Assembly: GCA_016748015.1 (NCBI GenBank)
Contig: JAAOMT010000139.1
Span: 62,001-126,000 of the forward strand
Reading direction: 5' to 3'
DNA: 64,000 bases
Origin: Geosiphon pyriformis uo1
Lineage: Eukaryota; Fungi; Glomeromycota
In this document: piece after piece, positions 1 to 64,000 of the stretch
Numbering within the stretch: the first letter of the stretch is position 1
Layout: every line of letters begins with the position of its first letter
Made by a program: the position numbers and the translations under genes
The notes under the pieces: generated by a model
What the model saw: only the letters and a program-made list of their open reading frames with translations
Databases searched by the model: none
What the model was told of the DNA's origin: nothing

Positions 1-37
1 TTAAATCAATCACATAATTTGTCCTTTTTTTCTACAG

Positions 38-310
38 AATTATATTTAGCTGTCGGAATCAGTGGTGCCATACAACATATTGCTGGAATGAAAGATAGTA
101 AAGTAATCGCAGCTATTAATTCTGATCCCGAGGCACCCATATTCCAGGTTAGTCATTTAAGCACAATGAAGATATTTGATTTTTTAACGTATTCTTACTT
201 TAACTATTCTAACCCAATTCAATATTTTGGAGATCTCTGATTTTGGACTTGTGACCGATTTATTTACTGCTGTCCCAGAATTGATTGAGAAGCTAAAGAA
301 ATCAAAATGA
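38..310 (+). CDS. ETFA: Electron transfer flavoprotein alpha subunit, 3' exons (38-147 and 233-310); 5' part lies upstream of the window
   Basis: Exon 38-147 follows a polypyrimidine-TACAG acceptor and encodes [37 protein letters not shown], the FAD-binding C-terminal signature. Intron 148-232 has GTTAGT ... branch TTCTAAC ... GAG. Exon 233-310 encodes [25 protein letters not shown], matching the ETF-alpha end. Confidence 0.93.
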
Positions 311-659
311 TAGAATTTTCAATTTACAGCGCAAGCTCAAAAGATAATTTTTGCCAAAATTAATAATATTAAAGATATAATTAAAAAAAAAAGAATCGTC
401 CCTCACATTATTGTTATAATAATTTTTTAAAAAGCAATTTCATTATAATACGGGTGGACTGCTACGAAACCTGATAAACTGAATGTAACTATAAAATTTA
501 CAGGAGTTTATTTGTTTTGTTTGCTTTACTGCATTATTTATATTTATAATTTTTAGATTTAACAACATTTACCAAAATCAATGATCTTCATTTTCATTAG
601 CCTTAATCAACTCATTTTTTTCCCATATTCTCAATTTTGCTTAAAAGATTTGGATTTTT

Positions 660-1221
660 TTACAGTGTAGGGTAAAAAACATTTAAGCAAAATCCACTAT
701 TTTGCTATTAGCAATTTTAACAACAAAAACTTTATTATTAAATATCAAATGTTTTAATATCTTTATATTTTTCAAAATATTAAATGTGTTTAACCAATTT
801 GTTTTAACATTTCAATATTTTTTAATAATTTAACTTTTATTTTAAAATCAAATAAATTTGTTTTTTTACTATATTTAAAACATAAAATATTAAGATAATA
901 CTTATTAAAATATTTTTTTGTTTGTTGTCAGTAAAATTTTATGTGATTTTTTTATGTTGTATATTTAAAATTAACAGTTTTTTTGTTTATTAAATTTAAA
1001 TAAAAATTTTATAGTTAATAATATGTATTAAATTTTTGTTTAAAAGCTTTTTATTTTTATTTTGTATAATTTATTGTTTTGTACAATTTTTAACATAATT
1101 TATAATATTTTAAAATATTAAAACACCAAATTTATTAATAAAATAAAATATTATATATATTTTTTATTATTTTTATTATTTTTATTATTTATTATTATTT
1201 TTATTATTTATTATTTTTATT

Positions 1222-1264
<43 letters not shown>

Positions 1265-3320
1265 TTTAAATATTTTAATAAATATGATCTAATTATTATT
1301 TAGTTTATATAAATAAATAAATTATTTATAACTATATATAATTAATTACTCAAGTTAATTAAGATTATACTGTATATTTATATAAATATTAATATTGTTA
1401 TTTAATTTAAAAAAAAAAACACTTATTATACAAACCAAAACTAATTACAAAATCTTTAATAATATTAAATATATAAACAATTTTATAAAATAAATTATTT
1501 GGTAAATTACATAAACTATATAAAGCAAAATTATTATTATTAATTAAATTACTTTTTTTTATTACAATTTTATATTTAAATTTATATAACTATATTTTTT
1601 TTTGTAATCTAATATTAATTTTTATATACAAATAACCAAATATAAACAGACTAATTTAATATTTTTAAAAACTAATACAATTTTGGTAAACCAAACTTTA
1701 AAAACAAAATTTTTACAAAAAACAATATATAAAATATTATTAAAAACACAAAAAAAAATATTTGTAAAATTAAAAATAATAAAAACAATATACTTATAAC
1801 TTTTTTTTTATTTATTTATATTTTTATGTAAATTAAAGCATCTAACTTATATATAAAAACATAATTCAAAAATTTTATCTCTTTATAATAAAAACAAAAG
1901 ATATTAAAATATTATTTATCATATAAATATTTTTAAATTACAACAAATAATTATTTTTATTAAATAAATATATAAATTGAATATAAAACTTGTTAATAAA
2001 ACCAAAATACATATAAAAATTAAGATGTTAAACCAAAACAGTACAAATCTAATTTATATTTTTAATTATATTATTAATTATTATATTGATGATTTGGTTT
2101 TTTATTAAATATAATATATTAATACATATTATAAATAAAATATTAAGTATTATTAAAAATAATAATATTATTAATTTAAAAAAATTTTATAATTAAAACA
2201 AAGAAATATAAAAATAAATTTATTGTTAATAATATTAAAATAATCTTAAATTTTAAATTAAATAAAAATTTTTTTTTTTCAAATAGAATTTATAATCTGT
2301 TTTTTCTTTATTTAACAATAATTATAAAAATTAAACAATTTTAAAATAAACTTAGAAATATAAATATTAAAAATAAATTAACTGTTAAAATAAATTTTTA
2401 TTATATAAATATTAATATATATTTAAATATTAAAAAAATAGCTTATAATTTAGCCAATAATAATAAAATTAGACCAAAAATATAAATATCAATATTTATA
2501 TTTAAATTTTCAAAAAATGTTAAAACATTACTGATTATATTATATAAGTTTAAATTTTTTAATAAATTATTTGCAAAAAATTTTACAATTAGCAAATTTA
2601 TTTTTATTAAATATTTTTTAATTATAAAAAATAACTTAAATTATATATACTTTGACAATTAAAACAACAATTAGTAAATAAAACAATTATGTTTAAATTT
2701 TTAATATAAAAAAACTTAATAGTAATTTTAAATTAATAAGATATAAAACTCTTAAAATTTAGTTTTTTTAATAATAAAAAGTTTTTTAATCAAAAATAAT
2801 ATTATAATCCAAAAAATTTTAATTATTTTAACTAAAAAATTATTAATTAAATTGATTTTGAATTTAACAAAAAATTATAATAATTTTTTAAAAATCTAAT
2901 TTACAATTTACTAATCTAAAAAATAATAATTAAATAATCTATTAACAATACTTAAAATATTTAAAAAAGCCAATTTTATTCTTTTAAAGATTTTTAAATT
3001 ATATTAAAAAAAACAATGTAAAATTTTATTTAAAAAATTTTTTAAAAGATTAATTTTAAATTTAAGTTTTTTTAAATTATTATATTTTATTTATAATACA
3101 TATTTTCAAAAACAAAACTAAATTAAAATTTATAATTAACAATTAATTACAAAACAGTAAAAATTAAATGCAAAAATTATTTAATCAAAATAGTTTTCTT
3201 TAAAATTATATTAGTAAAAAATTTAATATTAAAATAAATTTTTGCTAAATTAAACTTAAAAAAATTATTTGTAAGATTTTTTTAGCAAATATAATTAATA
3301 AACAAAAATATAAATAAAAA
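660..3320 (+). pseudogene. Extremely AT-rich relic, possibly a fully mutated DNA transposon (CACTA/Plavaka-like transposase)
   Basis: Almost no G/C remains. Residual + strand peptides DFEFNKK..LQFTNL (~2854-2918) and TKLKFIINN*LQNS (~3117-3160) resemble G>A-damaged DFG...LQFGN and AGLG..GD.PQG motifs as I recall them from glomeromycete transposases. Very degraded. Confidence 0.3.
1162..1264. repeat. (TTA/TTTTTA)n microsatellite
   Basis: Imperfect then perfect (ATT)n run visible directly. Confidence 0.9.
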
Positions 3321-3321
3321 A

Positions 3322-4420
3322 ACTTCCTTCTTTTTTTTGTTCCAAATTTCCAAAAAAGAGTTAAAAAAGTTTTTTTGAAAGAAGTTTTTTACCATTTAGT
3401 ATAATAAATCTAAACTGTTTTTACTTGATTATAAGACCATTATTGGCCTTAGTATTATTGTTATGAAAAAAAACTGTTAAAAATTCTGGCTTTGGTAGTG
3501 GTTTTGAAGCTGTTTTATTAAGAAAAAAGAGGAGAAGTGGTGTTTTAAAAGATAGTATCAATGACAAAAAAAGTTCGGTTAAGATTTAAAGTAGTTATTT
3601 ATGAAGTTCAAAAACTAGTAATACCACCAAATCTGACAGTATTAATATAGAAGAAAAATATTCAATAGAAAAGACCAGTTTTGATTATAGTAAAAATAAT
3701 GTTCTTGTTTATAGAAATTTTGATCAGACACTTAAAGATTTACATGTTAAAATTAAGAAAGCATTGGGTAAGCCATCAGAAAAAATTAATTTCTCAGGTA
3801 GTAGTAATGATGATGAAAAATTTGGTTACTATCTCTGTTTGTAAATCTTTCACTTTGGATATTAGACTAAATAAAGTTACCAAAAAAACATTTCAAGAAA
3901 AATACATGATGATTAAGAAATTATTTTCAAGAATCAATAATTTTGGAGAGGTGTCTACTTCCTCAAAATTTGCTGGAATTATCAAAGCAATATTCACTTT
4001 TGAATCAAGTTTGACACAGGCTTCTAAAAAAACTACTAGTGCAAAGATTTTAATAAACACTAATCTTAAAAAATATGTCAGACATTCAGATTGGGCTGTG
4101 GTAATAAAAAAAATTCCAGTTGAAATATTGGCTGAGGCTATATGTGCTGTATTGTCTAAGTTTGAGATAATTAAGTTGATCAAAATGCAGTTAATAAAAC
4201 TCTAGTAGAAGGCTGTAGTTAAGTTTAAGCATTCAGATCATGCTGATTTAGTCATAGCCAAATGGTCTATCTTAATTAAAAAAAATGTTATACAAGTTGT
4301 CAGAACTAATTTGAACAAAGAAACATAAGACATAAGAAATTGTTATAAAATACTGCTCTATACTCTGCCAATAAGAATTAATGCTTATAACATATGGAAT
4401 TTTATTGGTTCTATTAATGG
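3322..4420 (+). mobile_element. LINE-1 segment 1: 5' UTR and N-terminal ORF1 (pseudogenised, ATG ~3463)
   Basis: ORF1-like peptide (…SDWAVVIKKIPVEI…LSKF…YTLPIRINAYNIWNFIGSING) is homologous to ORF1 at 45111-45503 and 63070-63468. The frame continues at 14238 as GKTCVI once element A and a 4-bp TSD are removed. Confidence 0.85.
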
Positions 4421-5389
4421 TGTTATTGGAGGTTTTTGGTCTCTTTTCTTGAATGTTGTAACTGTCTGTTGGTTGCAAATTCACGTTTTCTAGAAGTAGT
4501 TGAACCTCCAATAACTGAATTTATCTTCAAATTATCTCCTATAATTTGAACTGCTGGGCTTATAAGTGGAATGGCCAATTCCGTGCCAGTTGCTTTGTGT
4601 AGTTATGTTGTAGTAAATGTCAACTCTTTCCCAGGAATTGCTCATCTGGAAGCTTACTAAAAATGTGTAGTTACTTTGCTGTGAAAATCAACTCTTTTAC
4701 AGGAATCTCGTCTGTAGGCTACCCTAATAATTATAATAAGAAAAAAGAAAGAAAATAAAAGAAATGTAAAAGAAATAGAATTCTGTTAAAGAAAACGTTT
4801 TCTATCCAGGCCTGGAGTCACTAACAGTTTACTAAAATTGGTAGCTAATCAATTTCGAAATGTTAGTTGGGTTTTAGGGATTTTCCAAGTGCAATAATTA
4901 AAGAATTTGGTTTTTTAAATTATTTGATATTTATTTCTTTCTGTGTGTGTAGGAATGATTCTAAGTAATAAATTTAAAGTAAGATATATTTTCTTAAAGA
5001 GAAAAGCTCTTCTTTTATACAACTTGTTGTAGTACTAGTCTATGAACTTGCACTTTTTTCTTTGCTCAAATTTCGGCGAACTAAAGATATATTTTGATGA
5101 ACTACAAGTTATTTCACTGAACTATTAATTAATTTGGGTGAACTATTTATAATTTCAGCGAATTTTTGTAAATTTCGGCGAATTTTAGAATGTTACAAAG
5201 TTCAGAGTATTGTGTAATTTGATCATCCTACTTTCTGTTATACTAATTAGATTATTTTAATTGAATCGTGATATGTGATAATTGATTAAATAATAATGAT
5301 AATTTGAAATAATATTAATATACTAATTAATTATAGGAATTATAAGAGTAATTTCGTGCTAATTAATAGTTAAAATTCTACTGGTAACA
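4421..5389 (-). repeat. 3' LTR of element A (969 bp)
   Basis: Direct repeat of 13330-14233; TGTTA...TAACA termini; preceded on the minus strand by PPT GAGGAGAAGATTA (5390-5402). Confidence 0.95.
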
Positions 5390-6077
5390 TAATCTTCTCC
5401 TCAAGACTGAGCTCTGTCAAAATCCAAGCACTATCTGTAATATTGAGATAGTGATCCAAAATAATTGAAGTAATCTGGTCTGAAAATTGTTGAAATTTCA
5501 GTTCTATAAGCTTGCCAATGTATTGGACTTTCATTGGTTGCAGTATTGGATTTTGTAAAACATTTTCACAAGTATTAAACAAATCATAGAGTCTAAAAGC
5601 TGCTCTAAGTTTGTAGCGAGTGTTTGTTGATCCAGCTGCTGTTTTGAATTCATTATGGATTTGTTTTTGTATAGCTTCAGAAGTGAAATTTGTTGCTTCA
5701 AGTTCCAGTTTTCGTTCATAAAGTGTCTTTTCAATGTGAAAGTATTTATAAATAGGGGTGTGTTCATTGTTCTGTTCATTGAGAAGTGATAAAAGTTTTT
5801 GTTGCATTGTAGCATTTGGTGGAATGTCAATAGGGACAATTAAAAGATTTTCTTCCAGTGCTTGCTTCAAAAGTCTTGGTAACTTATTTTCAAAGTGACT
5901 TCTTGTTTTTCTTCTATAGGGGTGATAGTTTTGTGAATGATTTGCTACTGAGGCTGTGGTTTCCTTCTAAATGTAATTAATTTGACTTCCATTAATCGTT
6001 ATGGATAAGTCAGGAAGTGTTTTTAAGGCTAACATTAACTTTTGGGATATTTGTTAAATATTTCGAGAAATAATCAT
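5370..6077 (-). pseudogene. Element A 3' accessory ORF (ORF3, ~235 aa, unknown function)
   Basis: ATG at 6077 (MIISRNI*QISQKLMLALK...YHPYRRK) is in frame with ORF 5370-5870, with two C>T stops between them. Homologues in B, C and D. Confidence 0.85.
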
Positions 6078-6212
6078 GATAAAATTGACTAATTATGAAA
6101 AGAGAGAATAAAGAAAATTATTTTTGGAATATGGGGTTTTTTATTTGTTTTTGGGTTTGGGTGTTTTTGTAATTTATTTACTATTTTTGTCTTTGTGTTT
6201 TCATTGTAAAAT

Positions 6213-9200
6213 TTAAGTGTTCAAGTTTGGTTGTTGTTCTATTATAATTATTGGTTCTAAATTTCGGGGAATATCTTCAGGATTAATTAAAGAGGAATGT
6301 GTACCAATTTGTGGAATTAATGGTTCAAGATTGTTTCTAGAATAATAGTGTTTCAATCTGTCTCTATGTACAACTTTTGCTAGTATTTTGTCATCAAGTC
6401 TTAACTTGTATGATCCATTGCCTAGAATTTTGTGAATATAAAATAGTCCATCCTATTTGTTTTCAAATTTCTCACTCTATTGTTTTTCAGCCTTAGTTCT
6501 GTATAAGAGAACTTTATTTCCAACTTTAAATTCGTTGGTAATAGGTGGTAATTTGTTGTCATGTCTTTCTTTTTGTTGAGCTTGGGAATATTCAATATGA
6601 GTTGCTGCTATTCTTCTTTTTCCTTCCAGTGTACTAAAAAGAGTGTAGGCTCTTCTTTGGAGTGTTTCTTGAAAGTTTTCTTTATTGATTGGTTGTACTG
6701 AATATGTTTCTACTGTGAAATTAATTGGTAATATTGCTGTTCTTCTATAAGTAAGATCAAATGGTATGTGTTTCATAGTATCTTGTTTTAGTGTTCTGTA
6801 TACTAGTAACACTGATAAAATAAAGATATTTCATTCCTGCTCAAAGTTTGTTAAGACTTTGGCTAGAGATTCACATAATGTTCTATTAAAACGTTTTACA
6901 AGTCCATTTGTTTGAGGGTGATAAGATGATGATAGAGGTTTTTTGACTTTGAACCGTTCACAAATTTCTTGTATCAAGTTGTTTACAAAATGTGTTTCTT
7001 GATCAGATAAAAGTTCAATTGGGCATCTATATCTACAAATAATGTCTTCATAGATGAAATTTGCTACTGATTTTGCATCTGCTCTTTGGATGGCTTTAGC
7101 TTCAGACCATTTGGTAAGATAATTCACTGCAACTACAATATAATGATTTCCTTGGGTTATGATAGGTAATAGTCCGACTAAATCAATTCCAACTCTGTCA
7201 AAAGGTTGTCCAATTTTGATTGGATTTAAAGGTTCTGTGGGGTAAGTTCCTCCTCTTCTTTGACAATTATCACAAAATTCTACATATTGTCAAATGTTTT
7301 TTTGCATGTGAGGCCAAAAATAATGTTTAAAAGTTCTTTGAATTGTTCCATCTCTTCCCAAGTGTGCTGAAAAAGGATCTGTATACATGTTGTATAGAAT
7401 TGTTTCATTTTCATTTTCCTGTACTAATTTGAGTAGTTGGTTTGAGTTTTTACAATTTCTATAATATATTTTGTTATGGTGTATAAAATATTGTTTGGAT
7501 TGGTTTTGTACTCAATGTTTTTTACTTGGAGACCAATTTTCTGGCATGGTGAGAGTCTCCAAATAGTTTTTGATGTTGTTGTAGTTTTCTGGATTCATTA
7601 TTGTTGATCTTGTTGTTTGTTCTGCTGTTAAGTTTGTTGGTGTTTTGTTGGTGTTGATGTTGGTATTAGTATTGTCTCATTCTTGAGAGGCTATTAACAT
7701 TGATGTGTAGTTTTCCTGGTTTGTAATGTAGAATGTATCTGTAGTCTGCTAGGAAGTTATTCCATTGAGACTGTTTGGCACTTTGTTCAGTTTTCTTTTT
7801 ATTAAGCCATTTGAAACCAATATTGTCAGTTATTATGTCAAATTTTTTTCCATTCTTCAGGTATTGTTGAAAGTGTTTAAGAGCCCAGATGACTGCAGTG
7901 GCTTCCAATTCAGTTGAGCCATATTTGAGTTCTGTTGGCTTAAGTGTTCTGTTGGCATAGGCAATAACTTGTTCCTGGCCATTTTCATCCAATTATAATA
8001 AGATGACACCAAATACTATGTGTGAAGCATCAGTGGTTAATTAAAATCGTTTGTTGAAGTCTGAGTAAGCAAGAACTGAGGCTGTTGTCAATTTTGTTTT
8101 GAGAGTTTCAAAAGCTTTTTGTTGTTCTTCAGTCCATTTGTATGGTACGTTTTTGTTGGTAAAATAATTGAGTGGTTTGGCAATTTCTGAGAATTCTTTT
8201 ATGAATTTTCAATAGTAAAAGGCTAATCCTACAAATTTTCTTAGTTCTGTAGTATTTCTGGGGGTTTGAAAGTTTTTGACAGCACTGATTGTTCCTGGAT
8301 TTGGTTTAACTTTATCTTTACTAACTATGTGTCCAAGAAAGATCAAGCTTGTTTTTCCAAAGTGATATTTCTCAATGTTTAACTTTAATCCTGCTTTCCA
8401 TAATCATTGAAAAACTTCTTGCAGGTAAATGAAATGAGTCTCAAAGCTTGGTGAGTATACATCAGTATTATCAAGATAGACAACTACTGATTGCCACAAG
8501 AGCCCTTCATATACCACATCCATGAGTTGCTAGAATGTTGCTGGTGCATTGCAGAGTCCAAAAAGCATAACATTAAACTCATAGTTTCCTTCTTGGATGG
8601 TAAATGCTGTTTTGGGTCAGTCTTTTGGATCCATTTCGACTTGCTAGTATCTACTTTCTAAGTCTAAAGTTGAGAAGAACTTGGCTTTTCCTAGAGCATC
8701 TAGCATATCATCAATTCTTGGAAAAGGATAGACATCTCCAATTGTCACACTGTTCAATTGGCGATAGTCAACACAAAATCTGATTTTTCCATTTTTCTTT
8801 TTAATCAGGACTACTGGTAAAGCCTAAAGACTTCTTGATGGTTGAATCAATCCGTTATTGAGCATTCTCTGAACTTCTTCTCTGATGAATTGGTGGCTGG
8901 CCGGTGGCACTCTGTAAGCTTGCTGTCATTTTGGTAAAGCATCTCCTGTATGGATCTAATATTGAACCATATCCGTTTTTCCCAGGTCATTGTTGTCTTT
9001 TGCAAATATATCTGCAAATTCAGCTATCAATTGTTTCAATTGTCTTTGTTGTTAAGGTTCTAAGGGACCCATGTTGATTTGAGAGAGTTTTTTTTCTAAA
9101 AAGTGGTAGTTTTCAGTAGTGAGAATGATATTTGGATTTGGGAGTAGTATGTGCCTTACAATTTCGATGAAATTAGAGACAATTTGAGGGTTTTCATCTT

Positions 9201-12200
9201 GAAAAATATTGCTGTATATGATTTCAATCTCTAGTTTGTTTAATAAGATAATAGGGTAATTATTGGGGTTGTAGAATATAACTCAAAATTTTTTCATTCC
9301 TTTGGGAATATAAACGTTTGAAATTGAGATTTCATGCTTCAAACAGATTTGTTCATTGGATTCAAAGATTTGTTGTGTAGTGGTGGGTTTTAAGCAAGTA
9401 TAAATTTCATGATGTTCTTCAAAAGGTAAAATGGTAATTGGCTGGAGAAATTGAAGAATCTGGTGAGATTCATTTTGTGTATTTAGAGCTATGTTTACTG
9501 GAACTGTAAATCGTCTAGTTGAACCAAAATCTTGAGTTCCTCTTTCACTTTTTTCCAATTGTTCTCTGTTGTTTACTGATTGTAAATCCGAAATGTTGAT
9601 TAAGAGTAAGTAAATTGCTTGAGCAATTTTTTTAGCATGTTCAATCTTGAATGATTTGTCTGTTTCATTCTGTAACATGATAGTAATATCTCTGGTGTAT
9701 CCTGTATTTATAACTCCTCCTCTAATATTGATTTCTTTGCTTACCAATGATGATCTGGAGGCAATTTGAACCATTGCTCCTGGTAGAATTTCAAGAGCAA
9801 TTTTGAGATTGATTTTTGTCAAGGACTTTGGTTGGAGAACCAAAGTATCTTTTCCTGGGTATCTTAGGTCATATTCAGCATCAATTTCGTGTGCTTTTTC
9901 TGATTTCTTGGCCATAGTTGTCAAAATATTTAAGTTGTAGAGGTGGTTGTTTTTCAAAAAGATAGATAAGAGTGGTTGGTAGTTTTTCTACTAGTTCAGA
10001 TACTTCAAATTCGATTTCATTTTTATCATTCTCATTTGGCAGAGAAATGTTAAGAGCATAACATTCTAAATACTATTGGTCATCACAAGACATAACACAT
10101 TTTTCACACAATTAAATGTTCATTTGCTTTAATCATTGAATTTGAGCTTCTTTGGTCAGATATGTGTGGCTTGCAATTTGGTGGTAGGTTTTTACTTCAT
10201 CTTCATAATCAAATCCAGCTAATTCCATGGTATACTCAATATATTCAGCTTCTTTTATTTGGTGGACATCTTCTTGGGTGGCTCTATTGATCAATGTCAT
10301 TGCTAAGTCAAAAATCATTTCAGCATCATAAGGGTAGTGGTAAAGTTTATTGAGAGCACTGTTGTATACTGCATCAAATGGTGTTCCTCTTCTGACTTTT
10401 TCCAAAATTGATAGAACATATTGACAGGTTTGATCACATACTTCTCCTCTTATTGCTATATCAATCCAATTGCATTCTTTTGGTAGCATTTCTCCACATG
10501 TAAGGCAAGGTGTATTGTTTCATTTTCCACTTCTTTTTGAAGATCCAAATCATTCTCTATGACATGTTTTGCAAAAGTAACAGGTACAAGTTTTATATTC
10601 CTCTTCTGGAGAAATACATGCTCCCATTGATGAAAGTTTTTTGTTGTAATCTTTGCATTTGAATGGAATATAAGGTGGTTGTTTCCATGGTTCTGGTGTA
10701 GAATATCTAACTTTCTTCCATCCTTTTGATTCTTCAAAAATCTCTTGTTCTGTTTCCTCAGCCCAATTGGATAATAATTCAAGAGCCATGTAGGTTTTAG
10801 TAAGTGGCATTTCTTTCTTCTTTTCAAATTCAAATACTGGGGCTTTTTCTAATCATTTGTTAAAGGTATCACAGATTGCAAGTATTATGGTATATTGTTC
10901 TTGATATGAGATTTTAAGTTCTTAAGTTTCCCAGTTCAGATTTGCATTGGCCTTGAGAAACCAATCATTTTTGACTAGAGCTTGGTATTGGGGTGCATTC
11001 ATAACAAGAACTTTAACTAAAATGGTAATTCCATTAATTGTAAAAGAAAAATCATTAATTTCTCCTACTGGAGTCTTCTTCATATCATCAGCTGTGACAA
11101 TAACTGTTTGAGCTGGTCTGTCTACGTTTCATTTGAGTTGTTGCATCAGCTGGTAAGTGATGATATTTCCAGCCAATCCATTATTTAAGATTAAGTGAAT
11201 GGGTTTTTCTTCTACTGTAGCTTCTGTGTACATAGCAGTAATTGCTTTTTGTTCATTGACTGCTGCATTACTAAGCAGAAATGGTGATTTATTTGCTTCA
11301 AATTCAAATAGAAATATATCTGACAGATTGGGATTTTGGGCAATTTGAGCTGGTAAAATAATGTGGTTGGAAGGGTTTGATCTTGGTGCTACAACTTTAT
11401 CTTTAGAAAGTGCAGTTTGTTGAAAATCCGATTTCTCTGGTATTATAAGATAACTGGATTGAGTGTAATAGTGATTGGGTTTTTGCTGACCAGAATTTCA
11501 GGGAACCAACTGGTTATTTGGATTGATTCTGTTGTGGTTACTCTGCAATTGATTTTGGGGTGTGAATTGGTTATGTTGAACCAATCTTCTTGCTGGTACT
11601 TGATATTGTTGAGTGGGTGGTGTCTAATATGGCTGAATTGGTAAAGGTTGCTAATATTGTTGCTGCATTGGTTGTGGAGCTGGTGGATAGTAACTGTTTT
11701 GATTTTGTGGTCTTGGTGAATAATAGATTGGTGGTGGAAATTGGTAATAGAATTGTTGTGGTAAAGAGTAATATTGATTACTCCTGTTTTGTTGGTCTCT
11801 TTGTAATTTCCTACAATCTTGTTTCCAATGTCCTGGAATTCCATAATAATGACAATTTTAAGATTGGTTGTTGGACGGTGATCCAAAATTGTTTTGGTTG
11901 CATTGTTGTGGGAGTTGATATTTTTGTGATTGTTGTTGCTGTTGTTGTTGATTTGAAAGTAGCTTTCAACCTTTTTTGTAAGTTGGTCTATCTTTTCTTC
12001 AGCTGTTGAACTGGTTTCTTCAATTGCAAGGTTTACCAGCTTGGTGTGATTTGCTTCTTCCATTGCCATTTCATAGCTCTTTGCATGTCTAATAGCAGTT
12101 GCTAAGTCTGCTAGAGCATGTGGACAGACTTTCTTAATCAGTTTGGCTTTTAACCCTGCTATAAACTGATCCAGAATTTGAGCATCAGAATAGTAGTCAT

Positions 12201-13329
12201 TGGTTTCTAATTGTTGGATTTGTCTAAGAAGTTTGTTAAATCTTCCAAGATAGGTCATAACAGTTTCAGATGTTTCTTGTTTGATATTGCGAAAGTGGTT
12301 TCTGAGAGTGATAGAGATATTGTTGTCAGTGAATTGTTGTAGAAAAGCATTTTTGAATGCTTGCCAGTTTTCAAATGGTTCTTCTAAGTTTTCAAACCAT
12401 TTTTCTGCTGTTCCTTGAAGAAAGTAGGGAATTGTTTTGAGCATTCTTGCTGCGATCCAACCATTTACATCTTCTGCTTTTTGAACTTTGTTAAGCCATT
12501 CTTGAGCACTGGTATCATTGTCTTTACCAGTGAATTCTGGGATTTTTGCAATGTAAGCAGTTGCCATTTCTTCTTTGTTTTCTGTAATTTCTTCTGGTTC
12601 TGGTTCAGTTTCTTTACTTTCCAAGCTGTCTGAGTGATTACTTTTGTTTTCCTGTAAGTAATCAATGATATTGGCACTTGTTGATATTGGTTCCTGATGT
12701 TAAGTAGGATTTCTAGGTAACTGGAAATCTTCTGGTCTGGAAAAACGGTTAAGTGGTAAACTTGGTGTTTGTGGTTGAACAAGTGAAATTGGAAATGATG
12801 TAATAGAAAGTGGTAATTTGGCACTGGTTCCTTGTTCAGGTGTTTGCAAGTGTTTGGCAGTTGTCTTTTATAGTATTAGAGTATTTGGAGTGGTTCTTAT
12901 ATATTGCTTCAATCTTTGTTTGTCTTTGTTGCTTGTTTCTGTCTCTGATTCAAAGTCAAAAAAGTATTTAGACTGTACTGGGTATTTTTCTTTACAATAC
13001 TCAATAATGTTAAAATTAAGTTCTTGGAAGTAGGTAGCAAGTGTTTTACTGTTCAGGTCTTTTGTTCTTAATTGTGAGTAGTGCACTAAATTATTGTAGA
13101 GGTTGCTTCTAACTTCTAAAATGTTGTAGTTTCCAAAAAGATAATTGTTGATGCAGTTTTCAATGTATTGGTATACTGATTTCTTAACAACTTCAATTCT
13201 GTCTGGAATGTTGAATCTTTGCTTGCAGTGGGTGTAAATTGACTGGTAATATTCTAGAGTTGCTGTGTCTGGTGTGGTCACTACTTTGAATTTGTTGTTG
13301 CTGTGTTATTTCTGTGGGAGAGCACCAAA
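6213..13329 (-). pseudogene. Element A gag-pol polyprotein (many stops/frameshifts)
   Basis: Capsid IPEFTG..AQEWL..GW..WFENL (~12560-12050); degenerate CCHC (~11855-11812); protease LILNNG (~11200-11160); Cys-rich domain (~10660-10050); dUTPase RSSL/GVINTGYTRDI/RGTQDFGST (~9910-9520); RT YLDN (~8480); RNase H VIAYANRTL..ELEATAVIWAL; integrase LSDQ..HPQTNGLV and a C-terminal SH3-like region. Confidence 0.93.
13312..13327 (-). promoter_or_regulatory. Primer-binding site of A (TGGTGCTCTCCCACAG)
   Basis: Starts 2 nt after the 5' LTR end with TGG, complementary to tRNA CCA; same motif in C and D. Confidence 0.85.
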
Positions 13330-14233
13330 TGTTACTGAAGGTTTTTGGTCTCTTTTCTTGAATGTTGTAACTGTCTGTTGGTTGCAAATTCACGTTTTCT
13401 AGAAGTAGTTGAACCTCCAATAACTGAATTTATCTTCAAATTATCTCCTATAATTTGAACTGCTGGGCTTATAAGTAGAATGGCCAATTCTGTGCCAGTT
13501 GCTTTGTGTAGTTATGTTGTAGTAAATGTCAACTCTTTCCCAGGAATTGCTCGTCTAGAAGCTCACTAAAAATGTGTAGTTACTTTGCTGTAAAAGTCAA
13601 CTCTTCTACAGGAATTTCATCTGTAGGCTACCCTAATAATTATAATAAGAAAAAGAAAGAAAATAAAAGAAATATAAAAGAAATAGAATTCTGTCAAAGA
13701 AAACGTAGCTAATCAATTTCGAAATGTTAGTTGGGTTTTAGAGATTTTCCAAGTGCAATAATTAAAGAATTTGGTTTTTCAAATTATTTGATATTTATTT
13801 CTTTCTGTGTGTGTAGGAATAGTTCTAAGTAATAAATCTAAAGTAAGATATATTTTCTTGAAGAGAAAAGCTCTTCTTTTATACAACTTGTTGTAGTACT
13901 AGTCTATGAACTTGCACTTTTTTCTTTGCTTAAATTTTGGCAAACTAAAGATATATTTTGATGAACTACAAGTTATTTCGCTGAACTATTGATTAATTTG
14001 GGTGAACTATTTATAATTTCGGCGAATTTTAGAATATTACAAAGTTCAGAGTATTGTGTAATTTGATCATCCTACTTTCTGTTATACTAATTAGATTATT
14101 TTAATTGAATCGTGATATGTGATAATTGATTAAATAATAATGATAATTTGAAATGATATTAATATACTAATTAATTATAGGAATTATAAGGGTAATTTCG
14201 TGCTAATTAATAGCTAAAATTCTACTTGTAACA
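13330..14233 (-). repeat. 5' LTR of element A (904 bp)
   Basis: Repeat of 4421-5389 lacking a 44-bp and a ~20-bp segment. Confidence 0.95.
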
Positions 14234-14785
14234 GTGGGAAAACATGTGTTATTAATTGTTATCAGATTTTATATGCTTGAGCCAGATAGCTACTGTTTGT
14301 TTCAACTTTGCTAAGTTATTGAATGCTATTATGAGAACCACACCAGTGCTTAAGAGTGCCAATTTGCACTGATCTTATCTGGTTTCTGCTAAGTGTACTA
14401 AATATAAGAATTTAGGTTATACATCTTTGGATTGTACAGTTGGTAGAAAATTTCTTTCAGGTACTTTACTATATTGAGCTTTTTCAGAAGCAGATAAAAG
14501 CAGATTGGTTATTATTTATACCAAATGTTTGGCTTCTGTTGCTTAACTGATCACTTTTGGTGGTGCTTTGTAAGTGAATATTGCTAGTAAATTCTCTTTC
14601 TTCTCTCTATTTGTATGAAATAATTTAGCTAATTCTGGTTTTTTTTAAAGATAAAATCCCCTCTGCTTGTTGCTAATGAGTTGGAATTATGTTTAGTTAA
14701 TATTAAAAGCAGACTTATCAGCCTTGTGAAACAAATTAGTAAGTTGGCTAAAAGATTAGAATTACTTGTGCCAGTAGTTTCCTAA
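14234..14785 (+). mobile_element. LINE-1 segment 2: middle of ORF1
   Basis: Resumes GKTCVI... after A; ends ...VPVVS and continues at 26986 (QSSLGC) after B and its TSD are removed. Confidence 0.85.
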
Positions 14786-15824
14786 TATTACTTGAGTAGA
14801 AAAACTGATCCGAAGTTATGAAAAAACATGACCAGAATGTGACATAATACAGAATAGTGTGCAAGAATATTGGATAACACATTATAACTTAGGATAGTGT
14901 AGAATAACGCATTACAACGTAGAATAACACAGAATAATACATAATAACACTAGATAATGGGTTATAATATAGAATAACTAGTAATAACATAAAAGAACAA
15001 AGCAATAACAGAAATAACAAAGCAAAAGTTAGCAATAATAAAACAATTAGAAGCAATCCTATAAAACCAAAAGAATATATAAAAGCAAGTAGTTGTAGAA
15101 GGTAGAAACAGACAGACAGATGGATATGAACCACTAAACAAGAATTAAATATCCATACCTTTTTATCATTTATTATATTTCATATTCATTTTTTAAAATA
15201 AATTAATTATTAAGAAATCAGAATTACAAATTCATGTTTTCAAACTTTGTAGAATTTATGTGAATTAACTATTGTTTCATATCTTCATTCCAAAACAGAT
15301 GTCCTTAGCATAACCATCTTGAATTATTAATGATTTGAACCAATTGTTCTTGATCATAGCAATTAATGATACTAATTTTTTTCTTTCTTTTATTTTTTTT
15401 TCTTTTTATTTTTTTTATTTATTTATTTTATTTTTTTGTGGAGTGACAACATAATAAAATCAATTGTCTGAGAATAGAATTCATGATAGCCTGGTAAAAA
15501 AAAAAGCTCCTCTTAGGTTTTTGGATATTAACATTATCTTGATAGCTTATCAGAAGGGCAAAAAGACAATGTCAAACCCTAATAACTGTGCTCGTTAGCT
15601 CAGAAAAAAAAGCTCATCTTTATAAGAAGTTGTAATCAATAAAAACCAAAACTCTATGCCTTATAACTAAAGAACTCAATAAGTAAATTCACAACCAATA
15701 AAATAAGATTTTTAGAGACTAATAATCAAGATTAAGCCATCAGAATTACATAAAACATGCCTTATTAATAATTGAGAGCACCAAACATTACCATCTCCCT
15801 ATCTCATCAAGTTTACCCATAACA
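14786..15824 (+). repeat. 5' LTR of element B (1039 bp), with internal ~11-bp ATAACACAGA-type repeats
   Basis: Direct repeat of 25942-26981; homologous to 45594-46565. Confidence 0.94.
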
Positions 15825-18800
15825 TTTAGTGCTTCCTGTGAGGTTATAAATTCACAGAGACAGAGCACTCTGAAAATTCACAAAAGTGGTGACTATTAGA
15901 ACAATAGGAAAGGATCACATCCTATACAAAAGAGCATTATTTCAACACTTTTGGAAAGACTTAGAAATACTTACAGAAATTGTTATTACAGAAAACCAAT
16001 TTTGTGATTATTTACATGTGAAAATCGACTGCTTTTTAGGCCAAATAACAGACACTGGGAAACTTAAAGAACAAATTCATCAAAAATTATTAGCCCACTC
16101 AATAAATACTATTACTCAAGCCATAGCTGAAACACTTCATATACTCGATAAAGATATTAAGTACTATGCAAAAAAATGCTACTCTCAAGTAAAACAACCA
16201 GCAAGACCCAATTCTAAAAAATACAAGTCTGAACCCAATAATACAACAGCTGCACAAGAACAAACTCACTCTACAGTTAACAAGAAACCAAAATTTTTTT
16301 CCCCAACAACTCCATTATATCATCAGATACTGGAAAGTAGAATTGTATTTAACCCAACCATGGAAACCTAGGCAAAAACACCATAAACTTCCAGAAATTA
16401 ACACTCATAGAGTCATAACAGTTGAATCAGATCTCTAGGAGAATATGGATTATTATTCAGAAACCTTACTCTAACAATCAATAAAATAGATGGAAATACA
16501 TTGAGATGGGAACCACTACCAACTCAACTCTTAACCAAATCATCAACTACCCTCTCCAAAAAAATAGCTATTCTTTAGCCCATTGGAAAAATTAACAAAG
16601 GGAAACAACCAAAATTAACACCAAGAGAACACCCTAGTATGCAAACACCAAATCCTTCAGCATTAACCAGTAAGACTCTACCTATTCATTAGATTATGGC
16701 TTACTGAGATATCACTAAATTAGAAAAATTCTCCAGTAAAGAAGATAATGCATATACATGGATTGTGGAAGCCAAAAAAGCCATCACCATCAACAATTGG
16801 AATAATAATAGAACCATTCAAGCATTGCCATTTTTTCTGACTAGAACTGCAGACTCATAGTATCAAAGCTTTGCAAAGAAACTAACTGACTTTGCCATCT
16901 TTAAACTTGCCTTTCTACAATACTTTTGTGATTCCAACACTCTTATTAGATTACAAAATTAGTTTAGTATCATAAAACAAAAAGATTATAAAGTAGTAAC
17001 CACTTATTTTGGACAATTCAACCAAATTTTTCATCAAATTTAGACCATTAAAAAGGACTATTACACTGTGGTACAAATTTTTAATCAATTCATCAAAAGA
17101 TTAAAGAGCAGCCTTCTCCAATCCATAAGATCCTGCCACCTGACAAACTTACAAGAGGCAGTTACTCTTGCTTGTGACTTTGAGTCAGCAAAACAAAAGA
17201 CTAATCATACTTAAGTCATTAATCTGGCTATTAATAGAACATCTAATATCAACACAAAAATAACTCAATTAAGTGAGAAATTAACTCAGAAAATTAAGGG
17301 ATTTTTAGCCAGTACTATAGGACCCTTCCAGCCACCACAACAAAGAAATAATAATAACAACAGATATCAACAACAACAGAATTGTTAGCAACAACAACAA
17401 TCTTAGAGATCTGATTCCTACAATTGTTACTATTGCCAGAAACCTGGACATATTGTCCAGAACTGCCATAAGAAAGTAATAGACCAAAATTAAGGAAACC
17501 AATATTAGCAACTGAAATATTTTCAAAACATGGTATTCTAATACTCTACATCTTAATATCAACTGCCTTAATACTCACAACAAATTCAGTATACTCAGCA
17601 ACCATTTCAGAACTACTATCAGTCATTGCAGCCAATAGCTCAAGCAGCACTTTAGTATCAAAATTCTGTTAATAACTAACTTAAACATTATGCAATTAAT
17701 TACAACCAAGAATGAAAAAATTTCAGCAACAATTAGATGCTGACTAATAGTGTACCATTGTGATTCCTAAATCATAGTAATGCCCTATATTAACTAGTAC
17801 CAACTGGATACTTTAATCAAGCCTCATATTTTGGTCTTACTGAAAACCAGAATTTTTATAGCTCTATATCTTTAAAAAAAAAGGATGTAGAAGAAACTCC
17901 CAACCCTTCAAGGTAAAATCAAATCAACAATACTATTCCATCTGTTGCTATTACTAAAGATACCACCCTTGCTGCTATCTTTCCCTTCAACATTAACAGT
18001 CTGAACACAAATAGTCTTTTCAGTGGAGCCATCATAAATTAAAACAAACTAATCATGGCCTTATATATTGATATTAGAGTTGAAAACATAGACATTAAAT
18101 TAATTCTTGATAGCAGATCAGCAGACAGTATAATAATGAAACAACTCATGGATTAATTAAGTTACCAAGTAGATTGTGCTGCAATTGTCTAAATTATTAT
18201 TGCAGATAGCAATACCAAAACCCCAATCAGAAAAATTAATATCTTCTCTTTCAAAATCAATAGAATCCAAATTTCTACAAAAGTTTTGATTATGAAAGCC
18301 ATACAATATCAAGCTCTTGTTGGAAATGACTGGTTGGCCAAAGCCCATGCTATTTTTGACTGGAACACACAGGAATTACAGATTACCTTTAATAGACAAT
18401 ATGTCCAAGTTCTGGCTACATGCAAATACTTCAAAGTTCAAAGCTTGGAGGAACTGTTAATTGAATTTAAAAACACAATACCACCACCAACCATAGAAAC
18501 TTATCAAGTTTTGTGGATAGACGAGTTTCAAACAGAGTTACCCCTATTATCAACTTAAGAAGAAAAACAAAAGAAGAACCACAATTGACACCTGCAGACT
18601 ATTCTGCTCCAAGTTAAAGAAATCAATAATATCAAACTCCAAAATTAATTTGTGTCGACTGTGAGAAAAAGTTATTCTATGGGTGTATATATTGGAAACA
18701 ATGAGAAATGGCCAACTGTTATTAAAATTACTGCAGATCTTGTGTGTTGGAAAGATTTGGCAGACCAAAATGACAAGGCAAATAGAACAATACACCATGC

Positions 18801-21800
18801 TTTGTTTATGACAAGATTCTGCCAAATAAAAGACTATAGAACAATGTTCCCAGCAGAGAAAGAACATATGATGAAGCATGTCAATACACTATCTTGATCA
18901 ATAATTGGATACAAAAAAGAACTCCAATTGATAATGCCTGAAAATAAGTGTTATGATAATTGGACAGGTATCTCTGTAATGAATATAAGATTTAGAGAAT
19001 GGTGAGTGCAAAAGCAGAGGGCACTACAACCAAGAAATTACTGAAAATTAAAAACAACCCTTTATCCCTTTTAGAACCTGAATATATTATGACTTTTGAC
19101 ATCTTTGGCAATATTAAGAACAATTCAAAATACTTTTACAAGCACTATCAGAATCTGGCACTAACTAGAGAAGAGCAGAAACAAAGACTAGCTGACTTAA
19201 ACATGAAACTGTGTGATTATTGTTTGATCTCTTACCACTTTTAGTACTGCAACAAATGCAATATCATGTTCAATCTGTCTCCAAAAAAACTATATTTGAT
19301 CACTGAACTACCAAAACCTAAGGTAAAAGAGAAATTAATTACCAAGAACATGTTATTTTAAGATCCAACTGAGGATACTGAAACAAAATAATATTTTGCA
19401 TATTCCAATCTATTCAAAGAATTAGAATTAAAATGATACAGTGACAATGAGAAAAAAATCTGCTCTAAAAAAGTGCATAACACTAATGCTGGTTTTAACT
19501 TATGATACCTTGGACAATCATCCATAATTATAGCCTTACATTCCTTTGTAAAAATAGATCTTAAAATAGTATTAGAAATTCTTATTAGTACAATGATACA
19601 AGTTGTCTTTCGATCTAGTCTAACCAAAAAAGAAATCAATGTAAAGAGAAGAATTATTGATGCTGGTTACACAGGAAACATTATAGTAATACTACAGAAC
19701 AATTCAAACAAACCCTATAAAATAGAATCACAAGAAAAAATTACTCAAGCTATCTTTCTACTCCTAATCAAAATACCCCAATTAATCTCAGTAACAACCC
19801 AAAGAGAATTAGGCTTTACCACTTGAGAAATTCAAAAATTTGGATCAAGTAAAAGAGGAAACATACTAATTAACTTCATGAAAGAAAATAGTAACCAGGT
19901 AAAACTTATCTACACTAACACAGTCATTTCTATTCCCTCTTATCAACAATATATCTTTAAGATAAATTAAAAGATGCAAAATCAAGTTCTGGTATTTGAA
20001 GCTGATACTAAAATCTGTTTTCTAACCAATATTGCTAACTTATACCTACTGGCCAAAGCTCATAAATACTTCAAAATCCTCATTCACAACCTCACAGAAG
20101 ATGTAATTGAAATCCCTGAAGGGACTCTTATTGGTTCTATTTCATTGAACATTTAACATTCTGAAAAACCTTAGCATATCCCAGATTTTGCGCAATTATT
20201 CTTATTTTGTGACATCACTTCACAAATATGGAATCAGCCAAAAGAAAGTTACTTGTTCACATTAGAAGAGATCAATAAATTAAATTTCAGGAACTTAAGT
20301 ACTCTACAGCAAATGCAACTCAAGATTCTTTTGAATCAATATGCCAATGTCTTTGTCAGTGAAAATGAGTTTGGATGCACTGACATTGTAAAGCATCAGA
20401 TTGATACAGAAAACACTTGACCTATTAAACAATAAGCTTACTGAGTACCTTTATCTGACAACAATCTTATCAAACAAGAAGTCCAACAAATGCTCAACAA
20501 TAGCTTAATTAAGGAATTATTAAGTCTTTGGTTCTCTTCAGTAGTTCTGGTTACCAAGAAAAATGGAAAAGTATGATTCTGTGTGGATTACTGAAAATTA
20601 AATAGCATCACTCAAGAAAATAGTTATCCCATTCTCCTCATCCAAGAAATCCTGAACAATTTAGGAAAAAAAAAATAGTTCTTATTATTAGATCTAGCTA
20701 GCAAATATTGGCAGGTTAAAATGAATCCCAAAAATAAAGAAAAAATGGCATTTACCACTTAAGACAAAAACTTCGAGTTTAATGTAATACCCTTTAAATT
20801 CTGCAATGTTTCTGCCATGTTTTAACATCTTATGGATGTCATGTACAAAGGAATTCTTTGGAAATCAGTTATAGTTTACTTAGATGACACAAATATGTTC
20901 TTTAAAACATTTGATGATCATTTACTGTACCTTCAACAAGTTTTCAAATGCCTTCAAAATGTCAGATTAAAACTCAATTCCAAGAAATGTTTCTTTGAGA
21001 AAACCAAGTTGAAATTCCTAGAACATGTAATCAGCAAAGACAAAGTCAAACCCAATCCAGACAAGATCCAAAAAGTTAAAGATTTTCTGGCCCCAATCAA
21101 CTTTCGAGAGTTATGAAAATTTTTAGAATTGGCAAAATACTATTGTCAATTCATTAAAGAGTTTTCAATGATCACAAAACCTTTTCACTACTTGTTGTTT
21201 AAATACATGCCATATCTATAAAAAAAAAACCAATAGAAAACATTCGACTATTTTAAGCAATGATTAATTACATCTCCAATCCTAATTTACCCAGATTTTA
21301 CTAAATGGTTTATTATCACTACAGATATCTCAAAAAATGCTCTAGGAGCAGTCTTATCACAGATAGAACCAGACAATAAAGAACATCCAATTGTCTATGT
21401 CAATCACAGCACTAGTCCAGCAGAAAAAAATTACAGCACAACAGATCTGGAATGTTTTGCCATTTATTGGGTCATAGAGACATGAAAACATTACTTCAGC
21501 TTGTTTTTTGACCTATATACTGATCATAAAAGACTTGTTTAATTACTCAACAATCCACAACTAAAAAAAAATATGCAAGATGGAGTACTTATTTGCAACA
21601 ATTCCCATTCAAAGTTCATTACAAAGAAGGATATAAAAACACCAATGCCAACAGTTTGTCGAGAATACTACAAACCTAATTCCAGACCTATAGATATATT
21701 CACTTATCAATAAATACATTAGTACTTATTGACACTATCTTTCAAGGAGATATTATCTCAACAGAAACAAAGTACCATATAAAAACAAGCCTAAAATTAT

Positions 21801-22764
21801 TTTATTCAAGACAACCAACTATATTAATAAGAACACCAAAACTGTTCTACTCCATAATAAGTTATAAAAAACAATGAAAAAGAAACTATATTACATAGTA
21901 TGCATTCTGATCCAACTACAAAACACTTTAATAAAGATGCTACTTTCAAAAGAACACTAAATTTATACTATTGGCTAACAATATACAAAGACATTTTTGA
22001 ATATGTGCTTAATTGTGACTTATATTAGCAAAGAAAAGAAGCAAGACCAACAGAACCACTTCAATCTATTTCAGTTGGAAATTCATTTAATAGAATTGGG
22101 ATTGATTTGGTTGGATCTCTCTTAATTACATCTCAAGGAAATCACTATATTACTGTAGTCATAAACTATTTTACAAAATAGCCAGAAACCAGAGCAATCA
22201 AAGTGACCAATGCCAAAACAGTAGCTGAATTTGTGCATTAAAACCTAATTTGCTGACATAGATGCCTAAAAGAATTATTATCTGATCAAAAAACACATTT
22301 TGTTAATAATACACTAACTAAACTAAGCCAAAGATTTGCAATAAAGTAATCTTTATTATTACCATACCACTCACAAACAAACAGATTGGTAGAACAATTT
22401 AACCAAATACTGTGCAAAGCATTAGCAAAAATAAGTTATGAAAACAAACAAGAATAGAACTTATTCATATCTTCTGTACTCTTTGTATACTGAATATTGA
22501 AACAAAATACAACTTAGTTCACATCATTTGAACTAGTCTATAAAAGAAAAGCTACATTACCAATTGAACAAGTAATATTATCATATTCAACAGAAATAAT
22601 TAATGAAGAGAATTTTGAAGCTATAGTGAACTCTTTTTATAATCACATCTTTTAGTCAGCATATTTGTGGTGACTATAGAAAGATGAGACTATAAAAAAT
22701 GATTAATATCTTATCACATGATCTATATATTACATGCATAATATAATAACTAATTATATATATT

Positions 22765-23200
22765 TTATTTAAAAAAGCTATCTATTTGCAACTGTTTTTT
22801 CTCTTCTTGAACTTTGAGAACAGTATTATGAATTAATGTTTTCAAAGTTTTAAAAAAGTCTGAATCAACTTTTTCACTATACTGTTCTTTACAATGGTGC
22901 AATGTATTTTTAAGTGCAGTTTTATCTTGATGTGTAAATAACAAAAACAAAGATTCATCTTCATCTTCACTTTTTAAATCTTTATTTGCATTAGAATTTC
23001 CATTATACTTGTTGTTAATAAGATCCACAATTTTATTCTCTGAGGCATAAGTGAATAATGGTTCAAACTTGTTAATATTAATGAAGTTTATTGCCAATAG
23101 CTTGTCAATATCAACATACTCAATAAGAACTTGTACTTCTTGTAGGAGTTCTTGTTCAATATCTAATAGATGGACTGGTATTTGACTATTATTTAGAACT
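22765..23200 (-). pseudogene. C-terminal remnant of a pogo/Tigger-type transposase
   Basis: Acidic stretch SEDEDE followed by a helical region ending KKQLQIDSFFK*, a QxxIxxFF PIP box typical of pogo transposase C-termini; lies next to the TIR. Confidence 0.7.
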
Positions 23201-23209
23201 ATGATTCAA

Positions 23210-23734
23210 AAAAATTTGACCACTTTACTCATGTTCTAATCAATGTATTTGCCATTAAAGTAACAATAATTTATCTAATTTATTGCTCCAGAATCTCTTA
23301 CATTAGCTGCCTTTTGATACAATTTGACAGCTTAATCCATGTTCTAATTGACGCATTTGTCATTAAAGTAGCAATGTCTTAATCAAGTTATTGCTTCAAA
23401 ATTCTCTATATCACTTGTCTTTTGATACAATTTGACAGCTTGATTTATGTCCTGATTAACACTTTTACCATATTGATAGCAATGACCTAATCGAGTTATT
23501 GCTTTAGAATTCCCTGCATCAACAGTCTTTTGATATAATTCGACCCCTTGACTTTTGTTCTAATTAATACCTTCATTATGCTGATAGCAATAACCTAAAT
23601 TGTTCATTGTAGCAGAATTCTCTACATTACTTGTCTTTTAATATAATTTGACAGCTTGACCCATGTTCTAATTAACATCTTTGCCATAAAAGTAGCAATT
23701 TTTTAATTTATTTATTGCTATAAAGTTTCCAGTA
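23210..23734 (-). pseudogene. Sel1-like repeat (SLR) array, ~5 x 36 aa (108-bp period)
   Basis: Manual translation: ...ATMNNLGYCYQHNEGIN*NKSQGVELYQKTVDAGNSKAITRLGHCYQYGKSVNQDINQAVKLYQKTSD..., matching A..NLG.CY..G.GV..D...A..LYQKAA..G. Confidence 0.92.
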
Positions 23735-23794
23735 TTTAAACAGAATAGATGGTAAAAATCTAATTTGAGATTTTTACATTTTTAAAAAATACCT

Positions 23795-24180
23795 CCAAAC
23801 AGCCACAACAATTAACATGGCAATGATAATTCAGTTTGTTTATCTTCCAATAGTCTTAACAATTAATGCGACAATGATAATTCAGTCACTTATCTCCTAA
23901 TGACTTTAACAATCAATACAACAATAATAATCAGATTCACTTACCTTTGGATGGTCTCAGTAATCAATACAACAATAGTAATTCACTTACTTTTAGACAG
24001 CTACAACAATCCACATGAATATATTAATCAAATTTGCTTATCTCTAAATGGTTATGGCAATTAATGTAACAATGATAATCAGATTTATTTACTTTTGAAT
24101 AGCCTTGACAATCAATGTAACAATGATAATTTACTTCACTTATCTTTGGATAGTTATGGCAATTATCACAGCAATGCTAA
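23795..24180. repeat. Degenerate tandem array, ~7 units of ~51 bp (17 codons)
   Basis: CAATGATAAT-like anchors at 23821, 23872, 23922, 23973, 24070 and 24121. Confidence 0.85.
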
Positions 24181-25169
24181 ATAAATTACTTAGTGGCTTG
24201 GGCAATTATTCAATATTTGCCACTAAGGCAAAGCAGAACATACTATTTTACACTAATTTGTTTGTTGTAACTTTTAAATTATACCAATAAAATAATAAAT
24301 TAATAAATAAAGCAAATAATAATAGATTAATATAAGTCTTATTATTGTAATACTTAAATGCAAAATAGTGTTAATATTTTAAAATAATATTTGAAGCACC
24401 TTTTATAATCTGAAATACCTTACATGTTTGATTAAATATGAGATGACATCTAATGTTCATATCTAATATCATATGATTATAGTGTGACTATAGAGAGTAG
24501 AAATTACTTATATTCTGTTATCATATTTGTGAGAATAGAGACTATAAAGAGATATATATAGTAAAAGTAACTATAAAAAGATAATATTACATATAAATAG
24601 TTTTGGTTTTTAAAAAAATGTGATTATAAGAAAATAGTAACTATAACCAGAAAGACTATAAAGAAAGTTTACTGTATCTTACATTAAAGAACATACCAGC
24701 TAATAAAAATATTGGATGACAATCAAAGAATAGCAGCTGACAATATTAGTTATACTCAAAAATAACAAAAAAAAAGACATGATAACTGCCTACCAGAACA
24801 ACCAATAGAATTCAAGATTGAAGACCAAGTACTGTTATATCATACAAAAGCTAAAAAACAATGGAGTGGAAAGTTTAACTCAAAATAGAACAGTTCATTC
24901 CACATACATGAAGTTTTAGGAAATAAAGCTTACAAATTATGATTGGAAGACAGGATTTTAAAAAAAGTAGCATATGGAAATCAGTTAAAAATTTATCATA
25001 CAAAACAGGAATTATTATTATCAATACCTTAGCTAGAAACACAAATTTCATTAATCAGACCAAAAGATATATTATAAGATCTGAAACCAATCATCATCAT
25101 TGAAATGTAGACAATGTGCAACAAATTAAATTAGGAAATTCAAATATATATAGCATCTAAAAAATAGCA

Positions 25170-25990
25170 AAAAATGATAGAACTTTCAACATAAACTTAT
25201 CAGATCAAATTTTACAACTCTCAAAACAACTATTTGACACAATTCAACAATTTTCTGCTCAAATAGAAGTGACAATTAATAGAGAAAAAATATGCTATAA
25301 AGATAAGAACAAGAAAGGGATGAGTACGAGTTCAACTAGAACTAATTATTCTCATCTTTACATCCTACTTAAGAAATAAATTTTACAAAAAGAAATTAAA
25401 TTGTCTTAGGTGGAGCTTGAAAAAAGAGTAAAGGAATGAAAAAAAGTTTATAAAAAAAGATACTTGGTTTCTGAGCTCAAAGAAATCAAAGAAGTTTTAG
25501 TTCATAGGATTGATCTTCCCAAAACAGAGAATAAACACCAGACAATACAAAAAAATAGAAAGAAAGACTTCTTCCAGCTTATTGGTTCTACAAAATAAGT
25601 AAACAATTAGATTTAAAGATGCCATATAGAGACTTTAACCAAAAAACTTTCAACAAAAAAGCAATACAACAAGTAGAAAAATTCATAGAAAGAAGCAACC
25701 TGACCTTATATTACAAAGCAGTATACTGACTATATGCTGCTTTCCAACATTGTTTAAATGTACTGTTATATGGATTTATAAAGACAATAACAGTTAACAA
25801 CATAGAATAAATTACTAATTGACAGTTTGAAGACCTAAAAAAAACAATACTTGATGCAACCATCAAACATTACACAAATAAAGACATAGGAACAGATACA
25901 TACAATTTCACAGAAACTCAATTCTAAAAAGAGAGAGATAATATTATCCAAGTAGAAAAACTGATCCAAAGTTATGAAAAAATGTGACCA
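25170..25990 (+). pseudogene. Element B 3' accessory ORF (ORF3 homologue, frameshifted)
   Basis: ILQLSKQLFDTIQQFSAQIEVTIN... and YYKAVY*LYAAFQHCLNVLL...FEDLKKTILDATIKHY align with ORF3 of A/C/D; the frame runs through the PPT into the LTR. Confidence 0.7.
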
Positions 25991-26981
25991 GAATATAACA
26001 TAACACAGAATAGTGTACAATAATGTTGAATAACATGTTATAATTTAGGATAGTGCAGAATAATATGTTACAACATAGAATAACACAAAATAACACAGAA
26101 TAACACTAGATAATATGTTATAATATAGGATAACTAGTAATAATATAGAAGAATGAAGCAATAACAGAAATAACAAAGCAATAGTTAAAAATAATAAAAC
26201 AATCAGATACAATCCTGTAAAACCAAAAGAAAGTATAAAAGTAAGTAATTATAGAAGATAGAAACAGACAAACAGATAGATATGAACCACTAAACAAAAA
26301 TCAAATATCCATACCTTTTTATCATTTATTATATTCCATATTCATCTTCTAAAATAAATTAATTATTAAGAAATCAGAATTATGAATTCATGTTCTCGAA
26401 CTTTGTAGAATTTATGTGAATTAACCATTGTTTTATATCTTTATTCCAAGACAGATGCCCTTAATATAACTGCCTCAAACTATTAATGATTTGGACCAAT
26501 CACTTTTAATCACAGCAATTAACAATACTAATTCTTTTCTTTCTTTTTTTATTTTTTTTATTTTTATTTTTATTTTATTTTTTTTATTCTTTTGTGGAGT
26601 AGCAACATAGTAAAATCAACTGTCTGAGAATAAACTTTATGATAGCCTGATAAAAGAGGGAAGCTCCTCTTAAGTTTTTGGATATTAACATTATTTTGAT
26701 AGCTTATCAGAAAGGTAAAAAAACAATGCTAGATTCTAATAACTGTGCTTGTTAGCTCAGAGAAAAAAGCTTACTTTTATAAGAAGTTGCAATCAGCAAG
26801 AACCAAAACTCTGTATCTTATAACCAAAAAACTTAATGGGTAAATTCACAACCAGTAAAACAAGACTTTTAGAAACTGATAATCAAGATTAAGTCACCAA
26901 AATTATACAAAACACATCTTATCAATAATTGACTACATCAAACATTATCATCTCTCTACTCTACCAAGTTTACCCATAACA
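25942..26981 (+). repeat. 3' LTR of element B (1040 bp)
   Basis: Direct repeat of 14786-15824. Confidence 0.94.
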
Positions 26982-29900
26982 CCAGTCTAGTCTTGGATGT
27001 TAGCTTCTCATCACAGAATCAGGTGGGTAATATAGTAATGGGAAAGGGCTTGAGTGAGACCATTAATAGTAAGACTGCTGTAGTTTTGGGCATGTCTGTT
27101 CCTTCTAAAGTAGTTAGATTGGAAAATATATTGGAAGATCTTTTTGCCTCAATTCTAAGCTTGTTAGCTTACTTTAATAGTTTGGTTTTGGCTGATAGTA
27201 TGCTTTTCTAATCCTCTTTTCAATAAGTAGTTTAGTGTAGAAAATTTTATATGTAATATTAAAGGAATGAACAAATCTGTTAAGCAAGAGAATATTATTT
27301 ATTGGCACAAAAAAATAAATAATTTGGTCTTTATTGTCATTGAAATAAAATTGAGAGGTAAGATTTGTTCATAAATTGTGAACAAGTTTGATGGTATTTA
27401 AGTTTTTATTTATGGTTTGAAATTTGGTCATCTGAACTCTGGTGTTGTTATTATAATGGACATTAGTTTAACAAAACATGTATCCAAGATTTCAGAGATT
27501 GCTGATAAATTACTGTTTATCAAGCTGCTTTTTAAGAATAAGTTATCCATTTCAATTTTGAAACTTTACACTAGTGCTGTTCTAGTTGTATATCTGTTTC
27601 AAGCTAATAATGTTAACTCTTTAATTGCAAATGCTGTGGGTGAATTTTTTTTTGTTATCTTGGATAGAAATTTCAATAAAAATAGTTTGCACAAGTGTGC
27701 TAGTTTCAAGAAATTCTTTGATCTGGATTTGGTTAATTTTTTGTCAGGTAGTTCAGTTGCAAAGAGTTCCATATAGAAAAATTCAAGAAATGCCAAAAAA
27801 ACTATTAATTATGTATTTGTCTTTTTAAACTTAATTAGTACAATAATTAGTTATAATGTGTTGAACATTAGTAACTACTTTGATACTGATTATTAAGCTG
27901 TTTTTGTGTCAGTAAATTTGGGAGAATTGCTAGATATGTGGTTAAACTCTCTTTGCAAACATATAAATAGAAATTGTTGAAAGTTTAATTTTAAGAGTGT
28001 AAATGATATTAAATAGACTGAGTTCAAAAAAGCTTTGGTAGCAAATACCACTATGTTTTCTGATGATTTCATAAAGTTTAAAAAGTTTTCAAATTTGGAC
28101 ATGATGTGAAATACTATTTATAAAATAATGTGTCTGTTGGCTAAAGAGGTTTTAAAAAAAATGGTTCAAAAACTATGACAATATCTTTACTAAAGAGTCA
28201 TTAAGATTTTACAAGCTGGAACTTTTAGTGTCTAAAATTGTTAGAACTTCTTGGCTAGTCTCTTATGATAAGTTTGTATTATTGCTGATTAAATGGAAAA
28301 GTCTTAATACTGTTAATGCTTCTGTGATTAAATTTCTTTTTCTTTTAAGGTCTTATTTTAATGATATTAGATCTGTTTTAGAAAATCTTATCACTTCTCT
28401 AAATTGCTGAAATTAGAGCATACTAGGGAATCTCAGATCAGGTTTGCTATTGATAAAATAATAGAAAATTTTGTAGTAAATAAGAGTTGTACTATTGGAA
28501 ATATATTGGAGCAGCTCTTTTACAAGATAGTATTAAACCATTTGATTGTTAATAATAAGCTAATTCTAAAGCCTGATCTTGTCAAGTCCAAAGTAAATAA
28601 AATTATAAAAGACTGGACTCAGAAGTGTAAAGTGGTTACAAATCTTTCTATTAATTGGTTTTATCAATATTGACCTTTGAATTATATTTTTAATAATGTT
28701 TTTTCAAATATAATGTGTTTAATCAATTTTGAAGAGATGTTTGATATAATCTCAGCTCTGCCTAATAAAAAGACTGCCAGTCTTTCTAGCATCTCGAATA
28801 AATTGTAAAAGCATTGTGACAAGTCTGTTTTGGATATGTTTTTGGTGCTTTTGAACTTTTGTTTAATTTATAAGTCAGTGCTTGGTTCTTAAAAAAAGAC
28901 TTGGGTTTTAATAATTCCCAAACTGTATAAGTGAAAAAGCATTTTTACAAATATTTGACTTATTGCTTTGATTAAGACAGTTCATAAGATTCTTTCCAAA
29001 ATTATTTTAGACAAGATCTCTTTGGCTTGTAATACTTTTGATGTTCTTCATGAGAATAATTTTTCTGTTCTAAAAGATACAATGACACAATTCCCTATTT
29101 TTGCTATTGGTTCAGTAATAGAGAATACCTTAAAAAAGAACTGTAAACTGTGGCTGATTTTGCAGAACATACATAAGACTTATAATTCTGTTAGATAAGA
29201 ACATCTCAAGAAAAGTTTGATTAGAGTCAAAATATGTAACAGATTCATTAAATTTTTTGGTAGTATTCACAATGATCAAATTAACAGAGTTATAATTAAT
29301 TTCAGTTTGACTGATGATTATCAAGTTTATAATAAGTTAGATCAAAGAGAAATCTTTTTGCCTCTTTTCTGGTGCATATTTTATAATCCACTTTTGTGTA
29401 AAATCAAAAAATAGAAAAGAATGTGTAATTATAGGTTGAATTTTCATTATGTTGCCAAAACTGGTCAAGCAGAATTTCAGACTGGACTGATTTTTTTTTT
29501 TGCTGCTGGTGCTTTTGTTGATGATACAATCTGAATTAATAGTAATTAGGCTGCCACACAGCATATTCTCAATATTACTAATAAATTTTTTAGGATTAAT
29601 AATATTTCTATAAATAATAATAAGACAATAGCTATCTTTATTAACTGCAGGATTGCAAACCATTTTTATCTGTCAATGGTATGTCTATTTTTGTTGCCAA
29701 AAAAAGGAAATTTCATTACTATCTGGATATTTTTTTATTTTCTGAGGATTTGTCAAAGCCTAGCTTGGTTAAGGCACATTTGAATGTCCAGTTTTTTGCC
29801 AATTTTGTTTTAAGAAAAGTAATTTATAATAAGCAGTTTTTGTATCTAGTGTTAACAGTTTTTTATCCTATTATTAACTATCAGACTCAATTCAGTTTTG

Positions 29901-30711
29901 TTTCTATTGGTGTGTATAATAAATAGAATACTCTAATTTACAAAAACTTAAAGTCTAAATCTGGTCTGTTACTTAATTTTTCCAATGATGCAATATATCA
30001 TCTCTTTTTATATGATTTAAAAACTTTTAAACAGATTCAGGCAGAAAACAAGTTGGCTTCTATTGTTTGTTTTGTAAATTCTTTTGGAATTTTGGTCATT
30101 TTTTTGTACATAGATTACATAACTTACAAATTCTTAGCTAATATCTATATTACTCTTTACTTTTTTTGGCTCATATTAATATTAATTTATTAAATAATTT
30201 CTTGGCTAGTATAGTCCATATTTTTCTAAAATATGATCTGTTTTTGAGTAGTCTTATGACCAATGTTTTTTGTTTTCAGAATGGTACTTCTGTATTACTT
30301 GTTCTTAATAAACCAATATATTTTAAGTGTATTTCTTTGCTTTGGCAGTATAGAATTGCTTTTGTGGACCAACATTGCAATCACACTAGTATAGTTTTTA
30401 ATTGAAAAACATTCAAGAAATAAAAGAAATTAGACCCATGTGGCCTAGTTCCCAATTGGTTCGAGCTTTTAGTTCATTTTCTTAATGATATGGTCTTTTC
30501 TCTTGTTTGTTTTCCTCTTTTAAAAGACATTAGTTTATCAAATATTCTTGGTTCTCATAAATTTGGAGTTGTCCATGATGGTTTATTGGGTGTTGATGCC
30601 AGTTATCTTTCTGTTTATATGGATAGATCTTTGTGTAGTTTGAAGACTGTTAACATAAGGGCTAGTGAAGCTGTTTTTTTTGAGGATATTAATCTTGGTT
30701 TAGGTGTTGGT
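26982..30711 (+). mobile_element. LINE-1 segment 3: ORF1 end (~27211) and ORF2 APE endonuclease, RT and start of RNase H
   Basis: CNIKGMN..KQENII (APE start, ~27250); LQNIHKTYNSV, LDQREIFLPLFWCIFYNPLL and GAFVDDTI (~29510) RT motifs; VYMDRSL RNase H motif (~30615). Confidence 0.9.
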
Positions 30712-31681
30712 TGTTACCAGACAAAATTAAAGATATTGTTTAGCATGAAATTACTCTTATAAATCTTATTATTAATTAGCATATATTATCATTTCAAATT
30801 ATCACTTATTACATTAGCAAAATATCTGAAATTATCATTTAATTAATAACCCAATTTGTACATAACACAAATGTAACCTAAGTGCGATGATCAATCATGC
30901 AATACCCTAAAATATGTAACATTTAAAAGTTTGCCAAAATTTGTAGAAATTCACCAAAATAATTGCTAGTTTACCGAAATATCTAATAGTTTGTAGAAAT
31001 AACTTGTAGTTTGCCGAAATGTATCTTTAGTTCAGCAAAATTGTAGAAAAGAGCAAAGTTCAAGTTCATGGAATAGTGTTACAACAAGTTGTATAAAAAA
31101 AGAGCTTCTCTTTTCAAGAAAATATATCTTACTTTAGATTTATTACTTAGAACCATTTCTATATACACAAAAAGAAATAAATATCAAATAATTTGAAAAA
31201 CCAAATTCTTTAATTATTGCACTTGGAAAATCCCCAAAACCCAACTAACGTTTTGAAATTGATTAGCTACCAATTTCAGTAACACTGTTAGTGACTCCAG
31301 GCCTGAATAGAAAATGTTTCCCTTAACAGAATTCTATTTCTTTTACATTTCTTTTATTTTCTTATTATAATCATTAGGGTAGCTTATAGACGAGATTCCT
31401 GTAGAAGAGTTGACTTTCACAGCAAAGTAACTACACATTTTTAGTGAGCTTTCAGATGAGCAATTCCTAGGAAAGAGTTGATGTTTACTACAATGTAACT
31501 ACACAAAGCAACTGGCACAGAATTGGCCATTCTACTTATAAGCCTAGCAGTTCAAATTATAGGAGATAATTTGAAGATAAAATTCAGTTATTGGAGGTTC
31601 AAACACTTCCCATAGTTATGAATTAACAGCATTACAACAAACATACAAGAGCTAAGAAGAAACCAAAAACATCCAGTAACA
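30712..31681 (+). repeat. 5' LTR of element C (970 bp)
   Basis: TGTTACC...GTAACA; repeat of 39811-40793. Confidence 0.94.
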
Positions 31682-31699
31682 TTTGGTGCTCTTCCACGG

Positions 31700-34600
31700 A
31701 AATAACACAGTAACAACAACTTCAAAAGTGGTGACTCAAACAAATTCAAGAACTCTAGAGTATTATCAGTCAATCTACACCCACTGCAAGCAGAGATTTG
31801 ACATCCCAAACAAAATTGAAACATTCAAGAAAACACTTTACCAGTACATTAAAAATCACATCAACAATTATCTTTTTGGAGACTACAACATTTCAGAAGT
31901 TAGACTCAACTTATATGAAAACTTAGTACATCACTCTCGTCTAAACACTCAGGATTTTAACAGTCAAACACTTGAAACATATTTCCAAGAACTCAACTTC
32001 AATATCATTCAGTATTGTAAAGAGAATTACCCAGTAGAACAGAAATTTTCTCTTAGTTTTGAATCAGAAACAGAAGAAAGAAAAAAAAAAGGAAACAAAA
32101 ACTCAGAACTACTCCCAATACATCTAAAACCACTGCCAAACATTTACAAACTCCAGAACCAGGAACCAGCTTTAAATTACCATTCTCAATCACACTATTT
32201 CCAGCTTTACTTGCTCAACTGCAAACACCAAGCTCACCACTTATTCAGTTTTCAAGAATAGAAGATTTTCAGTCATCCAAAAGCCCTATTCAACAACAGG
32301 AACCAATATTAACCAGCACAAACCTTATTAACTACTTAGCAGAAAATTGAAGTGAAGAGACCAAATTAGAACAAGAAACAGAAGACTCAGAAAATAAAGA
32401 AGAAATGGCTTCCACATATATCGCAAAAATCTCTGAGTTCACAGGAAAAAACAGTGAAACCAGTTCTCAAGAATGGCTTGACAAAGTCTCAAAAGCAGGA
32501 AATGCAAATGGTTGGAATGCTGTCAGAATGTTAAAAGCAATTCTATACTTCTTATAAGGAACAGCCAGTGAATGGTTTAAAAACTTGGAAGCCCCACTAG
32601 AAGACTGGGAAGCATTCAAAACTGCTTTTCTAAAACAGTTTACTGACAATAACACTTCCATTACCCTTCAAAATCGGTTCCAAAATATCAAGCAAGAACT
32701 AAGTAAATCAGTTATAACCTATTTTGGAAAATTCAACAAACTGCTTAGAAGGATTCACCAATTGGAAACAAATAAATACTACTCCAATGCACAAATCTTG
32801 GATCAATTCATTGCTGGACTAAAAGACAAACTTATTAAGAAAGTTTGCCCACATACACCAAAAGATTTAGCCACTGCTATTTAACAGGCAAAAAACTATG
32901 AAATGGCCATGGAAAAAGCCAACCATATCAAACTTGTTAACCTGGCTATTGGAGAAACCAGCTCAGCAGCTAAAGAAAAGATTGACCAATTAACCAAGAA
33001 AGTTGAAAACTACTTCACCAACTAACAGCAACAACAACAGCTGCAGCAATCACAACAACCACAAAAATACCAACCCCCACAATGATACAATCAAAACAAC
33101 TTTGGACCACCATCCAACAACCAAATCCAAAATTGCCATTACTGTGAAATCTCTGGCCACTGGAAAAAAGATTGCAGAAAGCTACAACAAGACCAACAAA
33201 ATAGGAGTAATTAACGTTACCCTCTACCACAGCAATCTTATTATCAACTACCACTACCAGTTTACTATCCACCAAGACCCCAATACCAAAATAACTATTA
33301 TCAGCCCATCTTACAGCCAATCCAACAGCAATACCAACAATCACCCACACAATATTATCAAGTACCTATTCGAAAATTGATTACACAAAATCAATTCACA
33401 TCACAAAACCGATACCAAGTAAACAACAATAGAATCAATTCGAATAACCAATTGGTTCCCTAAAATTCTACTCAACCAAGACCCAACCACTATCACACTC
33501 AACCCAGTTATTTAACAATGCCAGAAGAACAGAATTTTCACTATACTGCACTCTCGGAAGGTAAAGCTGCAGCACAACAACAAAATTTTTTTCATAACCA
33601 CATCATTATTCCACCAGCTAAAATTGCTGAAAATGCCAATCTCTCTGATATCTTTCCTTTCGAGTTCAAAGCCAATGAATCACTATTTCTACTTAGCAAT
33701 GCTGCTGCAAATGAACAGAAAGCAATCACAGCTATGTATACTGAAGCTGAAGTTGAAGAAAAAACAATTCGCTTAATCTTAAACAGTGGATCTACTGGAA
33801 GTATTATTACTTACCAGTTGATACAACAGTTAAAAAGAAATGTTGACTGACCAGCTTAAACAGTAATTGTCACTGCTGATGGCATGAAAAAGACTCCAGT
33901 GAGAAAAATTGACAATTTTCCATTCACTCTTGATGGAATCACCATTCCAGTCAAAGTTCTTGTAATGGATGCTCCTTAGTATTAAGCCCTTGTCGGAAAT
34001 GACTGGCTTCAAAAAGCCAATGTGAAATTAGACTGGGAAACCCAAAAACTACAAATCTCTTATCAAGGACAACATGTTCAAGTACCTGCCACTTGTGGTA
34101 CATTCAACAAATGCTCCAAAAAAACCCCAGCTTTTGAATTTGAACCAGAAGAAGAAAAACCAATAATCGAAACATTCATGGCTCTTGGGTCAATGTCCAA
34201 TTGGGCTGATGAAACTGAACAAGAACATTTTACCCCACACTCTGAACTCAAAACCCCTGGATGGAATACCCTTTACTCAAAGACTGAGCCAAGAAAACAA
34301 CACCCCTACATTCATCTTAAATATAAGGACTGCTACAAGAAACTATCGTCAATAGGAGCTTGTATTTCACCTAAGAAAGAATATAAAAGTCATACCTGTT
34401 ACTATTGCAAGGCCTGCCATCAAGAATGATGGAGCCACTTGATTAAAAGAAGCAGAAAATAGGATAGAACACTCTGTCTTACTTGTGGAAAGCAGCTTTC
34501 CGATAAATGTGACTGGATTGATGTTGCATTTAAAGGAGGAGTTTACAATCAAACTTGTTAATATGCTTTTTTTATTGCAGAAAAAGTAAAACGTGGAACA

Positions 34601-37600
34601 CCTTTCAATGTCACATACAACAGTGCCTTCAGCAAACTCTATCACTACCCCCATGATGCTGAAATGATCTATGAACTTGCCATGGTTTTAATTAACAGAG
34701 GAACCAAAGAAGATGTCCTTCAAATAAAAAAAGCTGAATATATTAAATATACATTGGAATTAGCTGGATTCAATTATGAAGATGAAGTAAAAGTATACCA
34801 CCAAATCACAAGTTACACCTACTCAATCCAAGAAGCTCAAATTCAATGATTAGAGCAAATAAACATTAAATTATATAAGGAATGTATAATGCCATGCAAT
34901 AAACAATAGTGTCCTGAATGCTATGCTCTTAGCATTCCATTGCTCAGCAAAAGCGATAAATACGAAATTGAATTCGGAGAACCTGAAGCAACAGAAAAAA
35001 TTGAAACAACACCTATTTACCTCATTGAAAATCAGCCTGCTTTACAACTCAAATACTTCAACAACAATGGACAAGGAATAAAACCGGAAAAAACACATGA
35101 AATTGATGCTGGATACAATCTACGATATCTAGAAAAAAACACTTTGGTTTTTCAACCAAATTCTCTTATCAAAATCAACTTCAAAATTGCCTTCGAAATT
35201 CCACCAGAAGCAATGATCCAAATCGCTTCACGATCATCATTGGCAAGCAAAGGAATCAATGTTAAAGGAGGAATTATAGATGCTGGATATACAGGAGACA
35301 TTACAATCATGTTACAAAATGAAACCGATAAACTTTTTCAGATTGAACATGCTGAAAAAATTGCTCAAGCTATTTATTTACCCTTAATCAACATTTCAGG
35401 TTTACAATTAGTCAGTCAAAGAGAACAATTGGGAAAAAGTGGAAGAGGAACCAATGGTTTTGGTTCAACTGGACAATTCACAGTTCCAGTAAACATAGCT
35501 CTTAATGAACAAAGTAAATCTCACCAGATTCTACAACTTCCACAACCAATTACTATTTCACCTTTTGGAGAACACCCTGAAATTTACACTTGTGAAAAGC
35601 CAACAACCACACAACAAATTTTTGAGTCCAATGAACGAATCTGCTTGGAACATAATATCTCAATCCCAAATATTTACATTCTAGAAGGAACAAAGAAAGT
35701 CCAAGTTACTTTTTACAACCCCAATAATTACCCCATAGTTTTATTAAATAACTTAAAAATTAGAGTTATTCACAGTAATATCTTTCAACAAAAATTACCC
35801 CAAACAGTCCCCAATTTCTCTGAAATTATTGGACATTCATTACCAAAAATCAACCCAAACCCCAGCTTTGAAAACTACCATGTTGTTATGGAAAAACTAT
35901 CTTGAATCAACATAAAACAACTTGAACCACAACAACAGAGCCAGCTCAAAGAGCTAATTGTAGAATTTGCCAATATCTTTGCTGAAAACAACAATGACTT
36001 AGCAAGAACTGATTTGGTTCAACACCAAATCTATACAGGAGATGCCAAACCAAGGTGACAGCAAGCCTACCAAGTTGCTCTAGAAAGTCACCAATTTATC
36101 CGTGAAGAAGTACAATGGATGCTCAACAATAGGCTTATTCAACCATCAATAAGTCTATAGGTCTCACCTATGGTCTTAGTTAAAAAGAAAAATAGAAAGA
36201 TATGATTTTGTGTTGATTATTGACAACTCAACAGTATCACCATTGGAGATGCCTATCCCCTTCCCTGAATTGATAATATGTTGGATGTCCTTAGAAAATC
36301 CAAATACTTTTTAACATTAGATTTAGAGAATAGATATTGGCAAGTTGCTATGGATCCCGAAGATTGTCCCAAAACAGCATTCACCACTCAAGGAGAAAAT
36401 TATGAGTTCAACGTAATGCCTTTCAGATTATACAATACACCAGCAACATTCCAAAGACTCATGGATGTTGTTTACAAAGGTCTTCTTTGGAAATCAGTAG
36501 TTGTCTATCTCGATGATACTGATGTTTATTCACCATTTTTTGAGTTACACTTAAAACACTTGCAAGAAGTTTTTCAACGATTACAGAAAGCAGGATTGAA
36601 ACTGAACATCAAAAAATGCTACTTCGGAAAAACAAGTTTGGCCTTTCTTAATTACATTGTTAGCAAAGATGGAATTAAACCAGATCCTGGAAAAATCAGC
36701 ACTGTTAAAAACTTCAAGACCCCATGAAATACCACAAAATTAAGAGAATTTATTGGATTAACATCCTATTACCAAAAATTCATCAAAGGATTCTCAGAAA
36801 TCGCAAAACCCCTCAACCAGCTCACTACTAAAAATGTCGAATATAAATGAACGGAAGAACACCAAAAAGCTTTTGAAATTCTCAAGGAAAAGCTGACAAC
36901 AGCTCCAATTCTTGCCTATCCAGACTTCAGTAACCAATTTCAACTAGCTACAGACACTTTTTACACTGCCTTTGGTGCCATCTTATCACAATTAGATGAC
37001 AACAGAAATGAGCAAATAATTGCTTATGCTAGCAGAACATTAAAACCAGCTGAGAAAAACTACCCTGCCACAGAACTAGAAACAGCAGCCATAATTTGGG
37101 CCCTATATCACTTCAACCTTTATCTCAGGCCTAAAAAATTTGACATTATCACTGATAATATTGGACTCAAATAGCTTCAAAACAAAAACACTCAGCTGAA
37201 TGCCAAACAAACCTGATAGACAGGATTTTTAGCTAACTACTAATACATTGTACATCACAAACCAAGAAAACTTCATACCAATGTTGATTGTCTCTCAAGA
37301 ATGAGACAAGATTAGAACATAAAACCAACACCCATTTGAATTAACAACAAGACAACAAACAATGAACCCCGAAAACTACAACAATCTTAAACAATATTTG
37401 GAGACATTAACAATTCCAACAGATTGGTCTGCAGATAAAAAACACCAATTACAATAACAAGCCAAACAATACCTCTTACACAACAACATGATTTATTATT
37501 GAAACTTCAGAAACCCAGACAATTCACTCAGATTAATACAAGAACATAAAAAAGAAACTATTTTATATAACATACATTCAGATCCTTCATCAGCACACTT

Positions 37601-38748
37601 AGGAAAAAACAGCACCACCCAGAGAACACTAGAATATTACTTTTGGCCTTGAATGAGAAAAAACATTCATGAATACATTAAGTCTTGTGATAGTTGTCAA
37701 AGAAGAGAAAGAATTCACCCTACAGAACCTTTAAACCCAATTAAAGTTGGACAGCCTTTTGACTGAATTGGTATCAATTTAGTCGGACCACTACCTATTA
37801 CAAACCAAGGAAACTGTTATATTGTAGTAGCTGTAGACTATCTCACCAAATGGCCTGAAGCCAGAGCCATTCAACAAGCAAATACAAAATCAGTAGCAAA
37901 TTTCATCTATGAAAACATCATTTGTAGACATAGATGCCCAATAGAACTTTTATCTAATCAAAGAACACATTTTGTGAACAATTTAATCCAAGAAATTTAT
38001 GAACAATTTAATGTCAAGAGACCATTATCTTTGCCCTACTATCCACAAACAAATAGACTTGTAGAATATTTCAACAGAATATTGTGTGAATTATTAGCCA
38101 AAGTTTTAACCAATTTTGAGCAAGAATGGGATCTCTTTATTCCGTTAGTGTTACTAGCATATAGAACACTAAAACATGACACCACAAAAAACACACTATT
38201 TGACTTAACCTATGGAAGAACAGCAATGTTACCAATTAATTTTACTGTGGAACCATACCCAGTATAGCCAATTAATAAAGAAAACTTTTAGGAAACACTT
38301 CGACGAAGAGCCTACAATCTTCTTAGCATATTGAAAGGAAAATGACAAATAGCAGCCACCCATATTGAACACTCCCAAGCTTAACAAAAAGAATGGCATG
38401 ACAACAAATTGCCACCAGTCACCAATAAATTTAAAATTGGAAACAAAATTCTCTTACACAGAACTAAAGCTGAAAAACAATGGAGTGGGAAATTTGAAAA
38501 TAAATGAGATGGACCATTTTTTATCCATGAAGTTCTAGACAATAGATCATATAAGCTAAGACTTGATGACAAAATCCTAGCAAAAGTTGCACATGGAGAT
38601 CATTTAAAACACTATAATTCCAGAAACAATCCTAAACCATTAATTCCACAAATTAGTACACATTCCCTTTTAATTAATCCTGAAGATATTTCCCGAAATT
38701 TAGAACCAATAGTTGTCATTGAACAACCTTCCAACTTGAACACTTAAC
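31700..38748 (+). pseudogene. Element C gag-pol polyprotein
   Basis: ORF fragments 31683-32261, 32585-32884, 33518-33850, 34022-34429, 34940-35905 (dUTPase), 36278-36727 (RT) and 37974-38267 (IN) are colinear. Confidence 0.93.
35080..35475 (+). pseudogene. dut: dUTPase domain of element C
   Basis: Trimeric dUTPase motifs 1-5: DAGYNL, RSSLASKG, GIIDAGYTGDI, IAQAI, RGTNGFGSTG. Confidence 0.95.
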
Positions 38749-38868
38749 TTAAATTTATTATTATAGTTATCTCCTTATAATTTAGAAACAATCTCACAAA
38801 AACAAAGCAAAAATAACATAAAAACCCATACACCAAAAATAATTTTCTTTTATTTCAAATTGCTTATA

Positions 38869-39588
38869 ATGATTATTTCTCAAAACATTTAACAATTATC
38901 CTAAAAACTAATGTTAGCTTTAAAAACAATACCCAAATTATTCATTACTGTTACTGGAAACTACATTAATTATACCTAAACAGAAGTAGTTACAAATTTA
39001 GCCCCAAATTCATGAAAATATTACCCATATAAGAAGAATACAAGAAGTTATTCTGAAATTCACCTGCCAGAACTTTTAAAGCTTGCTTTAAGAGAAAACT
39101 TAATGTTCATTCCTATTAGTATTCTACCAAATACTACTATTTAACAAAAACTTCAACTGTGTCTTAATAAAGAAAACTACGACTATATTCTAATATATAG
39201 ATATTTCTATATTGGAAAAACACTTCACGAACAAAAATGGGAGCTTACAGCAGTAAACTTCACAAAAGAAGCTATTTAAAAACAACTCCACAATGAATTC
39301 AAGACAACAGCTGGACCTACAAACAGTCATTATAAACTAAGAGCTGCTTTTAGACTTTATGACCTATTCCACACCTGTGAAAATGTCCTATAAAACCCAA
39401 TTTTACAGCCTTTGAAGATTCAATACATTGGAAAGCTCACAGAACTGAAATTTCAACAATTTTCAGACCAAATTTCTTCAATAATTTTGGATTATTATCT
39501 GGAAATTACAGACAGTACTTGGACTTTGATGGAGCTCAGTCTTAAGGAGGAGGTTATATTACCAGACAAAATTAGAGATATTGTTTAG
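38869..39588 (+). pseudogene. Element C ORF3 (720 nt)
   Basis: ATG 38869 to TAG 39588, colinear with D 59343-60062. Confidence 0.85.
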
Positions 39589-39646
39589 CATAAAATTACC
39601 CTTATAAATCTTATCATTAATTAGCATATATTATCATTTCAAATTA

Positions 39647-39666
39647 NNNNNNNNNNNNNNNNNNNN
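39647..39666. other. Assembly gap (20 N) with duplicated flanks 39413-39646 = 39667-39900
   Basis: The 234-bp sequence appears identical on both sides of the N run. Confidence 0.95.
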
Positions 39667-39810
39667 TGAAGATTCAATACATTGGAAAGCTCACAGAACT
39701 GAAATTTCAACAATTTTCAGACCAAATTTCTTCAATAATTTTGGATTATTATCTGGAAATTACAGACAGTACTTGGACTTTGATGGAGCTCAGTCTTAAG
39801 GAGGAGGTTA

Positions 39811-40793
39811 TATTACCAGACAAAATTAGAGATATTGTTTAGCATAAAATTACCCTTATAAATCTTATCATTAATTAGCATATATTATCATTTCAAATTA
39901 TTACTTATTACATTAACAAAATGTCCAAAATTATCATTTAATTAATAATCTAATTTGTACATAACACAAATGTAACCTAAGTGTGATAATTAATCATGCA
40001 ATATCCCGAAATATGTAACATTCAAAAGTTCACCAAAATTTGTAGAAATTTGCTGAAATAATTGATAGTTTACTGAAATATCTAATAGTTTGCAGAAATA
40101 ACTTGTAGTTTGCTAAAATATATCTTTAGTTCAGCGAAATTATAGAAAAGAGCAAAGTTCAAGTTCATGGAATAGTGTTACAACAAGTTGTATAAAAAAA
40201 AGCTTCTCTCTTCAAAAAAATATATCTTACTTTAGATTTATTACTTAGAACCATTTCTACACACACAAAAAGAAATAAATATTAAATAATTCGAAAAACC
40301 AAATTCTTTAATTATTGTACTTGGAAAATTCCCAAAACCCAACTAACATTTTGAAATTGATTAGCTACCAATTTCAGTAAAACTGTTAGTGACTCCAGGC
40401 CTGAATAGAAAACATTTCCTTTAACAGAATTCTATTTCTTTTATATTTTTTTTATTTTTTTTCTTTTATTTTCTTATTATAATCAATAGAGTAGCCTACA
40501 GACGAGATTCCTGTAGAAGAGTTGACTTTTACACCAAAGTAACTACACATTTTTAGTGAACTTTCAGATAAACAATTCCTGGGAAAGAGTTGATGTTTAC
40601 TACAACATAACTACATAAAGCAACTGGCACGGAATTGGCCATTCCACTTATAAGTCCAGCAGTTCAAATTATAGGAGATAATTTGAAGATAAAATTCAGT
40701 TATTGGAGGTTCAAACACTTCCCATAGTCATGAATTAACAGCATTACAACAAACATACAAGAGCTAAAAAGAGACCAAAAACATCTGGTAACA
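39811..40793 (+). repeat. 3' LTR of element C (983 bp)
   Basis: Repeat of 30712-31681, directly after the PPT. Confidence 0.93.
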
Positions 40794-42117
40794 GTGTTAA
40801 AATTTCCAGTTTGGTGTTTTTTACTATGACAGAGTTGCAAGCTATTTTGTTGGCACTTGAATATGTCTCTTTTTCTAGTTCAATTCAACTTTTCTCAAAC
40901 AGCCAGACTGCTTTGGATGTTTGCAAATCAGAATTGGTTTTAATATATTCAGACTTTCAAAACAGATGTTGAATTGAATGTTATTATATTGTGGGCATTA
41001 TTTATAAAAAAAATTTGGATGTCAGTTGGCATAAAGTAAAAGATCATTTAGGTGTTTTGGGCAATGAACATATTGATACATACATAAAGACTGCTTCTCT
41101 TTCTAATTAGTATCTCTCTTATTAGATTAAATAGCATTATGTCAGAGCTAGTGGTAGTATTGTTTCTGGTAATTCTAGACATTTTATTCATGATGTTTTC
41201 TATTTTATTTATCATGTATGCTAAGAGGTTCTAATTCTTAGGTTGTGGCAAAAAATCTGCATGTAAATATTGATTGGTTTATATTATCATCAGTATAGCA
41301 TCTTGATTTTCATTTGGCTGCCAGTTTTACTAGTAGATGTACTGTTAGTGTTCATATGTATTTTATGAAGACTTTACATTACTGACTTTCTATTACTGTT
41401 TATAAGTATTTATACAACAAATGTTATCCCAATGTGATATGTTTATTTTGTGGAGATGTTGAGGTCTTGAACCATGCTTTTTCTTGCTCATTTAACTTTG
41501 CTGTTTATGCTCAGTTATTGAACACTTATGTGACTGATTGGAAAATACTTTCTGGTCTTTTTTATTCCTTTTCATGCATATTGTAGTTGTTGTTTTTCTG
41601 TGTTTCTGATATTGCAGTGTGTATGGCTCTGTATAAGAGTTTTGTTTTTAATGATTAGTACTAAGAGTTTCTTTCTGTTTTTAAGAATTCTAAGATTGTA
41701 AGCCAAAAAATTGTGAACTTTGTGCACAAATTTTGTCTTGTGTTTTAGAATAAAATCTGGTTGGCTTATGCTAAACACCAGACTTTTATGGAAAAAAATA
41801 GACTGATCTCATGTAATGAGTCAATTTCAATTTCAATAGCTAGGCTTTTTTTAGTGATTTTAATTAGTGTAGTTAAATTATTAAATATTGCTGAAGTTTT
41901 TGGTGTTAGTTTTGGACTACATAAATTTTATTTGTTTTTTTTAGACATAAATAGCTTGGTTTTAGTTCATATAGGTGCTTGGTGTTGTCCTAATTAACCT
42001 AAATGGCTGGTCACATATAGAAAATGCATAATTTACACCTAGTTTAAATTGCCTATATATAATGTATTGTATTAAGCAGTGTTTAGATCTCACTTGTTAA
42101 ATGTTAATAAAAAAAAT
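40794..42117 (+). mobile_element. LINE-1 segment 4: RNase H, C-terminal Cys finger, 3' UTR and A-rich tail
   Basis: TMTELQAILLALE, VKDHLGVLGNE, CLFCGDVEVLNHAFSC; tail AATAAAAAAAA at ~42107-42117. Confidence 0.88.
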
Positions 42118-42249
42118 ATATATTAACAATTTGCCAATTAATAAAAATAAATACAGTTTTATTAATATTAATTAAAATATTATTAATTTTAAAAAATTTA
42201 CTTATAATATTTAAAATATTTTAAGTATTAATATAACTATTACCAACTT

Positions 42250-44580
42250 AAATAATATTATTAACAAAGATATTTATAGTTAAATAAAATATAAAATTTG
42301 TGTAAATACTTTGTCTTTTTAGTTTTATGATCATAACCAGTGCAAAGAATAAAAAAGCTATATTTAATATTTTTCTTAAGATATCTAATAAAATTTTAAT
42401 CAGAGAAGCTCTTTCTATTGTAAAAGCTACTAAACAAATATTTTAAAGACTTTTCTTTTAAATATTTATAGTAAAAGATTGTTTTTAATAACTTTTAAAA
42501 TATCTTTTTTATCTTTGACTAGTTCTTTACTAATCAAAGTTTTTTTAAAGAAACATACTTAGATTAGTTTTAGTATTGTCTTTACTTTTTTAAAAAGCCC
42601 AAAAATTTTTAATAACAAATCAGTTAACAAACTGGTTTTTTTTCCATAGTTTTTATACTAGATACTACTAGTACTTCTTTAAAAAAAATGATTAAAAAAA
42701 CCAAAAGTTTAGACAAGTAAAAACAGTTATTTACCTCTGCTATTATTACATTCAACTTTTTTGTAATTCCTAATAAGATCTTAGATAAGATTTCTGTTGT
42801 ATTATCTAGCATATTATTCAAAATAGATCAAAATCAACCATTAATTGTATTGCCAAATATGGTTTTTTCTGACAAATTATTACTGGTTTTAAAAGCAAAA
42901 TAACAGTCTCTTATTGGATCATTTGTTCTTAAAAACTGGACTGATTAAATAGAAATTAATTCAATTTTTTCTTTAATTTCTGGTGTTATTACTGGTAATT
43001 TTTAGAAAATTATTGCTAATTGTCAAAGATTTGCTAAATAAATAACTTCTACTTTAATGCTTAGTACTACTTTCAAGATTAAATTGGCTTATATTAAGAC
43101 TGTTTTTCAGTCTGTACATGGTTTTTTAAATACAAAGTCAATATTTAAGAACAATGTAAAGCTTTTTTGTATAGAGTTTGCTTTTCAAAAGTCTTTAAAA
43201 ACTGCTTTTTTGGTTGAGTTTATAAACTTTATTTGTTTAGTTACTCATAAAATTATCAAGTTTTTGGTGGTTTCTAAGTCTGGTTTCCTTTTTGCTATTG
43301 TTATACTGTATAATATACCTTTAAGTTTATTTGCTGCTAATATTAAAACAGTTCTTAATGTGTTTGGTGAAATTACTTATATTATGCTAAAACCTATTGG
43401 CATTTAATAATATGTAATTGTTTATTTTAAAAAACTAAACTTTGCTGTTTTTGCTTCAAATTATTGGTTAGTTTTAATGGACAAAAATAGTATTAAAATT
43501 CTCTCTTTGGTAAATAAAATAAGATTATTTTGTTTTGTAATAAATTTAAGACCAAGTTGATTAATCTTTTCTCTGGCTGTATTGTCTTTAAAATCAATAA
43601 TATAATTTCTCAAGTTAATAGTCAAACATGTTTTATTTTTTACTTTCTTAATTCTGGTTATTGTTCTTAATTTGCTCTGATTATATTTAGATATCAGATT
43701 AATTTGGATGCTATAGTTGTCAGAATTAATATGCTAAAAAAATGTTATATCTGATAGAAAACTTTTGGAAATTAGTACTGTTTTTAATGTTAGAGTTTGA
43801 ATTATCTGGCTTTAAATTATAAGATGTCTTTATCTTTGTTTTTTAAAATTCTTAAGACTTTTGTTTTTTATATTGTTGACAACAAGTTTTATGTCAAAGC
43901 TACTGTTTTTGTGTCTTTTTTGGTTTTTTGTTCTTCTGTTAATTTAGTTTTTCTTATTAATATAATATCTAATAATTTTGTGATTTTTTCTTAGTTAATC
44001 TTTTTGGAATCTGAGTTGGTCAAACTTTCTGCTTTGATTAATTCTATTGTTAAGCCAATTAATTCTATAATTAAAGTATTTGAATAATTTATTAATGAGA
44101 ATTTAAGTTCAAGTAGTGCTCTTGGCCTTAAAATTAATAAAGTTTTAATACATATAGATATTTTTAGCAAGACTATTAGTAAGCTAAAATAGAAGATAAT
44201 GACTTTAAAAACTGAGTATAGCTTTAAAAACATTGATATGTTTGGCTTTTATAGAAGTTTGTTTTTTGTTAATAATAATGTTTTTTCTAATTTAATGTCT
44301 CTTTGAGAACATAAATTTGCTATTATTAAGATTGATGCCATAAAAATAACTAAATAACTGGTTAAATTAGTTAATAATAGTGCTATATTGTTTGAAATTA
44401 TTCAAAAAATGTCTTTTTTGAATAAGTTTTTTTCTAAAATATTAATATAATATAGTTAAATAGCTAATTATATGTAAAAAGTACATAAACTACACTTAGT
44501 TTAAACCTCTTAGTTTGTTTTAAAATCTTAGATAGTGGTTGAACCATATTTATTAGAACTTAATAAAAAAAAATAAAAAA
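42250..44580 (+). mobile_element. ORF1-only (HAL1-like) non-autonomous retroelement; pseudo-ORF ~42327-44450
   Basis: ~700-codon degraded frame with LINE-ORF1-like blocks (LYNIPL..IKTVLNVFGEI; WLVLMDKNSIKI) and a damaged CCHC knuckle (~43779-43820); no ORF2; ends in the LINE-1 3' motif (44458-44505) and an A-rich tail. Confidence 0.7.
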
Positions 44581-44584
44581 TAAA

Positions 44585-45593
44585 TTTTTTTTCTTTCTTA
44601 TGTTCTAAATTCTTTAAAGAGCACATTTTTGAAAAAAAATTAATTTTTTTTTATTATTTTTTTGCAATATTTTTCAACAAATAATTTTTTTGTGATAAAC
44701 TTGGTAACTGTCTTAGATAGCAATATGTCTAAAAAAAAAGTGCTTAAAAATATTTTTCACAGTTTTGTTAAAGACTTTTTCTCTTAAAAAAAAAGATTTC
44801 TGTTGGTAATATCAAACACTCTGATAATAAAAAAGATATTTTTTTGATCAAATCTGGTGTTGGTAATAGTATATATTTAAATATAAACAGTAAATTAGAT
44901 AATAGTAAAGATAATAGTATTTTATTAAATGTTAATAATAACTCTTTTCTTGGCTTAATAGCAACTATTTCTAAAGCTAAAAGAGTGAATATTGATTTGA
45001 AATATAGTTTTCTTATTAACATAATTAATTATAGTATAGATGAAAATAAAAAACTTTTTTCTCTCTTTTTCAATATTTCTTTAAATAAAAGATAGATTAA
45101 CTTAAAAATTGTGAAAACTCAAATCAAAGTAGCTGTAAAAAAATTTTTTATACTGAATATTAATTTTTTGACAATAGAAAAAAAATCAACAATTATAAAA
45201 ACTCAGATGATCAAAATTTTTTTTTCAATAATCAATGGTTTTAAGAGAGCCACTACTTTGTTAAAATTTGAAAAAATAATCAGATCTATATTTATATTAA
45301 AAAAAAACATAAGAAAAGCTGTATTATTAATTGAGAAAAAAAGAATTATTATAAACAACAATTTTAAAAAACAAAAATTTTATTCAGATTGGACTGTGGT
45401 AATCAAAAAAATTTTTATAAATATGTTAAAAAAAATAATTATCATAGTTTTTTCCAAGTTTGGTCAAGTAATATCAATCCAATTACAACTAATTAAGCTG
45501 TGACAAAAGACTATAGTAGAATTTGTCAAATTAAGTTAACTCAATTAATTGGTATCTAAGTAGTTATTTCTAATTGATAAAAACTTAATATGT
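44585..45593 (+). mobile_element. LINE-3: 5' UTR and N-terminal ORF1, truncated by element E
   Basis: ORF1 ATG ~44725; peptide 45111-45503 (SDWTVVIKKI...FSKFGQVISIQLQLI) is homologous to LINE-1 and LINE-2 ORF1. Confidence 0.8.
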
Positions 45594-47640
45594 TATTACC
45601 CAAGTAGAAAAACCAATTTAAAGTTATAAAAAAAATGTGACCAAAAACATAATGACATAAAATAACACAGAATAATACAAAAAAACACAGAATAATACAG
45701 AATAACTTAAAATAACATAATACAAAACTTGATAATATGTTATAACACAAAATAACTAATTGAAACATAAGATAATTAGTAATAATATAGAAAAATAAGA
45801 CAATAACAGAAATAGCAAAGCAATAACTAACAAGAATAAAACAATTTTGTAAAACCAAAAAAAATGTATAAAAATGAGTAGTTGTAAAAGTTAAAAAAAC
45901 AGCCAGAAAAGAATTAATTTTTCTTTTCCTTATAATTATTACATTTTATAAAAATAAAAGACTTATTTAAAAACTCAAAATCATTAATACATAGTTATCA
46001 ATTATTTTATGCTTGAATTGAATTAATTCTTGTTTTATATTTTTGTTCCAGAACAAATGTTCTTAGTATAAATGTCTTGAACCCTTAATAATCTGAACCA
46101 ATCACTCTTGATTATGACAATTGACAATATTAATTTATTTATTTTTATTTTTTTTTATTCTCTCTTATAAAGCAGCAACATAGAAAAATTGACTATCTGA
46201 AAATAGATTTTATAATAACCTGATAAAAAAAGGAAGCTTTTCCTAAGTTTGGATATTAATATTATTTTAATAGCTTATTAGAAGGGCAAAAAAACACAGC
46301 CAAATCCTAATAAATACACTTATTAGCTTGAAAAAGATAGCTTATATTCACATACAAGAAGTTACAATACCATAAAACATCTCTTTGTGCCTTATAACCA
46401 AAGAATTCCATGAGTAAATTCATATTAATCAAATAAATTTTTAAAGACTAATAATACTAATATACCAAAAAAGCCTACCAAAAAAAAATCATCAAAAGTT
46501 TTCTAAAAACCCAAATTTTGAGCACTAAACATTACTATTATACTTTACCTAGTTTACCTATAACATTTAGTGTTCTTTGTAAGATTATAAAATCCACAAA
46601 AACAGAGCACCCCAAAAATTTACAAAAGTAATGATTATTAAGACAGTAAAAAAAGATCACTTACCATATAGAAAATCCTTATTTCAATATTTTAGGAAAG
46701 ACTTAGAGATACTATCAGAAACTATTAATGCAGAAACTAATTTCTGTTATTACTTGTATAACAAAATTAACTGTTTATTAAGCCAAGCAATGAACACAAA
46801 AAAACTCGAAAAACAAATTTATTAAAAGTTATTGACATACTTAACAGAAATTACTACTTGAGTCATAGCTAAAACTCTTCATATAATTGATAAAAAAATT
46901 GAAGAATACATAACATAACAGTATTCTCAAGTAAAAGGAAAACAAATAGCAAAGTCTGATTTTATAGAATCTGAGTCTGAATTTAATAATACAATAGTTG
47001 CATAAAAACAAGTCCAATTTACAGTTAACAAGAAATCAAGATTTTTTTTTTCAACTATTCTGTTATATTATCAGACATCAAAAAGTAGAATTTTATTTAA
47101 CCAACTTATAGAAATACAAACAAAAACTCCTGGAACTCTGTATCTCTAAGGTTATAACAATCAAAATTCTTAGAAAAATACAAATTATTATTTTGAAATC
47201 TTATCTCAACAGCCAACCAACTTAGTGAAAGCATATTTTTTTGGGCACTACCACTAATACAGCTCCTAACAAAGTTAACAACCACTCCTACAAAAGAAAT
47301 AACTATCTTGTTACTTATTAGTTTTAACAAAAAAAAACAACCAACATTAGCACTTAAAGAACAATATAATACACTACCACCAAACCTTTTGTTATTAGCA
47401 AGTCAACTACCTTTTGTTCCTTAAATAATAGCTTACTGAGATATTGTTAAATTGAAGAAATTCTCTAATAAAAAAGATAATATATATACTTGAATAGTAA
47501 AAGCCAAAAAAGCAACTATTGCTAACAATTAGGATAATACCAAAATCATTTAAGTGCTGCTTTTTTTTTTGACAGGAACTACAGACTTCTGATACCAAAG
47601 TCTCAAAGAAAAACCAACTAGTTTTGCTGCTTTTAAACTT
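45594..47640 (+). mobile_element. Truncated B-family Gypsy element E (5' LTR 45594-46565, PBS, gag start)
   Basis: LTR homologous to B LTRs and ending ATAACA at 46565, followed by TTTAGTGTTCTTTGTAAG; gag KDHLPYRKSLFQYFRKDL matches B; breaks off within capsid at ~47640. Confidence 0.88.
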
Positions 47641-50600
47641 AAAAACAACAGGTTATGGATCTTAAAAAGCATCAAACCATTATGCTTAATCAGATTTCTT
47701 TTCTATAAATACTTTGTATTTAGTTTTTACCATCTAAATTTTAATATGGTAAGTTGCTTTTAAGCTTTACACAAAATTTACAAATTTTTTACTGGCAATC
47801 TTAATACTATCAAAAATAAACACAGCTTTTAAGTATCATTTTTTGAACAAAAAGCCTTTACACAATATAGTATATACAATATTATCAGAAATACACAAAA
47901 AAAGCATCTGCAAAATCCAAAACAATGGTAGGCTTAAACTTAACATGATACTCTACTGAAATAAAAGTGACCTAAGCAAGTTTTTGTGAATCTTAGAGTT
48001 TATTATACACACAAAAAAGTGATTAGAATTCTTTATTTTTCCACAATAAAAACACAATATACTAGAATACTCCTTATATATAAATGCTTTTAAACAGTAA
48101 CTAGTAGGTAATAGTGTAAAGCTTTTATAAAATACAAATACAAACTAGTTGTAAACTTACTCATAAAACTCACTTTCATATGTAAATTAGGATGTAAAAT
48201 TAAAACAATTAAACTCAACCCATATTGTTAATTAAGCTTTTATTAACAACATCAAATGCAGATCTGATCTTCTAACAAACACAATAAACAATTCTAAAAA
48301 TTCCATAAATAAAATAACAAATATTTTCAGATATTACCACATCACCAATCCTAATAAATTTTTTTTTAACTAGAACAAAAAGCACTAAATTTAAACTAGT
48401 AGCTGAATTGGCTAGCTTATTAGTATATTTATTGCTCAAAATACTTAAATGTTTCTTAATTTTGTACCAAAAGATGTTAAGCTTCTTATCTCTAATAGAA
48501 TTTACAATACTTTATCTTTTTATTTAATAACAATTGTAAAAATCTGGCAAAGCCAAATTCAACTTCATAGCACAAGCATTTAAAACAATCTGATTATTTA
48601 AATACATTACAACAGAACTGTCAACAAAAACACACTTCAAAGCCAAAACAATTGCCTGCAATTCTGTTATTATAGAGAAAACCAACTCATTAATATTAAT
48701 ACTAACTTTTACATTCAAGTTAAAAAAAAATGCAGCCATGTTATATCTCATTTTATGCATATCCAAATTTCTTAAAAACCCATCTATATAGACATTAATG
48801 ACATCTAAATCCATGTTAAAAATACACTGTATTATTTCAGAAATATTACCAGAATTGCAAATGTTCAAAAATTCAGAATTAGCATCAAATAACTTAACAG
48901 AAAAAAGAGATACAAACCTGATCAAGAAATTACATATCAATTTAAACCAACTAGGAACCAGATTTCTTAGATTGAGTTTTTTCTAATAGTAAAATGTTTT
49001 TTAATCAAAAACCAATTCTTTTTTATTATACAATTGATTAATAAATGCAACTTTAAACTTCATAAGTAAACATAAAACCTTAAATTTTCCAAAACATTAA
49101 ACATTAAAATGTTGCCTAAAAAATGCAATGCAGATAGAAAATTATTATTAAATAATATATTATAATCCAAAAAAATCTTTATTACACTAATTAAAAAATT
49201 GTTAACCAGACTGATTCTTGGTTTTACAAGGTAATATAAAGGGTAAATAAAAGACCAACTCAGAATCTGCAAATCTAAAGATCTATAATCAAACAGACAA
49301 CCAAAAATTCTACTAATATTTGAGAAATTCAACACAAAAGCTGTTTTATTCTTAAACTGTAATTGTTTAAATGACTTCAAATCATATAATAACAGATAAT
49401 AAAAAATCTTGTTAAGAAAGTTCTTTGGCAAGCCAGCTTTTATTTTTAAATCTTTTTTATTAGCATATCTCACTTAATACATATATTTTTAAAGATAAAA
49501 CTAAACTAAATTCTATAACTAACTATAAACTGCAATATAGCTAAGACCAAATAAAAAAACTGCTTGTTTGAGACAGCTTTTTTTAAAACCAAATTAACAA
49601 AAAACCTGATATCTAAATAAGTCTTTGCTAAACTGAATTTGAATAAGCCTTTAAAAGACAAAAAATACCAAAATATCTATAAAACTTTCTTTTATATGCA
49701 ACTAAAATAACAAATCACTAATTGATAATAAAATATTCTTAATTTTTTGATTGATAGAGATGATTATTATCTTATTATTATTGAATAAAATATCATTGAT
49801 TTTAAAAAAACTATTTACAATATCTAAAATATATTAAGTAATTACCTGACTACTTCTAATCTAAATTATGTTATTAACAAAAACACCAGTTATTAAAAAT
49901 AAAGTTAATTTACCCTAACTCTTCAATCTGTTAGTCTTAACAACAAACTTAATATCAATACAGTAGTTATATAAACTCTTTTGTCATTTGACTTTACATA
50001 AGAAAGAATCATAAAAATTTTTTCAGAGCAAAGAAAAAAAAACTTCACCTTGGTCCAGACTATTGTACATATAGTACCCATTTGTTAAATTATAATTAAT
50101 CATAATTTGATTGACCTTATTATCATAAATTCTCTAAAAAAATCGAATAAACAGCTTGCATATTTTAATCTTAACCAAACTATTTCTCAGATAATACCAA
50201 ATTACAAAGTCATAAGCCTTTTACATATCTTGTAAGACTAACTAAAGCTTATGATTCTTTTCTAAAACATTCTCAACCACTGAACCAATGGCAAAAATAG
50301 AAAACTGAATAGCAATATCTTTTAATACAGAAAAATTGTCATTATAAAGAACATTAAATTTATTATAAACCAAAAAGATTCTATTAGAAAGCAATTTGGA
50401 AAAAAATTTTTAAGTAGTCTTAATTAATATAATCAGTTTAGTATTAGTCAGAACACTTTTTTACTTATATAATTTAGAAATTATTGACACTTAAGTTTTT
50501 TTTTAAGGTTAAAATACAAATTTACATACTAAACAAAGATTTAAAAAATCCAAAAACATAATAAGTACTAAACTATTATAATGTTTCCATAATTTATTTA

Positions 50601-51137
50601 TAATATCAGACAAATCAACAATCTTTCTATTAGATAGGTCTTTGATCATACACACTAAGTTATTATAACTGATAATATTTATAATATTAGAAAATATAGC
50701 ATTGTCAATATGAACCAAAGACAGATATTAATAATATCACAGATTAGGAATATTATTCAACACTTCTCTTTTTTTTGTCCAATCCTCCATAATAGCATCA
50801 ACTTTAGATTTAATCTTGACAAAATTCAGAATTAAATCATTATTAGCAATTAAATAATCCAATATTACTTTATAGAAAAGATGCTTCAACACACTTTTGA
50901 TTATATAGTTCTTGTTAACAGCAAAGCTCTTTATTTTTTTGTTGATAGCAAATTTAATATTAACCTCCTTAATTCTTAAAAACTTAGCAAGTTTATAGAC
51001 ATAATATGATTTTCTTATATCATAAAAAACAAATCTTACACAATTAAAATCAGCACCCAAATCCAATAGAACCTGAATAATCAAAGCCTTATTATTGTTC
51101 AAAAATGTTCAGCAACTTATCAAGTAATTAAATTTGC
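47641..51137 (-). mobile_element. LINE-2 3' portion (ORF2 RT, RNase H, Cys finger), 3'-truncated
   Basis: Minus strand: LQDM*KAYDFV (~50235), LDQGEVFFSLL (~50060), VYIDGFL and ITELQAIVLALKC (ORF 48524-48940). Confidence 0.88.
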
Positions 51138-52093
51138 TGTTACCAGACAAAATTAGAGATATTATTTAGCATGAAATTATCTTATAATTCTTATCATTAA
51201 TTAGCATATATTATTGTTTCAAATTATCACTTATTACATTAGCAAAAATGTCCGAAATTATCATTTAATTAATAACCTAATTGCAATGATTAATCATGCA
51301 ATACCCCGAACTATATAACATTCAAAAGTTCACCGAAATTTGTAGAAATTTGCCAAAATAATTGATAGTCACCGAAATATCTAATAGTTTGCAGAAATAA
51401 CTTGTAGTTCGCCGAAATATATCTTTAGTTCAGCGAAATTGTAGAAAATAGCAAAGTTCAAGTTCATAGAATAGTGTTATGACAAGTTGTATAAAAGAAG
51501 AGCTTCTCTCTTCCAGAAAATGTATCTTACTTTAGATTTATCACTTAGAACTACTCCTACACACACAAAAAAAAATAAATATAAAATAATTCGAAAAACC
51601 AAAAACTTTTTAATTATTGCACTTGGAAAATTTTCAAAACTCAACTAACGTTTTGAAATTGATTAGCTACCAATTTCAATAAACTGTTAGTGACTTCAGG
51701 CCTGAATTGAAAACGTCTCTCTTAACAGAATTCTATTTCTTTTACATTTTTTTTATTTTCTTTTTATTTTCTTACTATAATTATTAAGGTAGCCTACAGA
51801 TAAGATTCCTGTAGAAGAGTTGACTTTCACAGCAAAGTAACTACACATTTTTTTTAGTGAGCTTCCAAATGAGCATTTCCTGAGAAAGAGTTGACATTTA
51901 CTACAATGTAACTACATAAAGCAACTGGCATGGAATTGGCTATTCTACTTATAAGCCCAGCAGTTCAAATTATAGAAGATAATTTGAAGATAAATTCAGT
52001 TACTGGAGGTTCAACCACATTCAGAAAACATGAATTCACAGCAAACAAGCATCGACAATATTTAAGAAAAGAGACCAAAAACCTCCAGTAACA
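51138..52093 (+). repeat. 5' LTR of element D (956 bp)
   Basis: Repeat of 60031-61014 with a 28-bp deletion. Confidence 0.95.
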
Positions 52094-52099
52094 TTTGGT

Positions 52100-55000
52100 G
52101 TTCTCCCACAGTAACAACACAGCAAAAACAACTTCAAAGTGGTGACCACACCAGACGCAACAACTCTAGAGTATTACCAGTCAATTTACACTTACTGCAA
52201 GTAAAGATTCAACATTTCAGACAGAATTGAAGTTGTCAAGAAATCAGTATACCAATATATTGAAAACCGCATCAACAATTATCTTTTTGGAAATTACAAT
52301 ATCTCAGAAGTTAGAAGCAACCTTTACAATAATTTAGCACACTATTCACAATTGGGAACTGAAGACCTTAACAGTAAAACACTTGCCACTTACTTTTACG
52401 AACTTAATTTTAACATTATCAAATACTGTGAAGAAATATATCCAGTGCAGTTTCAATACATTATTGATTTTGAATCAGAAACAGAAACAAGCAACAAAGG
52501 CAAAAACAAATTGAAGCAATACTTAAGAACCACCCCAAATACTCCAACACTACTGAAAACAACTGCCAAATATTTACAAACACCTGAACAAGGAACCAGT
52601 TCAAAATTTCCACTTACTAACACACTTTTTCCAGCTTTACTTGCACAAGCACAAACACCTAATTCACCCTTGAATTGATTTGCAAGACCAGAAGATTTTA
52701 TATCACTCAGAAGTCTCACCAAACAACAAGAACCCCTGCAAATTAATTCCAATCTTCTTGATTTTCTAGCTGAAAATCAAAGTGAACACTCTGAGACAGC
52801 AGCAAACAAAGAAAACGACTCTGAAATAACTAAAAAAGAATCAATAAACAGTGAAAACAAAGAAGACAAAATGACAACATACATTGCAAAAATTCCTGAA
52901 TTCAATGGAGAAGATATTGAGACCAGTTCCCAAGAATGGCTTGACCAAGTTACTAAAGCTGGAAATGCAAATGGATGGAATGCTGCCAGAATGTTAAGAA
53001 CAATTCTCTACTTTCTCAAAAGAACAGCAGGAGAATGGTTTGAAAACTTGGCTGCCCCATTCAATGATTGGAACACTTTCAAAGCAGTCTTTCTTGAACA
53101 GTTCACCGACAATAATACCTCTATCACCCTTCGCAATCATTTTCGAAATATCAAACAAGAACCCTCTGAATCTGTTATAACTTATATTAGGAAATTCAAC
53201 AAACTTCTCAGATGAATTCGTCAACTCGAAACAAATAATTATTATTTCGATGCTCAAATCTTGGATCAATTTATTGCTGGTTTAAAAGATAAACTAATTA
53301 AAAAGGTTTGCCTACATGTGCCAGAAGATTTAAACTCTGCCATACAGCATGCAAAAAGATATGAAATGGCCATGGAAGAGGCCAATCGCACAAAACTTGT
53401 AAATTTGACAATTAGAGAAACCAGCTTAGCAGCTGAGAAAAAAATTGACCAATTCACAAAGAAAGTTGAAAACTATTTCACCAATTAACAACAACAGCAA
53501 CCTCAAAGATATCAACCACCCCAAAGATGAAATCAAAATAATTTTGCACCACTTTCCAATAACCAGTCTCAGAATTGCCATTACTGTGAAATCTCTGGCC
53601 ACTGGAAAAGAGATTGCAGAAAGCTACAATGAGACCAACAAAATAGGAGTAATCAATGTTATCCTTCACCACAGCAATCTTATTATCAACCACCACCACC
53701 AGCTTACTATCTACCAAGACTCCAATACCAAAATAACTATTATCAGCCTGCCCCACAGCCAATCTAACAGCAATACCAACAACTACTTACACAACATTAT
53801 CAAGTACCTGCTTGAAAACTGATTACACAAAATCAATTCACACCACAAAACTGATACCAAGTAAACAACAATAGAATCAGTTCAAACAACCAATTGGTTC
53901 CCCAAAATTCCACTCAACCAAGATCCAACCACTACTACATTCAACCCAGTTATTTAACAATGCCAGAAGAACAAGATTTTTACCATACTGCACCCTTGGA
54001 AGGTAAAGCTGCAGCACAATAACAAAACTCTTCCTATACTCTTACTACAATCCCACCAGCCAGAATTGCTAAAAACGCTAACCTTTTAGATATATTCCCT
54101 TTTGAGTTCAAAGCAAATGAGTCACCATTCCTGCTTAGCAATGCAGCCGCCAATGAACAAAAAGCAATCATGGCTATGTATACTAAAGCAGAAGTCGAAA
54201 GAAAGACAATTTGCTTGATCCTAAACAGTGGATCCGCCAGAAGCATTATCACAAACCAGTTAATACAACAGTTGAAGAAAAATGTTGACCGACCAGCTCA
54301 AACAGTAATTGTCACTGCCAATAGCATGAAAAAGACCCCAGTAGGAGAAATTGACAATTTTCCATTTACTCTTAATGGAATCACCATTCCAGTCAAAGTT
54401 TTTGTAATGGATGCATCCCAGTACTAAGCTCTCATCAGAAATGATTGGCTTCAAAAAGCCAATGCTAATTTGAATTGGGAAACACAAAAGTTAACAATCT
54501 CCTACCAAGGACAATATGCCTGGGTACCTGCCACTTGTGGTACATTCAACAAATGCTCTGAAAAAGCCCCAGCTTTTGAATTTAAACTGGAAGAGGAAAA
54601 ACCCCTCATTGAAACATTCATGGCTTTTGGATCAATGTCTAACTGGGCCAATGAAACAGAACAAAAACATTTTACCCCACACTCTGAACCCGAAACCTCT
54701 GGATGGAATATCTCTTACTCAAAACCCGAACCAAGGAAACAACACCCCTATATTCCCCTTAAATGTAAGGACTATCACAAGAAACTATCATCAATGGGAG
54801 CCTGTATTTCACCTGAAGAAAAATATGAAAATCATACTTGTTATTACTGCAAGGCTTGCCACAGAGAACGATGGGACCATCTAATAAAAAAGAACAGAAA
54901 ATAGGACAATACTCCTTGTTTGACTTGTGGAGATATGCTACCAGAAAAATGCAATTGGATTGATGTAGCCATGAGAGGAGGAGTCTGTGATCAGACCTGC

Positions 55001-58000
55001 CAATATGCTTTATCAATTTCAGAAAAAGTAAAAAGAGGAACACCCTTTAATGTGGCATACAACAGTGCTCTTAACAAACTTTATTACTACCCCCATGATG
55101 CTGAGATGATTTTTGACCTAGTAATAGCATTAATTAATGGAGCTACCAAAGAAGATGTTTATCAAATAAAGGAAGCAGAATACATTGAATACATCATGGA
55201 ATTAGCTGGATTCAATTACAAAGATGAAGTAGAAGTCTACCACCAAATTGCAAGTTACACCTACCCAACTCAAGAAGCTCAAATTTAATGATTAGAGCAA
55301 ATGAACATTAAACTATGTAAAGAATGCATTATGCCTTGCGATAAACAGTAGTGTCCTGAATGCTACGCTCTTAGTATCCTCTTGCCCAGCAAAAATGATG
55401 AGAACAAAATTGAATTTGGAGAATCTAAAGCAATGGAAGAAATTGAAACAACACCTATCTACCTTATCAAAAATCAGTCTGCCTTACAACTTAAATACTT
55501 TAACAACAATGGACAAGAAATAAAACCCAAAAAAGCACACGAAATTGATGCTAGATATGACCTAAGATATCCAGACAAGGTTACTTTTGTTCTCAAACCC
55601 AAATCTCTTACAAAAATCAACCTCAAAATTGCACTTGAAATCCCACCAGAAGCAATGGTTCAAATCATCTCCTGGTTCTCTCTGGCAAGCAAAGGAATTA
55701 ATATCAGAAGAGGAATAATTGATGCTGGATATACTGGAGACATTACAGTAATGCTTTAAAATAAAACTAACAAACCATTCAAGATTGAACATGCTGAAAA
55801 AATTGCCCAAGCTATTTACTTACTCTTAATCAACATTTTGGGTTTGCAAGTAGTTAATCAAAGAGAACAATTAGGAAAAAGTGATAGAGAAATCCAAGGT
55901 TTTGGTTCAACTGGATGATTCACAGTTCCAGTTAATATAACTCTTAACACACAGAACAAATCCCACCAGATTTTCAGACTTTCACAACTAATTACCATCT
56001 CACCTTTTGGAAAACATCCGGAAATCTATACCTGTCCAAAGCCAACAACCAAACAACAAATTTTTGAGTCTAATGAACAAGTCTGCTTGGAACATAATAT
56101 TTTGATCCCAAATATTTATATTCCAGAAGGAACAAAGAAAGTCCAAGTTACTTTTTACAACTCCAATAATTACCCCATAATTTTATTAAATAATTTAGAA
56201 ATTGGAGTTATTCACAGTAATATATTTCAACAAGAATTACCACAAACAGTCCCTGATTTCTCTGAAATTATTAGACATTTACTACCAAAAATCAACCCAA
56301 ACCCCAGCTCCGAAAACTACCATGTTGTCATGGAAAAACTATCTTGAATCAACATGGAACAACTTGAACCACAACAACAGACCCAGCTCAAAGAGCTAAT
56401 TGTAGAATTTGCCGATATCTTCACTGAAAACAACAATGACTTAAGAAGAACCAATTTGGTCCAACACCAAATTTATACAGGAAATGCCAAACCAAGAAGA
56501 CAACAAGCATATCGAGTTGCTCCAGAAAGCCACCAATTCATCCGAGAAGAAGTACAACAAATGCTTAACAATAGGCTCATTCAACCCTCTATGAGTCCTT
56601 GGGCTTCACCTGTAGTGCTAGTTAAAAAGAAAAATGGAAAGATCCGATTTTGTGTTGACTATCAACAATTCAACAGTATTACAATTAGAGATGCCTATCC
56701 CCTTCCTCAGATTAATGACATGTTAGATGCTCTTGGAAAATCCAAATACTTTTCAACACTAGATTTAGAAAGCGGTTACTGGCAAGTTGCTATGGATCCC
56801 AAAGATTACCCCAAAACAGCATTCACTACCCAAGGCAGAAATTATGAGTTCAATGTAATGCCTTTCGGATTATGCAATGCACCAGCAATGTTTCAGAGAT
56901 TAATGGATGTTGTGTACCAAAAACTTCTTTAAAAGTCAGTAGTCGTTTATCTTGACAATACTGATGTTTATTTTCCATCATTCGAATTATACTTAAAACA
57001 CCTGTGAGAAGTTTTTCAACGATTATGAAAAGCAGAACTAAAACTCAATATCGAAAAATGCTACTTTGGAAAAACAAGCCTGGCCTTCCTTGGTTATATC
57101 ATTAGTAAAGATGGAATCAAACCAGACCCTGAAAAAATTAGTGTTGTCAAAAACTTCAAAACTTCTTAAAACACTACAGAACTAAGAGGATTCATAGAAT
57201 TAGCATCCTACTATCAAAAGTTTATTAAAGAATTTTCGGAAATTGCAAAACCCTTCAACCAGCTCACCACCAAAAACGTTGAATACAAATGGACTACCGA
57301 ACACCAAAAAGCTTTTGAAATTCTCAAGGAAAAACTAACAACAGCTCCAATTCTTACCTATCTGGATTTCAGCAACTAATTTCAACTAACTACAGATGCT
57401 TTGTATACTGCCTTTGGTGCCATCTTATCACAACTAGATGACAATGGAAATGAGCGAGTAATTGCTTATGCTAGCAGAACATTAAAACCAGTTGAGAAAA
57501 ACTATTCTGCCACAGAACTAGAAACAGCAGCCATAATTTGGGCCCTATACCATTTCAACTTTTATCTTAGGCCTAAAGAATTCGATATTATCACTGATAA
57601 TATTGGACTCAAATGGCTTCAGAACAAAAATACTCAGCTGAATACAAAACAAACCTGATGGACAGGATTTCTAGCAAACTATCGATACATAGTACATCAC
57701 AAACCAGGAAAACTCCACACCAATGTTGACTGTTTCTCCAGAATGAGACAAGATTAGAAAAACACAAAAACCAACACTCAACTTAACCAACCAAAAGAGC
57801 CAACAACCAATGAATTTGGAAAACTACAACGATCTCAAACAATATTTGGAAACATTAACAATCCCAACAGATTGGTCTCCAAATGAAAAACATCGACTAC
57901 AACAACAAGCCAAACAATATTTTCTACACAACAACATTATTTATTATCGAAATTTCAAAAACCCAGACAAACCACTCAGATTAATACAAGAACAAGAAAA

Positions 58001-59221
58001 AGAGACTATATTATACAACATGCACTCAGATCCTTCATCAGCCCACTTCGGAAAAGACAGCACCACTCAAAGAACACTAGAATACTACTTTTGGCCTCGA
58101 ATGAAAAAAGACATTCACGAATATGTCGAATCTTGTGATAGTTGTCAAAGAAGAGGAGGAACTCGCCCTACAGAATCTTTAAACCCAATCAAAGTTGGAC
58201 AGCCTTTTAACAGAGTTGGTATCAATTTAGTCAGACCACTACCTATCACAAACCAAGGAAACCATTATATTGCAGTAGTTGTAGACTATCTCACCAAATG
58301 GCCTAAAGCCAGAGCCATTCAATGGGCAGATGCAAAATCAGTAGCAAACTTTATCTATGAAGACATTATTTGTAGACATAGATGCCCAATAGAACTTTTA
58401 TCTGATTAAGGAACACATTTTGTGAACAATTTAATCCAGAAAATTTGTGAACGATTTAATATCAAGAGACTATTATCTTCACCCTATCATCCACAAACAA
58501 ATGGACTTATAGAATGGTTTAACAGAATATTGTGTAAATCATTAGCCAAAGTTTCAACTGATTTTGAGCAAGAATGGGATCTCTTTATTCCATCAGTGTT
58601 ACTAGCATATAGGACACTAAAACAAGATACCACAAAACACACACTATTTGATTTAACTTATGGAAGGATGGCAATGTTACCAATTAGTTTCACAGTGGAA
58701 ACATACCCAGCACAATCAATCGATAAAAACAATTTTCAAGAAATGCTTCAGCAAAAAGCCTACACTCTGCTTAGCACATTAGAAGGAAAACAATGAATAG
58801 CAGCCACCCATATTGAACACTCCCAAGCTCAACAAAAAGAATGGCATGATGACAAATTGCCTCCAGTTACCAATGAATTTAAAATTGGAAACAAAGTTCT
58901 CTTACACAGAACTAAAGCTGAAAAACAATGGAGTAGAAAATTTGAAAATAAATGAGATGGACCATTCTTTATTCATGAAGTTTTAGGCAATGGATCATAC
59001 AAGCTAAGACTTGATGACAAAATTTTAGTAAAAGTTGCACATGGAGATCGTTTGAAACACTATAATTCCAGAAACAATCCTGAACCATTAATTCCACAAA
59101 TTGGTACACATTTCCCTTTAATCAATCCCAAAGACATTCCCCTTTAATCAATTCCAAAGACATTCCCCAAAATTTAGAACCAATAGTTGTCATTGAACAG
59201 CCTCCCAACTTGAATACTTAA
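52100..59221 (+). pseudogene. Element D gag-pol polyprotein
   Basis: Colinear fragments: N-terminal extension, capsid 52871-53480, CCHC ~53576, protease ~54215, Cys-rich 54760-55375, dUTPase 55525-55915, RT 56480-57230, RNase H 57380-57755, integrase 57810-59220. Confidence 0.94.
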
Positions 59222-59342
59222 TTTAAATTTATTATTATAGTTATCTTCTTATAATTTAGAAACAATCTTACAAAAACAAAACAAAAATAACATAAAAACT
59301 CATATATCAAAAATAATTTTCTTTTATTTCAAATTGCTTATA

Positions 59343-60062
59343 ATGACTATTCCTTAAAACATTCAACAATTATCCCAAAAACTAATGTTAGCTTTAAAAA
59401 CAATACCTGAATTATCCATTACTGTTACTGAAAACCACATTAATTATATCCAAACAGAAGTAGTTACAAATTTAGCCCCAAATTTATGAAAATATCACCC
59501 GTATAAGAAGAACACAAGAAGCTATACTGGAATTCACTTGCCAGAACTTTTAAAGCTTGCTTTAAGAGAAAACCTAATGCTCACTCCAATTAGTATTCCA
59601 CCAAATACTACAATTCAACAAAGACTTCAACTGTGTCTCAATGAGGAAAACACTGAATATCCTCCAATCTATAGATATTTTCACATTGGAAAAACACTCT
59701 ACGAATGGAAACTGGAACTTACAACAGCAAACTTCACAAAAAAAGCTATTCAGAAACAACTCCACAACGAATTCAAGACAACAGCTGGATCAACAAACAG
59801 TCGCTACAGGCTCAGAGCTGCTTTTAGACTTTATAATCTATTCCACACCTGTAAAAACATACTACAAAACCCAATTTTTCAATCTTTAAAGATTCAATAC
59901 ATTGGAAAGCTCACAAAACTGAAATTTCAACAATTTTCAGACCAAATTTCTTTAATAATTTTGGATTATTATCTGGAAATAACAAACAGTACTTGGACTT
60001 TGATGGAGCTCGATCTTGAGGAGGAGGTTATGTTACCAGATAAAATTAGAGATATTATTTAG
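59343..60062 (+). pseudogene. Element D ORF3 (~239 aa)
   Basis: ATG 59343 is in frame with ORF 59538-60062, with two C>T-type stops between them; ends inside the 3' LTR. Confidence 0.87.
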
Positions 60063-61014
60063 CATAAAATTATTTTATAATTCCTATCATTAATTAGCAT
60101 ATATTATCGTTTCAAATTATCACTTATTACATTAGCAAAAATGTCCGAAATTATCATTTAATTAATAATCCAAATTGTACATAACACAAATGTAACCTAA
60201 TTGCAATGATCAATCATGCAATACCCTGAACTATGTAACATTCAAAAGTTTGCCGAAATTTGTAGAAATTCACTGAAATAATTGATAGTTCACTGAAATA
60301 TCTAATAGTTTGCAGAAATAACTTGTAGTTCACCAAAATGTATCTTTAGTTCAGCGAAATTATAGAAAATAGCAAAGTTCAAATTCATAGAATAGTGTTA
60401 TAACAAGTTGTATAAAAGAAGAGCTTTTTTCTTTGAGAAAATGTATCTTACTTTAGATTTATCACTTAGAACCACTCCTACACACACAAAAAAAAATAAA
60501 TATAAAATAATTCGAAAAACCAAAAACTTTTTAATTATTACACTTAGAAAATTCTCAAAACTCAACTAACGTTTTGAAATTGATTAGCTACCAATTTCAA
60601 TAAACTGTTAATGACTTCAGGCCTGGATTGAAAATGTCTCCCTTGACAGAATTCTATTTCTTTTACATTTTTTTTATTTTTTTTTTATTTTCTTACTATA
60701 ATCATTAGGGTAGCCTACAGACAAAATTCCTGTAGAAGAGTTGACTTTCACAGCAAAGTAACTACACATTTTTTTTAGTGAGCTTCCAGACAAGTATTTT
60801 CTGGGAAAGAGTTGACGTTTACTACAATGTAACTACATAAAGCAACTGATACAGAATTGGTTATTCCACTTATAAGCCCAGCAGTTCAAATTATAGGAGA
60901 TAATTTGAAGATAAATTCAGTTATTGGAGGTTCAACCACATTCAGAAAACGTGAATTCACAGCAAACAAGTATCAACAACATTTAAAAAAAGAGACCAAA
61001 AACCTCCAGTAACA
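60031..61014 (+). repeat. 3' LTR of element D (984 bp)
   Basis: TGTTACC...GTAACA directly after the PPT. Confidence 0.95.
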
Positions 61015-64000
61015 TCACCATTAAAACCCATATGTAAAGACTTTACAATTTTTAAAACCAAAATTTTCAACTTATGAAATCTGGAAAAATTCTTTGTAAA
61101 AACACCATCAAAGTTCTTAAACCAACTTTTCTTAAAAATTTTATTGACTAAAAGACATACTGTCTTACAAACAGTATTCTACATTGTATTTAGATTCAAA
61201 AACCTCTTGAATATAACAAACTTATTAAAGAACAACACCACATTAGCTGCTATAGCATCTTTGAATTTATTCTATTTTACTTTATTAGCATCTTTAATAT
61301 TAAACTTTCAATGATTCTTATTTATTTGCTTGTACAGAAGGTTTAGCTGTACATCTAACAAGTTACTCAAATCTACAAAAATAGAAACAGCCTGATGATT
61401 AGTGTTAAAATAATCTTTAATATTTATAATATCATAATCTATTACTGTATTAATTAAGTTTGAAGAAATAAATACATAGTCAATTGTTTTCTTAATACCT
61501 CTAAAATTTTTTCAAGTTGATGTTTTTGCAGCTGAACTCCCAACCAATGAATTAACCAGCTCTAAGCTAAGACATTTTTTAAAATTAACACATTTGTAGA
61601 AACTATCTTTATTAAAATCACTACTTAAAATAATGAAAAAAGACTCATTTACAGTTTTTGAAATTAAAGAATTGACTTTATCAGCCTAAAATAAATGCAC
61701 AGCCAGTATTATATCAGCATATAGCCACAGAATTAAAACAAAAAATCTATTTTTAAAAAGCAATCTAACAGAAAAAAGATGACCAAGAACTTTAGAAACC
61801 CTATATACATGTTATATTAAGACAATATTTATAATAATTGCAACATCAGAACCCAAGTAACCAAAGTCTAAACCAGAAACAAAAAAACAAATACCATTAA
61901 ACTTATTAGCAATTCACAAGTAGATCTTTTTTTTTAATTTTGTTTTAGTAATAATTGAAATTAAATTGTTCATATTTTTGTGTTAACAAATAATATCTTC
62001 TTGTTTTACAGGATTGTTCATATTCCTAATATTACATGTGGCAACTTTTTATATTTAATCAGTCATTAATGAGAAAAAATATTTAAATTTAAACTTTTAT
62101 TGTCCAATTTGATTAACAATTCCAAAACCATATCTGATAAATTATTCAATTTCTTCCCAAACTTCTTAATAATTAATTAATTCAAAGATATTATTCTTGT
62201 TACAGTTTTATTACAAATGACCACACCTGAATCTTTATTTATTACTATATTTGTCTTTTGATTCTGTGATAAAAGAATTATTAATGGTTAATATTCAGAA
62301 TTAGACTAAGAAATTATTGGCTTGAATGCATTCAACCTCTTAGCCAGTTCACTAACTTGCTCTATAAAGCTGACAAAACTATACTCAAAAGTGGCAAATC
62401 TGTTATTTATATCCAAAAAAACCAGTAGAAAAGATTTTGTATTCAAAAATGAACCAACATCAAAAGAAACTACAGGCTTTACATAAAAAGAGAAACCACT
62501 AACAACTTAAGCCCAAGTTTTATCTTTAAACAAAACTGGACAAGTAATTGGTATTTGTTTCTTTTTATATATACTTACCAGACAATTTTGATCCTGAGAA
62601 CTAATTATCTGCTTACTGTAATCACCAAAATTCTTATTTACTAAACATATACCAAAAACATAATCAAATTGTTTATATTAAGCATAACAGATTAAAAAAA
62701 GACCAGTCCAATGCAGAATTACATCTTTAAAAACTGAAACAGAACCAATAACAGTTTTTTTAAATGTTTTATCTCGAAAATAAATTACAGTACACTTATC
62801 ATGCACATATAAACTTGGATTATGGCCAATAAAACAAGTTTTTTTATTATAAAATTCCATCAAATTAGAAAGATTATAGACTGTGGTACCAACTGGCAAA
62901 ATATATAATAAAGTTCAATACTAATCTCTTAATATCCATAATTGTTTATTATAGCCAATACTATTCATACAGAATCCTTACTTATAAGAACTAATTACTT
63001 GAATATAATCAAACTAACAACTTCAAATAACTTAAACTCAACTAAAGTTTTTTGTTAAAAACCAATCAGTTATATTTTAATTAAAACTACTTTATCAAAT
63101 TTGGAAAAAACTGATTCCACAGCCAATTTAAGAAGATTGACTGGAATTTTTTTGACAATAATTTTCCAATTTATACAGTTGTTTGTTTTCTTAATATTAA
63201 TATTAACAAGAATTTTCTTATTGATAGCCAATTCTTTAGTTTTTTGCAAATTTAAATCCAAAGTAAAAAAAGACCTAATTATCTTTAAAAATTTTGAAAA
63301 AGTAGAAGCTCTTCCAAAACCATCAATTTGATAGAAAATTTTTTTAATTGCAATTAATTTATTATCATTAGTTTTGTCTAGTACAGTAGATAGTTCAATA
63401 TTTAATATGAAAAATTTAACTAGCTTAAAATTGCACCTATTTAAAACATGTAACTTAACTGTTAACAAATGCTTAACACCAAAAAACTTAGGAACTGAAA
63501 GTGTTAAAATATCATCATTATTATTGCTTAAATTATTGAAAAATTTTTTTTTTGGTTAGCTACTTAAAACATATGTTCTGATATGTGTTTTTTTAGATGT
63601 GATATTGATTATTATATTATTAACTTCTGAAGCATTTAAATCTATATAGCTGGTTTCTTTTACAACTGTATTTTTCATGTTCTTTAAGTCTGATATATCA
63701 CTGATATGGCTTGTTTTGCTATTTATTTTACTGTCTTAAGATCTCATAGGCTTGTTATCATTAGTAATTATATCTGTAAAATTTAAAAGATCAGTAGACA
63801 TCTCAATCATATTGTCAACAATAGTAGGTTTCTTGGATTTTTTATAAGAAACACTACATGAGTAAATACTTATTAAACATTTGGTTTTGACATTAAACTA
63901 AGTCTTTAATCTAACTAAACTAAATACCAACCCATTAGCAAAAAAATTTACTGATTTTATAATCATAAATAAAAATATGTTAGAAGAAATAACTATGAAA
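61015..64000 (-). mobile_element. LINE-2 5' portion: ORF1 (~63966-62070) and ORF2 APE endonuclease (from ~62066)
   Basis: VATCNIRNMNNPVKQEDII endonuclease start; ORF1 fragments 63070-63468 and 62678-62899; frame rejoins 51133 (FNGE|FNYLISC) after D is removed. Confidence 0.88.

Follow-up and report, generated by a model that had tools for sequence, protein, structure and literature searches.

A decayed pogo-type transposon in Geosiphon pyriformis has carried a dead, probably captured Sel1 fragment to new TA sites

The window, that is, the whole stretch of 64,000 nucleotides that was analysed, contains at positions 22624-24674 a 2051-bp pogo-type element with TA duplications on both sides and 21-bp CAGT-type inverted ends. 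The element occupies an exact TA within a Gypsy integrase, between the rve core and the SH3_Tf2-1 domain. The features of the locus are as follows.

22029..22621, plus strand: host Gypsy integrase, 5' portion with a decayed rve core (translation; rve and rve_3 matches on paralogous copies)
22622..22623: left TA target-site duplication (single TA in the empty sites of six paralogous Gypsy copies)
22624..22644, plus strand: left TIR, one mismatch to CAGTRAACTYTYTTTATARTC, first base C>T (pattern scan)
22672..22696, plus strand: two subterminal GACTATARA motifs (motif scan)
22765-22767, minus strand: stop codon of the transposase remnant
22768..23198, minus strand: remnant of the pogo transposase C-terminus, ~143 aa (collinear with the full transposase ends in A- and B-type elements)
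22771-22794, minus strand: PIP-like motif QLQIDSFF, one residue before the stop
23198..23199: deletion junction, where the B-type element has lost 2334 bp (alignment to L031)
23199..23806, minus strand: Sel1 cargo, five 36-aa Sel1 repeats interrupted by stops (PF08238; 108-bp period)
23807..24187: 51-bp tandem array, an original part of the pogo lineage (TRF and repeat search; also in the Sel1-free E-type)
24188..24653: AT-rich 5' subterminal region; GACTATARA-type motifs begin at 24486, 24540, 24569 and 24639
24654..24674, minus strand: right TIR, perfect match to the family pattern (pattern scan)
24675..24676: right TA target-site duplication (single TA in the empty sites of six paralogous Gypsy copies)
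24677..25029, plus strand: host Gypsy integrase, 3' portion, SH3-like C-terminal region (collinear alignment with a paralogue)

The host Gypsy copies were compared at the insertion site only. The empty site, GAAGCTA/TCTTAC, is uninterrupted in the six paralogues, and the SH3_Tf2-1 domain was matched on one of them (L043:1990-2331), collinear with 24677..25029. A first-pass annotation had placed a 2051-bp, TA-bounded insert precisely inside the integrase of Gypsy B, and the six empty sites show that its coordinates were exact.

The ends of the window copy read TAGTGAACTCTTTTTATAATC and the reverse complement of CAGTAAACTTTCTTTATAGTC. Scanning with the 21-bp family TIR pattern, CAGTRAACTYTYTTTATARTC, at up to 3 mismatches gave two matches in the window, both of them ends of the insert, with 0.1 expected by chance. 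The TIRs had been described as degenerate, as the C>T change in the left one bears out; this left end recurs in over 25 further copies. Read in reverse complement, the GACTATARA motif gives the inner half of the TIR, and these motifs are candidate transposase-binding sites. The final 253 bp of the AT-rich region are common to the Sel1-free A-type elements described below.

The transposase tail on the minus strand reads as a 146-aa stop-free stretch collinear with the full transposases of relatives, and the A- and B-type transposases read ...NCWHYIRILNNSQIP... in the matching region. No Pfam match was found in the tail of the window copy. In the long relatives, stop-free pieces (L031, L034 and L035) match HTH_Tnp_Tc5 at 52.1 bits and DDE_1 at 51.7 to 54.7 bits; both domains are missing from the window copy. 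The QLQIDSFF motif stands at the same place before the stop in every long relative read and agrees with the PIP-box consensus Qxx[ILM]xxF[FY] (PMC5371812), a sequence match from which PCNA binding is predicted at most. TA flanks were seen at every other family copy examined, and the CAGT-type ends are the same across the family. The insert thus belongs to a pogo (Tc1/mariner-related) family of DNA transposons, as a decayed copy that is non-autonomous, and the earlier assignment to pogo, with retention of the transposase C-terminus only, holds on the TA duplication, the ends, the PIP-tailed remnant and the domains of the relatives.

Upstream of the tail, the Sel1 block comprises 4.5 to 5 units of 108 bp on the minus strand, in agreement with the ~5 Sel1-like repeats first noticed there. 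The Sel1 profile (PF08238) scored 39.4 bits on 23386-23559 against a cut-off of 30.7, with further scores of 34.9 and 34.1 bits. Homology with a Sel1-free subfamily, the E-type, restarts at 23807, where the 51-bp array begins. The array was counted on the minus strand as 3.4 copies by TRF and as five in-phase copies by repeat search; the diverged E-type has the array and no Sel1, which places it outside the cargo. We also considered it as a Cys/His-rich coding repeat and rejected this, given that there is no Pfam match, the consensus frames are broken and the array occurs in the Sel1-free E-type; it is treated here as non-coding. A 50-aa open stretch of the array recurs in four copies.

Comparison with other members of the family revealed the origin of the window copy. 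The long form, the B-type, measures ~4.25 kb and is present in at least nine copies. It consists of a TIR, a transposase gene (HTH_Tnp_Tc5, DDE_1 and PIP-box tail), a foreign block, the 51-bp array and the second TIR; the foreign block, ~1.3 kb, contains seven Sel1 repeats and a 629-bp tail and lies upstream of the transposase on the same strand. In three complete B-type elements the boundaries read TA/CAGT...ACTG/TA (L052 741-4991, L053 574-5824 and L054 364-5726). Positions 2-575 and 574-1651 of the insert align to L031 2149-2722 and 5057-6136, with a 2-bp AA microhomology at the junction. The 2334 bp lost between them comprise most of the transposase, a TilS-like stretch, the 629-bp tail and two Sel1 repeats. 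The window copy is therefore an internal-deletion derivative of a 4.25-kb B-type pogo element, here called C-type. C773, C655 and C476 have this junction too (four copies in all), and a second deletion form, C', has a junction common to five copies. The tree of copies is star-like and does not separate C, C' and B.

A genome search showed that the Sel1 block is carried by at least 18 copies at ~17 independent TA sites. Its DNA matches at least 19 pogo places, which correspond to 18 copies with one split, and the 629-bp tail is present in at least nine B copies. These numbers are lower bounds, as genome searches score the best candidates only. The flanks all differ among the copies, except in the C655/C476 pair, and neither edge of the Sel1 block has terminal repeats or a duplication of its own. 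The Sel1 cargo has been transduplicated to new TA sites, and the proposal that it moved with the element is borne out.

Two further subfamilies show what the same region looks like without Sel1. The E-type, 74-76% identical and found at about ten loci, has the transposase, the array and the right end. In the A-type, the whole region has given way to an unrelated block of 1.9 kb in which ORF-like stretches on the opposite strand are conserved. Upstream of the transposase, all subfamilies have a putative PP-loop/TilS-like stretch, with an E value of 0.004 in both Pfam and NCBIfam, below their cut-offs; a profile search of PDB sequences with this stretch gave no match.

The distribution of the block bears on when it was acquired. 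With one outgroup subfamily, a gain in B and a loss in E are equally parsimonious, and the A-type is uninformative because the entire region is replaced. The fragment could accordingly have entered an ancestor of all three subfamilies and later have disappeared from the E-type, with a replacement in the A-type. However, E-type copies that are ~26% apart from each other share a short junction (TTAATTA, then the array) and retain no Sel1 remnant, which makes such an early acquisition unlikely and favours a gain in the B-type lineage.

The Sel1 cargo does not qualify as a functional member of the Sel1 gene family. The block begins mid-repeat and has no ATG, two premature TAG stops occur in every one of the 15 copies that extend over those sites, and all nine long B-type copies have a frameshift in common, in a stretch that they alone keep. 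A working pogo consensus was made to ask whether the stops are shared; family copies are 6-9% off this consensus, the differences being nearly all transitions, and the shared stops and frameshift persist when the consensus is made deamination-aware. All copies are dead today, and the missing start codon, the shared stops and the shared frameshift together indicate that the cargo was dead before the family began to spread. The same features make it most improbable that the Sel1 repeats are a native functional accessory ORF, or a spliced N-terminal transposase domain, later lost in the A- and E-types. Such a native origin would fit the position of the block upstream of the transposase on the same strand in 9 of 9 B copies, and the continuation of the C-type Sel1 frame into the transposase tail (a 169-aa open stretch in L036 and L037). 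Against it stand, in addition to the stops and the frameshift, ~1.1 kb without an open frame before the transposase start (MPKN...) and the absence of the block from the E-type loci. A fragment of foreign origin remains the better reading.

The genome was searched for the donor of this fragment. At the DNA level, the 629-bp tail matched the nine B copies only and the Sel1 DNA only the 19 pogo places, and the intact parental Sel1 gene for which the first-pass annotation had suggested a search was not found at this level. At the protein level, identity between the cargo and the genome's intact Sel1 ORFs does not exceed 41%, and the same ceiling of 41% was found among public proteins (HMMER, 1.84 billion representatives). 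The top public matches are long multi-repeat proteins, one of them bacterial, and their ranking is uninformative on origin. The identity of the Sel1 domain, together with the Sel1-free sister subfamily, suggests capture of the block from a gene of the host.

Glomeromycotina have large Sel1 families (PMC9453076), and it had been proposed that a Pack-type, non-autonomous pogo element captured Sel1 itself and that its transduplication may be a route of Sel1 family expansion. The window copy is indeed non-autonomous and Sel1-bearing, has TIRs and a target duplication at its ends, and has multiplied. However, the cargo also sits in the 4.25-kb transposase-encoding elements from which the window copy derives by deletion, and this part of the proposal does not stand. 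As for expansion, the 18 dead cargo copies compare with 1323 first-look Sel1 candidates in the genome, and among the loci and ends listed none of ~30 intact Sel1 loci lies within 10 kb of a pogo end. Given that the cargo is dead, that no parent gene was found and that the intact Sel1 genes are so distant from it, a role in Sel1 expansion is not supported; this pogo family did not build the large Sel1 gene family, and we give the proposal as a whole very little weight. Still less tenable is a later, independent insertion of the Sel1 block in the window copy alone, by a mobile element or a local rearrangement, which is refuted by the copy census (the block recurs, with unchanged boundaries, in 18 copies at different sites) and has no terminal repeats or duplication at the edges of the block to support it.

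The data are best described by a decayed pogo family that captured a Sel1 3' fragment once and of which a deletion derivative spread at TA sites, a reading to which we assign a probability of roughly 85%. The 3' part of a Sel1 gene would have been taken into a pogo element, possibly by aberrant gap repair or template switching, and would have been non-coding before the family spread. A single 2334-bp deletion then fused Sel1 repeat 5 with the final ~143 transposase codons and gave rise to the 2051-bp C-type. Copy structure points to trans-mobilisation of the deletion forms: the C-type, with both TIRs and the subterminal motifs kept, would have been moved into TA sites by the transposase of full-length relatives, one such insertion landing in the Gypsy integrase of the window, and C' would have spread likewise.

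It is conceivable, albeit tentative, that this pogo lineage has a swappable 5' "cargo bay" within transposase-encoding elements, with which it captures repeatedly and autonomously. This idea draws on what the subfamilies carry: the Sel1 block in the B-type, the unrelated 1.9-kb block in the A-type and, throughout, the TilS-like scrap. If true, it would make the lineage a fungal, pogo-based counterpart of the plant Pack-TYPE elements.

The family provides a dissected chain in a fungus of the Glomeromycotina lineage, which leads from a relative without Sel1 to a full-length element with the cargo and on to two deletion derivatives, with the cargo-bearing forms each multiplied at independent sites. 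The idea that transposon capture drives Sel1 expansions finds no support in this pogo family. In practice, an annotation may mistake cargo copies for Sel1 genes or for fusions of Sel1 with the transposase, which would raise family counts.

Capture of gene fragments by Tc1/mariner-type elements is documented chiefly in plants, and the pogo element is a modest but real case of it. The family shares with the pogo/Tigger superfamily (IS630-Tc1-mariner group) the TA duplication, the short TIRs starting with CAGT and, in its long relatives, a transposase with a CENP-B-type HTH (HTH_Tnp_Tc5) and DDE_1. The C-terminal PIP-box is as in Drosophila pogo, human Tigger and Arabidopsis Lemi1 (PMC5371812). 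Unlike typical members, the window copy has kept the transposase tail alone, without the catalytic and DNA-binding parts, and the family holds a foreign Sel1 block and an internal 51-bp array. The C-type resembles Ds/Ac-type derivatives in having one internal deletion, in keeping both ends and, as it appears, in spreading by means of an external transposase; it differs in that its deletion fuses the captured Sel1 frame in phase with the transposase tail.

In Rhizophagus irregularis, Mutator-like elements were proposed to be linked to expanded gene families (Dallaire et al. 2021, bioRxiv 10.1101/2021.03.30.436303). The present case has in common with that proposal the broad idea of a possible duplication, by DNA transposons, of members of the expanded families (kinase, Sel1) of these fungi. 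The earlier proposal, however, concerns the proximity of MULEs to genes, whereas here the cargo lies inside a pogo element, is non-functional and is not closely related to intact Sel1 genes.

[quoted passage not shown] These are likewise class II elements with TIRs and a target duplication that multiply a fragment of a coding gene, and Pack-Mariner clusters also have a low copy number (PMC8903248). The window copy agrees with the Pack-TYPE definition in being non-autonomous. It differs from the plant elements in its fungal host, in the dead state of its cargo fragment and in the lack of a parent gene that could be named. In a departure from the definition, the cargo is also present in the transposase-encoding B-type, from which deletion later produced the non-autonomous forms.

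The edges of the insert were placed by aligning window positions 22224-25074 with six paralogous Gypsy copies. The left Gypsy flank stops at 22624 and the right flank restarts at 24675, the subject coordinates of the two flanks overlapping by about 2-3 bases. Direct reading gives GAAGCTA/TCTTAC for the empty site in the paralogues and GAAGC-TA-(insert)-TA-TCTTAC for the window. The limits 22624-24674 and the TA target duplication proposed in the first-pass annotation are therefore exact. The Gypsy reading frame at this site is that of the integrase, and the paralogues match rve and rve_3 upstream of it and SH3_Tf2-1 downstream. The insert ends, TAGTGAACTCTTTTTATAATC and the reverse complement of CAGTAAACTTTCTTTATAGTC, are the sole two matches in the 64 kb to the family TIR pattern CAGTRAACTYTYTTTATARTC at up to 3 mismatches, where 0.1 are expected. 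The region is AT-rich (24-29% G+C), and its surroundings are a nest of decayed retroelements.

On the minus strand, the insert is composed of the following features, in this order.

22768-23205, minus strand: transposase remnant, a stop-free stretch of 146 aa ending in ...KKQLQIDSFFK-stop
Upstream of the remnant, minus strand: 4.5 to 5 Sel1 units of 108 bp
Next: array of 51-bp units
Last: AT-rich region in which GACTATARA motifs recur

The 146-aa stretch had no match in a Pfam search and is the direct continuation of the transposase of longer relatives (...IQNCWHYIRILNNSQIPAHLLDIEQ...), which scores 52.1 bits for HTH_Tnp_Tc5 and 51.7-54.7 bits for DDE_1. Its QLQIDSFF matches the PIP-box Qxx[ILM]xxF[FY], a motif conserved across pogo, Tigger, and Lemi1 (PMC5371812). 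The assignment of the 108-bp units to Sel1 was borne out, the longest stop-free piece scoring 39.4 bits with PF08238 (cut-off, 30.7). The GACTATARA motifs, putative transposase-binding sites, are also present close to the left end and make up the inner half of the TIR.

A search of the insert against its own assembly (128.3 Mb, 792 contigs) returned matches over its full length, together with many confined to positions 2-575 and others confined to 574-2051. Reading of the matched loci distinguished five forms of the pogo family (C-numbers denote loci by contig and L-numbers regions read in the same genome).

Forms of the pogo family
A-type: e.g., C685, 4261 bp; at least 30 left ends among the matches listed; TIRs, transposase, and its own 1.9-kb 5' region
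B-type: left 2.1 kb, 629-bp tail (nine copies), seven Sel1 repeats, array, right end; read end to end at L052 741-4991 (4251 bp), L053 574-5824, and L054 364-5726, all bounded by TA/CAGT...ACTG/TA, the last two with later insertions inside
C-type: window copy, C773, C655, C476; B-type less 2334 bp (L031 2723-5056)
C'-type: C654, C729, C718, C385, C714; positions 1-364 of the insert followed directly by 650-2051
E-type: about ten loci; 74-76% identity to the insert

The A-type has neither array nor Sel1, and of the insert it shares no more than 575 bp at the left end and 253 bp at the right end. In place of the array and Sel1 region stands an unrelated 1.9-kb block (L032:3837-5763, L034:3900-5170), with ORF-like stretches of 93 and 121 aa that run antisense to the transposase, are conserved from copy to copy, and matched nothing in Pfam or NCBIfam; this block may be a second, different cargo. 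The left 2.1 kb of the B-type is the same as in the A-type and includes the whole transposase, starting MPKN.... At the B-type copy of C702 (L031:6137-7100), the right 400 bp are replaced, by truncation or by nested insertion, with unrelated DNA holding a 149-aa ORF (6608-7057, minus strand).

All five C'-type copies have one common junction, and the C-type junction (...TTTAGAA/CTACAATT...) has 2 bp of microhomology. Since C655 and C476 have the same flanks on both sides (L003/L037; L016 and L013), they were counted as one insertion, the locus having been either duplicated afterwards or assembled twice. In C476, the element is split by inserted DNA of about 10 kb.

The two E-type copies read, C784 (L051:4467-7781) and C656 (L050:4647-5633), belong to an older subfamily and are about 26% divergent from one another; as a pair they show transposase, array, and right end, C656 being a transposase-less derivative. 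In place of the roughly 1.3 kb of the B-type, the E-type shows a short junction, TTAATTA followed at once by the array, without Sel1, and no E-type locus was among the matches of a Sel1 DNA probe of the genome. On formal grounds, parsimony does not distinguish gain of the block in B from its loss in E.

Just upstream of the transposase start lies a stretch (minus strand; L035:4222-4497, L034:3684-4001, L031:4134-4271) common at the DNA level to A- and B-types and the E-type copies read. It bears a weak likeness to the TilS PP-loop motif (E 0.004 in Pfam and NCBIfam, far under the cut-offs), and a profile search of PDB sequences gave no match. A short tandem repeat encoding ...RIPGFL...EFQDS... 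(L035:3177-3322, L034:5204-5466) adjoins or interrupts one B-type and one A-type copy and is probably another repeat family inserting into or beside pogo elements.

All ends examined are TA-flanked and, the C655/C476 pair excepted, all flanks differ, so the Sel1 block has reached about 17 sites independently (9 B, 3 C, 5 C'). The first-pass expectation of TIR-bounded copies with the same cargo at independent TA sites thus held. Among 18 aligned pogo copies (L001-L020, L031, L035; window 22624-24674), each is 6-9% off the majority consensus; transitions make up about 98% of these differences (C>T/G>A alone about 75%), and each copy has only 0-23 transversions. This resembles a strong deamination or RIP-like signature on the repeats of this genome, and both the divergence and a star-like tree fit one old burst followed by decay.

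The state of the cargo was read from a working consensus of 18 copies of the 5' region of this fungal DNA transposon. The Sel1 frame opens mid-repeat, and no start codon was found even when the consensus preferred C over T and G over A. The 15 copies spanning the sites have two in-frame stops, one after repeat 2 and one after repeat 4 (TAG in 14 or 11 copies, TAA in the remainder); repeat 6 has a frameshift common to 9/9 B copies, and repeat 7 terminates at a stop, followed by the 629-bp tail without an open frame. Together these features suggest that the block represents the 3' portion of a Sel1 gene plus some of the DNA downstream of it, disabled already in the master element. In C-type copies repeat 5 is joined in frame to the PIP tail, with a 169-aa open stretch in two of them that begins directly after one of the common stops; we take this junction to be accidental. 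The edges of the block showed neither terminal repeats nor a duplication.

The parental gene anticipated in the first reading was not found: in genome DNA the 629-bp tail matched the nine B copies only and the Sel1 DNA pogo copies only. Neither the intact Sel1 ORFs of the genome (open frames of 255-2065 aa) nor 1.84 billion protein representatives searched with HMMER exceeded 41% identity to the cargo, the top HMMER matches being merely long multi-repeat proteins.

The cargo lies inside TIR-bounded, transposase-encoding elements, and the two deletion derivatives, C and C', are each defined by a single junction and have inserted independently several times; the window copy belongs to the C-type. 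A single capture of Sel1 in the B lineage, through aberrant gap repair or template switching, may have been followed by internal deletions through abortive gap repair, and transposase acting in trans would have moved the C and C' copies. The observation behind the proposal of a Pack-type pogo element with a captured Sel1 gene is confirmed, and its interpretation is supported in part: gene-fragment transduplication by pogo is real, but the cargo is dead, low-copy, and unconnected to the functional Sel1 family. The case is well resolved but modest.

In a limited literature search, no report of a pogo-borne gene fragment in fungi was found. In Rhizophagus, MULEs were proposed from proximity to aid the expansion of kinase and Sel1 families (bioRxiv 10.1101/2021.03.30.436303). 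Pack-TYPE elements, among them Pack-Mariner with its TA duplications, are known from plants and are non-autonomous by definition (PMC8903248). The window copy agrees with them in form, but transposase-encoding elements carry the Sel1 cargo too, and no parent can be named for it.
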